From NCBI GenBank assembly GCA_040753155.1, contig JBFMEU010000003.1, positions 5,045-69,044 on the forward strand: DNA of 64,000 nt. The letters run 5' to 3'. A model generated the notes under the pieces. The model was not told where the DNA came from. It searched no databases and saw only the letters and a program-made list of their open reading frames with translations. Positions 1 to 64,000 of this stretch are shown here, piece after piece; within the stretch, counting starts at the first letter, position 1, and each line of letters starts with the position of its first letter. Source of the DNA: Bacillota bacterium. Lineage in GTDB: Bacteria; Bacillota; Desulfotomaculia; Desulfotomaculales; JBFMEU01. A program made the position numbers and the translations under genes.

Positions 1-688
1 TGCGTTCGGGCCCGGCCTCGATCAGATGCGTTCCGCCAATAACTGCACGCACCCTGGGTATTCCGGTAAGGTCCACAGCATAATTGAGGATATTAACCAG
101 CCCGGAGTGGGCACAACCGGTTAGAATCACCAGCCCGTCCTGAACAGTTATTACTACGAATTGATCGTCCAGTAAAGGATCCACCCTGTAGCGGGCGCCC
201 TCCCTTACTAAATAGTAAGGGTTAACTATTTCAAAGGGTGTACGTCTGGGCACCTCGCCGCTAATAATGATTCCGGAGGCAACCTCCACCGGCTGCCGGG
301 ACATTTTAAACCGGGCCCCCCATTCCTCCAGGTTGCCCCAGGAGTGGGGAATGCCGATATATTTATGGCGGCCGCTGGAATCATATCTGTATTTGTCCTG
401 AAATATATAGGGGTGGGCAAAAACATCAACCGGGCCGTGCTTCAGAAGAAAGCTTTTTAACCCGCCGGTATGATCATAATGCCCGTGACTTATAGCTATA
501 AAGTCAAGCCCCTTCAGACTCAGCCCCAGTCGCCTGGCATTTAGCACCGGGGGGTAGCCCTGGCTGCAGTCAAAAATAAAGCGGTTGCCTCCGGCCTGAA
601 CCAGCAGGGACAAACCGTGCTCAGCAATCAGGCCGCGGACATGACAGCTGTCATCGGCAAGATTTGTAACTGTTACCTTATTGTACAT
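1..688 (-). CDS. MBL-fold metallo-hydrolase (C-terminus runs off the left edge)
   Basis: Absent from the ORF track because there is no stop in the window. Manual translation from the ATG (cat at 686-688) gives MYNKVTVTNLADDSCHVRGLIAEHGLSLLVQAGGNRFIFDC...DFIAISHGHYDHTGGL, which carries the HxHxDH-type metallo-beta-lactamase motif. Confidence 0.8.
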   Translation of the reverse strand, partial: MYNKVTVTNLADDSCHVRGLIAEHGLSLLVQAGGNRFIFDCSQGYPPVLNARRLGLSLKGLDFIAISHGHYDHTGGLKSFLLKHGPVDVFAHPYIFQDKYRYDSSGRHKYIGIPHSWGNLEEWGARFKMSRQPVEVASGIIISGEVPRRTPFEIVNPYYLVREGARYRVDPLLDDQFVVITVQDGLVILTGCAHSGLVNILNYAVDLTGIPRVRAVIGGTHLIEAGPER

Positions 689-736
689 ACCTGCCCCACC
701 TCTACACTATCCTGAAAATACATTTGTTTGGGGATC

Positions 737-869
737 TTATCACTGAACTAATCCGCCCTAAGACCCCCGCCTCTGTAGGCGGCGGGTTTCAAAGGGCGGT
801 TAAGTCCAGTATGGACTCGGCTAACATTCAGAGGGGGTTGAATCCCCCTCTGAATGAAGTCTCGTTCAA
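737..869 (-). repeat. Family A structured repeat, copy A1 (inverted relative to the other copies)
   Basis: Near-identical reverse complement of 1897-2029. It contains the 13-bp hairpin CATTCAGAGGGGG/CCCCCTCTGAATG. Its terminal TTGAAC supplies the TGA stop of the 866-1774 gene. Confidence 0.9.
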
Positions 870-1774
870 TGACGGGCAGGCGGGGTCAGATAACGTATCC
901 CGTCAGCAAGGCAAACCGGCTTAAAACCAAAATACTTTTCAACGGCATCAACATCCCCTATATTGTCCATATCCAGTTCCTTTAGTTCGACCATGGTTAC
1001 AGGCGGGTCCTTTAGAATACCAGCCATAAAAGGCGTCACCATCCGCATTACGGCCATGGGTATGGGCGCCTTGAACCTTTTCATCCCCCGCACCTGAAGG
1101 AGCAATTCCAGCATCTGACGGTAGCTTAGATGTTCCGGCCCCCCCAGGTCATAGATTCCGCCAATCAGATCAGGATTAGGCCAGGCTTTTAGAATACACT
1201 TTACAACATCCTCTACGGCAATGGGCTGGAATAAGGTGCGGCCACTACCAGGAACCGGCGCCAGGGGTGGTGGAAAAAAGCGCAAAGACTGCAGCAAACG
1301 ATCGAAAAAGCCAAAGCCTTCCCCATAGATTAAAGACGGCCGCAATATCGTCCACTCCAGACCGCTTTGCCGAACAGACTCCTCCCCCAGCCACTTGGAA
1401 TAAATATACCGGTACTCCGGACTGTTCCTTGCACCCATGGCGCTCAGGTGGATAAACCGGCGAACACCGGCCTGCCTCGCCTCAACAACAAGATTAATAG
1501 TTCCCTCAACATTAACCTTTTCAAAAGTATTACCGTCATGCTCGCGAATAATGGCCACCAAATGAATAATGCCCTCAACCCCTGCACAGGCCTCCCGCAG
1601 GCTTTTAGGGTCATTAATATCACCCTTGACCAACTCTACACCCTGTGGCAGGCCGGTCCTGGCACTGCCTGGATCCCGAACCATACAGCGCACAGGATAA
1701 TTTCCGGGCACCAGAGCCTTTATCAAATGTCTGCCTACAAAACCTGTCGCTCCAGTAACTAGTATCACCGACAT
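866..1774 (-). CDS. NAD(P)-binding SDR-family epimerase/dehydratase-like protein (NmrA/NDUFA9-like)
   Basis: 302-aa ORF. N-terminal Rossmann motif ILVTGATGFVGRHL. RBS GAAGGAGGG lies upstream of the ATG at 1774. Confidence 0.85.
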   Translation of the reverse strand: MSVILVTGATGFVGRHLIKALVPGNYPVRCMVRDPGSARTGLPQGVELVKGDINDPKSLREACAGVEGIIHLVAIIREHDGNTFEKVNVEGTINLVVEARQAGVRRFIHLSAMGARNSPEYRYIYSKWLGEESVRQSGLEWTILRPSLIYGEGFGFFDRLLQSLRFFPPPLAPVPGSGRTLFQPIAVEDVVKCILKAWPNPDLIGGIYDLGGPEHLSYRQMLELLLQVRGMKRFKAPIPMAVMRMVTPFMAGILKDPPVTMVELKELDMDNIGDVDAVEKYFGFKPVCLADGIRYLTPPARH

Positions 1775-1896
1775 TACCCTCCTTCACCCAAAAGGAAACA
1801 TCCTGTCCTGAAAATACATTTGCTCAGGGACGGATGCTTACCGGGTATTTTCATCCTCTGCTGGCACCGCTTCAGCGACATAGACGTCTAATTACC

Positions 1897-2029
1897 TTGA
1901 ACGAGACTTCATTCAGAGGGGGATTCAACCCCCTCTGAATGTTAGCCGAGTCCATACTGGACTTAACCGCCCTTTGAAACCCGCCGCCTACAGAGGCGGG
2001 GGTCTTAGGGCGGATTAGTTCAGTGATAA
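1897..2029 (+). repeat. Family A structured repeat, copy A2 (reference copy)
   Basis: 133 nt. Hairpin 1910-1941 has a 13-bp stem. Hairpin 1949-1963 pairs AGTCCA/TGGACT. Hairpin 1980-2000 pairs CCCGCC/GGCGGG and is enclosed by AACCGCCCT/AGGGCGG(A)TT (1965-2016). The closing pair is TGAAC/GTTCA (1898-1902 / 2018-2022). Confidence 0.9.
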
Positions 2030-2393
2030 AGCGTATCCTGACAGAATAATCTAATAAACATTGTGACTATAAATTAAATTTTCGACACTCTGGTATGATC
2101 TCCTTTTGAACAATCTTTTAAAACATACCACCGGAATCAAGATCCCAGATCTTTTTGTGGAAACAACCGGTAATTTAAAGGATTTTCTTAATTCTTCACG
2201 AAATTTAAGCTAGAAACAAAGCGCCGGAAGCCCGAACCCTGTGAACATACAGCCCGGCAAAAGGCTTTACAGCAATGACCAGGACGTCAGCCCATGGGTC
2301 ATTTTCTTTTAAGACATTTTTAAAAGCTAAATTGGGAATTATTTATTTAACTGCCCTTAACTGACAGTAAATTTGACTGCCTGGAAGGAATGA

Positions 2394-3164
2394 TTGATGT
2401 TGTTGGATCCTATTGCTTTTGAAATTGGCCCGGTTACCATCAGCTGGTACGGTATTATCTTGTCCTCTGCATTTTTAGCAGGTATACTGCTGGCCTATTT
2501 CCGGGCGGGACAAAACGGAGTTAACCCGGACCATATCATTACCATGGTTACCCTGATTATTCCCGCTGCCATAATTGGGGCCCGGGTTTATTATGTGGCC
2601 TTTGAGTGGGAGAACTATGCCGCCAACCCCCTTGACGCGCTGGCCATCTGGCATGGCGGACTGGCCATCCACGGCGGCCTTATCGGCGGCGTACTGGCAG
2701 GTCTCTGGTATGTGCGCAGGAATAACCTGCACTTATGGCTGGTGGCTGATATCGTTGCCCCCAGCCTGATCCTGGGCCAGGCCATCGGGCGCTGGGGCAA
2801 CTTCATTAACCAGGAGGCCCATGGAGGTTCTGTCAGCTATGAATTCATCAGCCACTTCCCCCGCTTCATCCAGGAACAGATGTATATAGCCGGCCAGTAC
2901 GTACATCCCACTTTTTTGTATGAGTCAGCCTGGAACCTGGCAGTTTTTGCAGTGCTCATCTGGCGCTGGCCCCGCAAACGTTTTCACGGTGAAATCGCCA
3001 TGTTCTACCTGATCCTGTATTCCCTGGGCCGCTTTTTTATTGAAGGCTTGCGCACCGATAGCTTGATGGCGGGAGAGTTGCGGGTAGCCCAGCTGGTCAG
3101 CCTGTTGATGATTGCCGCCGGGCTGACAGGCCTTTATTTTCTGGGCCGGCGTAAATTCATTTAA
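2394..3164 (+). CDS. lgt: prolipoprotein diacylglyceryl transferase
   Basis: 256-aa polytopic membrane ORF with Lgt signatures ISWYGIIL and GRWGNFINQEAHG. Confidence 0.95.
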   Translation: MMLLDPIAFEIGPVTISWYGIILSSAFLAGILLAYFRAGQNGVNPDHIITMVTLIIPAAIIGARVYYVAFEWENYAANPLDALAIWHGGLAIHGGLIGGVLAGLWYVRRNNLHLWLVADIVAPSLILGQAIGRWGNFINQEAHGGSVSYEFISHFPRFIQEQMYIAGQYVHPTFLYESAWNLAVFAVLIWRWPRKRFHGEIAMFYLILYSLGRFFIEGLRTDSLMAGELRVAQLVSLLMIAAGLTGLYFLGRRKFI

Positions 3165-3211
3165 ATCTGCCGGCAGTTATAACTGGCCCAACTTGCTTCA
3201 GTCCCCATTTT

Positions 3212-5545
3212 ATGGTAAGCTCAAAATATGTAGATTTGCGGATTTTTATGTCGGGAGGAAGAATCGTGTCCAAAACCCCCGGGGGATCTTTAAAATATGA
3301 AGTGCTTGGCTTAGCCATCATGACCCTGGCCGTACTGGGGATGGCCAGCTTATTGTTTGCCTCCGTGGGGGCCTTCGGCAACTTAATTAACCGGTTATTA
3401 CTGGCAGTGGCCGGAGATGGCCGCTTTCTACTGCCACCACTTCTATTTTTATTGGGTCTCAGGCTCTTACGACAGCGGAGCGCTACCAGCCTGCCTGTTC
3501 GCACCTACGGTCTGCTGGTCATATTTTTTAACTTGCTGATCTTCTTACACATGGGCATAACCCTTGAAATGGCCTGGGAAACAGGATTTCAGGGCCAGGG
3601 TGGCGGCATACTGGGGGCCGCCGGCAGCCTGATCTTGCGCCATGCCTTTGGCCAAGTGGGCACTTATATAATTCTAGCCTCCCTGACCATGTTAAGCTTA
3701 CTGCTCCTCACCGGTGTATCCATGGAAGAACTCGCCAGAGGCGCCTGGAGGCGCACTAAAATGACTGCTGCCACTACAGCCAGGAGTCTAACCGATTTTC
3801 TGTTTGAGGAAGTTGAGGACGAGCCTGAAGACAAGGACAAAAAATCCCCGGCTAAAAAAAAGCCCCGGGAGCAGGATACGGCTGGTGGCCGGGACCACCC
3901 GCCTGTTAATACCACCGACGGTGCAAACAAAGCCGACTGCGTCACCAGTACCGGCCAGGAATTGGAGTCCAAATCCCCCGCCGGAGAAATGGTGAGCCCG
4001 GCCATACCCTTTGGTGGCACATCCTTTGTCCTGCCCCCGACGAGCCTGCTGGCCTCCCCTAAACCCAAGGGTTCAGGGCTCCATTCGGAACAGGATATTC
4101 AGGACCGGATCCATGTACTGGAACAAACACTGGAAAATTTCGGTATCAAGGTTAAGGTGCTGGAAGTTTCCATAGGCCCGGCCATAACCAGGTATGAAAT
4201 CCAACCCCCCCCGGGGATCAAGGTCAGCCGGATTGTAGGTCTGGCTGATGATATTGCTCTGGGCATGGCAACTTCAGGTGTTCGCATTGAGGCCCCAATA
4301 CCCGGCAAGGCAGCGGTGGGCATAGAAGTGCCAAACCAATCTATTAACACCGTTCCCTTAAGAGAATTACTTGAGTCGGATGTCTTTATTAATCACCCGT
4401 CCAGACTGACCGTAGCTCTGGGTAAGGACATTGCCGGGACGCCGGTACTGGCTGACCTGGCCCGTATGCCCCACTTACTAGTGGCGGGCGCCACTGGCTC
4501 GGGGAAAAGCGTGTGTGTAAACACAATAATTTGCAGCATTCTATTTAAAGCCACCCCGGATGAAGTAAAATTCCTGATGATCGACCCCAAAATGGTCGAG
4601 CTTACCACTTATAACGGCATTCCCCACCTGGTAAGCCCGGTGGTTACCGATCCTAGAAAGGCTGCCGGGACCCTGCGCTGGGCGGTGCGGGAAATGGAGT
4701 CCCGTTACGAGCTTTTTGCCGCCGCAGGGGTGCGGGACATCACCAGGTATAATAACCTGTGCCTGGAGGAGACTGCCAGGCGGCAAAAGAGTATGCTCCC
4801 CAGAAATTCGGACGCCGCTCAAAGCCTGGCCAGGGCCGAACTTGCAGAGCCTGACCAGGTCAGACCGCTGCCCCTGATTGCTGTAATCATTGACGAACTG
4901 GCCGACTTGATGATGGTTGCGCCGGCGGATGTGGAAGATGCCATTTGCCGCCTGGCGCAAATGGCCAGGGCAGCAGGAATCCACCTGCTGGTAGCTACTC
5001 AGCGCCCGTCTGTGGATGTAATAACCGGGCTCATTAAAGCCAATATACCTTCCCGGATATCCTTTGCCGTGTCAAGCCAAACCGACTCCAGAACAATCAT
5101 TGACATGGGCGGGGCCGAGAAACTTTTAGGCAAAGGGGACATGTTGTTCTTTCCTGTGGGAGCGCCCAAACCACAGCGGGTGCAAGGGGCCTTTCTGTCA
5201 GATAAGGAAGTGGAAACACTGGTGGACTTCCTGAAGGATCAGGCCAGACCAACCTATAATGAAGAGGTGCTTAAGGACACACCACTGGAGGAACAGTGGA
5301 GTGACCAGGAAAACGACGACCTTCTCCCCCAGGCCGCCCTGCTGTTTATTGAAAGTGGCGCCGCCTCCATTTCCATGCTCCAAAGGCGTCTGCACATTGG
5401 CTACTCAAGGGCTGCCAGGCTGGTGGACCTGATGGAAAGAAGGGGCATTGTGGGTGGTTTTGAGGGCAGTAAGCCCCGGGCCGTGCTAATGACCATGGAA
5501 CAATATCAGCAGGCTTTCACCGAGGCTGATAACCGGGCCAGTTAG
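3212..5545 (+). CDS. ftsK: DNA translocase FtsK/SpoIIIE
   Basis: N-terminal TM segments, a proline/charge-rich linker, Walker A GATGSGKS, and a C-terminal gamma (winged-helix) domain MLQRRLHIGYSRAARLVD. The more likely start is GTG at 3266, preceded by GGGAGGA. Confidence 0.95.
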   Translation: MVSSKYVDLRIFMSGGRIVSKTPGGSLKYEVLGLAIMTLAVLGMASLLFASVGAFGNLINRLLLAVAGDGRFLLPPLLFLLGLRLLRQRSATSLPVRTYGLLVIFFNLLIFLHMGITLEMAWETGFQGQGGGILGAAGSLILRHAFGQVGTYIILASLTMLSLLLLTGVSMEELARGAWRRTKMTAATTARSLTDFLFEEVEDEPEDKDKKSPAKKKPREQDTAGGRDHPPVNTTDGANKADCVTSTGQELESKSPAGEMVSPAIPFGGTSFVLPPTSLLASPKPKGSGLHSEQDIQDRIHVLEQTLENFGIKVKVLEVSIGPAITRYEIQPPPGIKVSRIVGLADDIALGMATSGVRIEAPIPGKAAVGIEVPNQSINTVPLRELLESDVFINHPSRLTVALGKDIAGTPVLADLARMPHLLVAGATGSGKSVCVNTIICSILFKATPDEVKFLMIDPKMVELTTYNGIPHLVSPVVTDPRKAAGTLRWAVREMESRYELFAAAGVRDITRYNNLCLEETARRQKSMLPRNSDAAQSLARAELAEPDQVRPLPLIAVIIDELADLMMVAPADVEDAICRLAQMARAAGIHLLVATQRPSVDVITGLIKANIPSRISFAVSSQTDSRTIIDMGGAEKLLGKGDMLFFPVGAPKPQRVQGAFLSDKEVETLVDFLKDQARPTYNEEVLKDTPLEEQWSDQENDDLLPQAALLFIESGAASISMLQRRLHIGYSRAARLVDLMERRGIVGGFEGSKPRAVLMTMEQYQQAFTEADNRAS

Positions 5546-5590
5546 GCATCAGGCGTCAGGTAAAAGAAAAACTCCCCTGCGAGGAGATTC

Positions 5591-5763
5591 TATCTTCGCA
5601 CAGCCTGTAAGACCCCGCCCTCTTAGGTCGGGGTCTTACAGGCTGCAAACTCGAAATAAGTGCGACTAAGGTTTAGCGGTCAGGGGACACACCTCCTTCG
5701 GAGGAATGTCCCCAACGTATGGGTTAAAACCCCACCTGAACCAAGTCTTCTTTATCTTCGCAC
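5591..5763 (+). repeat. Family B structured repeat, copy B1 (with a 37-nt hairpin insert and a restart of the 5' end)
   Basis: Shares its core with 12203-12332 and 15464-15692. It has an extra perfect hairpin AGCCTGTAAGACCCCG/CGGGGTCTTACAGGCT. After the terminal TTTAT the first 8 nt (CTTCGCAC) repeat. Confidence 0.85.
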
Positions 5764-5882
5764 GGGATAAGCGTATACGGGATCTGGCGGAGGAAAACTC
5801 CCGGGACCGGGAGGCGCCAAGTCTGCCGGCCCCGGATATGATCTGGTATGGTCTGGTATGGAGCCACACTGGCAGCAGGGAA

Positions 5883-6140
5883 TCAGATGTCTTCTTCACC
5901 CCGGTCTTTCTCCGACAGCCGGGAAAACATCGCGGCCAGACTTCTTTTTTCTTCCTCGTTGCCTTCTTCCCAGAGATCTTTAAGCAGTCTTTGCTCCCGA
6001 TCGGCAGGATCAAAATTATTGACAAAAAACCGGCCGAACCGGTAGGTCAGATCTTCTATCCGGCTTTCGGAAACACCCACTGACTCAGCGGCATCCACAG
6101 CCTTGCCGAATAATCTTTTCCAGTTGGTCCCCAATTCCAT
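5883..6140 (-). CDS. DUF3243 (YmfJ-like) small protein
   Basis: 85-aa ORF. The pattern NW..L.G....A...G.S...I.DL....G........P....R.LKDLW resembles B. subtilis YmfJ as recalled from memory. Confidence 0.55.
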   Translation of the reverse strand: MELGTNWKRLFGKAVDAAESVGVSESRIEDLTYRFGRFFVNNFDPADREQRLLKDLWEEGNEEEKRSLAAMFSRLSEKDRGEEDI

Positions 6141-6263
6141 GTTATCACCTGGTTTCTAAAACACACTTGCAATAAACCAGGAATTTTCACCTCTTTCTTT
6201 TTAGATGCTTCAGCGGCATGGACGTCCAATTTAGCTTGCCCCGACCGGAGAATTATATTCCTG

Positions 6264-7418
6264 TTAAACAACTCCCTTATCCCTGAAACTATTAATTTCG
6301 TCAGCCTGGTAGCCCAGCCATTCCAATATCTCCATGGTATGCTGTCCCAGCACCGGCGGCGGAGTGGCGCCAACAGGTACCACGTCCCCCTGCAGCGGGT
6401 TACGCACCTGCGTCAGCAGACCTTCCACCGGATGCATAATATCCAGGGCCAGTTTTCGCCCGGCGGCATAATCACCGGACAACACCTCATCCATTTCTTC
6501 CACAGGTGAAAGGCAGCAGTCCACCGCACCGGCAAATTCAGCCCACTGCTCTTTCGTTCTTGATTTAAAAATTTCCTTGACAGCTTCAAAAACAGGATCA
6601 CCTTCAACAGCCAACGCCATAAAGCCCGGTAATAAATCCTCCCGGCCAAGGCCCAGGCAAAACGCCTGCCAAAATTTATCCTCCAGGGCTCCCAGAGCAA
6701 CATATTTATTGTCTGCCGTAAGATAAATGTTATAGCGCACCAGGGCGCCGGACAGCATATTATCATTCCTGCGCCCCGTTGCCAGTTGGTATGCTATTGG
6801 CATCAAGGAAATTGATACTAGCCCGTCCGTCATAGCCGCATCAATGTAAGATCCTTTACCCTCCCGCTGCTGGCGCCACAGACCGGACAGAACGCCGATA
6901 ACCGCATACAGGGCACCTGTAAGGTCCGCCATCTGAATTCCGGGCATGACCGGGGCGCCGCCCCGCTGCCTGTTCACCGAAAGCACCCCGCTGGTGGCCA
7001 GGTAATTGATGTCGTGGCCGGCCCGCTGCCGGTAGTGCCCGGTTTGGCCGTAACCGGTAAGGGAACAGTAAACAATGCCGGAGTTTATTTCCTTTACCGC
7101 CTCATAACCAATGCCCAGGGCATCGACCACCCCGGGGCGAAAGCTCTCGATTATCACATCTGAAGAACCGGCCAGCCGGAAAAATATTTCCCTTCCCTCA
7201 GCGGACTTAAGATTAAGGGTGACACTCTTTTTATTACGGTTTGCAGCCAGAAAAAAGGCGCTATCCTTTTTAACCAGGGGTATAAATTCCCGCATGTAGT
7301 CCCCCCGGCCAGGCTCCTCTATTTTTATTACCTCCGCCCCCATATCACCCAGCAGCATGGTGGCGTACGGTCCCGGAAGCAATCTGGACAAGTCCAGTAC
7401 CCTAACCCCTTTTAACAT
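6264..7418 (-). CDS. family III CoA-transferase (CaiB/BaiF / alpha-methylacyl-CoA racemase-like)
   Basis: Begins MLKGVRVLDLSRLLPGPYATMLLGDMGAEVIKIE, the typical family N-terminus. The ORF-track start at 7487 adds 23 unlikely residues; ATG 7418 is preferred. Confidence 0.85.
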   Translation of the reverse strand: MLKGVRVLDLSRLLPGPYATMLLGDMGAEVIKIEEPGRGDYMREFIPLVKKDSAFFLAANRNKKSVTLNLKSAEGREIFFRLAGSSDVIIESFRPGVVDALGIGYEAVKEINSGIVYCSLTGYGQTGHYRQRAGHDINYLATSGVLSVNRQRGGAPVMPGIQMADLTGALYAVIGVLSGLWRQQREGKGSYIDAAMTDGLVSISLMPIAYQLATGRRNDNMLSGALVRYNIYLTADNKYVALGALEDKFWQAFCLGLGREDLLPGFMALAVEGDPVFEAVKEIFKSRTKEQWAEFAGAVDCCLSPVEEMDEVLSGDYAAGRKLALDIMHPVEGLLTQVRNPLQGDVVPVGATPPPVLGQHTMEILEWLGYQADEINSFRDKGVV

Positions 7419-7515
7419 TAAATCACCAACCCTTCCATAAATAATTGCCCAATAATTATGGATCATTTCGCTATATCTCTGACACAATCCTGTTTTAGCT
7501 TTTCCCAGTTAAAGA

Positions 7516-7548
7516 CCCCGGGCATATGTGTCGCTCATATGCCCGGGG
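7516..7548 (-). terminator. 13-bp GC-rich hairpin between the SCP2 gene and the CoA-transferase gene (terminator or attenuator)
   Basis: CCCCGGGCATATG-7nt-CATATGCCCGGGG. Only a weak T-tract (TCTTTAA) follows on the minus strand. Confidence 0.45.
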
Positions 7549-7570
7549 CCTAGTCAAATCAAATAATAAG

Positions 7571-7894
7571 TTAACCCAGAAGTGACTGCAGCTTCATGGC
7601 CAGCATTATATCTCCCTGCACCTTCAGCTTGCCGCTCATAAAAGCAGCCATGGCGTTTAGCTGACCGCCGGCCACTGCCTTAAAATCATCAGCATCCATA
7701 ATCACGGTAATGTTGGCATCATCAGCCCCGCCATCATTAACCACAGCTTTCCCGTTGGCAAATACCACATGAAACTGGGCCGCCTGATCACCGGTCAGAT
7801 CAAAAAGGTAGGTGGCGTTTAATCCACCAACCCCGGCTGGATCAGCATTAAATTTGTTTTGCAGCTCAATTAGAATATCCTTAAGCTCGGCCAT
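7571..7894 (-). CDS. SCP2 sterol-binding-domain protein
   Basis: 107 aa. C-terminal motif AFMSGKLKVQGDIMLAMKL is typical of SCP-2 domains. Confidence 0.8.
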   Translation of the reverse strand: MAELKDILIELQNKFNADPAGVGGLNATYLFDLTGDQAAQFHVVFANGKAVVNDGGADDANITVIMDADDFKAVAGGQLNAMAAFMSGKLKVQGDIMLAMKLQSLLG

Positions 7895-7974
7895 CGTTCT
7901 TTAATCCCCCTCTTTTTCAATTATGAATGAATTGTCATTCACTAAGTATTAAAAAAAATTGCACCACAGACAAT

Positions 7975-8353
7975 AAAAGCACGGCCGTAAGCGAGATTCT
8001 GTTTCGGTAGTCATCCATCTAGAAAATCCCGGCTTTCACCGGCATCTCCTCCCCTTTAACGGGGTGCCCCTACCCGCAGCAAAGCTGCCTATTTGGGTTG
8101 CACGCTGGCGGAGTTTACCCTTGCACTCACCGGTCACCCGGTGAAATGGTTTCTGTGGCACTTTATGGCTACTGGAAACTCCCAAGAGCCTCTTTGGCCG
8201 TCGTCAGGTCGCCCTGCCCCGGCTTGCGCCGGGCACCATTTTACACCGGCTTGTAAAGCCGCTGTGCGTGTCTCGACTTTCCTCTGCCTGCCGTTAACCA
8301 GCCCTGCAAAAAGCGCCTGATTCCAGCAAACAGCGACTACCCACCGTACTTTT
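7975..8353 (-). ncRNA. rnpB: RNase P RNA, bacterial type A
   Basis: The reverse complement contains the universal blocks AGAGGAAAGUC (P4 5' strand), GGUAAACUCCGCC, CAAAUAGG and CUAGAUGGAUGACUACCGAAACAGAAUCUCGCUUA. P2 pairs GGUAGUC/GACUACC. P1 pairs AAAAGUACGGU/GCCGUGCUUUU. The ends are approximate to about 5 nt. Confidence 0.9.
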
Positions 8354-8399
8354 AAACTGTGGCTGTAAGTACTTATTTTATACCATAAAAGCAATTCAG

Positions 8400-8921
8400 T
8401 CAATGGCAAATAGAGCCAGCGTCGGTGCCCAGGAGCAGCCGAATTTCACCCCGGGCCACCATTTTCTTCAGGTCGTCCCGGGAGGCGCTGGTGAATACGT
8501 TGTCGTGCATAATGCCCGAACACTGGCTGCCAGCATAGATGGCAATTTTCTCCTCAGGCAACTCCTGGGAAATGTTTTCAGCCAGCCAGAAAACGGAGTC
8601 GTAATATTGGGAGAAAACAATGCATCCCATTTCCAGCCAGCCCCTGTTCAGCAGGCAGTCCATGACTACATCATACTTGGGGTCCCGCTCATTAACCTTT
8701 AGGGAGGCTACAAACCTTTGCAGCACCAGCTGCTCTTCGGGGGTAAGGCTCTTCATTTCCGGGCTGATGGGCGCATCGTCCTCCTCATCATCTTCAACCA
8801 CTACACACTGCCAGTCCCGCAGCATTTTTTCAGCCGTCAGGCGTCCGGCATAGATGGTGCTGCCCACCCGGCGCAGCAGCAGTGTTTTCAGGAAACCGGC
8901 CGCCTTTACCCGGTTGCCCAA
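8400..8921 (-). pseudogene. C-terminal fragment of an SNF2/DEAD-like helicase (truncated within motif V)
   Basis: Contains FLKTLLLRRVGST, then EEKIAIYAGS, then GEIRLLLGTDAGS followed by a stop. The N-terminal ATPase lobe and the distal C-terminus are missing, and the upstream sequence continues in other frames. Confidence 0.6.
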
Positions 8922-9633
8922 AAGGCTGGGGTCAGACGGATGGCATCCTCTTCCCGCTCGCCTAACAATTCAACTTTCTTCAGGTAGGGCTCGTTTGGTG
9001 TTTTTTCAACAGGCCCAGCAGCTTGTAGGTGTCCCCGGTGGTTTGGGGATACTGTTCCCGCTTCCAGACAGCCGGCCGGGCACCGGGTCGAGTTCTTCGG
9101 GTTCGGGACCACCTCCCCCGCCACCGCGCCATCTAATCTCCAGCCGGTGCTCATCAGATATAAGACCGCCTTTTTCGGCCACCGCCAGCACCAGCAAGGT
9201 GCCCGGGGGCACCGCAAAGGGTCCGTCATAGCTGCCTCCGGACAGCTTGGGGCTTGAGCCGTCGGTGGTGTAGCGGATGGGTGCCGGGGGCGCAGAGCGA
9301 AGTTCTACCATCTTTTCACCGCCGGGGCCGTGGAAGGTCCTTGATTTAATGGTGATCCGGTTGCGCCAAACCACCGGGTCCCCGGCCTGGTGCTTGCCGG
9401 CGGAGTCAATGCACAGGAAGGATACCTCCAGTTCACTGGTTTTAAAGGCCCGGGCATCTGCCACCGGCAGCGATGCCGTCCGGGTGCAAACCTCCCTGGT
9501 AGGGCTCGTAAATCACCAGGGTTACCTTGTCGGCCACAACCCTTATTTCATCCAGGGCGGGCAGCACCTGCAGGTCCTGGTACTGAAAGGCTTCCAGTTT
9601 TTTCAAGACGCAGGTTTTACCGTAAATCATCAA
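8922..9633 (-). pseudogene. frameshifted remnant of a large gene carrying a chitobiase/Fn3-associated-type motif (IRYTTDGSSP)
   Basis: Three overlapping minus-strand ORF pieces (9442-9633, 9006-9464, 8906-9229) read contiguously only if two frameshifts are allowed. No intact start is present. Confidence 0.4.
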
Positions 9634-9695
9634 CTAGTGACCCTTTAAAAACTGGGGCTTGTCCACATACACGCATCTTTGGATAACTGATGTTT

Positions 9696-10013
9696 TTATA
9701 AAGGCTTACCTTTTGAAATGATTTCATCATAAAGAAACTGGCCTTGTTTAACATTTTTATATTCGTCCAGGGAATAGGGCCTTGGAGAAATATCCAGGTC
9801 AATATCTTCACTAATTTCTTTGAGCAATATTGCTTCTTCCAGGTAATCCCGGCCAAAGTCAGGGGAAATGATAGCAATATCAATGTCGCTGTCTTCAGTT
9901 ACAGTCCCTTTGGCGCAGGATCCAAACAGGATGGCCTTCTCAACACGAATGTTTCTATTCCTCAGGGCCTGTATGTACTTACTCACGATTACTTCAACAT
10001 ACCTTTTAGCCAT
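9696..10013 (-). CDS. minimal nucleotidyltransferase (MNT-type, antitoxin-like)
   Basis: Motif LFGSCAKG-x8-SDIDIAI (GS-x10-DxD). AAGGAGG lies 7 nt upstream of the ATG at 10013. The ORF-track start at 10067 is an over-extension. Confidence 0.85.
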   Translation of the reverse strand: MAKRYVEVIVSKYIQALRNRNIRVEKAILFGSCAKGTVTEDSDIDIAIISPDFGRDYLEEAILLKEISEDIDLDISPRPYSLDEYKNVKQGQFLYDEIISKGKPL

Positions 10014-10390
10014 ATCACAGCCTCCTTTGACCGCTCTAATATCTCCTTTGTATGCTCCTGGTTGCACTTGGCCTCCAGGTCAGCCCGCTTGTCTGGATAT
10101 CTGGTTTCGATATAGTATAGCGAAAGGCGGCGCAGTAAGTCCTTCGTATCTTTTGCACACTGGTCAAGGATGCCGGCACTGCCTGCCAGCGAAATTAAAT
10201 CATGCTTTTTTGGTGGAGTCATACCGGTATTTTCGTAGTGCACAGCTTTTATAGCTTTCTCTACCGCCTGTTGACACATAAACATTGACCATAAAAACCT
10301 TTTTCCTATGAAACAATGCTCAGCGGCCTCCAAATCATCATCGGCAATGTCCATCCACACAGATGATTGAGCCCTCATGACTGCGCCCAC
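9989..10390 (-). CDS. HEPN-domain protein (toxin-like partner of the MNT)
   Basis: 133 aa. HEPN-type helices with A.EKAIKA, then YYIETRYPD. The 3' end overlaps the MNT start by 25 nt. Confidence 0.8.
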   Translation of the reverse strand: MGAVMRAQSSVWMDIADDDLEAAEHCFIGKRFLWSMFMCQQAVEKAIKAVHYENTGMTPPKKHDLISLAGSAGILDQCAKDTKDLLRRLSLYYIETRYPDKRADLEAKCNQEHTKEILERSKEAVIWLKGMLK

Positions 10391-10715
10391 ATCCTTCCAT
10401 ACTTTACCTGATTGCTGTTAAAAAGATAAACCTGACGTTTAAAATGAAAAATGCATCCGTGAGTAATGTACAAATTATACTTCTAATTCTATCCGCATTG
10501 AATTAAAGAGTCAAAAAATAACTAAAGAGCCTTAATCCCAGCCATTGAATTAAGATGTTTGATAAAGGCATCAGCTTGCTCTATTAATGCAGGTGGATTT
10601 GTTCCAAAAGGTGGTTTAGAACTCTCCCTGCACGGTGACAGTGGTTAAATGAGGAGCTATAATGATGATAGGGAGTATCAGCGTGGGCATTGGCCAGGTA
10701 TTATATCTACGCCCT

Positions 10716-10742
10716 TTGAACGAGACTTCATTCAGAGGGGGG
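10716..10742 (+). repeat. Family A fragment (5' 27 nt only), copy A3
   Basis: TTGAACGAGACTTCATTCAGAGGGGGG matches the A consensus and then diverges. Confidence 0.7.
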
Positions 10743-10910
10743 TAATATCCGAGATACTCTCCCGGCTCTGGATAATCCAGTTGTTCAAGATTTTTTACAG
10801 GATGTCATTAGCTATATTGAGGTAGCCGATGGCAAAGTAACAAAGATTGCCTTCAATTCTTCCCAGGGAGAAGTTATTCACAGGTTCGTTTACAAGTGAT
10901 TTAAAAAGCA

Positions 10911-10939
10911 TTGACACGTATATAAATACGTGTTATTAT
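10911..10939 (+). promoter_or_regulatory. sigma-A-type promoter of hicAB with an embedded palindromic operator candidate
   Basis: TTGACA (10911-10916), 17 nt, TATTAT (10934-10939). The spacer is the perfect inverted repeat ACACGTAT-ATAA-ATACGTGT (10914-10933). Confidence 0.5.
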
Positions 10940-10962
10940 ACTGTCATGAGAGGGGAAAAGTA

Positions 10963-11160
10963 TTGAAAAGTTACTCGTCCAGAGAAATAATACAAATTAT
11001 AACAAGAGATGGATGGTATCACGTCGAAACAGTTGGTGACCATCACCATTTCAAGCATCCAACTAAAAAAGGCAAGGTTACAGTAACCCACCCGATCAAA
11101 GATATACCCATAAAAACAGTAAAAAGCATATTCAAACAGGAGGGGATTACCCTAAAATAA
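10963..11160 (+). CDS. hicA: HicA mRNA-interferase toxin
   Basis: KSYSSREIIQIITRDGWYHVETVGDHHHFKHP..VTVTHP.KDI matches the HicA/YcfA pattern. A TTG start at 10963 lies 7 nt after GAGAGGGG. The ORF-track GTG at 10930 lies inside the promoter. Confidence 0.85.
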   Translation: MKSYSSREIIQIITRDGWYHVETVGDHHHFKHPTKKGKVTVTHPIKDIPIKTVKSIFKQEGITLK

Positions 11161-11191
11161 TTCCCGCCCAACAGTGAAAGGAGATTTAAAG

Positions 11192-11602
11192 ATGTTTAAA
11201 GACAGGTATATTTTCCCCGCGGTCTTTGACTATGCCGATGACGGTATATCAATTGAGTTTCCGGACCTGCCCGGTTGCTTACCCTGTGCCCACACTACAG
11301 AAGAGGCCTTTAAAAATGCCAGGGAAGCTATCGGCTTACATCTCTACAGCATGGAAAAAGATAAAGATAAAATACCTGAACCAACACCTGTAGAAAAAAT
11401 TCTTTTGGAACCAACCCAAGTCGTTGTTCTCGTTGAAGTTTGGATGCCTCTCATTAGAGATGCAATCGAAAACAGAGCAGTTAAGAAAACTCTTACTATA
11501 CCTAAGTGGCTTAATGACCTGGCCGAAGAAAAGCGCGTGAATTTCTCACACATTCTCCAAGAAGCCTTAAAAAACCATCTTGGCGTAAATGCTTTTAAAT
11601 AG
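11192..11602 (+). CDS. hicB: HicB antitoxin (RNase-H-like N-domain plus C-terminal RHH-like DNA-binding tail)
   Basis: FPAVFDYADDGISIEFPDLPGC is typical of HicB. The ATG at 11192 is preceded by AAAGGAG. Confidence 0.85.
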   Translation: MFKDRYIFPAVFDYADDGISIEFPDLPGCLPCAHTTEEAFKNAREAIGLHLYSMEKDKDKIPEPTPVEKILLEPTQVVVLVEVWMPLIRDAIENRAVKKTLTIPKWLNDLAEEKRVNFSHILQEALKNHLGVNAFK

Positions 11603-11645
11603 GAGAAACAAATTAACCCCCTCCGACATAGCTGACATAAAAAAA

Positions 11646-11682
11646 CTGCACCGCAGTATCAATTACTACGGTGCAGTTTTTT

Positions 11683-11683
<1 letters not shown>
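11646..11683 (+). terminator. bidirectional rho-independent terminator (ends hicAB on + and the tRNA operon on -)
   Basis: CTGCACCG-15nt-CGGTGCAG, flanked by A7 (11639-11645) and T7 (11677-11683). Confidence 0.7.
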
Positions 11684-11758
<75 letters not shown>

Positions 11759-11761
11759 TTA

Positions 11762-11837
11762 TGGTGACCCCTACGGGATTCGAACCCGTGTTACCGCCGT
11801 GAAAGGGCGGTGTCTTAGACCGCTTGACCAAGGGGCC
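11762..11837 (-). tRNA. tRNA-Glu (anticodon TTC), CCA encoded
   Basis: Reverse complement GGCCCCTTGGTCAAGCGGTCTAAGACACCGCCCTTTCACGGCGG...GGGGTCACCA. The anticodon loop is CTTTCAC. Confidence 0.95.
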
Positions 11838-11949
11838 TCTTATTAGAGGTTGGAGATTTGAGATTGGAAGTTGGATTTTTTATTGGAATTCGCCAGGGCG
11901 AATTCCTTCTAATCTAACCTCTAGCTTCCAACTTCAAACTTCCAGTGAG

Positions 11950-12024
11950 TGGTGGGCCCACCAGGATTCGAACCTGGAGCCAGCCGGTTATGAGCCGGAT
12001 GCTCTACCGTTGAGCTATGGGCCC
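11950..12024 (-). tRNA. tRNA with CAT anticodon (elongator Met, or possibly the Ile2/lysidine type), CCA encoded
   Basis: Reverse complement GGGCCCATAGCTCAACGGTAGAGCATCCGGCTCATAACCGGC...TGGGCCCACCA. The anticodon loop is CTCATAA. It lacks the three G-C pairs typical of initiator tRNA. Confidence 0.9.
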
Positions 12025-12028
12025 ATAT

Positions 12029-12103
12029 TGGCTCCTCGAGTAGGATTCGAACCTACAACCTACCGGTTAACAGCCGGTTGCTCTACCGTTGAGCTATCGA
12101 GGA
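12029..12103 (-). tRNA. tRNA-Asn (anticodon GTT), CCA encoded
   Basis: Reverse complement TCCTCGATAGCTCAACGGTAGAGCAACCGGCTGTTAACCGGTAGGTTGTAGGTTCGAATCCTACTCGAGGAGCCA. Confidence 0.95.
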
Positions 12104-12117
12104 GCGATGCAAGATTT

Positions 12118-12146
12118 ATTATACACAATCAACATGTACTGGTCAA
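12118..12146 (-). promoter_or_regulatory. strong sigma-A promoter of the tRNA operon
   Basis: On the minus strand: TTGACC (12146-12141), 17 nt, TATAAT (12123-12118), about 15 nt upstream of the tRNA-Asn 5' end. Confidence 0.7.
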
Positions 12147-12202
12147 GGGTTTTACATCGAACAATTTGTACCAGTTAAAAATCTCGTTCAACCAGCCCGG
12201 CA

Positions 12203-12332
12203 TTTATCTTCGCACAGCCTGTAAACTCGAAATAAGTGCGACCAAGGTTTAGCGGTCAGGGGACACATCTCCTTCGGAGGAATGTCCCCAACGTATGGGT
12301 TAAAACCCCACCTGAACCTTGGTCTTCTTTAT
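12203..12332 (+). repeat. Family B structured repeat, copy B2 (minimal 130-nt form)
   Basis: Layout is TTTAT-CTTCGCACAGCCTGTAA..GTGCGA..ACCAAGGTT[..GGGGACA-cATCTCC-TTC-GGAGGAa-TGTCCCC..]AACCTTGGT-CTTC-TTTAT, with nested stems visible by eye. Confidence 0.85.
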
Positions 12333-12357
12333 TATAACAGAAATGACTAAATTGAAC

Positions 12358-12383
12358 ACCCGGTGTTTTTGGATACACCGGGT
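12358..12383 (-). terminator. hairpin just downstream of sigA (possible terminator, weak U-tract)
   Basis: ACCCGGTGT-8nt-ACACCGGGT. Confidence 0.35.
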
Positions 12384-12389
12384 TGCTAC

Positions 12390-13481
12390 TTACTCAAGAT
12401 AATCTTTCAGCTTTTTACTGCGACTGGGGTGGCGCAGCTTGCGCAGTGTTTTGGCCTCTATTTGCCTGATGCGCTCCCTGGTAACACCAAAGCGCTGGCC
12501 CACTTCTTCCAGGGTCCGGGCCCGGCCGTCATCCAGCCCGAAACGCAGCCGTAAAACCTTCTGCTCCCTGTCCGTCAGGGTTTTCAGGACTTCATCCAGC
12601 TGTTCCCGCAGCAGGGTAAATGATGCTTCCTCCGCCGGGGCCCTGGCGTCATGGTCTTCAATGAAATCCCCCAGGTGCGAATCTTCTTCCTCACCAATGG
12701 GAGTCTCCAGGGAAACCGGTTCCTGGGCAATTTTCATTATTTCCCGCACCTTTTCCTCGGAAATGCCCATTTCCTTGGCAATTTCCTCGGGCATCGGGTC
12801 GCGGCCCAGTTCCTGTAACAGCTGCCGGCTGATCCGAATCAGCTTGTTGATGGTTTCCACCATGTGCACCGGAATCCTAATCGTCCTGGCCTGATCGGCA
12901 ATGGCCCTGGTAATGGCCTGCCTGATCCACCAGGTGGCGTAGGTGCTGAATTTATAGCCCTTACGGTAATCAAATTTTTCAACTGCCTTAATCAGGCCCA
13001 GGTTGCCTTCCTGAATCAGGTCAAGGAACAACATGCCCCGCCCCACGTACCTTTTAGCTATACTTACCACCAGGCGCAGGTTGGCCTCGGCCAGACGGCG
13101 CTTGGCCTCCTCATCGCCATCTTCCATTCTCTTGGCCAGTTCCACTTCATTCTCGGAGGTCAACAAGGGCACGCGGCCAATTTCTTTCAGGTACATCCGC
13201 ACCGGATCATCAATGCCTACACCCTCGGGAACTGTCAGGTCCACTTCTACTTCATCAGGGCCCGGTTCCATCGCATTTCCATCCAGGGAATCCAAATCAG
13301 GGGTTTCGGCAACCACCTCGATGCCCATGCCGGCCAGTTTTTCGTAGATATCATCAATTTGCTCCGGAGTGATCTCTGTTCCCTGCAAAGAATCCATAAT
13401 CTCGTTATAAGACAACACACCATTTTTTTTGCCCTTTTCAATTAAATCCTTCACATTTTCCAACCTGGGGTCTTCCCTCAT
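12390..13481 (-). CDS. sigA: primary RNA polymerase sigma factor (sigma-A/RpoD)
   Basis: 363 aa. Region 2-4 motifs are present: [33 protein letters not shown]. Confidence 0.97.
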
Positions 13482-13521
13482 ATCGCTATCCCCCTCTCAA
13501 TAAGGGTAGTAATATTCCACA

Positions 13522-15297
13522 TTAATAGGTTTGCTGAAGCAGACGCTGCAACTTATAGACCAGGTCCCAGTCACCGGCTCTCTCAGCCTCAGCAAGCTGG
13601 TTCATCAATTCCTCCCGGCTGTCCTTTCTTTGCCAATTCATAATGGTGTTCATGTAGCCGGTGAGTATTTCAACGGGGTTATCCCCGGGAATTGTCTCCG
13701 TCAGCACGGAGGTTAACAACTGCTGGTCTTCTTCACTTAGGTGGTGGTATAGATCGTCAAGTCTTTCCTGCTGCTGCTCCATCTTATTCAGTAACAGCTT
13801 AAAAATCCTATTGCAGCCCGGATATTTAAAAAACCCCGGGCCCAGTTTCCTTTGAACAGCTTCTGCCAGGTCAGGGTTTTCCATGATCAGGTGAAGCAGG
13901 CCCCTTTCAGCCTTGAACCTGGGATCGGCATCCCCCCGGTTAACAAATATATTATGCATACTTTTAACAGTATTATCCGGATTTGGCCAATTTTTTCGAT
14001 TTTTTATTAAAAATCTCTTTAATTCTCCGGCAACTGCATTCCAGGTAGTATGCAGGCGTGAGGCCACCAACTGGATGGCGTCCACCCGCTCAACCTCATC
14101 AGTAATTAAGGCCAGGTTGGGCAGTACCGCATCCAGGATGGCTGACTTGCCCCCGGCGGATGAATCAGGTCGCAGGGCCGCCTGCCTTATTTTAAACTCC
14201 AAAAGCTGCTCTGCGTTATTAAGCAGGGTTTGCCACCCTTCAGGGCCATTGTTTCTGATGAAATCATCAGGGTCCTCGCCCGGCGGAATATTAACCACCT
14301 TTACCCGGCAGCCCAATTCCTGCAGCAGATCAAGGCCCCTGACTGTTGCCGCCACCCCGGCCGTATCGGCATCATAGGCGATGAACACATTTTTGGTGAA
14401 TTTAAGCAGCAGCCGGCCCTGATCCCGGGTAAGGCTGGTTCCCAGCGAGGCCACGGCATTGTTGATCCCGCAGCGGTGGGCCGTGATTACATCCAGGTAC
14501 CCCTCCATTACAACGGCGCAACCCTTTTCCAGGATGCCCCGCTTTGCCAGGTCCAGGCCGAACAGCACGCGGCTCTTATTGAAAACAGAGGTTTCCGGGG
14601 AGTTTAGGTATTTCGGATGACTGCTGTCCAGCACCCGTCCCCCGAAACCGACCACCCGCCCCCGTTCATCCCGAATGGGAAACATAATCCTGCCCCGAAA
14701 CCGGTCGTAAACTCTTTTATCACCGTCCGATACCAGGCCTGCCTCCACCAGTTCCCGGGCCTTGTAGCCTCTGGTCCCGAGGTGCTTGAGCAAGCCGTCC
14801 CAGCTGTTGGGCGCATAACCAAGACTGAAAGTATCCTTTACTGCGGAACTGATTCCCCTTCGGGTTAGATAATTACCGGCCTCGGGGTAATTCTCCAGGC
14901 AACGCTGAAAATAAGCGACCGCCTCGGCGTTAATCTCCCTGGCCCTGCTCTCCTGCCGCACCCTTGCTTCCTGGCGGCCTGCAGATTCCGGAATACTTAT
15001 TCCGGCCCTTTCCGCCAGCGCGCGCACCGCCTCGGGAAATTCAAGATTATCCCGCAACATCAGAAACTTAAAGATATTACCGCCGGCATGACAGCCAAAG
15101 CAATAGAAAATCTGCTTTTCCGGGCTAACGGTGAAGGATGGATCCTTATCCTGATGAAAGGGGCAGTTTCCTATATAGTTTCTGCCCTTTTTCTCAAGGC
15201 GTACAGACTCTGAGATTATTTCGAGGATATCTATCTTGAAGCGGACAACCTCAATTAATTCTTCCGGAATGAACCCCCCCATCTGGATCACCTTCAA
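13522..15297 (-). CDS. dnaG: DNA primase
   Basis: 591 aa. Zinc ribbon CPFHQDKDPSF..CFGC and a TOPRIM domain EGYLDV. Sits in the classical dnaG-sigA pair. Confidence 0.97.
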   Translation of the reverse strand: MKVIQMGGFIPEELIEVVRFKIDILEIISESVRLEKKGRNYIGNCPFHQDKDPSFTVSPEKQIFYCFGCHAGGNIFKFLMLRDNLEFPEAVRALAERAGISIPESAGRQEARVRQESRAREINAEAVAYFQRCLENYPEAGNYLTRRGISSAVKDTFSLGYAPNSWDGLLKHLGTRGYKARELVEAGLVSDGDKRVYDRFRGRIMFPIRDERGRVVGFGGRVLDSSHPKYLNSPETSVFNKSRVLFGLDLAKRGILEKGCAVVMEGYLDVITAHRCGINNAVASLGTSLTRDQGRLLLKFTKNVFIAYDADTAGVAATVRGLDLLQELGCRVKVVNIPPGEDPDDFIRNNGPEGWQTLLNNAEQLLEFKIRQAALRPDSSAGGKSAILDAVLPNLALITDEVERVDAIQLVASRLHTTWNAVAGELKRFLIKNRKNWPNPDNTVKSMHNIFVNRGDADPRFKAERGLLHLIMENPDLAEAVQRKLGPGFFKYPGCNRIFKLLLNKMEQQQERLDDLYHHLSEEDQQLLTSVLTETIPGDNPVEILTGYMNTIMNWQRKDSREELMNQLAEAERAGDWDLVYKLQRLLQQTY

Positions 15298-15463
15298 TTT
15301 CAGTGCAACTATTGTTTACATTTTCTACAATTATTGCTGAATTCCTCTTTTGCAAATCTGTTTTTTATATGCGGCGGCTCGTTTTACATCTACTCGCTAT
15401 TGTCTATTCGCTATTGCTGATAATTATCCTCCCTTCATTCGACAACATTTTATTTCAGCCCTA

Positions 15464-15692
15464 TTTATCTTCGCACAGCCTGTAAGACCCCGCCCTCGCA
15501 TAAGGAAAGGGGACACACCTGCTGAAGCTTGGGTATTTCTCTGGGGACAGGAATGTCCCTAACTAATGGGATTAACAGGCTGTAAACTCGAAATAAGTGC
15601 TACTAAGGTTTAGCGGATAGGGGACACACCTCCTTCGGAGGAATGTCCCCAACGTATGGGTTAAAACCCCACCTGAACCAAGTCTTCTTTAT
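15464..15692 (+). repeat. Family B structured repeat, copy B3 (carries a ~100-nt insert that is itself a degenerate B-core module)
   Basis: Same termini and core as B2. The insert follows CAGCCTGTAA, is closed by AGCCTGT../..ACAGGCT, and contains GGGGACACACCTG...GGAATGTCCC. Confidence 0.85.
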
Positions 15693-15723
15693 CATTGCCA
15701 TTATCTGTAAGCAATAAACCATT

Positions 15724-16728
15724 TCAGCCCTGGGTTGTAAAGGCCCGGGGTATAAAAAGGCGCTCAAACTGGGCAATGGCATAACGGTCGGTCATGCCGG
15801 CTATATAATCACTTACAGCCCGCTCCACCCCAATCCGCCCGGCCCGGCGCATGTGCTCCGGAGGCATCAGCCCGGGGTGCTCTTTCAGGTGCCGGAAAAG
15901 ATACTGCACTACGTGGCGGGCCTTTTGCTCCTCCCGCTTGGCCTCCGAACCAATGTAAACATGCCGGAAAAGATATTCGCGCAAATCATCAGTTGCCTGC
16001 TGCACCCCCGGGCTCATTCGAATTACCTCCTGCCCCTGGCTGGAGCGAATCAGGTCCATGATCATATTGTTAATGCGTTCCCGGTGCTCACGCCCCAGCA
16101 GGGCCAGACATTCCGCCGGCAGTTGCTCCAACTGGATAATACCGCCCCTTAAGGCATCATCAATATCATGGTTGATATAGGCCACCCGGTCGGCAATCTT
16201 AACCACCTGCCCCTCCAGGGTAACCGGCCTTACCGGGCCGGTGTGGTTAAGAATGCCGTCCCGCACCTCCCAGGTCAGATTCAGCCCGCCGGCGCCCTCA
16301 AGCTCGTCAACCACCCGCAGGCTTTGCCGGTTGTGCTTAAACCCGCCCGCCACCACCTCATTCAAGGCCTGCTCACCGGCATGGCCAAAGGGTGTATGAC
16401 CCAGGTCATGGCCCAGGGCAATGGCCTCGGTCAGGTCTTCGTTCAACCGCAGGGCCCTGGCTATGGTGCGGGCTATTTGGGCTACTTCCAGGGTATGAGT
16501 CAGCCGGGTGCGGTAGTGATCACCCTCGGGGATGATAAACACCTGGGTTTTGTGTTTTAGGCGCCGAAAGCTCTTGGAGTGAATAATCCTGTCCCGGTCC
16601 CTCTGAAAGGAGGTGCGCACAAGGCAGGGTTCCTCATACCTGGCCCTCCCCCGGCTGGAGGCGCTGCGGCAGGCCACAGGTAAAAGCCAGCGGTCTTCCA
16701 GCATTTCCGTGTTAAGGCGAAGGTCCAT
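15724..16728 (-). CDS. dgt: dGTP triphosphohydrolase-like HD-domain protein
   Basis: 334 aa. Motifs FRRLKHKTQVF..DHYRTRLTHTLEV..GHDLGHTPFGH. Confidence 0.9.
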   Translation of the reverse strand: MDLRLNTEMLEDRWLLPVACRSASSRGRARYEEPCLVRTSFQRDRDRIIHSKSFRRLKHKTQVFIIPEGDHYRTRLTHTLEVAQIARTIARALRLNEDLTEAIALGHDLGHTPFGHAGEQALNEVVAGGFKHNRQSLRVVDELEGAGGLNLTWEVRDGILNHTGPVRPVTLEGQVVKIADRVAYINHDIDDALRGGIIQLEQLPAECLALLGREHRERINNMIMDLIRSSQGQEVIRMSPGVQQATDDLREYLFRHVYIGSEAKREEQKARHVVQYLFRHLKEHPGLMPPEHMRRAGRIGVERAVSDYIAGMTDRYAIAQFERLFIPRAFTTQG

Positions 16729-16841
16729 AGACCTCGACTCCCTTCCCGGGTTGGTTAATTCTGGCTGAAGCAGGAACTATATTCGACAGCCATAAAGGCA
16801 AATCCTCCTGAACTCCTGACATTCATGCGGCACCAGATGGA

Positions 16842-16882
16842 CAAAAATACCCCCGGGGGTAACATGCCCGCCGGGGGTATTA
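16842..16882 (-). terminator. rho-independent terminator of the flavoprotein gene
   Basis: AATACCCCCGG-14nt-CCGGGGGTATT, followed on the minus strand by TTTTTG. Confidence 0.7.
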
Positions 16883-16898
16883 AGCATACCCAACCTGC

Positions 16899-17507
16899 CT
16901 AACCGCCGCGGTGTAGCCGCAGGGCCGCCGTTGCCCCGGCCACCTCTAAAACCCTTCTGGCCAGAATACGGCTGCGTTTCAGAGCATCCGCATCCTCCAA
17001 GGCCGGTTGCTGGGAACAGACGCCCTGATGGCCGGCGTCGTCGGCTGCGAACCCGTCACCAACCACTGTCATTCCCTGGCATAGCATCATGTCATGGATT
17101 GCCCGCAGGGTGGTTTCCTGCCCACCAAAACGTGCCCCGCCCACGGCCAGGGCGCCCCCCACCACATTAACCAGCGCCTTGTCTTTGCGCAAGACCCTGG
17201 TCATATCCCACAAGATCTTGAGTTGGGCCGACACAGTGCTGAAATAAACAGGGCTTCCCACCAGGAGCCCGTCAGCCCTGCGGAAGAGATCAAAAACTCC
17301 CGCCAGGGGTGTGTCCGCATAGCACTTCCCACCGCAGGGATTGGAGCAGGCCTGGCAGTACGGTGTTTTAAGATGGGTCAGCAACTCGGAAACCTGTATA
17401 AAAACCCCGTCGGCGCCGGCGCCCTGCACTTCCGCCAGGGCCTCCCGCAGTATAACGGAAGTACTGCCATCTTTCCGGGGACTTCCGTTAATGGCAAGGA
17501 TCAACAT
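16899..17507 (-). CDS. NADPH-dependent FMN reductase / iron-sulfur flavoprotein-like flavodoxin-fold protein
   Basis: 202 aa. N-terminal ILAINGSPRKDGST, a Cys cluster C-x2-C-x3-C-x3-C, and SPVYF. Confidence 0.7.
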   Translation of the reverse strand: MLILAINGSPRKDGSTSVILREALAEVQGAGADGVFIQVSELLTHLKTPYCQACSNPCGGKCYADTPLAGVFDLFRRADGLLVGSPVYFSTVSAQLKILWDMTRVLRKDKALVNVVGGALAVGGARFGGQETTLRAIHDMMLCQGMTVVGDGFAADDAGHQGVCSQQPALEDADALKRSRILARRVLEVAGATAALRLHRGG

Positions 17508-17609
17508 GACAATCCCTCATTTCAAATATTATGAGTGCTTATAATTCAAATCGTTTTGTCATCATTAGTAAAAAATATGTTCCAGCTTCATTTTTTAGAC
17601 CTAATCCGA

Positions 17610-18185
17610 TTATTTGAGGCCTATTTTATCTAAAACAGTATATACCGGCCCCTGGCTGGTCAGCTTGCTTTCCATCAGATCCAGCTCTTTTACCACCACC
17701 GGCCCCCAGGCTGTCCCGACGGCCAGCTGCCCGGCCAGCCCGGTTAATTCCTCCGTCCCCCTGACCGACCTGAACCGGGCCAGGGTTAAGTGGGGTAAAA
17801 AACGCTTGTCCTCCGGAGCAAAGCCCAGTGGTACCAGGCTGCCCTCAACTTGGCGGCGCAGTTTCTTCAGCTTGTCCAGATCACCGGTCAGGCCGGCCCA
17901 CATGACCCTGGGGCGGCTGGCCGCAGGGAAAAAGCCCAGTCCCTGTATGCTCAGACTAAACCGCTCTGCACCTGACGCCGCATCTTTTACCGCGGCAGTA
18001 AGCAGCGCAATCCGGTTGGCCGGCACATCACCCAAAAATTTTACCGTAAGGTGCAGGTTTTGCTCCTCCACCCACTTGACATCGGCCGGCACGGACCTGA
18101 GCCGGCTGATCATATCGCCCAGGTAGGCTCTGGCCGGGACCGGCAGGTTGATGGCCCAGAACAGGCGCAGATTGGTCATATACAT
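17610..18185 (-). CDS. thpR: RNA 2',3'-cyclic phosphodiesterase (2H family, LigT/ThpR)
   Basis: Two HxT motifs are present (HLTVKFLG and HLTLARF). Confidence 0.85.
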   Translation of the reverse strand: MYMTNLRLFWAINLPVPARAYLGDMISRLRSVPADVKWVEEQNLHLTVKFLGDVPANRIALLTAAVKDAASGAERFSLSIQGLGFFPAASRPRVMWAGLTGDLDKLKKLRRQVEGSLVPLGFAPEDKRFLPHLTLARFRSVRGTEELTGLAGQLAVGTAWGPVVVKELDLMESKLTSQGPVYTVLDKIGLK

Positions 18186-18319
18186 CCCCCGACGCTATAT
18201 TTCGCTATTTTATCTGAAAACTCCTTCAACACAAGCTAAATTATCACCATGTGCTAAGGGGGCAGATTATAATGGACCCATAAAATGAGACACGATTTGA
18301 CAGGGTGAAAGCGACACCT

Positions 18320-18545
18320 ACGTCGAAGTGGTATATAACCTTAAACCGCACAGGTCTGTATCGTAAAGCTAAAGAGCCTACGGAACTGGAGGTTAAGATT
18401 AAGCACCTGATCGACAGAATACACACAAAGCATCCATTTAAAGGAGCCAGGCGCATCAGGGATGACATCAATGCCATGAATTTGGGCTTTAAGGTAAATC
18501 GCAAGCGTATCCAGCGCTATATGAGGGATATGGGCATTCAGGTCT
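18320..18545 (+). pseudogene. IS3-family transposase (OrfB N-terminal) fragment
   Basis: ...EVKIKHLIDRIHTKHPFKGARRIRDDINAMNLGFKVNRKRIQRYMRDMGIQ matches the HTH_21 region of IS3 OrfB. No DDE (rve) domain follows. Confidence 0.7.
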
Positions 18546-18661
18546 TCTGCCCGGGCCCGTTACACGAGGTACCTGTCCCCCTGTCCCTGTCCCCCCCTAG
18601 CTTGTTGTGTTGCGTGTCACAATTGTATATAATAAAGTATATCGACTTTGGAGGTGAAAAA

Positions 18662-18949
18662 ATGAAATTTATAACGATAAGGGATCTAAAATTTAAATCA
18701 CCAGAAGTCTGGCGCCGGTTGGAAGCAGAAAAAGATCTGGTTGTCACGTCCAACGGAAGACCGATTGCCATTTTAACAGGTATAAACGAAAACAACCTGG
18801 AAGAGTCACTGGCGGCTTTACGCCGCAGTCGAGCTGTCTTAGCAGTGAATAAACTCCAGTTGCAGTCGGTAGAAAAGGGTAAGGACAAGTTTTCAATGGA
18901 CGAAATCGAGACGGAAATAGATGAAGTACGCCGGGGCCGTAGTATATGA
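18662..18949 (+). CDS. Phd/YefM-type antitoxin
   Basis: MKFITIRDLKFKSPEVWRRLEAEKDLVVTSNGRPIAILTG. GGAGGTG lies 7 nt upstream of the ATG at 18662. The ORF track fuses it in frame to the IS3 fragment. Confidence 0.8.
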   Translation: MKFITIRDLKFKSPEVWRRLEAEKDLVVTSNGRPIAILTGINENNLEESLAALRRSRAVLAVNKLQLQSVEKGKDKFSMDEIETEIDEVRRGRSI

Positions 18950-19356
18950 AGATAGTGCTCGATACAAATGTTCTGATTTCGGGTCTCTTAAAGCCTTTTA
19001 GTACTTCCGGCTTGATCGTTAGGCAGGTTGCTGAAGGAACGATCAAGATAGTATTTGATTCTCGTATTCTGGCGGAGTATCGGGAAGTATTGAGAAGGGA
19101 AAAATTTGATTTTGACACTGAATTAGTCGATATACTGTTAAACCAGATCGAAACGGAAGGGCTATTAGTTTCAGGAAAACCAATTAAAAATAAGCTTCCC
19201 GACCCAAATGACGGCCCTTTTTTGGAAGTAGCACTTGCTATGGAAAGAATCATTATTGTTACTGGAAATAAAAAACACTTTCCTGAAGTTTGTGGCAAGA
19301 TTATCGTTATGGACCCAACGCAGTTTATTGATTATCTGTCCGAACATTGTGACTAA
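18946..19356 (+). CDS. PIN-domain toxin (VapC-like)
   Basis: MKIVLDTNVLISGLL...PDPNDGPFLEVA...IVTGNKKHF. Its ATGA overlaps the antitoxin stop. Confidence 0.85.
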   Translation: MKIVLDTNVLISGLLKPFSTSGLIVRQVAEGTIKIVFDSRILAEYREVLRREKFDFDTELVDILLNQIETEGLLVSGKPIKNKLPDPNDGPFLEVALAMERIIIVTGNKKHFPEVCGKIIVMDPTQFIDYLSEHCD

Positions 19357-19401
19357 CCCAAACTATGTGATATTCGTACTGGAAAGACCGGGCCGCGCAT
19401 C

Positions 19402-19700
19402 TTGAGGCTGAGAATGCAGACTTGGTGGCCTGAAGCAAACCGGCATTGTCCACAATGTGGTTTACCGTATGATCCATTTCCAGGCGACGAGACCTCGGAA
19501 GAAATCGACTGGCAAGTAAAAGCGGAACGGGTAGTACATAGACGCAAACGCTATCACAAAACCTGCCGGTGTCTTGGAGTTCAGACTATCATTACTGCTC
19601 CCCCGCCTCCCAAAGTTATTGCCAAAGGACTATTTACTGCCGGTTGCATTGCCCGTCTATTAATAGAGAAGTACGTACTGGGCTTGTCATGGATCCTTCC
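19402..19700 (+). pseudogene. IS66-family transposase fragment (zinc-ribbon / N-terminal region only)
   Basis: CPQCGLPY..EEIDWQVKAERVVHRRKRYHKTCRC..TIITAPPPPKVIAKGLFTAGCIARLLIEKYV matches the IS66 Tnp N-region. The catalytic domain is absent. Confidence 0.7.
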
Positions 19701-19750
19701 CGCAGCGCCGACGTACCCAAGAGGTTCTTCGGTTTAACAGGGCCCGGCGT

Positions 19751-19778
19751 ATTCAACTCCTGACTCCTGAGTAGTTAC
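19751..19778 (+). repeat. Family C element, right-terminus fragment (C1)
   Basis: ATTCAACTCCTGACTCCTGAGTAGTTAC matches the right TIR of C2, C4 and C5. It abuts the AT-rich cassette. Confidence 0.75.
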
Positions 19779-19779
19779 A

Positions 19780-20160
19780 TTATAACACCTCTAGTTCGTA
19801 TCTATCATAGAAAACATTGTGTCTCATGAACTGTTGTGGTGCAAAGAAAAATAAGTATTCTCTGTCTACATCACTTGAAAAGAACGGAACTTCCAGGTAT
19901 AATTCTTCTGATTTGAACCATTTGTTCATATATTGTGAACCTATAAATTTATAGTCTAATATTGCGGCAAGTTGCACTAATCTCTTATATTCAATTTCAG
20001 AGTATTCTTCTTTCTTTTTTACTTCATAATTATATAAGTCAGCATATTTTTCAAAGTCATTATATTTTATCGCATGAAGTAACTCACTTATTTTTAAGTT
20101 GAATATTTCCAAGTTATCTAGCTTAATTATATCCTCCATGATTAATTTATTATTTAACAT
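19780..20160 (-). CDS. hypothetical protein (126 aa), second gene of the AT-rich cassette
   Basis: Its ATG lies 1 nt after the TAG of the upstream gene (TAG-C-ATG). AT-rich codon usage. No recognisable motif. Confidence 0.5.
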   Translation of the reverse strand: MLNNKLIMEDIIKLDNLEIFNLKISELLHAIKYNDFEKYADLYNYEVKKKEEYSEIEYKRLVQLAAILDYKFIGSQYMNKWFKSEELYLEVPFFSSDVDREYLFFFAPQQFMRHNVFYDRYELEVL

Positions 20161-20161
20161 G

Positions 20162-20731
20162 CTAACACCCTCTCTCGTATAGTTCTTTTAATTTCTCGAT
20201 TACTGCCCTTCTAAAGCGTCCTATTATATTACCATGCGACTTGTTTCTTTCCCTGATTTTATTAAGTATAAAATACTGTTTTAATATTATGTCCAACTGC
20301 ATTTCATTAGTAATTCCAATCTTTTTTGCTAACATTACAGCATCATTTAAGTCTTTAGACATTCTTGCTGAATACAACTTCATAGCCAGCAACTGGTCAA
20401 TTCTAGGAAAATTAATCATCATGTTAGTTAACCCTAAATTAATTAATGTCAGGTCCTCTTTTATCATATCTTGAAAAACAACGTCTTTTACTGCTGAATT
20501 TAGCCAGTTCCCTTCTATTTTACGTCTCTTAGATACTAATTTTATAGCATCTTCAACTTCTTCTTCTGACTGCATAAATACCGCGTCTATATCCTCTGTT
20601 GCATATCTTAATGCATAAGCGCACATTACAAAACCACCATAAATGTTAAGTGTTACATACTTATTTTTTGCTTTAAATACATCGTTTAGCTCTTTTAATA
20701 GTTCTAGCAACTGATTATATGTATATTGCAT
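20162..20731 (-). CDS. putative nucleotidyltransferase (DUF6036/AbiEii-like minimal NTase fold)
   Basis: 189 aa. Motifs LNIYGGFVMCAYALRYATEDIDAVF (GG-x9-R-x-T-x-DID), WLN, LLAMKLYSARMSKDLNDA. The assignment is from memory of the family pattern. Confidence 0.55.
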   Translation of the reverse strand: MQYTYNQLLELLKELNDVFKAKNKYVTLNIYGGFVMCAYALRYATEDIDAVFMQSEEEVEDAIKLVSKRRKIEGNWLNSAVKDVVFQDMIKEDLTLINLGLTNMMINFPRIDQLLAMKLYSARMSKDLNDAVMLAKKIGITNEMQLDIILKQYFILNKIRERNKSHGNIIGRFRRAVIEKLKELYERGC

Positions 20732-20814
20732 TTAATCCCACACCCCCAATTATTTGTTTTCTCTTTTTCCCTTGATTTAATTAATTCTAGATGTTTTTGC
20801 TCCATAATACAAGA

Positions 20815-20856
20815 AATAAAAAAGGTATTGTCCTTAAAATTATTAAGGATAATACC
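20815..20856 (-). terminator. bidirectional terminator downstream of ppdK
   Basis: GGTATTGTCCTTAA-AATTA-TTAAGGATAATACC, flanked by an A-run (20817-20823) and a T-rich run (20857-20869). Confidence 0.7.
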
Positions 20857-20920
20857 CTTTCTTTATTTTCTCTCAAACCTTTGATATAAAGCTTTGGGGT
20901 TAACCAACCTATTTTAAGCC

Positions 20921-23578
20921 TTACTTCGATTGGTCTTTGTTGATTACAGCGGCCTGGGCGGCCGCCAGCCTGGCTATGGGTACCCGGTACGGCGAGCAGC
21001 TTACATAATCCAGTCCTATCAGGTGGCAAAACTCAATGGAGGAGGGCTCGCCGCCATGCTCGCCGCAAATCCCCACGAGCAGATCCGGCCTGGTCTGACG
21101 TCCCAGGTCCACCGCCATTTTCATAAGCTTGCCCACACCGGCCCGGTCCAGCACCACAAAGGGATTGTCCTTGATTATTTTTTTATCCAGGTAGTCGTGC
21201 ATAAACTTGGCCTCGGCGTCATCCCGGCTAAAGCCCAGGGTGGTCTGGGTCAGGTCGTTGGTGCCGAAGGAGAAGAAATCCGCCTCTTTGGCCACCTCGT
21301 CGGCCAGCAGGGCCGCCCTTGGCACTTCGATCATGGTGCCCACCAGATACTCCAGCTCAACCCCCGTCTCCTGCTGCACTTCCTCCGCCACACCCACCAC
21401 CGTCCGGCGCAGGTAGGCCAGCTCATTGACATCTATAATCAGCGGTATCTCAACCTCCAGGACAATGTGGCAGCCCTCTTTAACCAACTGGGCAGCTGCC
21501 TGGAAAATAGCCCTGGCCTGCATGGCATATACCTCGGGATAGCTGATGCCCAGCCGGCAACCCCGGTGGCCCAGCATGGGGTTGAACTCCGACAGTGACC
21601 GCACCTTTTTCAATAATTCTTCCTTACCATGCAGGGTATTAGCATCGCCGCCGGTGAGGCGCAGTCTGGTGATTTCCACCATCAATTCCTCGGCGTTGGG
21701 CAAAAACTCGTGCAGGGGCGGGTCAAGAAGGCGAATGGTTACCGGCAGTCCCTGCATGGCCTTGAGAATGCCATAAAAGTCACCCTGTTGCATGGGCAGC
21801 AGTTTGGCCAGGGCAACTTCCCGCTCCTCCAGACCGCCGGCTAAAATCATCTCCTGCACTAGGGGCAGGCGGTCCTGGGCCATAAACATGTGCTCGGTGC
21901 GCACCAGGCCAATGCCCTCGGCCCCGAATTCCCTGGCCTTGGCGGAATCCTCCGGCGTGTCGGCATTGGTACGCACGCCCAGGGTGCGAATTTCATCGGC
22001 CCATACCAGCAGATGCAGCAGTTCGGGGCTTAGCTCCGGCTCAATCATGGGCACCTCGCCCACTATTACGCTGCCGCTGCCGCCGTCAATGGAAATAAGG
22101 TCTCCTTTTTTTATGATCAAATCGCCAACTGTAAACAGCTGTCTGTCGTAATCGATGCGGATGCTCTCGCAGCCGCATACGCAGGGCTTGCCCATACCCC
22201 GGGCCACCACCGCGGCGTGGCTGGTCATCCCGCCCCGGGAGGTAAGAATACCCTCGGCGGCGACAATACCGTGGATGTCGTCGGGGGTAGTTTCCGTGCG
22301 CACCAGGATTATCTTGATCCCGTCATGAGCCATGTTTTCCGCCTCATCGGCATCAAAAACCACCACGCCGCCGGCTGCCCCCGGTGAGGCCGGCAGGCCC
22401 CTGGCGATTACATCCAATTGGGCAGCGGGATCAATGCGCCGGTGCAGCAAATTATCCAGGTGGGTGGCGTCCACCCGCAGCATGGCCTCTTCCTTACTAA
22501 TCAGCCCCTCATTTACCATATCCACCGCGATTTTGATGGCGGCCTGGGCGGTGCGCTTGCCGTTCCTGGTCTGAAGCATGTAAAGCCGGCCCCGCTCGAT
22601 GGTAAACTCAATATCCTGCATATTCCGGTAGTGTTTCTCCAGCAGCTGGCAAGTTTCCGCAAACTGGCGGTAAACCTCCGGCATTTCACCGGCCAGGGTG
22701 GCGATGGGCTGGGGCGTCCGGATTCCGGCCACCACATCCTCCCCCTGGGCGTTAATCAGGTATTCACCGTACAGTACCGGCGCCCCGGTGGACGGGTCCC
22801 GGGTAAAGGCGACACCGGTTCCGGAGTCATTGCCCATGTTGCCGAACACCATGGTTTGGATGTTCACGGCCGTGCCCAGGTCGTCGGGAATCTTGTTCAC
22901 CCGGCGGTAAACAATGGCCCGGTCACTGTCCCAGGAATTAAACACCGCATAAATGGCGCTGAAAAGCTGTTCCATGGGGTCCTGGGGGAAAGATTTGCCG
23001 GTTTCCCTTTCAATCAGGAACTTATAATCCCTGATCACGGCGCGCCAGTCTTTATCAGTCAACTGGCTATCAAAATCAACACCGCTTTTATTCTTCTGAC
23101 CCTCCAGGATCCGCTCAAACTTGTGGTGCTCAATGCCCAGCACCACGTCACCAAACATGTTCAAAAAGCGGCGGTAACAATCCAGGGCAAAGCGGTAATC
23201 GCCTGTTTCCACGGCCACGCCTTCCATTGTCGCGTCATTCAACCCCAGATTCAGGACTGTGTCCATCATCCCGGGCATGGAGATGGCCGCCCCGGAGCGA
23301 ACGCTTACCAGCAGCGGCCGTTCCGGGTCACCAAACTTCTTGCCTGTCTTTTGCTCCAGAGCCCGCATAACTTCTCTTACCTGGTCTTCCATGCCGGCGG
23401 GGAATTGCCTGTCCTGAACGTAGAACTCGTTGCAGGCCTCGGTGGTTACAATAAATCCCGGCGGAACGGTCAAGCCGATGTTGGTCATTTCTGCCAGATT
23501 GGCGCCCTTGCCCCCCAGCAGTCCCTTCATTTCAGCACTGCCTTCCTCAAACAGATAAACGTATTTTTGATCAGCCAT
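20921..23578 (-). CDS. ppdK: pyruvate, phosphate dikinase
   Basis: Starts MADQKYVYLFEEGSAEMKGLLGGKGANLAEM. Catalytic His region GGMTSHAAVVARG. PEP-utilizer C-terminus. The ATG at 23578 overlaps the upstream stop by 8 nt. The ORF-track start at 23629 is an over-extension. Confidence 0.97.
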   Translation of the reverse strand: MADQKYVYLFEEGSAEMKGLLGGKGANLAEMTNIGLTVPPGFIVTTEACNEFYVQDRQFPAGMEDQVREVMRALEQKTGKKFGDPERPLLVSVRSGAAISMPGMMDTVLNLGLNDATMEGVAVETGDYRFALDCYRRFLNMFGDVVLGIEHHKFERILEGQKNKSGVDFDSQLTDKDWRAVIRDYKFLIERETGKSFPQDPMEQLFSAIYAVFNSWDSDRAIVYRRVNKIPDDLGTAVNIQTMVFGNMGNDSGTGVAFTRDPSTGAPVLYGEYLINAQGEDVVAGIRTPQPIATLAGEMPEVYRQFAETCQLLEKHYRNMQDIEFTIERGRLYMLQTRNGKRTAQAAIKIAVDMVNEGLISKEEAMLRVDATHLDNLLHRRIDPAAQLDVIARGLPASPGAAGGVVVFDADEAENMAHDGIKIILVRTETTPDDIHGIVAAEGILTSRGGMTSHAAVVARGMGKPCVCGCESIRIDYDRQLFTVGDLIIKKGDLISIDGGSGSVIVGEVPMIEPELSPELLHLLVWADEIRTLGVRTNADTPEDSAKAREFGAEGIGLVRTEHMFMAQDRLPLVQEMILAGGLEEREVALAKLLPMQQGDFYGILKAMQGLPVTIRLLDPPLHEFLPNAEELMVEITRLRLTGGDANTLHGKEELLKKVRSLSEFNPMLGHRGCRLGISYPEVYAMQARAIFQAAAQLVKEGCHIVLEVEIPLIIDVNELAYLRRTVVGVAEEVQQETGVELEYLVGTMIEVPRAALLADEVAKEADFFSFGTNDLTQTTLGFSRDDAEAKFMHDYLDKKIIKDNPFVVLDRAGVGKLMKMAVDLGRQTRPDLLVGICGEHGGEPSSIEFCHLIGLDYVSCSPYRVPIARLAAAQAAVINKDQSK

Positions 23579-24401
23579 TCCTTTCCCCCCTGTAGTATAT
23601 TTCCAGAACCCGGCTGGCCGTTTCCTCAACCGCCTTGTTGCTAACGTCGATTATTGAGCAGCCGGCCCTGTGCATGATTCCGTGGGCGTAGTCCAGTTCT
23701 TTGAGAATCCTTTCCATGCTGGCATAGTCGGCATTGGAGGTAAGCCCCAGGGTCTTCAGTCGCTCCCGTCTGATTTCATTCAGCTGCTGGGGCTTGATGG
23801 TCAAGCCGATAATGCGGTGGGACGACAGGCCGTAGATTTCCTCCGGCGGTGAAACCTCGGGCACCAACGGCACATTGGCCGCCTTGACCCGCTTATGGGC
23901 CAAATACATGCACAAGGGTGTCTTGGAGGTGCGGCTAACCCCGATAACTACCAGATCCGCCCTCAGAATGCCCCGGGGATCCTTGCCGTCATCGTATTTG
24001 ACCGCGAACTCAATGGCCTCCACCTTGCGAAAATACTCCTGGTCCATCTTCCTGACCAGACCCGGCTCCAGTTTCGGCGGCCGGCCTTCCAGATTGGTCA
24101 GGGCATCCAGCATGGGGGTCATGATGTCCACCGTGGGGATGTCCCGCTTTGTAGCCTCTTTGATTAAAGCCTCCCTGAGTTCCGGCAGCACCAGGGTATA
24201 GGCAATCAAAGCTTTAAATTTTCCTGCCTCCTCAAGGAGTTCCGTTATTTCTTCCGGGCTGTTGACATAGGGTACCCGCCGGATGTCTATCCCGCCGTGG
24301 TTAAATTGGCTGGCCGCGGCCCTGGCAACCAGTTCGGCGGTTTCTCCAATGGAATCAGAAATAATGAATATAACAGGCCGGTTTTTATCTATGTGAATAA
24401 T
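23571..24401 (-). CDS. pyruvate,phosphate dikinase regulatory protein (PDRP, kinase/pyrophosphorylase, YqfL-like); non-canonical start
   Basis: The conserved N-terminus PVIFIISDSIGETAELVARAAASQF lies upstream of the first canonical start (TTG 24209). There is an in-frame stop at 24429-24431. AAGGAGG (24416-24410) lies 8 nt before ATT at 24401. Confidence 0.8.
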   Translation of the reverse strand: MIHIDKNRPVIFIISDSIGETAELVARAAASQFNHGGIDIRRVPYVNSPEEITELLEEAGKFKALIAYTLVLPELREALIKEATKRDIPTVDIMTPMLDALTNLEGRPPKLEPGLVRKMDQEYFRKVEAIEFAVKYDDGKDPRGILRADLVVIGVSRTSKTPLCMYLAHKRVKAANVPLVPEVSPPEEIYGLSSHRIIGLTIKPQQLNEIRRERLKTLGLTSNADYASMERILKELDYAHGIMHRAGCSIIDVSNKAVEETASRVLEIYYRGERNG

Positions 24402-24414
24402 GGGTAACCCCTCC

Positions 24415-25050
24415 TTAACTACCTTCCCCTAACTCCACAAACAGCCTGGTGATATTGGTCTTGCTCAGGCGCCCGACAACCTCCGGGCCGGCATCACTGC
24501 CGCCTTCCAGGGGCCTGACCACAGGCATGGCGTCTATTTCGTGGGTTATCAGCTTGCGGGCCGCCAGCCAGACGGATTCCCCCGGACTGACCGTGATTAC
24601 GTTGGGCATCCGGGTCATAAACACCCCCACCGGCAGCTTGTGAATATCCTGACCGCCCAGGGTTGATTTTAAAAAGTCTTTCCTGGAAATAACGCCTTCC
24701 AGGATGCCGCCCTCACTGACCACAAAAAGGGTGCCGACATCTTCAATAAACATGTTTACGATAGCATCATAAACCGAGCACTGCTCCGGCACTACAATGG
24801 GTACAGACTTAATCTCCCCCACCGTAACCCGGTGCAGCTTTTCTGCAAAAACCCGGCCGGTCGTCTTGCCGCTATAGAAATACCCCACCCGGGGCCGGGC
24901 TTCCAGCAAGCCGGACATGGTTAAGATGGCCATATCCGGCCTCAGAGTGGCCCTGGTCAGATTCAGGCGCTCAGCCACCTGCTCCCCTGTAATCGGCCCC
25001 TCTTTTTTTACAATGTCCAGAATTATCTCCTGCCTCCTGGTAAGTTCCAA
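24415..25050 (-). CDS. ccpN: CBS-domain transcriptional repressor CcpN
   Basis: N-terminal wHTH MELTRRQEIILDIVKKEGPITGEQVAERLNLTRATLRPDMAILT plus two CBS domains. The conserved ccpN-yqfL arrangement is present. Confidence 0.85.
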   Translation of the reverse strand: MELTRRQEIILDIVKKEGPITGEQVAERLNLTRATLRPDMAILTMSGLLEARPRVGYFYSGKTTGRVFAEKLHRVTVGEIKSVPIVVPEQCSVYDAIVNMFIEDVGTLFVVSEGGILEGVISRKDFLKSTLGGQDIHKLPVGVFMTRMPNVITVSPGESVWLAARKLITHEIDAMPVVRPLEGGSDAGPEVVGRLSKTNITRLFVELGEGS

Positions 25051-25162
25051 ATTTATCGCCCCTCACAGAGCATATATGATATACTATTTGCCAATTGCAG
25101 TTTAATAATATATATTATATGCCCGTTCAAAATTCCCTCCTTAGCCAAAAAATAATTTTTTA

Positions 25163-25368
25163 GTTACTATTCAGGTATTCAGAATTCAGGAGTCAGGAGT
25201 CAGAATGCCCTGAGAATATGCTTCCAGCAATTAGAGAAGTTTTGTTTCGTAAATATCACCGTATCCAAGATCCTTCGTAAGTATCAAGTAATATCAGCAT
25301 TCTTCAACAGAACCTTGGTTTTCTCATTCTGACTTCTGACTTCTGGCTCCTGACTCCTGAGTAGTTAT
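25163..25368 (+). mobile_element. Family C non-autonomous element C2 (internally deleted four-helix-bundle gene), TSD ATTTTTTA
   Basis: Left end is GTTACTATTCAGG..TCAGGAGTCAGGAGTCAGAAT. Right end is ATTCTGACTTCTGAC..CTCCTGAGTAGTTAT. An 8-bp direct repeat sits at 25155-25162 and 25369-25376. On the minus strand the interior reads ...GSVEEC*YYLILTKDLGYGDIYETKLL. Confidence 0.9.
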
Positions 25369-25405
25369 ATTTTTTATTTTAATTGATATATCTCTATGTC
25401 TGGCT

Positions 25406-27496
25406 TCAGCCTCCCTGGGTCACCACAATTTTATCGAAGTCAGCCACTGAGCTGATAAAAGTGGTAATCTGCCGCAGCAGGGCCAGCCGGTTCTCCCTTA
25501 CCCGGGCATCTTCGGCCATCACCAGCACGGAGTCAAAAAAGCGGGCCACCGGCTGCTGCAAGGCGGCAATTTCCCGCAACGCCGTCTGGTACTCCCGGCC
25601 GGCCAGCAAGGCTTCAGCCTTCTGCCTGGCCTCTACCAGCAGGTCGTACAGCTCCCGCTCCGCCGGGTCCTCCAGCAGCCCGGGACGAACCTCGGAGGAC
25701 ACAGCCTTTTTGCTCAGGTTATGGGCCCGGGTAAATACCGTAATCAGATCGGCAAAGGCCGGGTCACGCCGGAACTCCTCCACGGCGCCGGCCCGCTGCC
25801 AGACATCCGAAAAGTTATCGTAACCCGCGGCCAGGGACGCGTCAACGGTGTCGTAGGCAAGGCCCCGGTCAATGAAAATGCCCCGCAGGCGCTGCCGGAA
25901 GAACTCGGCCAGGTCCCCCGCCACCTGCTCCTGCCCCACCTGGAGCTTGATTTGACCGGCATAGCCGGCATAGGTTTGGGACAGCGCCTCACTGAGGGAT
26001 AAATCCAGACCCGCATCCAGAATGATGTAGCATACACCCAGGGCCTGACGGCGCAAGGCATAGGGGTCCTGGGAGCCCGTGGGCTGAATGCCTATGCCGA
26101 AGCAACCCACCAGGGTGTCCAGCTTGTCGGCCAGGCTCAGGGCGCGGCCGGGCAAGGTAGACGGCAGTTCATCACCGGCGTGCCGGGGCAGGTAGTGCTC
26201 AAAAACAGCCTCCGCCACCGCCGGCTCCTCACCCGAGCGGGAAGCATACTCCCGGCCCATAACACCCTGCAGCTCGGGAAACTCAAACACCATGTTCGTA
26301 ACCAGGTCGGCCTTGGCCAGCCGGGCCGCCCGGGCGGTTTGGGCCACCACTTCCGGAACCGCCCCCAGGGCCGCGGCCAGGTAGGAGGACAGGGCCTTGA
26401 TCCTTTCCACTTTGTCATAAACGGCGCCCAGGCTTTCCTGGTAGACAACTTTTTTCAGGTCCTCCACCCGCTGCGCCAGGGGTATTTTTAAATCCTCGTG
26501 CCAGAAGAAGGCGGCATCCGCCAGCCGCGCCCGGAGCACCTTTTCGTTGCCCGCCCGGACAATGTCCAGGTAATCGGCGCCGCCATTGCGCACGGCTACG
26601 AACTTGGGCAGCAGCTTGTGATCACCCCCCACCACCGGAAAGTACCTCTGGTGCTCGCGCATGGGGGTGACCAGCACCTCGCCGGGCAGATCCAGGTATT
26701 TCTCCTCAAAGCTGCCGCACAAGGCAGTGGGGTATTCCACCAGGTTGTTCACCTCATCCAGCAAGTCATCGTCCGGTTCCACCCGTCCGCCCTCCCGGGC
26801 GGCCGCTGACTGGACCTGCTGCCAGATGATTGACCGGCGCTCCCGGGGGTCAACCAGCACAAAGTTATCCTTCATTATCCCTTGATAATCATCCGGACTG
26901 GCGATTTCCAGCGGCCCGGAGCTTAAAAACCGGTGCCCGTAACTAACCCGGCCTGCCGTCAGGCCGGCATAGGCAAAGGGAATGATGCTTTTGCCCAGCA
27001 AGGCCACCAACCAGCGTATAGGCCGGGCAAAGCGCACCTCCAGGTGACCCCAGCGCATGGGCCGGGGAAAGTGCAGGCCCTCCACCAGCCGGGGGCAGAT
27101 TTCGGCCAGGACACCGGCCACCGGGCGGCCTGCCTCTTCCTTTACCGCAAACACATATTCAACTGTACCCAGTGTTTTAACCTTTAAATCCTTTACCTGG
27201 ACCTTTTGGCTTTTGGCAAATCCCAGGGCCGCCGGCGCAGGCTCCCCGGCCTGGTTAAAGGCCACCTTTACGGCCGGGCCCTTAACCTCCTGCAGCAAGG
27301 ACTCCTGTCTGTCCGCCAGACCCCGCACAAGCAGGGCCAGCCGCCTGGGGGTACTATACGTCTTTAATTCAGTATAAGCCAGGCGCTGCTCCCCCAGGGC
27401 CGCGGCGGCCAGATCCTTGAGTTGCTCTGTGGCCGGGTTTAGAAAACGGGCGGGCATTTCCTCAAATCCGATTTCCAGCAGGAAGTTGTTACCCAT
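25406..27496 (-). CDS. glyS: glycine--tRNA ligase beta subunit
   Basis: Starts MGNNFLLEIGFEEMPARF at ATG 27496, 2 nt after the glyQ stop. The ORF-track start at 27664 lies inside glyQ. Confidence 0.97.
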   Translation of the reverse strand: MGNNFLLEIGFEEMPARFLNPATEQLKDLAAAALGEQRLAYTELKTYSTPRRLALLVRGLADRQESLLQEVKGPAVKVAFNQAGEPAPAALGFAKSQKVQVKDLKVKTLGTVEYVFAVKEEAGRPVAGVLAEICPRLVEGLHFPRPMRWGHLEVRFARPIRWLVALLGKSIIPFAYAGLTAGRVSYGHRFLSSGPLEIASPDDYQGIMKDNFVLVDPRERRSIIWQQVQSAAAREGGRVEPDDDLLDEVNNLVEYPTALCGSFEEKYLDLPGEVLVTPMREHQRYFPVVGGDHKLLPKFVAVRNGGADYLDIVRAGNEKVLRARLADAAFFWHEDLKIPLAQRVEDLKKVVYQESLGAVYDKVERIKALSSYLAAALGAVPEVVAQTARAARLAKADLVTNMVFEFPELQGVMGREYASRSGEEPAVAEAVFEHYLPRHAGDELPSTLPGRALSLADKLDTLVGCFGIGIQPTGSQDPYALRRQALGVCYIILDAGLDLSLSEALSQTYAGYAGQIKLQVGQEQVAGDLAEFFRQRLRGIFIDRGLAYDTVDASLAAGYDNFSDVWQRAGAVEEFRRDPAFADLITVFTRAHNLSKKAVSSEVRPGLLEDPAERELYDLLVEARQKAEALLAGREYQTALREIAALQQPVARFFDSVLVMAEDARVRENRLALLRQITTFISSVADFDKIVVTQGG

Positions 27497-27498
27497 AT

Positions 27499-28377
27499 TT
27501 ATGCCCCCTCCTTTTTCAGCAGCGGATAGCCCATTTGCTCCCTCTGCTCCACATATTTGCCGGCGCAAGCCCGGGCCAGATTCCTTACCCGGGCGATGAA
27601 GCCGGTGCGCTCCGTTACGCTGATGGCGCCCCGGGCATCCAGCAGGTTGAAGGTGTGGGAGCACTTGAGCACATAATCGTAGGCCGGCAGCACCAGTCCT
27701 TTTTCTACGACCCGCTGAGCCTCGGCTTCGTACATTTCGAACAGGTTAAACAGCATGCCGGTGTCGGCAGCCTCAAAGTTGTAGTGGGAATGCTCCACCT
27801 CGCCCCAGTGATGCACATCCCCGTAAGTTATGTTATCCACCCAGCAAATGTCAAACACATTGTTCTTTTCCTGAATAAACATGGCCAGGCGCTCCAGGCC
27901 GTAAGTTATTTCAGCGCACACCGGGTGGCAGTCAATGCCCCCGCACTGCTGAAAGTAGGTGAACTGGGTGATTTCCATGCCGTCCAGCCATACTTCCCAG
28001 CCCAGCCCCCAGGCCCCCAGGGTGGGGGACTCCCAGTTGTCCTCCACGAAGCGAATATCATGTTTGAGGGGATCTATGCCCATGGCCCGCAGGCTGTCCA
28101 GATAAACTTCCAGCACATCGTCCGGTGAGGGCTTCAGGATCACCTGGTACTGGTAGTAATGCTGCAGGCGGTTGGGGTTCTCCCCGTAGCGCCCGTCGGT
28201 GGGCCGCCGGGAGGGCTCAACATAGGCCACCCGCCACGGCTCCGGACCCAGTGCCCGCAAGAAGGTGGCCGGATTCATGGTGCCGGCGCCCTTCTCTGTA
28301 TCGTAAGGCTGCTGGATAATACAGTTCCGGTCGGCCCAAAACTTATCCAGGGTAAGTATCAGCTCTTGAAAATTCAA
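27499..28377 (-). CDS. glyQ: glycine--tRNA ligase alpha subunit
   Basis: 292 aa. [26 protein letters not shown] is highly characteristic. Confidence 0.97.
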
Positions 28378-28406
28378 CTCTTGAACCTCCTTATTTGGTT
28401 ATAGTA

Positions 28407-28708
28407 TATATTCAGTGAAACCGGTGTTAAGGCACGGCATTATCATCGCTCACTCCAGTGCTCCGCGCCGACAGCACCTCGGCTTGTTTCGGACCGGACT
28501 AGCGACGCTGCAAAGGCGGCGATTGATTTATCTTCGGAAGGTGCCTGCTCTCCTCAAAGCACCTTGTTCTCAAACCCGTCGCCTTAGCAGTCCGCTGGTT
28601 TCGCGCCGCAGTCCGGTTACCCTCACTGCGCCGGGTGCTGTTACCGGCGCTCCGCAAGTCGTTCGCTAACGATAATGCCGTGCCTCCACCTGGTTTGCTG
28701 AATACTTA
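28407..28708 (+). mobile_element. Family D ~300-bp TIR element, copy D1 (inside the glyQS leader)
   Basis: TIRs are TTCAGTGAAACCGGTGTTAAGGCACGGCATTATC / GATAATGCCGTGCCTCCACCTGGTTTGCTGAA, flanked by TA...TA. About 90 percent identical to D2 and D3 by eye. Confidence 0.85.
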
Positions 28709-28736
28709 CTGGTTATTTACCCTGCGCGGCCCAAAC

Positions 28737-28980
28737 GCAAAACAACCCCCCGTCCCGGCAATTGCCAGGGACGGGAGGCATCTCCCGCGGTTCCACCCTG
28801 ATTGACCGTCACGCGGCCCACCTTCATCGGCGCAGGTTTTACTAATTCCGCCGGCAAATCGGCGCAACTTTCCTCCTGCGGCTCAGGAACCCCTTTCGAG
28901 CGGACTTATTTTACCGGCTTGCACCTGGCCCGGCTCTCTGCAAAAACTACCCCGCCTACTATCTCCCTCATCGCCTATAT
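28737..28980 (-). promoter_or_regulatory. T-box riboswitch leader of glyQS (with intrinsic terminator 28737-28778)
   Basis: On the minus strand: stem I start GGCGAUGAGGGAGAUAGUA, GCAGAGAGCC, distal-loop GGUGCAA, T-box sequence AAUCAGGGUGGAACCGCGGGA (28803-28783), and terminator CCUCCCGUCCC-loop-GGGACGGGGGG-UUGUUUU. A candidate Gly specifier lies within caGGAGGAaag. Confidence 0.8.
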
Positions 28981-29037
28981 ATCTTATAATTTACCAAATA
29001 TAGCGCCTAAAGTCAATCAGAACAGAATTATGATGTT

Positions 29038-29487
29038 TTAATGGGTAACTCCGGGCTCAGCATAACTGGTGTTCCGGATCATCTCATCTTCCCCCTCCGG
29101 CCAGTCCACCTCCAGGGTGTACCCCCTGGTCATGGCCATGACGGCACCGGCCACCATCAGGAGTGCAATTTCGTTGCTGAGCAAGGTTCCAATCAATCCT
29201 GCGGCCACTACTGATCCCGGCGCCTCGGCGACAGAACGGTCCCCGTCCATCAATCTGACCCTGGTGGCGTGGCTTTTACGCACCATGCCGCGCAGGCTGT
29301 TAGTCAGGTCAGCCCTCCTGTCCCGGAGCCTTTCGCCCATGTTCCCGGTTTTATCCTCCAGCCGGATCAGTGCCCGGGTAACGTCACCGCCGGCAGCTTC
29401 AAGTGCCCGGCGGGCCTCCTTATAACTTACGCCCATACGCATCCTTATAAAATCCACCTTTTCCAGTTCCCCGGTCAAACCAAACAC
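29038..29487 (-). CDS. DUF4342-like protein with N-terminal UBA/EF-Ts-N-like domain
   Basis: 149 aa. GVSYKEARRALEAAGGDVTRALIRLED is UBA/TS-N-like. The remainder is assigned by pattern memory only. Confidence 0.5.
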   Translation of the reverse strand: MFGLTGELEKVDFIRMRMGVSYKEARRALEAAGGDVTRALIRLEDKTGNMGERLRDRRADLTNSLRGMVRKSHATRVRLMDGDRSVAEAPGSVVAAGLIGTLLSNEIALLMVAGAVMAMTRGYTLEVDWPEGEDEMIRNTSYAEPGVTH

Positions 29488-29548
29488 ACCTCCTGTAAAG
29501 AGAGCATCTTTTAATATTTAACCCCCAAAAGGCGCTCTTTTATACAGG

Positions 29549-30316
29549 CTATTTCCCCTCCGGGCTGTAAAACGGACCTATAACTTCAAGAAAGCGCAGA
29601 GAGCGGGACTTTCGCTCCAGGTAATACTGGAGGTAGCCCTGCAGCACCTGGCGCAGCCGGTGCCCCATATCCGGCCCCGGCCTGATTCTGACCGCCTTGG
29701 CCGGGTCCCAGACCTGCAACTTCCGCAAGATCTCCAGGGCGCCCCGGTCCAGGTGTATGCCGTCGGCCCAGACGTCCCGGCAGCTCTGGCAGATGATCCC
29801 CCCTGCCTTGGAGCTGAAGGCCACCTGGCCGGCAACAGCCCCCTGGCAGTGTACGCAGGCGTCCAGCCGGGGCTCGTAGCCCAGCAGGCCCGCCAGCCTG
29901 ATCTCAAAAGACCGGGCCACCAGCTCGCTGTCGGCCGGCAGCCTGGCCAGCAGGCTGAAGCAGGTCAGCAGCAGGTGAAACACACCCCGGTTGGCCTCCT
30001 CCTCCGCCGTGAGGCTGTCCACCAACTCGGCCAGGTAGCTGGCATAAGTCAGCCTGCTCAAATCCTCCCGCAGGGGCGCAAACATCTCCAGACCCTGACA
30101 CTGGCTGACGGAATCAAGCTCCCGGCCCCGGTGGAGCAAAAAATCAGTGAGGCAGAAAGGCTGAACCGAGCCGCGCTTGCGGCTGGAAGGCTTGTTGACC
30201 CCGTGGGCCACGGCCCGCAGCTTGCCCCGCTCCAGAGTGTAAAGGGTCAGCATCCGGTCCGCCTCCCGCATTTCCCTGGACTTTAGTACAATGCCTTTAA
30301 CTTTATATAGCTTCAT
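29549..30316 (-). CDS. recO: DNA repair protein RecO
   Basis: 255 aa. N-terminal OB fold MKLYKVKGIVLKSREMREADRMLTLYT and a zinc motif C-x2-C-x17-C-x2-C. Confidence 0.95.
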   Translation of the reverse strand: MKLYKVKGIVLKSREMREADRMLTLYTLERGKLRAVAHGVNKPSSRKRGSVQPFCLTDFLLHRGRELDSVSQCQGLEMFAPLREDLSRLTYASYLAELVDSLTAEEEANRGVFHLLLTCFSLLARLPADSELVARSFEIRLAGLLGYEPRLDACVHCQGAVAGQVAFSSKAGGIICQSCRDVWADGIHLDRGALEILRKLQVWDPAKAVRIRPGPDMGHRLRQVLQGYLQYYLERKSRSLRFLEVIGPFYSPEGK

Positions 30317-30374
30317 ACTTTTGTTCCCGCCCTGAATGAAGTAAAATTAGAGCATTAATATCTCGGAGGTTGCC

Positions 30375-30944
30375 ATGCGTATTATTGTCGGCATTACCGG
30401 GGCCAGCGGCGCCGTTTACGGCCTCAGGCTGGTGGAGCAGCTCAAGCTGCTGGAGGTGGAAACCCACCTGGTGCTTAGCGACTGGGCCCGCCGCACCATT
30501 AAGCTGGAAACCGGGCTGGACCCGGACGAAGTGGCCCGGGCCGCTGACGTCTGCTACGAGGCCGGCAACCTGGCCGCGCCGCCTGCCAGCGGCTCCTTTA
30601 TCCGCCACGGCATGGTCGTCGCCCCCTGCAGCATGAAAACTCTGGCCGCCATAGCCTGCGGCTTCACGGACAACCTGATCGTCCGGGCGGCCGACGTGAC
30701 CCTCAAGGAGGGGCGCCAACTGATTCTGCTGCCCCGGGAAACGCCCTTAAACCCCATCCACCTGGAGAACATGCTCAAGCTGGCCCGCACCGGGACCGTC
30801 ATCATGCCCCCCGTACCGGCTTTTTACCACCAGCCCCGGAGTATCGACGACATCGTGCTGCACACCGTGGGGCGGGTACTGGACAGGTTCGGCCTGGAGC
30901 ACAGCCTGGTCAAAAGGTGGACCGGCTACGGGGAAGGGGAGTAA
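30375..30944 (+). CDS. ubiX: flavin prenyltransferase UbiX/Pad1
   Basis: MRIIVGITGASGAVYGLRLVEQL..APCSMKTLAAIA is typical of UbiX. Confidence 0.9.
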   Translation: MRIIVGITGASGAVYGLRLVEQLKLLEVETHLVLSDWARRTIKLETGLDPDEVARAADVCYEAGNLAAPPASGSFIRHGMVVAPCSMKTLAAIACGFTDNLIVRAADVTLKEGRQLILLPRETPLNPIHLENMLKLARTGTVIMPPVPAFYHQPRSIDDIVLHTVGRVLDRFGLEHSLVKRWTGYGEGE

Positions 30945-31036
30945 TCAGCATCTACAGTACGATAAAATCTTTGGGCTACTCACTGTATACAAAATGTACA
31001 TAGGGCCGGCGGGCATTTTTCCCGACAGGCGATGTA

Positions 31037-31230
31037 GCGTAGCGCCGCTAAAAAGACTTGGTGCAGGAGTTTAGCGGGGCTAAGGCCCGAAACGTGCCGG
31101 CATAACTACCTTAGTTATATATTAATTCGAAATCCCATATAACTTTTGTAAGCAGTGAAGTATATCGCGCACAATTTGCAGGGCCTGTAGCCCCGCTTAA
31201 CGACAAGCCCTAGTCTTTTCGGCGCGAAGC
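31037..31230 (+). repeat. long imperfect inverted repeat (~50-bp arms, ~92-nt loop); single copy in the window
   Basis: Arm 31037-31088 (GCGTAGCGCCGCTAAAAAGACTTGG..TTTAGCGGGGCTAAGGCCC) pairs with arm 31181-31230 (GGGCCTGTAGCCCCGCTTAA..CTAGTCTTTTCGGCGCGAAGC). Confidence 0.4.
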
Positions 31231-31274
31231 TCTCTGAGCCTGGAGGGATAATGACTGCCGGCACATCGTTTACA

Positions 31275-31406
31275 TTGAACGAGACTTCATTCAGAGTGGG
31301 ATTCAACCCCCTCTGAATGTTAGCCGAGTCCATACTGGACTTAACCGCCCTTTGAAACCCGCCGCCTACAGAGGCGGGGTCTTAGGGTGGATTAGTTCAG
31401 TGGTAA
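31275..31406 (+). repeat. Family A structured repeat, copy A4
   Basis: 132 nt with 4-5 differences from A2. It sits directly against the truncated C3 element. Confidence 0.9.
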
Positions 31407-31470
31407 ATCTTCAAATGTTTTCGCTGGTTTTTTCATTCTGACTCCTGACCCCTGACTCCTGAGTAGTTGC
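31407..31470 (+). repeat. Family C element, right-hand portion (C3), truncated at its junction with A4
   Basis: ATCTTCAAATGTTTTCGCTGGTTTTTTCATTCTGACTCCTGACCCCTGACTCCTGAGTAGTTGC aligns with the right part of C4. Confidence 0.8.
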
Positions 31471-31563
31471 GAATACTTAGCAGTAAAGGGAGGCACGCAG
31501 TCCTCCCTTCCATTTTATCACGTTTAGAATCAGGGGCAACTGCCCTGATAATGACCGCACCCT

Positions 31564-32919
31564 TCAGCGCAGGAGGATTATCGTGGCCAGGGTAAAGTAG
31601 ATGAGCATGCTGGTCACATCCATGACCGTGGTGATAAAGGGACCGGAGGCCAGGGCCGGGTCAATGCCCAGCCGGTTGATCACCAGGGGGAACAGGCTGC
31701 CCAGCATGGTGGCCATCACCATATTGATGGCCAGGGTCAGACCCACCACCAAACCCAGCAGAGGGCTACCCTGCCAGGCAAAGCCAATGATCGCCAGCGC
31801 CAGGCCGCATACCGCGCCCAACAAAAAGCCCACCCGCACTTCCTTCCAGACGACGGAGAGAATACTCAGGGAATTAACCTCTCCCGTGGCCAGGCCCCGC
31901 ACCACCACGGCCATGGACTGGGTGGCCACGTTGCCGGGACCGCCGGCCAGGACTGTTATGAATATCGCCAGAACTGCAAGCTGCTCCAGGACACCCAGAA
32001 AGCCTTCAATGACGTTGCCGGCCAGCAGTGAGCCGCACATTAAAACCAGCAGCCAGGGCAGGCGCAGCATGGCCCTTCTAAGGGGACCGGCGTCAAGGTC
32101 CCGGGCCTCCCCGTCGATGTTGGCGGTCATGCGCAGAATGTCCTCGGTGGCCTCCTCCTGGATAACGTCCAAGACATCGTCAACGGTTACAATGCCCAGC
32201 AATTCACGGTCGTCGTTGACCACCGGGATGGCCAGGAAGTCATACTTGGCCACCAGTTTGGCCACCTCTTCCTGGTCGGTGCGCACGTGCACGGTTATAA
32301 AATTGGTGCGCATGATGTCTTCAATTAAAGTAGTTGGTCCGGCAATAATTAATTCCCGCAGGGAAATAACGCCCACCAGCTGGTTTTCCGCATTCACCAC
32401 GTAAACATAGTACACTGTCTCGGCGTCCGGCGCCGTTTTGCGCAGCACCTGGATAGCCTGCTCCACAGTGATACCCTGACGGATGGCCACGTATTCCGTG
32501 GTCATGATTCCGCCGGCCGTCTCCTCGCCATACTCCAAAAGCTCTTTGACGTCCTTGGCGTCGGCGGCCTGCATCAGACCCAGCAAGAGCTCCTTCTTGT
32601 CCCCGGGCATCTCACCCAGCAGATCGGCAGCGTCATCAGTGAACATTTCGGCCAGAATTTCAGCCGTCCGGTGTCTGCCCAGTCCCTCCAGCAGGGGCGG
32701 GACAAGATCCCGGTCCAGTTCCATAATTACCATGGCCGCCCTGTCGCTGTCCATAACCTTGAGCACCTTAACCCGCTGGGCCAGATTGATCCCGGGCATA
32801 ACCTCGGCAATATCCACCGGGTGCAGGTCCTGCAGACACTGCCGCAGTTTTTCGGTAGCCACTTCCTCCAGGCAGCTTTGCACCGTCCGGAGGGTCTCCT
32901 TGCTATACATGGGGCACAC
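31564..32919 (-). CDS. mgtE: magnesium transporter MgtE
   Basis: 451 aa with an N-domain, two CBS domains and a 5-TM C-terminal channel domain. Confidence 0.95.
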   Translation of the reverse strand: MCPMYSKETLRTVQSCLEEVATEKLRQCLQDLHPVDIAEVMPGINLAQRVKVLKVMDSDRAAMVIMELDRDLVPPLLEGLGRHRTAEILAEMFTDDAADLLGEMPGDKKELLLGLMQAADAKDVKELLEYGEETAGGIMTTEYVAIRQGITVEQAIQVLRKTAPDAETVYYVYVVNAENQLVGVISLRELIIAGPTTLIEDIMRTNFITVHVRTDQEEVAKLVAKYDFLAIPVVNDDRELLGIVTVDDVLDVIQEEATEDILRMTANIDGEARDLDAGPLRRAMLRLPWLLVLMCGSLLAGNVIEGFLGVLEQLAVLAIFITVLAGGPGNVATQSMAVVVRGLATGEVNSLSILSVVWKEVRVGFLLGAVCGLALAIIGFAWQGSPLLGLVVGLTLAINMVMATMLGSLFPLVINRLGIDPALASGPFITTVMDVTSMLIYFTLATIILLR

Positions 32920-32949
32920 CTCCCTATTTAGGGACGGCCCCGCCCTCCA

Positions 32950-33082
32950 TTGAACGAGACTTCATTCAGAGGGGGATTCAACCCCCTCTGAATGTTAGCC
33001 GAGTCCATACTGGACTTAACCGCCCTTTGAAACCCGCCGCCTACAGAGGCGGGGGTCTTAGGGCGGATTAGTTCAGTGATAA
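32950..33082 (+). repeat. Family A structured repeat, copy A5 (in the mgtE 5' UTR region)
   Basis: 133 nt, essentially identical to A2. It ends 30 nt upstream of the mgtE ATG. Confidence 0.9.
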
Positions 33083-33263
33083 ATGGCGCCGCCGGACCGC
33101 CCCTGTGAGTTATACAATTATACGCGCGACTACTTGGGCCCGCGTCCACAACACCACCTCCATTCGACAATACGGTGATATTTACAATCACCCTAACAAA
33201 TTTACCAATAAACCACCCTTTGTGTCAAGTTGTCAAGGAAACGGGCACATCAGGACCCGGTGT

Positions 33264-34160
33264 TTACTCATCGGCATAGCCAAAATTCTTAATGTCCGCC
33301 GGCCTGTTGCGCCAGTCTTTTTTTACCTTTACCCAGAGCTCCAGGAAAATCTTTGAGCCCAGCAGAGCCTCGGCCTCAACCCGGGCCAGCCTGCCAATCT
33401 CCTTTAGCATTTGCCCCTTTTTGCCAATGAGGATGCCTTTTTGGGAGTCCCGCTCCACATAAATAACGGCCTCCACCACCACCAGCCCGTTGGCCTGCTC
33501 CTCCATGCGCTCCACCACCACCGTCACCGCGTGGGGCACTTCCTGCCCGGTAAGGTGCAGCACCTTTTCCCGGATGATCTCGGCCACAATAAACCGCTCC
33601 GGCTTGTCCGTAACCATATCGTCAGGGTAGTACCTGGGGCCCGGGGGCAGGCTGGAGATGATTAAATCCACCAGACGGCCCACATTATCCCCGGTTAAAG
33701 CCGACAATGGTATGACTTCGGCAAACTTGCCCCGGCCGGCAAACCCTGCGATGACAGGCAAAAGATTATCTTTGGAGGCCAGATCAACCTTGTTGATGAC
33801 CAGAAAAACCGGGCAGTCCACCTGCCTTAGCTGATCCATTATAAACAGGTCCCCGGCGCCCGGCAGCTCCGGCTCCACCAGAAACAAAACCAGGTCCACC
33901 TCCCGCAGGGCCTTTAAGGCGGTTTCCACCAGCTGCTCCCCCAGCCGGTGTTTGGGTTTGTGCACGCCGGGGGTGTCCAAAAACACCACCTGGGCATTCT
34001 CTGTCGTTACTACGGCTGATATTTTATGCCGGGTGGTCTGGGGCTTATCGGACATGATGGCCACCTTTTGACCCACCAGGCGGTTCACCAGGGTTGACTT
34101 GCCCACGTTGGGCCGCCCCACAACGGCCGCAAAACCGGATCTGAATGCTTGCTCCTCCAC
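33264..34160 (-). CDS. era: GTPase Era
   Basis: G1 motif GRPNVGKST, G3 motif DTPG, G4 motif NKVD, and a C-terminal KH domain. Confidence 0.97.
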   Translation of the reverse strand: MEEQAFRSGFAAVVGRPNVGKSTLVNRLVGQKVAIMSDKPQTTRHKISAVVTTENAQVVFLDTPGVHKPKHRLGEQLVETALKALREVDLVLFLVEPELPGAGDLFIMDQLRQVDCPVFLVINKVDLASKDNLLPVIAGFAGRGKFAEVIPLSALTGDNVGRLVDLIISSLPPGPRYYPDDMVTDKPERFIVAEIIREKVLHLTGQEVPHAVTVVVERMEEQANGLVVVEAVIYVERDSQKGILIGKKGQMLKEIGRLARVEAEALLGSKIFLELWVKVKKDWRNRPADIKNFGYADE

Positions 34161-34217
34161 AGTACACCATCCTTTGGCAACCAGGAATCATTTTATTTGC
34201 TAAAGAACTATTACCGG

Positions 34218-34607
34218 CTATTTTAACTGGAAGGTTTCCGGCAACAGCTCGGCGATAGTCCTGACCTTATATTCTCCCCGCCGGTTGGCCATGATTACCC
34301 TGATCTGCGGACCAAACTCAGCTATAACCTGCCGGCAGGCGCCGCAGGGTGAGCAGTAACTGTCGGTGTCCGCATATACCGCGATGGCCGCAAATTCCCT
34401 TTGGCCCTCACTTACAGCCTTATAGACAGCAGTACGCTCGGCGCAAATGGTCAGGCCGTAGGAGGCGTTTTCCACATTGCAGCCGGTTACCACGCTGCCG
34501 TCCGCCAGCAGCAGGGCGGCGCCCACGGAAAAGTTGGAATAGGGGGCATAGGCATTTTTGCCGGCCTGGCGGGCCTGCTCAATCAGCTGTTCGTCCAGCC
34601 TGGTCAT
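34218..34607 (-). CDS. cdd: cytidine deaminase
   Basis: 129 aa. Motifs CAERTA...CSPCGACRQ. Confidence 0.95.
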   Translation of the reverse strand: MTRLDEQLIEQARQAGKNAYAPYSNFSVGAALLLADGSVVTGCNVENASYGLTICAERTAVYKAVSEGQREFAAIAVYADTDSYCSPCGACRQVIAEFGPQIRVIMANRRGEYKVRTIAELLPETFQLK

Positions 34608-34798
34608 AGCCTGTCGCCCCCCCGGCCCGGGCCGTCCCGGGCCCTGTCGATCATTAATAGCCTGACGGCGCCAAAGGCGGCGGTCAGCAGAAAAGTAAAG
34701 CTCCAGTCAATGGTACCCCTGATGACAAACTGGGCAATTATGGCCGCAGCCATAATCGCCGCCATAAAAAAGATATTGAAAATAACAGAGTCCATCAT
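34604..34798 (-). CDS. small hydrophobic protein (2 predicted TM helices), translationally coupled to cdd
   Basis: 64 aa, MMDSVIFNIFFMAAIMAAAIIAQFVI...FTFLLTAAFGAV. Its TGA overlaps the cdd ATG (ATGA). Confidence 0.45.
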   Translation of the reverse strand: MMDSVIFNIFFMAAIMAAAIIAQFVIRGTIDWSFTFLLTAAFGAVRLLMIDRARDGPGRGGDRL

Positions 34799-34833
34799 AT
34801 CCCCCTTGCTAGTGCCCCCAAAGCCGCTGTATA

Positions 34834-35130
34834 TATTCAGTGAAACCGGTGTTAAGGCACGGCGTTATCACCGCTCACTCCAGTGCTCCGCGCCGGCAGC
34901 GCCCCGGCTTGTTTCGGACCGGACTAGCGGCGCTGCAAAGGCGGCGATAGATTTGTAATGGAAGGCGCCTGCTCTCATCAAAGCACCTTGTTCTCAAACC
35001 CGTCGCCTTAGTAGTCCGCTGGTTTCGCGCCGCAGTCCGGTTACCCTCACTGCGCCGGGTGCTGTTACCGGCGCTCCGCAAGTCGTTCGCTAACGATAAC
35101 GCCGTGCCTCCACCTGGTTTACTGAATACT
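34834..35130 (+). mobile_element. Family D TIR element, copy D2 (overlaps the 3' end of dgkA)
   Basis: Same TIRs as D1 with TA flanks. The last codons of dgkA and its TAA stop lie in the element end. Confidence 0.85.
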
Positions 35131-35502
35131 TACAAGTCGCTGCAGGTGCGGGCCAAAGATCAGCGCCCCGGCCACCACAGCATGCAGAGCGGCCAGCAGT
35201 ACGGCCCCGGCAGCTATATCCTTGGCCCGCCCGGCCAGGGGGTTTGGTCCCGGAGAAACCAGGTCCACCACTGTTTCCACGGCGGTATTCAGCGCCTCGG
35301 CCACCAGGACCAGAAATATGGCCAGGAGTAAAAAAAGCCACTCCTCCCTGCTCAGTTCCAGCAAGCCGGCCAGCGCCAGCACAGCAGCCGTTGCCAGCAG
35401 GTGAATTTTCATGTTGCGCTGGGTAGTCACCGTCCTGGCCAGGCCGGATCCCGCCCGGTAAAAAGCCTTCCAAAAGTTTCCCCGCCACTCCACGCCCGGC
35501 AT
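35119..35502 (-). CDS. dgkA: diacylglycerol/undecaprenol kinase
   Basis: 127 aa, three TM helices, motif EALNTAVE. In the conserved ybeY-dgkA-cdd order. Confidence 0.9.
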   Translation of the reverse strand: MPGVEWRGNFWKAFYRAGSGLARTVTTQRNMKIHLLATAAVLALAGLLELSREEWLFLLLAIFLVLVAEALNTAVETVVDLVSPGPNPLAGRAKDIAAGAVLLAALHAVVAGALIFGPHLQRLVSIQ

Positions 35503-35973
35503 CTACTTATCCCCGCGGGCGAGCCCGGCCCCGGCCAGGGCCGCCTCTTCCTTATCCCTCATCTCCCGGCGCCCGGCTTCCGTTGCATGGTCATAGCCCA
35601 GCAGGTGCAGCACCCCGTGCACCGTCAGGTAGGCCACCTCCCGGGCGAAAGAGTGGCCGTATTCTTCGGCCTGCCTTTGGGCGGCGGGCAGGGAAATCAC
35701 CACATCTCCCAGTACAGCCTCCTCCCCCGGCATGCCGGCCAGAGGCTCGCCCTCCTCCATGGCAAAGCTCAGCACGTCGGTGGGGGCGTCAATGCCCCTG
35801 TACTCCAGGTTAAGCTGCCGGATATACTCATCATCAACAAAGACCAAGCCGGCCTCCGCCCCTTCCGGACGCCCCTCTCCGGCCAAGAGTCTGTCCGCCA
35901 GCGCTGCGAGGGAGTCGATTAAATCATCATTTACCGTTATTCTTTCTTGCAAATTGCTTACGTAAACCGCCAC
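35503..35973 (-). CDS. ybeY: rRNA maturation endoribonuclease YbeY
   Basis: Motif HGVLHLLGYDH. Confidence 0.95.
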   Translation of the reverse strand: MAVYVSNLQERITVNDDLIDSLAALADRLLAGEGRPEGAEAGLVFVDDEYIRQLNLEYRGIDAPTDVLSFAMEEGEPLAGMPGEEAVLGDVVISLPAAQRQAEEYGHSFAREVAYLTVHGVLHLLGYDHATEAGRREMRDKEEAALAGAGLARGDK

Positions 35974-38119
35974 CGCTACTTTTTCTCCTTTCCATGTCCC
36001 GGGCGTCGGGATATTCTATGCGGGAGTGATAAATCCCTGATAAAACCCGCAAAAAGGAGTTGGCAATGGTGTCCAGGTCCTTCAGGGTCAGATCACACTC
36101 ATCCAACTGGCCGTCCATGAGCTTGTCCTTGATAATTTTCCGCACCAGGCCTTCGATCCGGCCCTGGTTTGGACTCTGCAAGGAGCGCACCGCAGCCTCC
36201 ACCGAATCGGCCAGCATAACAATGGCCGCCTCCTTGGTCTGGGGACGGGGGCCTTCGTAGCGGAACTCATCTTCAGTCAAGTTATCGTTACGTCCGTTTT
36301 CGATGGCTTTGTGATAGAAGAAGGAGCAAACGCTGGAGCCGTGATGCTGCTCAATGATATCGATTACCGCCTGGGGCAATTTGTTCTCCCTGGCCATTTC
36401 CACCCCGTCCTTGACGTGGGAGGTCAAGATCAGCGTGCTCAAAGACGGAGCAATTTTATCATGGGGGTTGTCGGACGCCATCTGGTTCTCTATAAAAAAG
36501 TAGGGCCTTTTAATTTTACCGATGTCATGGTAATACGCCCCCACCCGTACCAGCAACGGCTCTCCCCCCACCGCCTCGGCGGCGGTTTCCGCCAGGTTGC
36601 CCACAATGATGCTGTGGTGGTAGGTGCCCGGGGCCTCGGTGAGCAGCTGCTTGAGCAGCGGGTTGCTGGGGTGGGAGATTTCCAGCAGCCTTACCGACGA
36701 GGTAATACTGAAGGTGCTTTCCAGGTAGGGCAGCGCCCCGTTGGTGAGAATGGAGGAAAGCAGGCCGTTCAAGAGCCCCAGAAACAGGCTGGAGATAATC
36801 AGCAGGCTCCAGGGGGTGTTGGTAATCAGCCCCATGGTAAAGATAGCGGCCATGGTGGACAGGCCTGTATAAAAGCCGGCCCGGGCCAGATCACCCCGCT
36901 GGCTGAGCTTGCTGACAGAGTAGATACCCGTAATCCCGCTGATTAGCCCCACAACACCAAAACGTGTTTCGCCGCCGGTCATCAGGCCCAGCATGAAGCT
37001 CATCACCGCCACCACCAGCACCGCCAGACGGGAATCCAGCAGGATGGCAATCAGCATCCCGGCCGCCGCCATGGGGACGGCATAGCCGAACAAAGCCCCC
37101 AGCTCCGGCCACTGGCTTACATTGATGGCAATCACCGCCTTGCCCACCGCCAGCACACCGGCCACAATCAGGCCGATGAGATACAGGTGCCCGGCATTGC
37201 GGTAAATCTCCCGGTTCTGCTGGTAAAGGTAAAACAGCACCACCATCATTAAGAGGGCCACCAGCATCCCGGCCCCCACCAGTCCCGAAAAGGCCGTACC
37301 GGGCCTGATCAGCCCCAGGGCCTCCAGCTTGGCCAGATGCTCCTCGGTAACGATTTCACCTTCACCGATAATTTTTTCCTTTTCCTGAATCGAGCGCTGC
37401 ACCGGCGGCACCGACTCCCGGGCGATATTCTGCAGCAGGCGTGTTTTTTCCTGGTCGTAAAACATGTTGGGCCGAATGAAATTGGTAATCAGGCCCTGGC
37501 CCAGATTCTTATAGGCGGCGGGCAGGTCCAAATCCCGCACCCGGCCGGCCAGATTCTCTTTGACCGCTTCTTCATCACCCGAAGGGATGCCCTTTTCCGC
37601 CTCCATAGCCTGCTGTACCAGACCGGCCAGGTTTTCCTGGAGGCTGCGCGCATCCTGGGGGTTGTCCCTGGATAAAAATTGCAGGTCAGCCCGGGACAGG
37701 GTAAAGGGTATTACCTCCTGCAGCCTGTCCACCCGCTGGGCCTCATTCAGGTTCTCATCAGTCTGAACGGCCCGGACCTGGCCCAGGGTCTCGTTTATTT
37801 CAGTCTGCACAGCGCTGCTCACCCGAGGGTCCTTGCTGTACTGCCGGTCAACTTCCTCCGCCGCCTTGCGCCTGACTTCCTCGGTTTTTGCCCGGTCCTC
37901 ATAAACAACACTGCGCGGCGCAAATATAGACGCGGGGGAAACCTGCCCGGGCTGGAGATCCACCTTGGGCGGCACTACGTCCACCGCAATGATCAGTGTT
38001 ATCAACACAAAGAACAGCACCGCAGCGCTGCCTCGCCGGAATTTTCTCTTTTTCAGCAAGTTGCCCACACCGGCAACCGCCTTACCCCTGAATTGCTTTA
38101 GGGGAAGCATTTTGTTCAC
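35927..38119 (-). CDS. pgpH: 7TM-HD membrane phosphohydrolase (YqfF/PgpH-type cyclic-di-AMP phosphodiesterase)
   Basis: 730 aa with an extracellular N-domain, seven TM helices and an HD domain (HSIIVGNL..YHDIGK). Confidence 0.9.
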   Translation of the reverse strand: MNKMLPLKQFRGKAVAGVGNLLKKRKFRRGSAAVLFFVLITLIIAVDVVPPKVDLQPGQVSPASIFAPRSVVYEDRAKTEEVRRKAAEEVDRQYSKDPRVSSAVQTEINETLGQVRAVQTDENLNEAQRVDRLQEVIPFTLSRADLQFLSRDNPQDARSLQENLAGLVQQAMEAEKGIPSGDEEAVKENLAGRVRDLDLPAAYKNLGQGLITNFIRPNMFYDQEKTRLLQNIARESVPPVQRSIQEKEKIIGEGEIVTEEHLAKLEALGLIRPGTAFSGLVGAGMLVALLMMVVLFYLYQQNREIYRNAGHLYLIGLIVAGVLAVGKAVIAINVSQWPELGALFGYAVPMAAAGMLIAILLDSRLAVLVVAVMSFMLGLMTGGETRFGVVGLISGITGIYSVSKLSQRGDLARAGFYTGLSTMAAIFTMGLITNTPWSLLIISSLFLGLLNGLLSSILTNGALPYLESTFSITSSVRLLEISHPSNPLLKQLLTEAPGTYHHSIIVGNLAETAAEAVGGEPLLVRVGAYYHDIGKIKRPYFFIENQMASDNPHDKIAPSLSTLILTSHVKDGVEMARENKLPQAVIDIIEQHHGSSVCSFFYHKAIENGRNDNLTEDEFRYEGPRPQTKEAAIVMLADSVEAAVRSLQSPNQGRIEGLVRKIIKDKLMDGQLDECDLTLKDLDTIANSFLRVLSGIYHSRIEYPDARDMERRKSSGGGLRKQFARKNNGK

Positions 38120-39090
38120 TCCTCGGTAGCGGCTGTTATCTCCCGTTCATAGGCCGTTATAATCTTCTGAACCAGGGGGTGCCGCACAATGTCATCACCA
38201 GTGAGGTATTGAAATGACAGGCCGCCAACCCCTTGCAAAACCTCGCTGGCATGGACCAATCCCGAAACCTGGCCCCTGGGCAGATCGACCTGGGTAATGT
38301 CCCCGGTAATAACCGCTCTGGAGCCGAAGCCCAGGCGGGTAAGAAACATCTTCATTTGCTCCGGGGTGGTATTTTGGGCCTCATCCAGGATGATGAAGGC
38401 ATCGTCCAGGGTACGGCCGCGCATGTAGGCCAGGGGCGCAACCTCAATGGTTTGGCGCTCCAGGTACTTCTGGGTGGTTTCAAAGCCCAGCACGTCATAC
38501 AAGCTGTCGTAAATTGGGCGCATATAAGGATTAACCTTCTCCTGCAAGTCACCGGGCAAAAAGCCCAGTTTTTCCCCGGCCTCCACCGCCGGCCTGGTCA
38601 GCACCAGCCGGTTAACCTCCTTGTTGCGCAGCGCCCTGATGGCCATAACCACCGCCAGGTAGGTCTTGCCTGTACCGGCAGGCCCAATGGCAAATACAAT
38701 ATCATGCTTGCGCATGGCCCCAAGATAATTTTTCTGGCCAAAGGTTTTGGGCTTGATTTGCTTGCCCCGGGCGGCCACCAGGGTAATATCCCGGGCCAGT
38801 TCCTTCAAAACATCGGACATACCGGCGTTAACCGCCTTGACTGCATAATTTATCTCGTGCAGCGTCAGCCGGTTGCCGGCCTGGTAGTATTCCTGCAACA
38901 GCTCCAAAACCCGGCCGGCCCGGGCCACCTGCTCCGGCGGTCCGATGATTACCAACTCCTGACCCCGGGCCACGATGCGCACGTTCAGAGACTTTTCCAA
39001 CAGGGACAGATGCTCATCATGCCGGCCGAATATTTCAGCCACCGCCCCTATATCTTCAAGAAGCAATTTCGACTCCGTATAGTCTGTCAA
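38116..39090 (-). CDS. phoH: PhoH-like ATPase
   Basis: Walker A GPAGTGKT, plus ILDEAQN. Confidence 0.95.
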   Translation of the reverse strand: MTDYTESKLLLEDIGAVAEIFGRHDEHLSLLEKSLNVRIVARGQELVIIGPPEQVARAGRVLELLQEYYQAGNRLTLHEINYAVKAVNAGMSDVLKELARDITLVAARGKQIKPKTFGQKNYLGAMRKHDIVFAIGPAGTGKTYLAVVMAIRALRNKEVNRLVLTRPAVEAGEKLGFLPGDLQEKVNPYMRPIYDSLYDVLGFETTQKYLERQTIEVAPLAYMRGRTLDDAFIILDEAQNTTPEQMKMFLTRLGFGSRAVITGDITQVDLPRGQVSGLVHASEVLQGVGGLSFQYLTGDDIVRHPLVQKIITAYEREITAATEE

Positions 39091-40346
39091 TTCGCTGCAA
39101 TTCCTCCTTCAGGTTTAAAAGGCTCGATTGCCCCTATGTCCTCCAGGGTCTCCACAAAGGCTTTGACCCTGATGATGCCCTCGGGCCGGCCGGCATTAAC
39201 TTCCTCCACCCGCTCTTCCAGTACTTTGGCATCCCGGGGCAAATGCTCCCGAATACCCGCCAGGGCTTTTCCCCGGGCCAGGACGAGAGCCTCGGCGCGG
39301 CTGTGCTCAGTTCTGAAATCAACCAGCTCATAGTGTTTCCTGGTAATCAGTTCGACGGGCAGATTAATATTCCTCCATTGAAGCGTTCTTTTAGCAACGG
39401 TCTCCGATTGAAAAGCTTCAAAGGGAACTTTTCCGGGACCTATTACAATTATTTCCTTACCCTGCAATTTAATACAAAATGCGCTGGCCAGGCGGCCGGA
39501 GCGCTTCTGTCCCGTTTCCACCAGGCTTATCTCGCCATAGCCGTCATACCACACCCTGGCCCGGACAATGCCCTTGGCCCTTACATATTCCGGTCCCGGC
39601 AAAGGCTCCGCCAGTTCCGGCACACCGATACCCGGATTTTCCTCCTGAACCGGGGGCGGGATTTCCCCGGAAATGAGCACCTGACCCTTGAGCACCGTAT
39701 CCCCCTCCTTGACCAGAGGATTGCCGCTGAGGACCAGCATCTCCTTGATCAGCCCCTCCTTGGAGGCCACAAGGTGGGCCGGGCCGGTGCCGTCATCATC
39801 AGGCAAAGTTTTTTCCGCAATCTCAATAATCACCCTGGTTCCCTCGACGTACACAGCCGCCCAGGAAACAGCCGGCAACTGATCCCTGATGGCTTCCTCC
39901 ACCGCTGTTTGACTCAACGTCCATTTCATGGCGCCCTTATGCAGGCCGGCCCGCTGGGCGGCGGAAAGAATTTCCGCCCCGGAAACATCCTGGTTACCCC
40001 TGACCTCAATGAACCAGACCATCGATGAGAGCAGGTAAAGGGACACTGCAAACAACACCGCGCCAGCCACCAGGGCCTTGCGCCGGCGCAGCCTGGACAA
40101 AACAAAAGGCAGACCCTCCCGCTCCTGAAAATAAAAGCGGCAGCGGGCCCGGCGGCCAATATGCCTGAGCGGCCTGACGGCGCTGAGGCGAACCTTGACC
40201 AGAATTTCATTATCGGCCACCCAGGTTATGTCCCACAAATAGATACCCCGGCTTACGGCCAGGTTGATAAATTTTTCAATATCCCCGCCCCGCACCAGAA
40301 CAGTAACATAACCAATAATATATGACATGAGCCTGGTAAGAAACAA
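39087..40346 (-). CDS. yqfD: sporulation protein YqfD
   Basis: 419 aa. Sits in the conserved yqfC-yqfD-phoH order and has one TM segment. Confidence 0.85.
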   Translation of the reverse strand: MFLTRLMSYIIGYVTVLVRGGDIEKFINLAVSRGIYLWDITWVADNEILVKVRLSAVRPLRHIGRRARCRFYFQEREGLPFVLSRLRRRKALVAGAVLFAVSLYLLSSMVWFIEVRGNQDVSGAEILSAAQRAGLHKGAMKWTLSQTAVEEAIRDQLPAVSWAAVYVEGTRVIIEIAEKTLPDDDGTGPAHLVASKEGLIKEMLVLSGNPLVKEGDTVLKGQVLISGEIPPPVQEENPGIGVPELAEPLPGPEYVRAKGIVRARVWYDGYGEISLVETGQKRSGRLASAFCIKLQGKEIIVIGPGKVPFEAFQSETVAKRTLQWRNINLPVELITRKHYELVDFRTEHSRAEALVLARGKALAGIREHLPRDAKVLEERVEEVNAGRPEGIIRVKAFVETLEDIGAIEPFKPEGGIAAN

Positions 40347-40375
40347 TGCCGGGCCCTCCTTTCGCGGCTGCCTTG

Positions 40376-40675
40376 CTAAGGCTGCTGGTCCAGATTTACG
40401 AAATTAAGGGATAGGATCTTCCCCTCCACCAGAATCTCGTCTGTTATAATGGTTCTTAGCACCAGGTCCTCGCCGGTCAGCTCAAGCATACCCTTGCCAA
40501 TGCTGATACGGACCAGGCGGGGTGTGTACTCCTGAATGCCCCGGTGGTTCTCAATCTGAACCTGGAGGTTGCCCATGAGCACAATCCGGGGCAAGTCCAA
40601 CAACACATCGCCGGGAATCTCCAACAGATCGGAGAATTGCTTTTTTAATTTACGTCTCATATCGTCCCAAGCCAT
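40376..40675 (-). CDS. yqfC: sporulation protein YqfC
   Basis: Motifs DLPRIVLMGNLQVQIENHRGI and LELTGEDL. GGGAGGGG lies 7 nt upstream of the ATG at 40675. Confidence 0.85.
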   Translation of the reverse strand: MAWDDMRRKLKKQFSDLLEIPGDVLLDLPRIVLMGNLQVQIENHRGIQEYTPRLVRISIGKGMLELTGEDLVLRTIITDEILVEGKILSLNFVNLDQQP

Positions 40676-40755
40676 AAAAAAACCCCTCCCTTGCATAAAT
40701 TTTTATGCATCAGGGAGAGGAAACATTACACAATACTGGTTAAACCTGGCTTTTG

Positions 40756-41115
40756 CTAGTTTTGAACCTGACCGGCCTTGATTTCTTTAATCGCATCGGC
40801 AATCATGTCCATCGACAGCCCGCCGTGAAACCGGGGCTGTCCGTTAATAGCTGTTAAAGGCAACCTTACCCGGCTCAGTATGCCTGATATATCAGGATAC
40901 TTCTCCAAATCCGGGGTCATGACATCAACAAACACAAGTTCCACGTCATCGCCAAAGCTATCCCTTAAAGCTATACCCAGCTCCTCAGCCTCTTCCTTCA
41001 TTGTCTTGGAAGACCCGCAGCCTGCGGGGTCCGGGGCAGGACCTCAGCCACCGCCGCAGGAAGGCGCCGGCGCATTTATACCAAATACGGCTACAGTAAT
41101 AGATTGGTCTGCCAT
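40756..41115 (-). CDS. candidate small selenoprotein (119 codons, in-frame TGA at 41044-41046; C-x3-U motif; thioredoxin-like/YuzD-DUF1462-like)
   Basis: GGAGG-6nt-ATG at 41115, then MADQSITVAVFGINAPAPSCGGG-TGA-GPAPDPAGCGSSKT-MKEEAEELG... in one frame. A GC hairpin lies 3' of the UGA. The gene is adjacent to selD and yedF. Confidence 0.65.
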
Positions 41116-41490
41116 GTTAAACCTCCTTCTGGTACATTATTTACCGTGATTGCCGTTTTATATTTTATCACAACTATAGTTGAAAAGTCTAACTATAAAA
41201 GTACACCTGATTCCACTGCAAAAAACCCCATAGAATAACCGGTTTAAACCGGGATAATATTTTTGTTTTTAATTCTCATAATGCCCTTTACAGGCAATAA
41301 TTAAAAGGTTATGTTTGCGGTAGGCGAAAAAATTATATTCATCATTCGTATTCTCTTAATTCGTCACTATAACTATTTTTTTTGCCCGGGGGAGTTTCCA
41401 TAAATTAAATTTATAGCATTTATAAAGGAAACCGTCTATCAAAACCAGAAAACCTGGTATTATAAGTAATGTTGAAAGGGGGCGTCACCT

Positions 41491-42525
41491 TTGGAATTCA
41501 AGTTGACGGAAATGACCAAAACCTCCGGGTGAGCGGCCAAGGTGGGTCCCCAGACCCTGTCGCAGGTTCTGCGACACCTTCCCCCCATACAGGACGCCAA
41601 TTTACTGGTGGGGCTTGACAAATCGGATGACGCCGCGGTGTACAAGCTGGGGCCGGACCTGGCCCTGATCCAGACCGTAGACTTTTTTACCCCGGTGGTT
41701 GATGACCCTTATTTATTTGGCCAAATTGCGGCGGCCAACGCCCTCAGTGATGTCTATGCCATGGGGGGCAGGCCCCTTTTGGCGCTGAATATTGTGTGCT
41801 ATCCCTCCTGCCTGCCTCCGGAGATCCTGGGCGCCATCCTCAGGGGCGGGGCGGACAAAGTTATTGAGGCCGGGGCTGTAATCGCCGGGGGGCATACCGT
41901 CCAGGACGATGAGCCCAAGTACGGCCTGGCTGTGGCCGGGCTGGTTCACCCGGACCGGATCTTTACCAATGCCGGGGCCCGGCCCGGGGACCGGCTGGTG
42001 TTAACCAAGCCCCTGGGAACCGGCATTATTAATACCGGGATTAAGGCCAGGCTGGTTTCCGAAGAGGCTGCCCAAAAGGCTGTGGAAACCATGGCCGGGC
42101 TGAACCGCGGGGCCGCCCGGGCCATGGCTGAGGCCGGCGCCCACGCCTGTACCGATATAACCGGCTTCGGGCTGCTGGGCCACGCCGCCGAAATGGCCGA
42201 AGCCAGCGGGATAAGCCTGGCCATCAACTGGGCCTCCGTACCCCTGCTGCCGGAAACAATGGACACCGCCGCCCTGGGATTGATTCCGGGCGGGGCCTAT
42301 AGCAACAGGGACTATCTGGGTGACCGGGTAAGCTTTGCCGGCGGCATCACACCCACCCAGCAGGCCGTGCTGTTTGACCCCCAGACCTCGGGGGGACTGT
42401 TAATCGCCGTGGGCGAGGAAAGGCTGGGCCTGCTGCTGGACCTGCTGCAACGCTCCGGAATTGACGCCGCAGTAATTGGCAGAGTTTTGCCCGTCGCCGG
42501 GGCGCAAATAGCAGTCACTGTTTAG
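41491..42525 (+). CDS. selD: selenide, water dikinase (selenophosphate synthetase), Sec-containing form
   Basis: TTG at 41491 sits 8 nt after AAGGGGG. Translation reads LEFKLTEMTKTSG-TGA(41530-41532)-AAKVGPQTLSQVL, matching the conserved GxG(C/U)xxK active-site loop. The ORF track starts only after the UGA. Confidence 0.9.
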
Positions 42526-42565
42526 AATCATTAAAGGATATATCCCCATCCTAAAAAAATGAATT

Positions 42566-43207
42566 ATGGAGGAGTTTAGCTTGAGTAATATAACAATCCT
42601 TGACTGCAGGGGCCTGGCCTGCCCCCAGCCGGTGCTTAAAACCAAGGGGGAGCTTGACCGGCCCGGAGCCGGAAAGCTGCAGGTAATCGTGGATAATCCC
42701 ACGGCCAGGGAAAATGTTACCCTGCTGGCACGGAACCTGGGCCACCAGGTAGAGGCGGAGGAAAGGGGCGGGCTGCATTACATTAACATTACCCGGGCCG
42801 GGGCGGCGGGGGCCGGCGCAAACATCAGCGTTCAGGAAACCGCCCCGGCAAGAGCCGCCTCAACTTCGGCTGTGGACACCGTGTACTTTATAACCACCAG
42901 CACCCTGGGCCAGGGCTCCCCCGACCTGGGCCAGGTTTTGATGAAGAGTTTATTTGTAACCCTGGCCGAACAGCCGGCCCCGGCGGCCATTTTACTCCTG
43001 AACACCGGTGTCCACCTGGCGCTGGAGGGCTCTCCGGTGCTGGAGTTCCTGGCCCGCCTGGCTGAAGGCGGCGCCGAGGTGCTGGCCTGCGGTACCTGCC
43101 TGGACTACTACCGGGTGCGGGAAAAGTTGGCCCTGGGCGCGGTGTCCAATATGTACGAGATCCACAGCCGCCTGGACCGGGCCGCCAAGGTGATCACCGT
43201 GGCCTGA
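42566..43207 (+). CDS. yedF: YedF-type selenium-metabolism protein (TusA/SirA-like domain fused to a DsrE-like domain)
   Basis: CRGLACPQPVL (CPxP TusA motif) at the N-terminus, a DsrE-like C-terminal half with ACGTCLDYY, and a position immediately after selD. Confidence 0.85.
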   Translation: MEEFSLSNITILDCRGLACPQPVLKTKGELDRPGAGKLQVIVDNPTARENVTLLARNLGHQVEAEERGGLHYINITRAGAAGAGANISVQETAPARAASTSAVDTVYFITTSTLGQGSPDLGQVLMKSLFVTLAEQPAPAAILLLNTGVHLALEGSPVLEFLARLAEGGAEVLACGTCLDYYRVREKLALGAVSNMYEIHSRLDRAAKVITVA

Positions 43208-43241
43208 CCGGACACAGGCAAGGGGACAAAGCAGAAGAGCG

Positions 43242-43284
43242 AAAAGCGCCTCCTGCCCTCGTTCTGGCAGGAGGCGCTTTTTTC
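43242..43284 (+). terminator. rho-independent terminator of selD-yedF
   Basis: AAAAGCGCCTCCTGCC-8nt-GGCAGGAGGCGCTTTT-TTC. Confidence 0.85.
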
Positions 43285-43329
43285 ATTCGGCAATAGGCAA
43301 TAAGTTAACAAGTGAGGTGCCTGGCACCA

Positions 43330-43506
43330 CTAGTATCTATTACGTTTCCTGGCCGCCTCGGACTTTTTCTTTCTTCTTACACTCGGTTTTTCATAATGCT
43401 CGTGCTTTCTTGCCTCAGCAAGCACACCAGCTTTTTGACATGTCCTTTTAAAACGACGGAGGGCACTGTCCAGTGTTTCGTTTTTTCCAACCTTAACTTC
43501 TGCCAC
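43330..43506 (-). CDS. rpsU: 30S ribosomal protein S21
   Basis: Below the ORF-track size cutoff. GTG start after GGAGGGAGGG. Translation is [58 protein letters not shown]. Confidence 0.95.
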
Positions 43507-43591
43507 TGCTTCTTCCCTCCCTCCGCTTTACCATAACACAGTTCAAGACCAACTAAAACGAACCCCCACTAACTTTTTGTCATACCTTTTT

Positions 43592-43621
43592 AGTATACAG
43601 GAATACTTTAATTTGCGTCAA
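43592..43621 (-). promoter_or_regulatory. candidate sigma-A promoter of rpsU
   Basis: On the minus strand: TTGACG (43621-43616), 18 nt, TATACT (43597-43592). Confidence 0.4.
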
Positions 43622-43966
43622 CTATCCCGGCGGCCACTGGAGGGGCCTTCCGGCCAAAAAATGATAATGGATGTGGAAGACCAGCTGGCCGGCATCCTTG
43701 TTGCAATTGGAGACCAACCGGAAACCCTTTTCATTCAGGCCGTACCGGCGGCCGAGATCAGCGGCGGCCTTTTGCACCTGGCCCATAATTACAAGGTCAT
43801 CTTCCTGTATATCAAAAAAGGTAGGAATGTGTTTTTTCGGAATAAGAAGGAGATGTATGGGCGCAGCCGGGCGAATGTCCTTAAAGGCCAGAACACTGTC
43901 GTTTTCATAAACTATTTCGGCCGGGATCTCCCTCTTAATGATCTTGCAAAAAATACAATCCTGCAC
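43622..43966 (-). CDS. HIT-family (histidine triad) nucleotide hydrolase
   Basis: DCIFCKII...HIHYHFL triad. The likely GTG start at 43966 follows GGGAGGAGG. Confidence 0.9.
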   Translation of the reverse strand: MQDCIFCKIIKREIPAEIVYENDSVLAFKDIRPAAPIHLLLIPKKHIPTFFDIQEDDLVIMGQVQKAAADLGRRYGLNEKGFRLVSNCNKDAGQLVFHIHYHFLAGRPLQWPPG

Positions 43967-44057
43967 TGGAACACCTCCTCCCAGCTGCAAATTGACCAGG
44001 GTTCACGCATACAGCATATTCCTATTCAACATAACCTGCGTTAAATCCTGCTTAACT

Positions 44058-45368
44058 CTAAATTATTCTGCCTTCCAGGCGTTCGTCAACTTGGCGCCCG
44101 GCCAGCACATTTACCAGGGTATTGCGCAGGCTGATGTCTCCGGGAAAAATAACGCGCAGGTAATTGCCGGTGTGTCCCTCCAGCCAGCCCTTCCTTTCCC
44201 GGGCCGGCTGCTCCACCAACACCTCCAGCTGCCGGCCGACATGCCTTGAGACGTATGACCGGGCCAGCTCCCGCCCAATATTGATCAGCTCCCGGCTGCG
44301 CTCCTCCTTTTCAGCAGGGTCCACCTGGTCCGGCCAGCCGGCGGCCGGGGTGCCCCGGCGGGGGGAATATTTGAACACGTGCAGGCCGGCAAAGGCCACC
44401 TTGTTTACCAGGCGGCGGGTATTGGCAAACTGCTCCCGGGTTTCTCCGGGAAACCCCACAATAACGTCACCAGTTATAGCAATTCCGGGAATGCTGGCCC
44501 TGATCACCTGCGCCAGACGGGCAAATTCCCCGGCGGTGTAATTCCTGCCCATACGCCGTAAAACAGTGTCATCGCCGCTTTGCAAGGGTATATGCAGGTG
44601 GGGGCAGGCCACCTTGGAGCCGGACAGAATATAGATTAATTCAGGGGTGATGTCATTGGGCTCAACGGAGCTCAGACGCAGGCGCAGCAGGCCCGGCAGG
44701 GTCAACAATTGCTCCACCAACCCCGCCAATCCCGGATCACCCGGGAGGTCCCGCCCGTAGGCGCCAGTATGAATGCCGGTCAGCACAATTTCCCGGTAGC
44801 CCCGGCCCAGCAGGAAGCGGGCTTCGGCCAGCACACCTGCGGGCGGGCGGCTTCTCAGGGGCCCCCTGGCATGAGGTACAATGCAGTAGGCGCAATAGCT
44901 GTCACACCCCTCCTGAATTTTCAGAAAGGCGCGCACCCGCCCCTGCTCCACCGGCGGCGGCAACTCTTCGAACTCCCGTGCCCCGCTGATATCCCGCACC
45001 AGGACTTCAGACCCCGGCCCTTTAACGGCGGACTCCACCAAATCCACCAGATGGCCCCTGTCTCCCAAACCCACCACCAGGTCAACCTCCGGCAGGGCCG
45101 CCACCTCACCGGGAGAAGTTTGGGCATAGCACCCGGTAACCACCACCAGGGCCCCGGGATTAGTCCGGGCCGCCCGGCGGATAAGCTGGCGTGACTTGCG
45201 GTCGCCCAGGTGAGTGACCGTGCAGGTGTTGATCAGGTAAACGTCCGCCGCATCGCTGAAATCCACCACCTGATAGCCCCGCTCCCGGAACATGCCCTCC
45301 AGGGCCGCCGACTCATACTGGTTGACCTTGCAGCCCAGGGTATGCACCGCAACTTTCTTACCCCTCAT
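44058..45368 (-). CDS. mtaB: tRNA t6A37 methylthiotransferase MtaB (radical SAM, YqeV)
   Basis: N-terminal MTTase domain TLGCKVNQYES, radical-SAM motif CDSYCAYC, and a TRAM domain. Confidence 0.9.
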   Translation of the reverse strand: MRGKKVAVHTLGCKVNQYESAALEGMFRERGYQVVDFSDAADVYLINTCTVTHLGDRKSRQLIRRAARTNPGALVVVTGCYAQTSPGEVAALPEVDLVVGLGDRGHLVDLVESAVKGPGSEVLVRDISGAREFEELPPPVEQGRVRAFLKIQEGCDSYCAYCIVPHARGPLRSRPPAGVLAEARFLLGRGYREIVLTGIHTGAYGRDLPGDPGLAGLVEQLLTLPGLLRLRLSSVEPNDITPELIYILSGSKVACPHLHIPLQSGDDTVLRRMGRNYTAGEFARLAQVIRASIPGIAITGDVIVGFPGETREQFANTRRLVNKVAFAGLHVFKYSPRRGTPAAGWPDQVDPAEKEERSRELINIGRELARSYVSRHVGRQLEVLVEQPARERKGWLEGHTGNYLRVIFPGDISLRNTLVNVLAGRQVDERLEGRII

Positions 45369-46137
45369 CTTTATCCGATCCCCCCAGGTCGCCCCACAAA
45401 TACATGAGCACAGCCAGAAGCGCAGGGCCTGCGGTTTCCGTGCGCAAAATCCTGGGTCCCAGGGATACGGTCACCGCCCCCCTGGACCTGGCCAACTCCA
45501 CCTCCGCCGGCTCAAAGCCCCCTTCGGGGCCAATTAATATGTATACAACAACTTCCCCGCCCGCGACTCCCGGGCATTGTTCCAGAACCTGCCGGAGTGA
45601 GCGGACTGTTTCGCCCTCCCAGGGCATCAATACCAGGCTGCCCGGCGGCAGGCTGTCCATCACCCCGGCCCAGGGGCGGGGCGCCTCAACCCGGGGCGCC
45701 ACGGCCCGCCGGCACTGCTTGGCGGCCTCCAGGGCCACCCGCTGCCAGCGCTCCCGCCTCTCCAGGGCCTTGCGGCCCTCCAGGCGCACCACCGACCGGG
45801 CGCACTGGGCCGGCATCAGACCGGCCAGGCCCAGCTCGGTGCCCTTTTGAATAATGGCCTCCATCTTGTCCCCCTTGGGCAGGCCCTGCACCAGGATGAC
45901 CTTTAGCGGTGGCTCGCCCCCGGCCGGTTCCCGGGACAGTACCCGGCACTGCGCCCTCCCGCCGGAAAACCCGCTGATGGCGGCCTGATAAGCATTACCT
46001 TGCCCATCAAGAATCGTTATTATGTCACCCGGCCGCAGGCGCAGCACCTGCCGCAGATGCCTGACCTCCGGGCCTGCAAGCTCAATGAAGTCACCCCGGA
46101 TTTGTTCCGGGTCAACAAAAAAGCGCGCCATAGTCAA
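45358..46137 (-). CDS. rsmE: 16S rRNA m3U1498 methyltransferase RsmE
   Basis: MARFFVDPEQI.. and C-terminal IGPEGGF..E; conserved position. Confidence 0.9.
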   Translation of the reverse strand: MTMARFFVDPEQIRGDFIELAGPEVRHLRQVLRLRPGDIITILDGQGNAYQAAISGFSGGRAQCRVLSREPAGGEPPLKVILVQGLPKGDKMEAIIQKGTELGLAGLMPAQCARSVVRLEGRKALERRERWQRVALEAAKQCRRAVAPRVEAPRPWAGVMDSLPPGSLVLMPWEGETVRSLRQVLEQCPGVAGGEVVVYILIGPEGGFEPAEVELARSRGAVTVSLGPRILRTETAGPALLAVLMYLWGDLGGSDKDEG

Positions 46138-46198
46138 CCCCCGCTAAAAAGGCGCGCTAAAACCGGTTCTCCATAGGCGCGCCTGCAACTATCTTTTT

Positions 46199-46377
46199 GT
46201 TACTATTCAGGTATTCAGAATGGACCGTATAGCTCATACTTCGGAAACGCCATAGATAAACGATAAATCGCAAGTACGAACAGGTGCGCCTTCTGCCATA
46301 CCAGTAATCTTCAAACGCTTTCGCTGGTTTTCTCATTCTGACTCCTGACTTCTGACTCCTGACTCCTGAGTAGTTAC
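46199..46377 (+). mobile_element. Family C non-autonomous element C4 (retains the N-terminal part of the four-helix-bundle gene), TSD ATCTTTTT
   Basis: An 8-bp direct repeat sits at 46191-46198 and 46378-46385. On the minus strand the interior reads ATGAGAAAACCAGCGAAAGCGTTTGAAGA(-1 nt)..LLVWQKAHLFVLAIYRLSMAFPKYELYG. Confidence 0.9.
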
Positions 46378-46390
46378 ATCTTTTTTATAA

Positions 46391-47338
46391 TTAAAAACGC
46401 CAGGTTTCCTTGCCGGCCACCAGGGCCAGCCACTGGCCGTCCATACACACCTGCTCGACATCCAGCCCAGCCGCATGGATTGCCCGCCTGACCTCCCCGC
46501 CACGATTTTTTATTATGCCCGAGGCGATAAACCTGCCCCCGGGCGCCAAAACCCGGCCAACCTCCGGGACCATGGTGATAACTACATCGGCCAGGATATT
46601 GGCCACAACCAGGTCAGCCCGGCCAAAAACCATGTCCAGAAGGTTGCCCCGGGCAACTTGAACTACATCCTCCAGGCCGTTGCGGGCCACATTTTCCCGG
46701 GCCGCCTGCACCGCCAGCTCATCCAGGTCCACGGCCAGCACCCGCCGGGCTCCCAGGTGGGCGGCGGCAACGGCCAGTATGCCCGAACCCGTGCCCACAT
46801 CGCAAACCATCTCGCCACCCCGGATATACTCCTCCAGCAGGCGCAGGCACATGGAGGTGGTGGGATGGGCGCCGCAGCCAAAGGCCAGGCCGGGATCCAG
46901 GGTGATCACCAGTTCATTGGCGACGGGGCCGTACTCCTCCCAGACCGGCCGCACCACCAGACGCCGGCCCACCTTTACCGGCTTATAGTATGCCCGCCAG
47001 ACCGCATTCCAGTCCTGCCGGGCCACCTGCCTGGTTTTCAGATTATAGTCCCCGGACTGCATAATCCTCCCCAGGGCCTGCCGGATTTCCTCCAGCACCC
47101 CGGGCAGTGACCCGTCCACCGGAAAATAAGCCTTTACGGCAGGCGCAATGGCTGCCTGCTCCGGCTGCAGGGCCACGGTTTCAACCGACCCCCGATCTAT
47201 CAGGTCAGCAAGCAGGGCAGGGTCTTCCAGCACCACCCCGCCGGCGCCGGATTCGATTAAAATAATACTAACCAGATCCATACTTTGCCGGTATTCCTCA
47301 ACCGGCAAAGTTATTTCCACTTCCAGCCAGTGTTCCAT
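46391..47338 (-). CDS. prmA: ribosomal protein L11 methyltransferase
   Basis: SAM motif VCDVGTGSGILA; position after dnaJ is conserved. Confidence 0.95.
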   Translation of the reverse strand: MEHWLEVEITLPVEEYRQSMDLVSIILIESGAGGVVLEDPALLADLIDRGSVETVALQPEQAAIAPAVKAYFPVDGSLPGVLEEIRQALGRIMQSGDYNLKTRQVARQDWNAVWRAYYKPVKVGRRLVVRPVWEEYGPVANELVITLDPGLAFGCGAHPTTSMCLRLLEEYIRGGEMVCDVGTGSGILAVAAAHLGARRVLAVDLDELAVQAARENVARNGLEDVVQVARGNLLDMVFGRADLVVANILADVVITMVPEVGRVLAPGGRFIASGIIKNRGGEVRRAIHAAGLDVEQVCMDGQWLALVAGKETWRF

Positions 47339-47402
47339 TACTTCCTCCTGCGATCTCCGGCCCTGCGCTTCTTATACCTGATGCGGGAGCCAAGGTTGGT
47401 CA

Positions 47403-48518
47403 TTACCCTGTGAAGGCGTCCCGCACCTTCTCGAAAAAACCCTTTTCCACCCCGGGAACTTTTTTGTCCCCGCCGCTCTCGGCAAACTCCCGCAGCAGTT
47501 CCTTTTGGCGCTCGTTGAGCTTAACCGGAGTTACCACTTTAACCCGCACATGCTGGTCCCCGCGGCCATAGCCGCTAACGTCGGTGACACCCCGGCCCCG
47601 CAGCCTGAACACGGTACCGCTCTGGGTGCCTTCCGGCACCTTCAGGCTGATATTGCCCTCCAGGGTGGGAACTTCTATCTCATCCCCCAGCGCAGCCTGC
47701 ACAAAGGTAACGGGTATTTCGCAAATAAGGTCGTTCCCCTGCCTGGCAAAATCCTTGTGGGGACGCACATGAATATATACATAAAGGTCGCCCCGGGGTC
47801 CTCCCCGCAGGCCGGCCTCACCTTCCCCGGATACCCGCAGGCGGGTGCCGTTATCCACCCCGGCGGGAATTTTAACATCAATGCTCCGGGTGCGGCGCAC
47901 CTGGCCGCTGCCATGACACGTGGCGCAGGGTTTTTCTATAACCTTGCCCTTGCCCCGGCAGCGGTCACAGGCGCGGGACTGCACAATACGGCCAAAAGGG
48001 GTGCTCTGGGCGAACTGGACCTGGCCGGTCCCCGCGCAAGCAACACAGGATTGGGGGCTGGTCCCCGGCGCGGCGCCATTTCCGCCGCAGGTACCGCAAT
48101 TTTCGGTACGGGGCACCTTAACCTCTTTCTCCAGGCCAAACACAGCCTCCTCCAGAGTCAGCTCCAGATCCACCCGCAGGGCGGCACCCCGCTCGGGGCC
48201 GCGGCGCTGCCGCCCGGTGCTGAAAAACATTTCGAAAATATCCTCGAAACCGCCAAAATTGCCGGCGCTACCGCCAAAGCCGCCGAAGCCCTGGCCGTTG
48301 CCGGCGTGGCCGAACCTGTCGTACCGGGCCCGCTTTTCCTGGTCCACCAGCACCTCGTACGCCTCATTGATTTCTTTTATTTTAGCGTCTGCATCCTGCG
48401 AGCCGGGGTTGGCGTCCGGGTGATATTTCCGGGCCAGTTTGCGGTAAGCCTTTTTAATTTCTTCCGTACCGGCATCCCGGGAAACCCCCAGCACCTCATA
48501 GTAGTCCCGCTTCGCCAT
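47403..48518 (-). CDS. dnaJ: molecular chaperone DnaJ
   Basis: J-domain with HPD, a G/F region, and four CxxCxGxG zinc motifs. Confidence 0.97.
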
Positions 48519-48548
48519 GGTCGCACCACCCCTTTAGCCTGTTCAAAA

Positions 48549-48659
48549 GTTACTATTCAGGTATTCAGAATTCAGGATTCAGAATGGACCTGTTTTCGCT
48601 GGTTTTCTCATTCTGACTTCTGACTCCTGACTTCTGACTCCTGACTTCTGAGTAGTTAC
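48549..48659 (+). mobile_element. Family C miniature element C5 (111 bp), TSD GTTCAAAA
   Basis: An 8-bp direct repeat sits at 48541-48548 and 48660-48667. Both TIRs are present, with almost no interior. Confidence 0.9.
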
Positions 48660-48804
48660 GTTCAAAACACCATTAGGAGGGCAGCCTCCGCATCTGGTGC
48701 GGCACGGCGCCCTCCTGCCGTGTTCTGGATTAATCGGTACTCAACTGTCTTGCCTGACCTCTATTTATTTTATTAAGGTTTGGCTATTCTGTCACCTATT
48801 TTTT

Positions 48805-49102
48805 ATTATTCAGTGGAACCAGTGTTAAGGCACAGCGTTATCACCGCTCACTCCAGTGCTCCGCGCCGACAACACCACGGCTTGTTTCGGACCGGACTAG
48901 CGGCGCTGCAAAGGCGGTGATAGATTTATACTGGAAGGCGCCTGCTCTCCTCAAAACACCTTGTTCTCAAACCCGTCGCCTTACTAGTCCGCTGGTTTCG
49001 CGCCGCAGTCCGGTTACCCTCACTGCGCCGGGTGCTGTTACCGGCGCTCCGCAAGTCGTTCGCTAACGATAACGCCGTGCCTCCACCTGGTTTACTGAAT
49101 GT
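48805..49102 (+). mobile_element. Family D TIR element, copy D3 (5 nt downstream of the dnaK stop)
   Basis: Aligns end to end with D1 and D2. Flanks are TA / TG. Confidence 0.85.
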
Positions 49103-49107
49103 TTACC

Positions 49108-50970
49108 CTATTTTTTATTCCCTTCATCCTTGACCTCGTAGTCGGCATCCACTACGTTGTCCTGCCGGGTGCCCTGGCCTTGATCCTGGCCATGTTCGTG
49201 GCTGCAGGTTCCGGCGCCGCAGCCGCCCCCCTGCTGCCCCGGCTGCTGGTAAATGACTGCCGAGAACTCATGCAGCAGCCTGGTGGCGGCCTCCAGTTTG
49301 GCCTTGATCATTTCGATGTCGTTGCCCTTAAGGGCCTCTTTAAGTTCATCCACCGCCTGCTGGACCTTTTGAGCCAGGGCCGGGTCAACCTTATCCTTGT
49401 TCTCGCCAAGGGTTTTCTCCGCCTGGTACACCATGCTGTCAGCCTGGTTGCGGACCTCCACCTCTTCCTTGCGCCTTTTGTCGGCCTCGGCATTTTTTTC
49501 GGCTTCCTTCACCATTTTGTCAATTTCATCGTCTTTAAGGTTGGAGCTGCCGCTTATGGTGATGCTTTGCTCCTTGCCGGTGCCCAGGTCCTTAGCCGAG
49601 ACATTGACAATGCCGTTAACGTCAATGTCAAATTTCACTTCGATTTGCGGAATACCCCGGGGCGCCGGGGCAATACCGCTCAACTGAAACCGGCCCAGGG
49701 TCTTGTTGTCCGCCGCCATGGGCCGCTCACCCTGCAGCACGTGAATGTCCACCGTGGTCTGGCCGTCCGCCGCCGTTGAAAAGATCTGGCTCTTGGATGT
49801 GGGGATGGTGGTATTGCGCTCAATGAGCACGGTATTAACACCGCCCAGGGTTTCAATGCCCAGGGAAAGGGGCGTTACGTCCAGCAGCAGGACATCCTTA
49901 ACCTCGCCGGCCAGCACGCCGGCCTGAATGGCCGCGCCCAGAGCAACACACTCATCCGGGTTAATCCCCTTATGAGGCTCTTTGCCCAGATACTTTTTAA
50001 TTGCCTCGTAAACCGCCGGGATCCTGGTGGAGCCCCCCACCAGCAGAATCCGGTCAATATCCTTGGGCTCAAGTCCGGCGTCGGCCATGGCCTGCTTGGT
50101 GGGCCCCATGGTTTTATCCACCAGATCCGAGGTCAGCTCATCAAATTTGGCCCGGGTCAGGTTAATATCCAGGTGCTTGGGCCCCTCGGCGTCCGCCGTA
50201 ATGAAGGGCAGGTTGATGTTGGTGGTATGCACGCCGCTCAGCTCGATTTTGGCCTTTTCCGCCGCTTCTTTCAGCCGCTGCATGGCCATGCGGTCCTTGC
50301 TCAGGTCAATGCCGGCATCTTTTTTAAACTCCGCCACCAGGTGATTAATCACCCGCTGGTCAAAATCGTCCCCACCCAGGCGGTTGTTGCCGCTGGTGGC
50401 CTTAACCTCAAACACGCCGTCACCCAGCTCCAGGATGGAAACGTCGAAGGTGCCGCCCCCCAGATCGAACACCAGGATGGTCTGGTCGTTGGCTTTGTCC
50501 AGGCCGTAGGCCAGAGCCGCGGCTGTGGGCTCATTGATAATCCGCAGTACCTCCAGGCCGGCAATCCGCCCGGCGTCCTTGGTGGCCTGACGCTGGGAGT
50601 CGGTGAAGTAGGCGGGTACGGTAATAACCGCTTTTTCGACCCTGGCCCCCAGGTAGGCCTCGGCGTCGGCCTTCATTTTTTGCAGGATCATGGCCGAGAT
50701 TTCCTGGGGCGTATAGTCTTTGCCGTCTATGTTAACCTTGTGGTCCGTGCCCATGTAGCGTTTGATCGACTGCACGGTACGGTCGGGGTTGCTGACCGCC
50801 TGCCGCTTGGCCACCTGGCCCACCAGGCGCTCCCCGGTTTTGGAGAAGCCGACCACCGAGGGCGTGGTGCGCCCCCCCTCGGCATTGGGAATAACCACTG
50901 CCTCACCGCCCTCCATTACCGCCACACAGGAGTTGGTTGTTCCCAGGTCAATTCCTATAACTTTAGACAC
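49108..50970 (-). CDS. dnaK: molecular chaperone DnaK
   Basis: (M)[17 protein letters not shown]... The likely GTG start at 50970 is 7 nt after GGAGGG. The ORF-track TTG at 50985 overlaps the RBS. Confidence 0.97.
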
Positions 50971-51009
50971 ATCTATTCCCTCCAATTTTTTTGGTTTGTT
51001 TTCTCTTGC

Positions 51010-51582
51010 TTAACAATTACGGGCCACCTTGACCATAGCTGGCCGGATTACCTTATCCTTTAAATAATAACCCTTTTGCAATTCTTCCAGCACCGTGTTA
51101 TCCGGGTGCTCCCCGCTTTCCTGCTGCAGCATGGCCTCGTGGCAGGCCGGATCAAAAATTTCCCCCCGGGCCGGAATGGGCTTCAGCCCCTCCCGGGTAA
51201 GCACCTCCTGCAGCTGGCGGTAAATCATCCCGACACCTTCAATTACCCTGGCCGGGTCATTATCCCCGGCCGCCAGGGCCCGCTCAAAATTGTCCAATAC
51301 CGGCAGCAGGGCTACAATTATCTGCTCCGAGGCGTACTTCCACAACTCTTCCTTTTCCTTCCGGGTTCGCCGGCGATAGTTTTCAAAGTCTGCCTGGAGC
51401 CGGGCCAGGCGCCCGTATAATTCATCCGCCCTGGCCAGGGCCTCATCAACCTTCTGCCGCCACTCCTCCGGGGTCGGTTCATCTGCTGTTTCGGATGCCT
51501 CCTCCGCTGCGACGCCGGTATCCGGCTCGTTGTCAACGATATCCTGTTCGTCCCGACGCAGTTTATCATCCACTGGGATCAC
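51010..51582 (-). CDS. grpE: nucleotide exchange factor GrpE
   Basis: 190 aa. Motifs RLQADFENYRRR and a C-terminal beta-domain. Confidence 0.95.
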   Translation of the reverse strand: MIPVDDKLRRDEQDIVDNEPDTGVAAEEASETADEPTPEEWRQKVDEALARADELYGRLARLQADFENYRRRTRKEKEELWKYASEQIIVALLPVLDNFERALAAGDNDPARVIEGVGMIYRQLQEVLTREGLKPIPARGEIFDPACHEAMLQQESGEHPDNTVLEELQKGYYLKDKVIRPAMVKVARNC

Positions 51583-51629
51583 CTCACAAATAACTTATCG
51601 TTAATGCCGTTTGGACACTTGTTTTCTCA

Positions 51630-53204
51630 CTAAAAACTTTTCCCGACATGCTCCGGGGCCGGCTGAGATTTTTCTTCGCGTTTTTTAATGATGGTATCTA
51701 TCCTTAGAATGGCCTCGGCAATTTCACCCGCCGCCTTCAAAGCATATATCTTAACCGGGGCCGGGTCGACAACCCCCGCCTCCAACATATCCGCTATATT
51801 TCCGGTGTCACAGTCCACGGCCAGGCTTTCCCGCCCGGTTTCCGCCTGGGCCGAAATTACGTCGCCTATTTTCTCCAGGGGATTGAACCCGGCGTTGGCC
51901 ACAATCTGGGACATGGGCCGCTTCAGGGCCTCAATGGCACAGTCCACCCCGTAGGCCGCCATGCCCCTGATCCCGGCCCGGGTTTGCTCCACCTCCCTGA
52001 CCACCGCCAGTTCCATGGCACCGCCCCCGGGCACAATGCCGCCCCTTACCGCAGCCTGCACCGAGGCCGCCGCATCTTTGGCAATGCGCTCCCGCTCACC
52101 AACCACTTCCGCCGTGGAGGCGCCCACCAGCACTGTGGCCATGGGCTTGCCGCCGCCGTCCAGCACCCAGACCTGCTCCAGCTTCTCATCGTTGTATACC
52201 CTGTCCGCCCGGCCCAGCCAGCCCCGGATTACTTCCAGGTCCCTCTTCAGGCCGGTGCGCTTGATCATCCTGGCACCGGTGTGCTCGGCAGCCTTTTGCA
52301 GCTCCCGGTGGGCCACCCGCTGCACAACCATGATGCCGGCGTCGGTGAGCATCTCCTCGGCTGTGTCATCAACACCGCGGTCCACCAGCACCAGGGCGGC
52401 GCCCAGGTCAATAATTTTTTGCACGTTCTTCCGAAACTGTCCCTGCAACTCCATGTAGCGGTTAAAACCGGCCTCGGTGGCCAGGGCCTCTTCCTCAATT
52501 TCCTCGGGCTCCAGGGCGTCATCAATCACCAGCACCCCTGCTTTCAGTACTTCCCCGGGCATCTGGCGGTTCATGCGCTCCTTATTAATAATCACGCCCC
52601 TGAATACCAGGTTTTCGGCGCCCTCCTCGGCCAGCACGGTGTCGGAAAACTTGAAGGACTGCTCAATCAGCTTTTCCCTGCCAATCAGCCGGGCCGCCTC
52701 AACCACCAGATCAGCTATATCATGGTGCTCACGCCCGGCCACCAGGGCCACCTGGCGCAGTACCGGATCAGTCATGTCCTCAACTGGGCGGGTCTTGGCC
52801 CGAATAACCTCCAGACCTCGCTGCACCCCCGCCTTAAGGCCCTCGATGACTCTGGCCACCGGCACCCCCCGGGCCACCTGCTCCACCCCGGCGCTCACCA
52901 TGGCCCCGGCCATAACGGTAGCCGTGGTGGTTCCATCGCCAATTTCATCCTGCTGGGCCCGGGCAACGTTAATCAGCATTTTGGCCGCCGGGTGGTTGGC
53001 CTCCATCATGGTCAGAATGGTAACCCCGTCATTGGTGATCACAACTTCACCAAACCGGTCCACCAGCATGGTATCCAGGCCCTTGGGCCCCAAAGTCCCC
53101 TCCACGGCGGCGGAAACCGCCCGGACGGCATTGGCGTTGGTCACCAGGGCCGCCATTTTCTCGTCGATATCAGCGCCGGCGCCGGTCTGCTGCTTCAGGC
53201 TCAA
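51630..53204 (-). CDS. thermosome-like (archaeal-type, group II/III) chaperonin, Cpn60/TCP-1 family
   Basis: 524 aa. Motifs GPKGLDTMLV, ITNDGVTIL, HPAAKMLINVARAQQDEIGDGTTTATVMAG and VPGGGAMELAV match thermosome/CCT signatures rather than GroEL. Confidence 0.9.
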   Translation of the reverse strand: MSLKQQTGAGADIDEKMAALVTNANAVRAVSAAVEGTLGPKGLDTMLVDRFGEVVITNDGVTILTMMEANHPAAKMLINVARAQQDEIGDGTTTATVMAGAMVSAGVEQVARGVPVARVIEGLKAGVQRGLEVIRAKTRPVEDMTDPVLRQVALVAGREHHDIADLVVEAARLIGREKLIEQSFKFSDTVLAEEGAENLVFRGVIINKERMNRQMPGEVLKAGVLVIDDALEPEEIEEEALATEAGFNRYMELQGQFRKNVQKIIDLGAALVLVDRGVDDTAEEMLTDAGIMVVQRVAHRELQKAAEHTGARMIKRTGLKRDLEVIRGWLGRADRVYNDEKLEQVWVLDGGGKPMATVLVGASTAEVVGERERIAKDAAASVQAAVRGGIVPGGGAMELAVVREVEQTRAGIRGMAAYGVDCAIEALKRPMSQIVANAGFNPLEKIGDVISAQAETGRESLAVDCDTGNIADMLEAGVVDPAPVKIYALKAAGEIAEAILRIDTIIKKREEKSQPAPEHVGKSF

Positions 53205-53218
53205 ATCTCATATCCTCC

Positions 53219-54265
53219 TTATTTGCCGCAACCCCGGAGAAATCTTTCCAGGGCCAGGGAAAGGTTCTTGGTCATATAGTCCACCACGGTAACCATCCTG
53301 GCGTAGTCCATCCGGGTGGGTCCCAGCACACCCACAGAGCCCTGGGGCCTGCCGTCCACCGTGTAGGTTGCCATGACCATACTACATTCCCGCATCTGGT
53401 CATGGCTGATTTCGCCGCCAATGCGCACCGTAACGCCACTGACGCGGCAGCCGTCGGACATGATGTTGGAAACCAACTTTTCTTGCTCCAGGAGGCTAAG
53501 TAAAGTTTTAACTTTCTCCACATTGTGAAATTCTGGCTGGTTTAGGATATTAAATACCCCGCCTAGATAGATTTTATCCTTAATATCCGGGGCCAGGCTG
53601 TCACTGACCAGTTCCAGAGCCATATTCAATATCTGATCGTGTTTGGCCAACTCAAAATAGATTTCCTTAAGCAGGGTCATCTTGATGCTTTCCATGGTCC
53701 GCCCCTGCAATTTAGCGTTTAGCACAGTAGAAATGGTATCTAGATCCCCCTGGGTGATACTTTCGGAAATCTCAATCATCCGGTGGTGAACGGTGCTGTT
53801 GTCCATCACTACAATCAACAACGCCTTTTCCGTCGTCATTTGCACCAACTGGATATGCCTGAAGGCGGTGTTTCCCGTCTGAGTTGACAGTACCACCGCG
53901 GCGCAGTTGGTGAGCTGGGCCAGGAGTTGCCCTGTATATTGAATAATTTCCCCGACGCCTTTAACCTTGGCCTCATACCTCTGACGGACCAACTCCTGCT
54001 CATCGTTGGTAAGCTCTTCCCGCTGCATTAAATAGTCCACGTAATAGCGGTAGCCCCGCTCCGAGGGTATCCGGCCGGCCGATGTGTGAGGCTGCTCAAT
54101 ATAGCCCGTTTCCTCCAGGTCGGCCATTTCATTGCGTATAGTTGCCGGGCTGATCCCCAAACTGTATTTCCGCGCTATGGTCCGTGAACCAACCGGCTCA
54201 GCAGTAGCAATATAGTCGTGGATAATGGCCATGAGAATCTGCTGCTTCCGGCTGTCCATCTTCAT
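53219..54265 (-). CDS. hrcA: heat-inducible transcription repressor HrcA
   Basis: Motifs RKQQILMAIIHDYIATAEPVGSRTIA and VLGPTRMDY. Confidence 0.95.
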   Translation of the reverse strand: MKMDSRKQQILMAIIHDYIATAEPVGSRTIARKYSLGISPATIRNEMADLEETGYIEQPHTSAGRIPSERGYRYYVDYLMQREELTNDEQELVRQRYEAKVKGVGEIIQYTGQLLAQLTNCAAVVLSTQTGNTAFRHIQLVQMTTEKALLIVVMDNSTVHHRMIEISESITQGDLDTISTVLNAKLQGRTMESIKMTLLKEIYFELAKHDQILNMALELVSDSLAPDIKDKIYLGGVFNILNQPEFHNVEKVKTLLSLLEQEKLVSNIMSDGCRVSGVTVRIGGEISHDQMRECSMVMATYTVDGRPQGSVGVLGPTRMDYARMVTVVDYMTKNLSLALERFLRGCGK

Positions 54266-54283
54266 CCCTGAGCACCCCCCTTT

Positions 54284-54310
54284 GTTAGCACTCTCTTTAA
54301 TTGAGTGCTA
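54284..54310 (-). promoter_or_regulatory. CIRCE operator (HrcA binding site)
   Basis: Perfect TTAGCACTC-N9-GAGTGCTAA. A candidate promoter, TTGACA (54352-54347) with TATTTT, lies just upstream on the minus strand. Confidence 0.95.
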
Positions 54311-54348
54311 ATACCCTAGCTAAAAAATAGCACTTATTATGCCGTTTG

Positions 54349-56148
54349 TCAAGGGAAATCAATGCTTAACACAGCCATGAAGGCTTCTTGGGGAATTTCC
54401 ACGTTCCCCACCTGCTTCATCCGCTTTTTACCTTCCTTCTGCTTCTCCAAAAGCTTGCGCTTACGGGTGATGTCGCCGCCGTAGCACTTGGCCAGCACAT
54501 CCTTGCGCCGGGCTTTGACGGTTTCCCGGGCAATGATTTTATTGCCGACAGCCGCCTGGATGGGTATTTCAAACAAGTGCCTGGGGATCAATTCCCTGAG
54601 CTTTTCGGCCAGGGCCCGGCCCCGCTGCTCCGCTTTGTTCCGGTGCACTATGCTGGACAGGGCGTCCATTACCTCCCGACCGATGAAGATGTCCATTTTC
54701 ACCAGCTTTGAGCGGCGGTAACCGGTCACCTCGTAGTCCAGGGAGGCGTAGCCCCGGGTGCGGGACTTCAGGTGGTCGAAAAAGTCGTAGATTATTTCGC
54801 TCAAAGGCAGGTCATAAGTCAGCATAACCCGGTTTTCACCCAGGTACTCCATATTGTTAAAGACACCCCGCCGGTTCTGGCATAACTCCATGACAGGTCC
54901 GACATAGTCCTTGGGCGCCATGACGGTGGCCCGGACATAGGGCTCCTCCATGAATTCAATTTTGCCTGAGGGCGGCAGCTTGGAGGGATTTTCAACCATC
55001 AGCACATCACCGCCGGTGGTGGTAACCCGGTACACCACGTTGGGGGCGGTAGTGATCAGGCTCAGGTTGTACTCCCGCTCCAGGCGCTCCTGGACGATTT
55101 CCATGTGCAACAGCCCCAAAAACCCGCAACGAAAACCAAAGCCAAGGGCCTCGGAGGTTTCCGCCTCGTAAACCAGGGCGGGGTCGTTTAGCTTGAGCTT
55201 GTCCAGGGCGTCCCTCAGGTCCTCATAATCCATGGTTTCCACAGGGTATAGGCCGCAGTAAACCATGGGGGTGATTTTTCGATAGCCCGGCAAAGGCTCT
55301 TTAGCTTGCCGGCGGGCATCGGTGATGGTGTCCCCCACCCGGGTGTCCTTGACATTTTTCATACTGGCGGACACAAAGCCCACCTGCCCCGCCCGCAGTT
55401 CGTCGGTCAGGGTCATGGCCGGGCGAAAAATGCCCACCTCATTAACCTCAAACTCCTTGCCCGTGGACATCATCCTGATAGGCAGGCCCTTTTTCAGGAC
55501 CCCTTCCATCACCCGGACATAAGCAATGACCCCCTTGTAGGAATCATAGTGGGAGTCAAAAATCAGCGCCCGCAAGGGGGCCTGCTCATCACCCCGGGGA
55601 GGCGGGATCTTGCTGACAATTTGCTCCAAGATCTCCTCCACACCGGCGCCGTCCTTGGCCGAGGCCATAACCGCACCGGACATATCCAGGCCAATAACGT
55701 CCTCAATCTCTTTTTTAACCCGTTGGGGATCGGCCGCGGGCAGGTCAATTTTATTAATTACCGGAATGATTTCCAGGTTGTGGTCCAGGGCCAGGTAGAC
55801 GTTGGCCAGGGTCTGGGCCTCAATGCCCTGGGCGGCGTCCACCACCAAAAGCGCCCCCTCACAGGCGGCCAGACTCCGGGACACCTCGTAGGTAAAGTCA
55901 ACATGGCCCGGTGTGTCAATCAGGTTAAGCTGGTATTCCCGGCCGTCCCTGGCCCGGTAGATCAGACGCACCGCCTGGGCCTTAATGGTAATACCCCGCT
56001 CCCGCTCCAGATCCATCTGGTCCAGCACCTGCTCGGACATCTCCCGCTCGGTGAGAGTACCGGTAAACTCCAGCAAGCGGTCGGCCAGGGTCGACTTGCC
56101 GTGATCTATGTGGGCAATAATACAAAAATTGCGTATCCGTTCTTGCAT
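54349..56148 (-). CDS. lepA: translation elongation factor 4 (LepA)
   Basis: [20 protein letters not shown], 599 aa. Confidence 0.97.
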
Positions 56149-56191
56149 ATTCTCAAAAAGGCCTCCTTATTGGCGCAACAACTCATACCTT

Positions 56192-56390
56192 GTAACTACT
56201 CAGGTATTCAGAATTCAGGAGTCAGGAGTCAGAATACCCCGAAACTATGCTTCCAGCAATTTACTAACCTCTTGCAAGAGAAGTTTTGTTTCGTAAGTAT
56301 CACCATATCCAAGATCCTTCGTAAGTATCAAGTAATATCGGCATTCTTCAACAGAACCTTGTGCAATGTTTAAAAAACGCGAGTAGTTAC
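56192..56390 (+). mobile_element. Family C non-autonomous element C6 (retains the C-terminal ~45 codons of the four-helix-bundle gene), TSD CATACCTT
   Basis: An 8-bp direct repeat sits at 56184-56191 and 56391-56398. Termini are GTAACTACTCAGG / CGAGTAGTTAC. On the minus strand the interior reads RFLNIAQGSVEECRYYLILTKDLGYGDTYETKLLLQEVSKLLEA*. Confidence 0.9.
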
Positions 56391-56437
56391 CATACCTTTG
56401 CATTATAACACTTTGGGCAGGCCTCCGAAAAGGTATA

Positions 56438-56481
56438 TATTCAGTGAAACCGGTGTTAAGGCACGGCGTTATCACCGCTCA
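56438..56481 (+). repeat. Family D left-end fragment (D4)
   Basis: TATTCAGTGAAACCGGTGTTAAGGCACGGCGTTATCACCGCTCA, after which homology ends. Confidence 0.8.
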
Positions 56482-56487
56482 AAAGAA

Positions 56488-57609
56488 TCAATCTCTTACC
56501 TGACCGGTTTCCGCCAGATACACGGCCAGCACTTTTGCCAGCAAACGGGCGCTGGCCACGGCCTCCCCGGTTGAATTGGCCACGGTGCCCATCTCCAGCA
56601 GGATGGCGCCCGGGTGCAAGTACTGGTTGTAACGGCCCTCCTTAACCCGGACCCCCAGGGAAAGCCCCGGGTACATACTATCCATTTTGTCCGACAGGCC
56701 CCGGGCAAAGTTGTAATTTTGCCGCCATTCGGGGTGGGAGGCCCGGGCGTCGGAGCCGATGACAATTAAAATGGGGGCCACTTCCCGGCCGTTTACGGTA
56801 ACCAGGCTGTTCTGCCTGGACTTGCCGGCATCCCGGTGGATATCCAGCACAGTCACCAGGTGCGGGTGCTGGGCCAGCAGTTCCCGCGCCACTTTTTCCG
56901 ACTCGGCATAAGAGGTGCTGTAAACGGCGTCGCAAATCTGGTCCGATCTGGCCACCCGGATGCCGTAGCGGGTTTCCAGTTCCTCCTGCAGGGCGGCGGC
57001 CACGGTGACCACTCCCCCCCGCTTGCCGTCAAGACGTTCCATGCCGTCGGTGAGAGCATAGGTCTCCCCGGTGTGGGTGTTGTAAATGGCCACCAGGCAG
57101 TGCTTGGAAAGCTCCGGCGGCCCTGCTGCCTCCTCTAATTCCTCAGGCTCTTCCGCCGGCGGCGGGGAAGCGCCGGCGGAAGACACCGGCCCCTGCTCGG
57201 TGGCCAGGGCCAGCAGGGATATTTCGCTGTGCAACAAATCCAGGGGCTCACTGAAGCGCAGCTGAAAAGCAGTAAGCGCCCCGGTGACGGCATAACGGGG
57301 GGTCACGGCCGAGGGCGCATCATCCGCCGCCCCGGACCGGGCCAGCAGCGGCATGGCCAGTAGCAGCACACCCCGGGGATCCTGCTCATCCATAACCAGA
57401 GACTGCCAAACGATTCTTGGTACGCTGTCTTTAAGCGCCATTGCCGGGTGGCCTAACTGGTTGATGATAATAAAGACCAGGCCCGGGATAATAATTATAA
57501 GCTTAAGCAAGATGGCCGGCCGAAACTTATTAGCTCTTCTGATGTTCCCCGTACAGGCCCGCTGCATGAAAATACCCCCCATAATGGCAAAATACTGTCC
57601 ATAGTACAA
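56488..57609 (-). CDS. spoIIP: stage II sporulation protein P
   Basis: C-terminal amidase-like domain IYNTHTGETY...VLDIHRD...LLEMG. Position next to lepA is conserved. The start is uncertain. Confidence 0.85.
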   Translation of the reverse strand: MYYGQYFAIMGGIFMQRACTGNIRRANKFRPAILLKLIIIIPGLVFIIINQLGHPAMALKDSVPRIVWQSLVMDEQDPRGVLLLAMPLLARSGAADDAPSAVTPRYAVTGALTAFQLRFSEPLDLLHSEISLLALATEQGPVSSAGASPPPAEEPEELEEAAGPPELSKHCLVAIYNTHTGETYALTDGMERLDGKRGGVVTVAAALQEELETRYGIRVARSDQICDAVYSTSYAESEKVARELLAQHPHLVTVLDIHRDAGKSRQNSLVTVNGREVAPILIVIGSDARASHPEWRQNYNFARGLSDKMDSMYPGLSLGVRVKEGRYNQYLHPGAILLEMGTVANSTGEAVASARLLAKVLAVYLAETGQVRD

Positions 57610-57658
57610 GTATATATGCCTTTACTGCGGGGGGTATTCCTTTGTTATTACTCTGCCC

Positions 57659-58009
57659 TTAGCGCAGCACGGTAGGTACAACGGCATCAATAATGCCAAT
57701 TACGAACGCCGCAATAAGCGCTCCCACCAGGGTAACTGTAAGCAGACCGGGAATAATAAACTGGGCCACATAAATAACTACCGCGGCTGTGATAAAGCCA
57801 ACCAGGCCCCGGCTCTGGGGAGTAATCCGATCCCCCAGCAGGGCCTCGGCCACATAACCCAGCAGCGCAATGACAGCAGCGGCAATGAGCGCCCCGATAA
57901 AACCGCCCTGCACCACAAATCCCGGGGCCAGCCAACTAACAACAATCAATACAAGAGCAGAAACAACAAACCTGATGGCCAGTCCAATCCATTGCATTAA
58001 CGATGTCAC
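57659..58009 (-). CDS. DUF360 / phage-holin-4-like small membrane protein (YvlD-like)
   Basis: 116 aa, four hydrophobic segments, family-typical length. Confidence 0.6.
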   Translation of the reverse strand: MTSLMQWIGLAIRFVVSALVLIVVSWLAPGFVVQGGFIGALIAAAVIALLGYVAEALLGDRITPQSRGLVGFITAAVVIYVAQFIIPGLLTVTLVGALIAAFVIGIIDAVVPTVLR

Positions 58010-58126
58010 CTCCTTAATATAAAATCATTCAATATATTTGACCAAATTATCCATCTGTATACAACGCCCTTGCTTTTTTTTACTGTGCGTGATAAAATTG
58101 TTGCTGCCGGGGGAGGTGAAAACGCA

Positions 58127-58393
58127 ATGGCCAACATAAAATCCGCAGTTAAAAGGGTTAAAATAGCTCAAAAGCGGAGACTTCGCAACGCCCGCATCAA
58201 GTCCACCGTCCGGACCTCCATTCGCAAATTCGAGGATGCCTTGACCGCAGCCGGCCGGGAAGAGGCCCAGACAAGTTTGCGCAAGGCTCTGATCATGCTT
58301 GATAAAGCTGTTACCAAGGGTGTTTTACATAAAAACACCGCAGCCCGCAAGAAATCCCGCCTGACCAAAAGATTCAACAAAACGGCGGGGTAA
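58127..58393 (+). CDS. rpsT: 30S ribosomal protein S20
   Basis: MANIKSAVKRVKIAQKRRLRN. GGGGGAGGTG lies upstream of the ATG at 58127. Confidence 0.95.
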   Translation: MANIKSAVKRVKIAQKRRLRNARIKSTVRTSIRKFEDALTAAGREEAQTSLRKALIMLDKAVTKGVLHKNTAARKKSRLTKRFNKTAG

Positions 58394-58441
58394 CAAAAAG
58401 TTTCCCTGGCAAACCATTTTTGAATACAGACTAAATAAAGT

Positions 58442-58473
58442 GTTGCCCGCAAAAAAGGGACAGGCAACTTTTT
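58442..58473 (+). terminator. terminator of rpsT
   Basis: GTTGCC..GGCAAC followed by TTTTT. Confidence 0.55.
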
Positions 58474-58515
58474 CGCAAAGCGAAAATAGTAGCCTGTCTT
58501 TTTGGTCTAAGCCAC

Positions 58516-58571
58516 CTGAATTACGCTGGTTTTCTCATTCTGACTCCTGACTTCTGACTCCTGACTCCTGA
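58516..58571 (+). repeat. Family C right-end remnant (C7) fused to the 3' end of holA
   Basis: CTGAATTACGCTGGTTTTCTCATTCTGACTCCTGACTTCTGACTCCTGACTCCTGAG. The terminal GTAGTTAC is missing. Confidence 0.8.
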
Positions 58572-59599
58572 GATTGGCAGAGCTTTAAAACCAGCATTTC
58601 CATGGCCGGGTAGAAGTCCAGGCGTCCGGTCTTGGTCTTGACATCAATTTCCCCCAGGCTGTCCAGTAACTCCAAAAGCTGGGCAGTTGTGAAGTTGCGC
58701 CCCTGCTCCTGAACCTTTTTGGCCACAAAGGGGTGCGCCCCCAGCCGGGCGGCCAGTTCGGGCCCGGAACAGCCCTCCCGCCGCAGCTCCCCGGCCAGTA
58801 AAATAAGCCGGAACTGCCTGACCACCATAGCCAGGATGTAGTGGGGCTGCACCCGGCATAAAAGTAAATCCCTGATCCCCTGCAACGCTCTGGCGCACTG
58901 CTTCTCCCCGATGGCGTCAACCACCGCAAAGATACTGTCCTCCAGCTTTTCCGGCACCAGGTCCCTGACCTCCCGGGGCGTGATGGTTGTACCGGGAGCT
59001 GTATAGTTAATCAACTTCTCCATTTCCTGATACAAGCTGATCAGGCTTTTTCCGCGCCGGCGCAGCATTTCTTCCGAGGCCTCCCGCTGGATGCCCCGGC
59101 CCTCCTGCCGGGCCCGCTGCTCCAGCCAGCGGTAGATCTCCGTTGGCTTTAACAGACTGAACTCCACCACCCGGCCCTTAGCGGCCACCAATTTGTAAAT
59201 TTTCCGGCGCTTGTCCACGGCTTCCCCGGCATCGAAAACCAGGCAGGTTTCTGCCGCCGGCTGCTCCAAATAGCTCCGCAGCAAGGCCTCCCCGGGCCTT
59301 TCCCCGGACTCCCCGGCCCCGGCCCTGGCAGGGCGAAACAGCCCGGCCTGGCGGACAATGACCAGGCGCCTGGCGGCCAGCAGCGGCGGAAGGCCGGCAG
59401 CAGCCACAATGGCGTCCGGGCCGGTGCCTTCCCCGTCCAGGAGGTCCAGATTAAATTCCGCTGTGGCCGGTTCCAGCAAGATCTCCTTAAAACGGGCCAG
59501 GGCCTGTTCCCGCAGGTACACCTCAGGGCCGTAAAAGAGATACACGGGGGCAATATTCCCCCGCTTTAAGCTGTCCAGTAAATCAAGATAGTACTTCAA
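58535..59599 (-). CDS. holA: DNA polymerase III delta subunit
   Basis: 354 aa. Starts PVYLFYGPEVYL and is in the conserved position. The last 13 codons (QSQESGVRSQESE) are encoded by repeat C7. Confidence 0.9.
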   Translation of the reverse strand: MKYYLDLLDSLKRGNIAPVYLFYGPEVYLREQALARFKEILLEPATAEFNLDLLDGEGTGPDAIVAAAGLPPLLAARRLVIVRQAGLFRPARAGAGESGERPGEALLRSYLEQPAAETCLVFDAGEAVDKRRKIYKLVAAKGRVVEFSLLKPTEIYRWLEQRARQEGRGIQREASEEMLRRRGKSLISLYQEMEKLINYTAPGTTITPREVRDLVPEKLEDSIFAVVDAIGEKQCARALQGIRDLLLCRVQPHYILAMVVRQFRLILLAGELRREGCSGPELAARLGAHPFVAKKVQEQGRNFTTAQLLELLDSLGEIDVKTKTGRLDFYPAMEMLVLKLCQSQESGVRSQESE

Positions 59600-59615
59600 A
59601 TGGCAACCCCACCAT

Positions 59616-59915
59616 CTATAGCTTTTGCTCCACCGCCGCCACCTTGCCCGCCATGGTTACGGGCCGATCCCGCCGGTCGTCAACCTTGATGGTAGTCAGC
59701 ACCCGGACCACCCCGGCCTTGAAGGGCTCCTCGTGCATTTGCCGCGCCAGTTCCAGCACCCGGTCAAGATCGCCCTCAATGATGGTTCCCATGGGAGTTA
59801 ACTGATAGCTAACACCCTCCGCCCCCTGCAGTAACCTGACACAGCCGGCCACATAATCGCTGAGCCCGGCGCCCGTGGTACCCAGGGGCACTACACTAAC
59901 TTCAACCACCGCCAT
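59616..59915 (-). CDS. MTH1187/YkoF-family (DUF77) thiamine-binding-like protein
   Basis: MAVVEVSVVPLGTTGAGLSDYVA...MGTIIEGDLD. The ATG at 59915 follows AAGGGGGG. The ORF-track start at 60050 lies inside moaC. Confidence 0.75.
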   Translation of the reverse strand: MAVVEVSVVPLGTTGAGLSDYVAGCVRLLQGAEGVSYQLTPMGTIIEGDLDRVLELARQMHEEPFKAGVVRVLTTIKVDDRRDRPVTMAGKVAAVEQKL

Positions 59916-59931
59916 ACTGCAACCCCCCTTA

Positions 59932-60441
59932 TTATGGATTCCAAAGCTCCTCGCCCTCCCGCCTGTACTCACCGCTCCGGCCGCCGGATTTGCTGACCAG
60001 CCGTATTTTTTCCACCCGCATACCCTTATCCACAGCCTTACACATATCATAAACGGTCAGGGCTGCCACGGAGACCGCCGTCAGCGCTTCCATTTCCACC
60101 CCGGTCTTGCCGGTGGTACGCACCCTGGCTTCAATTTCTACCGTGTCGGGCTGCCGCAGCCGGAAATTTACGTTAACCCCGGTCAGATTGATGGGATGGG
60201 CCATGGGAATCAGACGTCCGGTTTCCTTGGCCGCCATAATGCCGGCCACCCGGGCCACCCCCAGTACATCACCCTTGGTCATACCACCGGACGCCACCAG
60301 GGTCAAGGTCTCCGGCTGCATGATAATCTCGCCCCGGGCCACGGCCTCCCGCAGGGTCTCCCCTTTTTCGCTAATGTCCACCATGCGGGCCCGGCCGCCG
60401 GCATCAAAATGGCTAAGCCCGCTAAAACTATCATTTTCCAT
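59932..60441 (-). CDS. moaC: cyclic pyranopterin monophosphate synthase MoaC
   Basis: Motifs [17 protein letters not shown] and MCKA.DK. Confidence 0.95.
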
Positions 60442-60745
60442 GGCTCTTACCCCCTACAGAAGATCCTGTCTTTATGGTCCCAAGGCCCGGCGATATTATG
60501 CCTTAACTATTCGTTGCCAGAAATGCAAAATCCTTTTCCGCAAAACAGGGCGACATAATTTTCAATAACCCTTGCCTGGCTGACCCGGCAGGATTTCAAG
60601 GCCTAGGGTAGAAGTATTTAGAAGTTATCCCGGGAAATGGCCCCGGAAGGGTAATTGTTCAATCCACGAAGATAAAACACTGTGGTGGTGTTTTAGAGCC
60701 ACTTCAGGGGACACTACCAGATGAGCATAAGGAGCGATGTATTAA

Positions 60746-61045
60746 ATGTCCCAGATGAAGGAACTGCCCCGGGGCAACCGGATCATCATCAGCGTACTGG
60801 GTCCCGACCGGGTGGGCATTATCGCCGGCGTTGCCAACGTGCTGGCCGCCAACAACATTAACATCCTGGATATCAGCCAGACCATTTTGCAGGAATTTCT
60901 GGTCATGGTACTCATTGCCGACATGGAAGGAAGCAAAATAGACCTGGCCACCGTCAAGGAACTGCTCAACGCCAGGGGCCGGGAACTGGGTGTGCGCATC
61001 GACGCCCAACACGAGGACGCTTTTAGTTTCATGCACCGCATTTAA
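60746..61045 (+). CDS. ACT-domain protein (UPF0237 family)
   Basis: IIISVLGPDRVGIIAGVANVLA..NINILDISQT. It is paired with the downstream UPF0210 gene. Confidence 0.85.
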   Translation: MSQMKELPRGNRIIISVLGPDRVGIIAGVANVLAANNINILDISQTILQEFLVMVLIADMEGSKIDLATVKELLNARGRELGVRIDAQHEDAFSFMHRI

Positions 61046-61186
61046 TATGCGCTAAAACGATGGGCAGGCAGGCAACATCCCACCGGGCCAAAAGGTTTCA
61101 CGCCGAAAGGACCATGACCGGGAGGCATAAGCCACTACCGGCCACTCAGGATTTTAACGGAACTGAAATTGGAGGTTGAATCCGCA

Positions 61187-62545
61187 ATGCTGACCATGCA
61201 GGAAATACTTGAAACAATAAAAATGGTTCAGGAGGAAAACCTGGACATCCGCACCATCACCATGGGTATCAGCCTGCGGGACTGCAGTCACCCGGACGCT
61301 GACATCGCCTGCCGCAAAATTTATGACAAGGTCACCCGCCTGGCCGGCAATCTAGTCCGGGTGGGGGAGGATATTGCCCGGGAATACGGCGTTCCCATTG
61401 TGAACAAGCGCATTTCCGTGACCCCCATGGCTCTGGTGGCCGAGCCCAGTTCTCCCGCAAACTATTTTAAATTTGCCCAAACCATGGACCGGGCGGCGGA
61501 AACTGTGGGGGTCAACTTCATTGGGGGCTTTTCCGCCCTGGTACATAAGGGCTTTACCACCGGTGACGGCAACTTAATTGAAGTTATTCCCGCCGCCCTG
61601 GCGGAAACGGAAAGGGTCTGCGCCTCGGTAAACGTGGCCACCACCAAGGCGGGCATCAATATGGACGCAGTTTACCGGATGGGCCGGGTGATCAAGGAGA
61701 CCGCCCGGCTCACCGCGGACCGGGACGGGCTGGGCTGCGCCAAACTGGTTGTATTTGCCAACGTCCCCGAGGATAATCCCTTCATGGCCGGGGCCTTCCA
61801 CGGTGTGGGGGAGCCCGAGTGCGTCGTCAACGTGGGAGTTAGCGGCCCGGGGGTGGTCAAAAATGCCGTGGAGCGGGTCAGGGGGGCTGATTTTGGCGCC
61901 CTGGCGGAAACGGTAAAAAAGACCGCTTTCAAGATCACCCGCATGGGCGAGCTGGTGGGCCGCACAGCGGCCGGCCGGCTGGGTGTGCCCTTTGGGATTG
62001 TGGACATTTCCCTGGCCCCCACCCCGGCGGTGGGCGACAGTGTGGCCGAAATTTTGGAGGCCATGGGCCTGGAGCGCTGCGGCGCCCACGGCACCACCGC
62101 CGCCCTGGCGCTGCTAAATGACGCCGTTAAAAAGGGCGGGGCCATGGCCTCATCTTACGTGGGCGGGCTGTCCGGGGCCTTTATCCCCGTCAGCGAGGAC
62201 GCCGGCATGATCCGGGCGGTGGAGGAGGGTGCCCTGAACATCGCTAAACTGGAAGCCATGACCTGCGTTTGCTCCGTGGGCCTGGACATGATCGCGGTGC
62301 CGGGGGACACCCCGGTGGAAACCCTGGCCGCCATCATTGCCGATGAGGCCGCCATCGGGGTGATCAATCAAAAAACAACCGCTGTAAGAATTATCCCCGC
62401 CCCGGGTAAAGTGGTGGGGGATTTCGTGGAATACGGCGGGCTCTTGGGGCGGGCCCCGGTAATGGCGGTAAATCCCTTTTCAGCCGTTGACTTCGTGCGC
62501 CGGGGCGGGCGGATTCCCGCCCCCATCCACAGCTTGAGCAACTAA
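61187..62545 (+). CDS. UPF0210/DUF711 family protein (PFL-like fold, function unknown)
   Basis: [30 protein letters not shown] is a typical N-terminus. The ATG at 61187 follows GGAGG. Confidence 0.85.
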
Positions 62546-62550
62546 GGCCA

Positions 62551-62563
62551 CCTGAATAGTAAC
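62551..62563 (-). repeat. solo 13-nt terminus of a Family C element (inverted orientation)
   Basis: CCTGAATAGTAAC is the exact reverse complement of the left TIR tip GTTACTATTCAGG. Confidence 0.5.
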
Positions 62564-62599
62564 ACCAGTTGCAATTACACCGGCAGGAGGTTCAAATAA

Positions 62600-64000
62600 A
62601 TGTTATACCGGAGTACCAGGGGAGAGGACCTGTCCGTGTCATCTTCCGAAGCCATCAAAATGGGCCTTGCCCCTGACGGGGGCCTGTTTGTGCCCGCCAG
62701 CCCGGTTACCGTCAGCAGTGATTTCCTGGCCGGCCTGGTTAAAGCAAGCTACCACCACCGGGCCAGGGCCATCCTGGAGCTTTTCCTGACGGATTTCACC
62801 CCGGAAGAACTGGACGGCTGTGTTGCCGGGGCATACAGCAGCGAAAAATTTAACCATCCGGACATTGCGCCGGTGGTCATGCTAAACAACCGGGAGTATA
62901 TCCTGGAACTCTGGCACGGCCCCACCTGCGCCTTTAAGGACATGGCCCTGCAAATACTGCCCCGGCTGATGCCCCTGGCGGCAACCAAAACCGGCGAGCA
63001 GGACGAGATCGTGATTCTGGTGGCCACCTCAGGAGATACGGGCAAGGCAGCCCTGGAGGGCTTTATGGATGTGCCCGGGACCCGGATCATCGTATTCTAC
63101 CCGGAAGAAGGAGTAAGCCAGGTTCAAAAAACACAAATGGTGACTCAGGAGGGCCGCAATGTCAGCGTGGTGGCTGTAAGGGGAAACTTTGACGACGCCC
63201 AGACCGGGGTTAAGGAAATTTTCAGCGACCGGGCTCTCAGCCGGTCCCTCAAACAGTCCGGCTACCGCTTTTCTTCGGCCAACTCCATCAACTGGGGACG
63301 CCTGGTGCCGCAGATTGTTTATTACTTTTCCGCCTACCTGGACCTGATCAGGGACGGGGAAATAACCGCCGGCCAGCCGGTTAACTTTGTGGTGCCCACG
63401 GGCAATTTCGGCAATATTCTGGCCGGCTGCTATGCCCGCCGCATGGGCCTGCCGGTGGGACGCCTGATCTGCGCCGCCAACCGCAACAACGTGCTTACGG
63501 ATTTTATCCGCACCGGCGTCTATGACCGGAACCGCGCCTTCCACCGGACCACCTCACCGTCCATGGACATTCTAATCTCCAGCAACCTGGAGCGGCTCCT
63601 TTTTGAAATAACCCGCAGCCCCGGCCAGGTGGGTGATTGGATGCGGCAACTGCGGGAAACCGGCCGCTATACAGTTGACCCGGCCACCCGCCAGGAAATT
63701 CAGGACATTTTCTGGTCGGACTTTGCCGATGATTTGGAAACTGCCCGGACCATCAGGGAAACCTACCTCAAGCACGGTTATGTCATGGACACTCACACCG
63801 CCGTGGGCCGCAACGTTTATACCAAATACCGGCAGGAAACCGCGGACGGCGCCAGAACCATCCTGGTTTCCACAGCCAGTCCCTTTAAGTTTAATGAGAG
63901 TGTGGTCAGGGCCATTCTGGGGCCGGCAGCCATAAGCGGCAAAACTGAGTTTCAGCTGCTGGAAGTGTTATCCCGGACCACCGGCCTGACCATCCCCCGG
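62600..64000 (+). CDS. thrC: threonine synthase (3' end beyond the window)
   Basis: Absent from the ORF track because there is no stop in the window. AGGAGG-9nt-ATG at 62600. Translation reads MLYRSTRGEDLSVSSSEAIKMGLAPDGGLFVP...HGPTCAFKDMALQ (PLP lysine)...ATSGDTGKAA. Confidence 0.9.
   Translation, partial: MLYRSTRGEDLSVSSSEAIKMGLAPDGGLFVPASPVTVSSDFLAGLVKASYHHRARAILELFLTDFTPEELDGCVAGAYSSEKFNHPDIAPVVMLNNREYILELWHGPTCAFKDMALQILPRLMPLAATKTGEQDEIVILVATSGDTGKAALEGFMDVPGTRIIVFYPEEGVSQVQKTQMVTQEGRNVSVVAVRGNFDDAQTGVKEIFSDRALSRSLKQSGYRFSSANSINWGRLVPQIVYYFSAYLDLIRDGEITAGQPVNFVVPTGNFGNILAGCYARRMGLPVGRLICAANRNNVLTDFIRTGVYDRNRAFHRTTSPSMDILISSNLERLLFEITRSPGQVGDWMRQLRETGRYTVDPATRQEIQDIFWSDFADDLETARTIRETYLKHGYVMDTHTAVGRNVYTKYRQETADGARTILVSTASPFKFNESVVRAILGPAAISGKTEFQLLEVLSRTTGLTIPR

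Follow-up and report, generated by a model that had tools for sequence, protein, structure and literature searches.

Family C, a probable non-autonomous IS66-type cassette with a four-helix-bundle gene, and its MITE derivatives

Genes of the PF05635/TIGR02436 family define the ORF-bearing intervening sequences (IVSs) by which the 23S rRNA of Coxiella and Leptospira is fragmented (PMC4990558). The Coxiella IVS, which RNase III excises, is 444 nt long and has terminal inverted repeats that form a 28-bp stem; tandem heptamers, GACAGAT or GACAGAA, stand just before the ATG of its S23p gene. The origin of 23S IVSs has been called unclear since 1990, and transposition has been put forward as a hypothesis only (PMC4990558). 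The original prediction on this DNA had likewise held that the spread of four-helix-bundle/IVS genes is unexplained, in agreement with the literature searched, in which no paper linked S23p or four-helix-bundle genes to IS66 or to MITEs. PF05635/TIGR02436 genes are among the commonest unexplained small genes of bacterial genomes.

The other relevant systems are the IS66 family of insertion sequences and the mobile insertion cassettes (MICs), of which MIC231, with IS231 ends, is an example. We describe here a group of repeats, family C, which we consider (probability about 0.6) to be a non-autonomous IS66-type cassette with MITE derivatives, moved in trans.

Family C copies in the window

The window, i.e. 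the whole 64-kb stretch of DNA that was analysed, contains eight copies or remnants of family C. The complete elements are:

C2, 25163-25368, minus strand: 206-bp derivative between glyS and ccpN; TSD ATTTTTTA, perfect over 8 bp, at 25155-25162 and 25369-25376.
C4, 46199-46377, minus strand: 179-bp deletion derivative between prmA and rsmE; TSD ATCTTTTT, perfect over 8 bp, at 46191-46198 and 46378-46385.
C5, 48549-48659, minus strand: 111-bp MITE in the dnaK-dnaJ spacer, 30 bp upstream of the dnaJ start; TSD GTTCAAAA, perfect over 8 bp, at 48541-48548 and 48660-48667.
C6, 56192-56390, minus strand: 199-bp derivative between spoIIP and lepA; TSD CATACCTT, perfect over 8 bp, at 56184-56191 and 56391-56398.

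Both direct reading and a script recovered these four copies with two ends and a perfect 8-bp duplication, as had been predicted. Their ends correspond to GTWACTAYTCAGG, a pattern that was matched 18 times in the 64-kb window at up to two mismatches (2.45 matches expected); 18 matches were reached in none of 100 shuffles. All four insertions are AT-rich, lie in spacers between the genes of a housekeeping cluster and have the same orientation as the cluster. Heptamers (AGTCAGG/AGTCAGA) come after the gene-start end and extend into the ATG, which directly follows AGGAG-containing units as first noted, and the complements of these heptamers stand before the other end.

Translations and HMM matches agree with the earlier reading, in which the interiors derive from a single PF05635 gene by different deletions, and the peptides reported at that time were reproduced. 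C4 consists of the 5' TIR, four heptamers, the ATG and about 38 four-helix-bundle codons with one frameshift, followed directly by the 3' heptamer and TIR. In C2, the 5' TIR and heptamers are followed by ATGAGAAAACCA, after which the sequence resumes in the C-terminal third of the ORF (GSVEEC.YYLILTKDLGYGD...) and closes with the 3' heptamers and TIR. C5 is reduced to a TIR, five heptamers, ATGAGAAAACCAGCGAAAACA and the 3' heptamers and TIR. C6 has lost its 5' TIR beyond GTAACTACTC, where the ORF takes over at RFLNIAQGSVEECRYYLILTKDLGYGDTYETKLLLQEVSKLLEA*; its 3' heptamers and TIR are intact. No ORF with transposase similarity was found inside any family C copy of the window; the interior is made of the four-helix-bundle ORF only, as the original prediction had stated.

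The truncated copies that had been announced are all present:

C1, 19749-19778 (announced as 19751-19778), minus strand: lone end of the 5' type (GTAACTACTCAGGAGTCAGGAGTTGAATAC), fused to a decayed IS66 tnpC partway through the gene.
C3, 31409-31470 (announced as 31407-31470), minus strand: 5' TIR (GCAACTACTCAGG), heptamers and the first 10 codons (MKKPAKTFED).
C7, 58524-58571 (announced as 58516-58571), minus strand: heptamer array and ATGAGAAAACCAGCG, without the terminal GTAACTA, at the 3' end of holA.
C8, 62551-62563: solo 13-nt TIR (GTTACTATTCAGG on the minus strand).

C3 was truncated by an inserted repeat of family D2, which is unrelated to family C. C8 lies 5 nt past the stop codon of a plus-strand gene, and about 0.008 exact matches to it are expected by chance. 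The motif TTCAGGTGGC-TTAG was considered as a shared feature beside C7 and C8 and was rejected, as the same count was obtained in 35 of 100 shuffles, which is chance level.

The full-length cassette, its gene and its distribution

Outside the window, a full-length master of about 465 bp with an intact 121-aa ORF was found as an identical element in at least eight different flanks, with five perfect 8-bp TSDs (AACCATTA, TATTAATA, TATGCCTT, ATTCCATC and CTTAAATG). Its 13-nt TIR, GTAACT(A/G)(C/T)TCAGG, is followed by 4-6 tandem heptamers (A-N-TCAG-R), the last AGGAG heptamer standing 5 nt before the ATG. The 121-codon gene is promoter-less; its final codons lie within the 3' heptamers, after which comes the inverted terminus. 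The master interior is one four-helix-bundle ORF and nothing else.

The cargo matches PF05635 at 4e-34, TIGR02436 at 1e-32 and PDB 2GSC at 7e-19, and a full-length relative (from locus L007) scores 117.4 bits against PF05635 (cutoff 33.8) and 112.3 bits against TIGR02436 (cutoff 24). The N-terminal piece from the window matches PF05635 with an E value of 7e-6 (26.7 bits) and the C-terminal piece with one of 5e-8 (33.6 bits); both stay just under the gathering score because they are truncated fragments, and they bear out the family assignment made initially. A single search for such genes yielded at least 8000 candidates, the best 120 of which shared 79-100% identity with the query. The ORF evolves under strong purifying selection (pN 0.10 versus pS 0.72). 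The PDB record of the homologue XCC0516 contains five chains, and this protein is described as a homopentamer (PMC4990558).

The 13-nt end is nearly invariant and was found at at least 81 loci from many phyla, a figure biased towards the gene-distal end type (GGTATTCAG), the only one that the scan pattern matched; the phylum-level distribution rests largely on MAGs. Among the loci listed, 22 elements at 22 loci had TSDs matching at 7/8 or more, nine of them perfectly, and the consensus of the partner end in these 22 elements is GTAACTACTCAGG. Family C behaves as a transposon-like TIR element with an 8-bp TSD both in the window and in other genomes, as originally proposed. The association of the TIR with the four-helix-bundle gene is found in Bacillota, Desulfobacterota, the PVC group and Nitrospirota alike and persists where the heptamers have changed in sequence. 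The heptamers co-vary at both ends, being TCAGGAG/CTCCTGA in Bacillota and the PVC group and GCTGAAG/CTTCAGC in Nitrospirota. Two MITEs, L012 (Luedemannella flava) and L029, consist of TIRs with neither heptamers nor four-helix-bundle sequence and have perfect 8-bp TSDs, so that the 13-nt end is what determines mobility. Copies on cyanobacterial plasmids have kept heptamers and ORF and have lost the TIR. Copies of recent date are carried by isolates such as Luedemannella flava JCM 13250, Desulfotruncus arcticus DSM 17038 and Desulfotruncus alcoholivorax DSM 16058.

Empty sites were sought through exact-protein look-ups of dnaJ and rsmE, which gave only contigs ending at the elements; none was recovered, and contigs of the same strain break at family C copies. 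Mobility of the cassette would explain both the presence of four-helix-bundle genes inside operons and the assembly breaks there. In viral contigs a single TIR match was found, a chance match within a coding region, and no TnpC relative, so phages are no evident vector. Autonomous partners beside solo TIRs were also considered and rejected: the long ORF at L021 is a glycogen-branching-enzyme-like host gene, the rve-type transposases at L017 belong to another IS, and the ORFs at L027 and L042 are AAA-ATPase-like host genes.

The ends of IS66 elements and the proposed mobilisation of family C

The original prediction had held that GTAA ends and an 8-bp TSD fit the IS66 family. This fit is backed by intact IS66-family elements, which encode TnpC alone or together with a DruA-like ORF and have ends GTAAGTATTCGG / GTAACTATTCGGTG and 8-bp TSDs; the end GTAACTATTCGG was also recorded in intact elements. 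L111 has ends GTAAGTATTCGGTAAACCCG and GTAACTATTCGGTGATCCC and a perfect 8-bp TSD (AGATTAAG), the TSD of L113 (GAACTACA) is perfect over 8 bp as well, and L095, L086 and L094 have the end type of L111. The TnpC of L086 matches the NCBIfam model transpos_IS66 at 2e-81. Comparison with intact IS66 elements gave agreement at 11 of 13 positions, the first 10 included, between the IRR GTAACTATTCGGTG and the family C end GTAACTATTCAGGT. Among the small ORFs of the 4.1-kb IS66-DruA element at L111, a four-helix-bundle protein was sought and rejected (no resemblance by eye, no Pfam match recorded).

Two other features of the window bear on the presence of IS66 in this genome:

19357-19741, plus strand: decayed remnant of an IS66-family tnpC of the DruA-associated subgroup, with two internal deletions.
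34829-35133: family D1 MITE of 305 bp, with further copies at 28404-28709 and 48802-49106 and a partial copy at 56433-56481.

The tnpC remnant is 90-95% identical in nucleotide sequence to metagenome locus L087, and it shows that an IS of this type was once resident in this genome. An IS66 fragment beside C1 had been reported, and it is real (90% nucleotide identity to IS66 tnpC); its adjacency to C1 is not structural evidence. C1 was rejected as a natural IS66 end, since the tnpC homology breaks off in mid-gene (L087 position 752), where it is fused to the family C end; the arrangement is a juxtaposition, or a nested insertion together with a deletion. D1 has ends GTATATATTCAGTGAAACC and GTAAGTATTCAGTAAACC, and its 8-bp TSDs match at 7/8 to 8/8. 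At its right end it shows homology to the IS66-DruA IRR, and GTAAGTATTCAGTAAACC is intermediate between the family C and IS66-DruA end types. D1 lends supporting evidence to a past activity of IS66-type ends in this genome.

Several searches were negative. In the 81 family C loci listed (about 520 kb), tblastn with the window tnpC fragment and with full TnpC detected no IS66 tnpC, and no IS66-DruA-type ends were present. Metagenome loci related to the tnpC fragment (L086-L093) revealed the end type GTAAGTATTCGG and contained no family C-type end at up to two mismatches, and the close homologues of the window fragment were only decayed fragments without TIRs. Among the IS66 elements recovered, no autonomous IS had exactly the family C ends; TnpC is inferred to move the cassette in trans.

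It is thus conceivable that another, possibly undescribed, transposase family moves family C, the IS66 likeness being due to convergence or distant common ancestry. The lack of an exact family C terminus among the IS66 elements recovered is in keeping with this, and the near invariance of the 13-nt end across phyla could reflect a dedicated, conserved enzyme. Several IS families besides IS66 make 8-bp TSDs. We nevertheless regard this explanation as unlikely: a verified IS66 IRR has the same first 10 nt, and both kinds of element make TSDs of equal length; D1, in the same genome, bridges both end types and has subterminal sequence homologous to IS66-DruA ends; and the ends of IS66-DruA elements are also highly conserved from Bacillota-like to actinobacterial members.

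A cassette mobilised by IS66 would work as follows. The master is composed of a TIR, heptamers, the promoter-less four-helix-bundle (S23p/IVS protein) gene, complementary heptamers and the inverted terminus. It would be cut and inserted in trans by the IS66-family DDE transposase TnpC, whose own elements end in GTAA(G/C)TATTCGG, and staggered cuts would generate the 8-bp target duplication. Insertions land in AT-rich intergenic spacers, in the window in the orientation of the host operon, so that any expression would presumably come from read-through transcription. The window copies are dead MITE derivatives, each with a different internal deletion and both ends kept. In the RNA, the two ends, of about 45 nt each, are predicted to pair into a long stem around the ORF. 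RNase III-excised 23S IVSs may, from their description in the literature, be the same kind of cassette inserted in rRNA helices.

The gene travels in a TIR-bounded cassette with an exact 8-bp duplication, which offers a concrete, testable account of the spread of this family. The 13-nt ends of the cassette vary hardly at all from phylum to phylum and match those of bona fide IS66-family elements, and the question is open to direct experiment. Two observations count against a merely passive passenger, which explains neither of them well: the linkage of TIR and four-helix-bundle gene across phyla, and the strong purifying selection.

The protein might accordingly be a functional partner, and we consider this a doubtful extension of the cassette model: the pentamer would bind the two heptamer arrays, either in the DNA or in the RNA stem, and would favour or control the capture of an IS66-type transposase. 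The class would then consist of widespread minimal protein-assisted hitch-hiker transposons, giving rise to ORF-bearing 23S IVSs and perhaps to the ancestry of Avd. If the protein does act on its own heptamer arrays, it would have an accessory function of a new kind among transposons.

It appears less probable still that the four-helix-bundle protein is itself the mobility machinery, a pentamer that binds the array of about five heptamers found at either end and brings in, or stands in for, a nuclease or transposase, so that the cassette would be a minimal semi-autonomous element and no passive MIC. The linkage of TIR, heptamers and gene in at least four phyla with heptamers co-varying at both ends, the selection on the ORF, a master interior filled by that single ORF and the pentameric state of XCC0516 all speak for such a role, and Ralph and McClelland, as cited in PMC4990558, suggested that the ORF encodes a mobility component. 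However, the 121-aa helical bundle has no known DNA-cleavage catalytic motif, and an exact 8-bp TSD with short GTAA TIRs is the signature of a DDE transposase. The L012 and L029 MITEs, with the 13-nt TIR alone, still have perfect TSDs. Window copies in which the ORF is destroyed also keep theirs, which makes the protein dispensable in cis, and the cyanobacterial plasmid copies, which hold heptamers and ORF without TIR, indicate that the protein is retained without mobility.

Finally, the view that family C is no transposon, its 8-mers being coincidental and a structured-RNA or repeat cassette having spread by homologous or site-specific recombination, is effectively refuted by the TSD data in spite of the strong predicted RNA stem and the intergenic, operon-co-oriented insertions reminiscent of REP-like elements, since at least 13 independent perfect 8-bp duplications of unrelated sequence were observed (random chance about 1 in 65,000 each), an identical element occupies at least eight unrelated flanks and there is no conserved attachment sequence.

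Comparison with known systems

The cargo shares the four-helix-bundle fold family with DGR Avd, to which it gives weak matches (PF22296 at 6e-4; NF033474 at 26.1 bits, far under the cutoff of 80). Family C differs from Avd in its context, which is a TIR/TSD cassette, and the neighbours of its copies are housekeeping genes; no reverse transcriptase and no template or variable repeats adjoin any copy examined. The cargo is thus placed outside DGR Avd both by its HMM score and by its surroundings.

23S IVSs with S23p (Coxiella burnetii, Leptospira) resemble family C, as compared by description and not by sequence. Lengths are similar (444 nt versus about 440-465 bp for the master, within an IVS range of about 0.4-0.7 kb), terminal inverted repeats form a stem, which is predicted for L096 (z -3.95), tandem heptamers lie directly upstream of the ATG, with the unit GACAGAA also occurring in L096, the protein family is the same, and GC is below that of the host. 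The difference lies in the insertion site: IVSs sit in a 23S rRNA helix (9, 25 or 45), from which RNase III excises them, whereas all the window copies are between protein-coding genes. No rRNA gene is present in the window, and blastn with E. coli rrlH found no 23S rRNA in any fetched locus. The shared architecture, as drawn from the literature, suggests a link between family C and 23S IVSs.

Like IS66 elements with TnpC only or with TnpC and DruA (PF14236; L086, L094, L095 and L108-L113), family C starts with GTAA (its ends read GTAACTA(C/T)TCAGG or GTTACTATTCAGG), has the same first 10 nt as one IRR (GTAACTATTC) and makes an 8-bp TSD (perfect in 4/4 window copies, in nine elements from other genomes and in five insertions of the master); a decayed copy and a derived MITE of these elements share its genome. 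It differs from them at end positions 11 and 13, which are G and T in IS66 and A and G in family C, and in carrying a heptamer array where they have subterminal (A/G)AAC(C/T). Canonical tnpA-tnpB-tnpC IS66 elements differ by their start, GTAAGCG. No family C copy encodes the DDE transposase TnpC (PF03050 / NF033517), which makes family C only a non-autonomous relative and no IS66 element proper.

Family C conforms to the description of MITEs and MICs derived from bacterial IS: the elements are short and multi-copy, have IS-type TIRs and a TSD of fixed length, and encode no transposase; a full-length form carries one passenger gene, and short non-coding derivatives occur in many copies. We know of no MIC nearly as widespread as family C, which is set apart from MICs by the heptamer arrays between TIR and gene and by a passenger that always belongs to one gene family across phyla.

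Family C copies and other repeats of the window

Direct reading of the sequence and a script check bore out the coordinates predicted for the four complete family C elements, short insertions each framed by inverted GTWACTAYTCAGG. The perfect 8-bp target-site duplication (TSD) claimed for them was present in all four, on both sides.

Complete family C copies (gene sense, minus strand)
25163-25368, minus strand: C2, 206 bp, GC 39%, TSD ATTTTTTA on both sides, between ccpN and glyS
46199-46377, minus strand: C4, 179 bp, GC 44%, TSD ATCTTTTT on both sides, between rsmE and prmA
48549-48659, minus strand: C5, 111 bp, GC 41%, TSD GTTCAAAA on both sides, between dnaJ and dnaK
56192-56390, minus strand: C6, 199 bp, GC 39%, TSD CATACCTT on both sides, between lepA and spoIIP

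The terminal pattern occurred 18 times in the window at two mismatches or fewer (2.45 expected; no shuffle reached 18). The copies are markedly AT-rich, as their GC content is 39-44% compared with 53-64% in the 500-bp flanks. All four occupy intergenic spacers of one conserved housekeeping cluster, with the gene remnant co-oriented with its neighbours; remnant copies C1, C3 and C7 are also on the minus strand, and the solo end C8 adjoins a plus-strand gene. The host is a spore-forming Bacillota, since the window carries a class B RNase P RNA, spoIIP and ccpN. Two Logan contigs of the same strain, with the dnaJ and rsmE of the window (L085 and L115), are short-read assemblies that stop about 40-100 bp from those genes, exactly at the starts of C4 and C5; that genome must thus hold enough family C copies to interrupt assemblies.

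Read in gene sense, a copy starts with the end GTAACTACTCAGG, followed by four to six heptamers (AGTCAGG/AGTCAGA), and ATG AGA AAA CCA GCG AAA with the remaining ORF; complementary heptamers and the terminus ...CCTGAATAGTAAC close it. The ATG does lie directly behind the AGGAG heptamers, as proposed, the last AGGAG being 5 nt upstream. The interiors also proved to be different deletion derivatives of one four-helix-bundle (4HB) gene: the internal deletion differs in each complete copy, leaving about 38 codons of the N-terminus in C4, the C-terminal third of the ORF in both C2 and C6, and 8 codons only in C5; the C6 deletion begins within the terminal inverted repeat (TIR). ORF fragments of the window match PF05635 with E-values of 7e-6 and 5e-8.

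Other repeats of the window
28404-28709, 34829-35133, 48802-49106, partial 56433-56481: D1, second MITE family, 305 bp
737-880, 1897-2030, 31275-31408, 32950-33083, part 10713-10741: D2, about 134-144 bp
5631-5761, 12207-12337, 15568-15698: D3, third direct-repeat family, about 131 bp, 82-100% identity

The dnaK-dnaJ spacer holds both C5 and one D1 copy, and the partial D1 copy is 43 bp from C6. D2 includes the perfect palindrome CATTCAGAGGGGGATTCAACCCCCTCTGAATG; one D2 copy truncates C3 and was therefore inserted later. One D3 copy adjoins a tRNA cluster.

The intact cassette and its end in other genomes

A full-length copy of about 0.5 kb had been expected, and intact cassettes of about 437-465 bp were found, which encode no transposase. 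The 121-aa ORF of the approximately 437-bp cassette L007 gave at least 7995 protein matches, 7995 of the 8000 candidates passing; the best 120 of these are 79-100% identical to it, many on contigs of 500-800 bp, as with collapsed repeats. No fewer than eight different flanks hold an identical cassette, about 465 bp long, that codes for exactly the same protein (P0184). Metagenome contigs that run through a repeat are chimeric, and left and right flanks taken from different contigs were paired; this yielded four more perfect 8-mers (TATTAATA, TATGCCTT, ATTCCATC and CTTAAATG) besides the perfect TSD of the L096 cassette (AACCATTA). Identity in so many flanks, together with these 8-mers, indicates that the intact cassette, without a transposase, moved recently.

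The cassette ORF matches PF05635 (E 4e-34), TIGR02436 (E 1e-32) and the pentameric XCC0516 structure 2GSC (E 7e-19). Strong purifying selection acts on the ORF (pN 0.10 versus pS 0.72 between L007 and L096; dN/dS about 0.15 between two Nostocales copies). On cyanobacterial plasmids the same gene lies between the same TCAGGAG/TCAGAAT heptamers and the terminal 13-mer has decayed. The genes of Trichormus variabilis plasmid C and Nostoc punctiforme pNPUN02 stand within conjugation-gene operons, flanked by these heptamers with no recognisable 13-nt terminal repeat, and look like old, immobilised cassettes with the ORF still intact.

When one genome from each species was scanned for the gene-distal end, at least 81 loci matched, in Nitrospirota, Desulfobacterota, Victivallales, Kiritimatiellota, Verrucomicrobiota, Fibrobacterota, Chloroflexota, Actinomycetota and several Bacillota. 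The loci listed are mostly short MITE-like elements (63-400 bp). At no fewer than 22 loci there was a partner end (consensus GTAACTACTCAGG) together with a TSD that agreed at 7/8 or more, perfectly at nine or more of them. Some interiors are remnants of the same 4HB ORF: those in Desulfovibrio, Dethiobacter, Victivallales and, with other heptamers (GCTGAAG), Nitrospira. Other interiors are unrelated and lack any heptamers, for example L012 (isolate Luedemannella flava) and L029; as both nevertheless have perfect TSDs, the mobility determinant is the 13-nt end.

At locus L045, adk and secY are enclosed by two inverted family C ends (1399 and 3717, 2.3 kb apart) that have no matching TSD; the pair could be a composite arrangement or two remnants of separate origin. 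C6 (56195-56379) shares 87.6% identity over 186 nt with a copy at positions 728-913 of L072, from a MAG with the label Desulfovibrio, which suggests a recent transfer between phyla or a mis-binned contig.

IS66-type ends and the probable mobilising enzyme

The original prediction pointed to an IS66 transposase fragment next to C1, a solo family C end (fragment at 19357-19741). By its sequence the fragment is indeed a tnpC remnant: it has a zf-IS66 match, shares 37-40% identity with annotated IS66 transposases, and has 90-95% nucleotide identity to comparison locus L087. The adjacency was ruled out as structural evidence of an IS66 link, because the tnpC homology ends mid-gene, at the fusion with the family C end. 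Directly upstream (18305-19356) are an IS3-type transposase fragment (HTH_21), then a Phd/YefM-like antitoxin and a PIN-domain toxin; the 18.3-20.7 kb region is low in GC (about 45%) and looks like a small mobile-element graveyard.

Intact relatives encode TnpC (NCBIfam transpos_IS66, E 2e-81), which usually precedes a DruA-like ORF (PF14236, E 8e-49). Metagenomic loci L086, L094, L095 and L108-L112 belong to this IS66 subgroup, with TnpC and the DruA-like ORF (PF14236/DUF4338, Druantia) within inverted repeats; on the other strand of the 4.1-kb version are three more small ORFs without annotation (154, 38 and 134 aa).

Ends of IS66 elements (IRL/IRR, left/right ends)
L095: ends GTAAATATTCGGTAAAC / GTAAATATTCGGTGAAC, flanks not duplicated
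L086, L094: IRR GTAAGTATTCGGT(A/G)AAC
L111: 4.1 kb, multi-copy, IRL GTAAGTATTCGGTAAACCCG, IRR GTAACTATTCGGTGATCCC, TSD AGATTAAG, perfect
L113: TnpC only, ends GTAAGTAATCGGTGATCCCG, GACTACA-type TSD GAACTACA, perfect

Between the IRR GTAACTATTCGGTG and the family C end GTAACTATTCAGGT, 11 of 13 positions agree, among them the first 10; a canonical tnpA-tnpB-tnpC IS66 begins GTAAGCG. The D1 ends, GTATATATTCAGTGAAACC and GTAAGTATTCAGTAAACC, are IS66-type (TSDs matching 7/8 to 8/8), and the right one is homologous to the IS66-DruA IRR past the terminal 12 nt. D1 and family C have in common an A at position 11. At positions 4-5, in the region where family C and the IS also diverge, the D1 ends are unlike each other. 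From the IRR match and the D1 comparison we conclude that family C ends are IS66-type; the guess made from GTAA ends and 8-bp TSDs thus gains support from verified IS66 elements, L111 and L113 having perfect TSDs.

An IS66-family TnpC is, on these similarities, the most likely mobilising enzyme. Family C would then be a non-autonomous IS66-type mobile insertion cassette (MIC), together with MITEs derived from it, all of which TnpC moves in trans, a reading to which we give a probability of about 0.6. The search turned up no IS whose terminus is exactly that of family C, and neither tnpC nor an IS66-DruA-type end is present in the family C loci listed (at least 81). Mobilisation by a transposase of another family is a distinctly weaker candidate. 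Participation of the 4HB protein in the mobility of its own cassette is less probable still: the linkage of TIR, heptamers and ORF, kept across phyla with heptamers co-varying at both ends, speaks for it, but TIR-only MITEs and ORF-dead copies nevertheless transposed. That the elements are not transposons is excluded, for practical purposes, by the TSDs.

Possible relation to 23S rRNA intervening sequences

MITEs, MICs, IS66, the 4HB protein family and intervening sequences (IVSs) were already known separately. Within the literature searched, it appears to be new that the 4HB gene family rides a cassette with TIRs and an 8-bp TSD, and that the cassette ends, of IS66 type, are nearly invariant across phyla.

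In the predicted fold of the full-length cassette RNA, both ends (about 45 nt each) pair as one long stem enclosing the ORF (MFE -158 kcal/mol versus -134 for shuffled sequences; z -3.95). The cassette may be expressed by read-through and its RNA processed by RNase III. No locus retrieved contained 23S sequence. The origin of IVSs is unclear, transposition being one hypothesis (PMC4990558). The Coxiella burnetii IVS is 444 nt long, has terminal inverted repeats forming a 28-bp stem and three to four tandem heptamers (GACAGAT, GACAGAA) directly 5' of the S23p ATG, is lower in GC than the genome, and is excised by RNase III (PMC4990558). Compared by description, its architecture and that of the cassette are a close match, and the heptamer GACAGAA also lies 5' of the ATG in the L096 cassette. 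The cassette may thus be equivalent to rRNA IVSs, and would offer a concrete bridge, apparently new within the literature searched, to those that bear an ORF.
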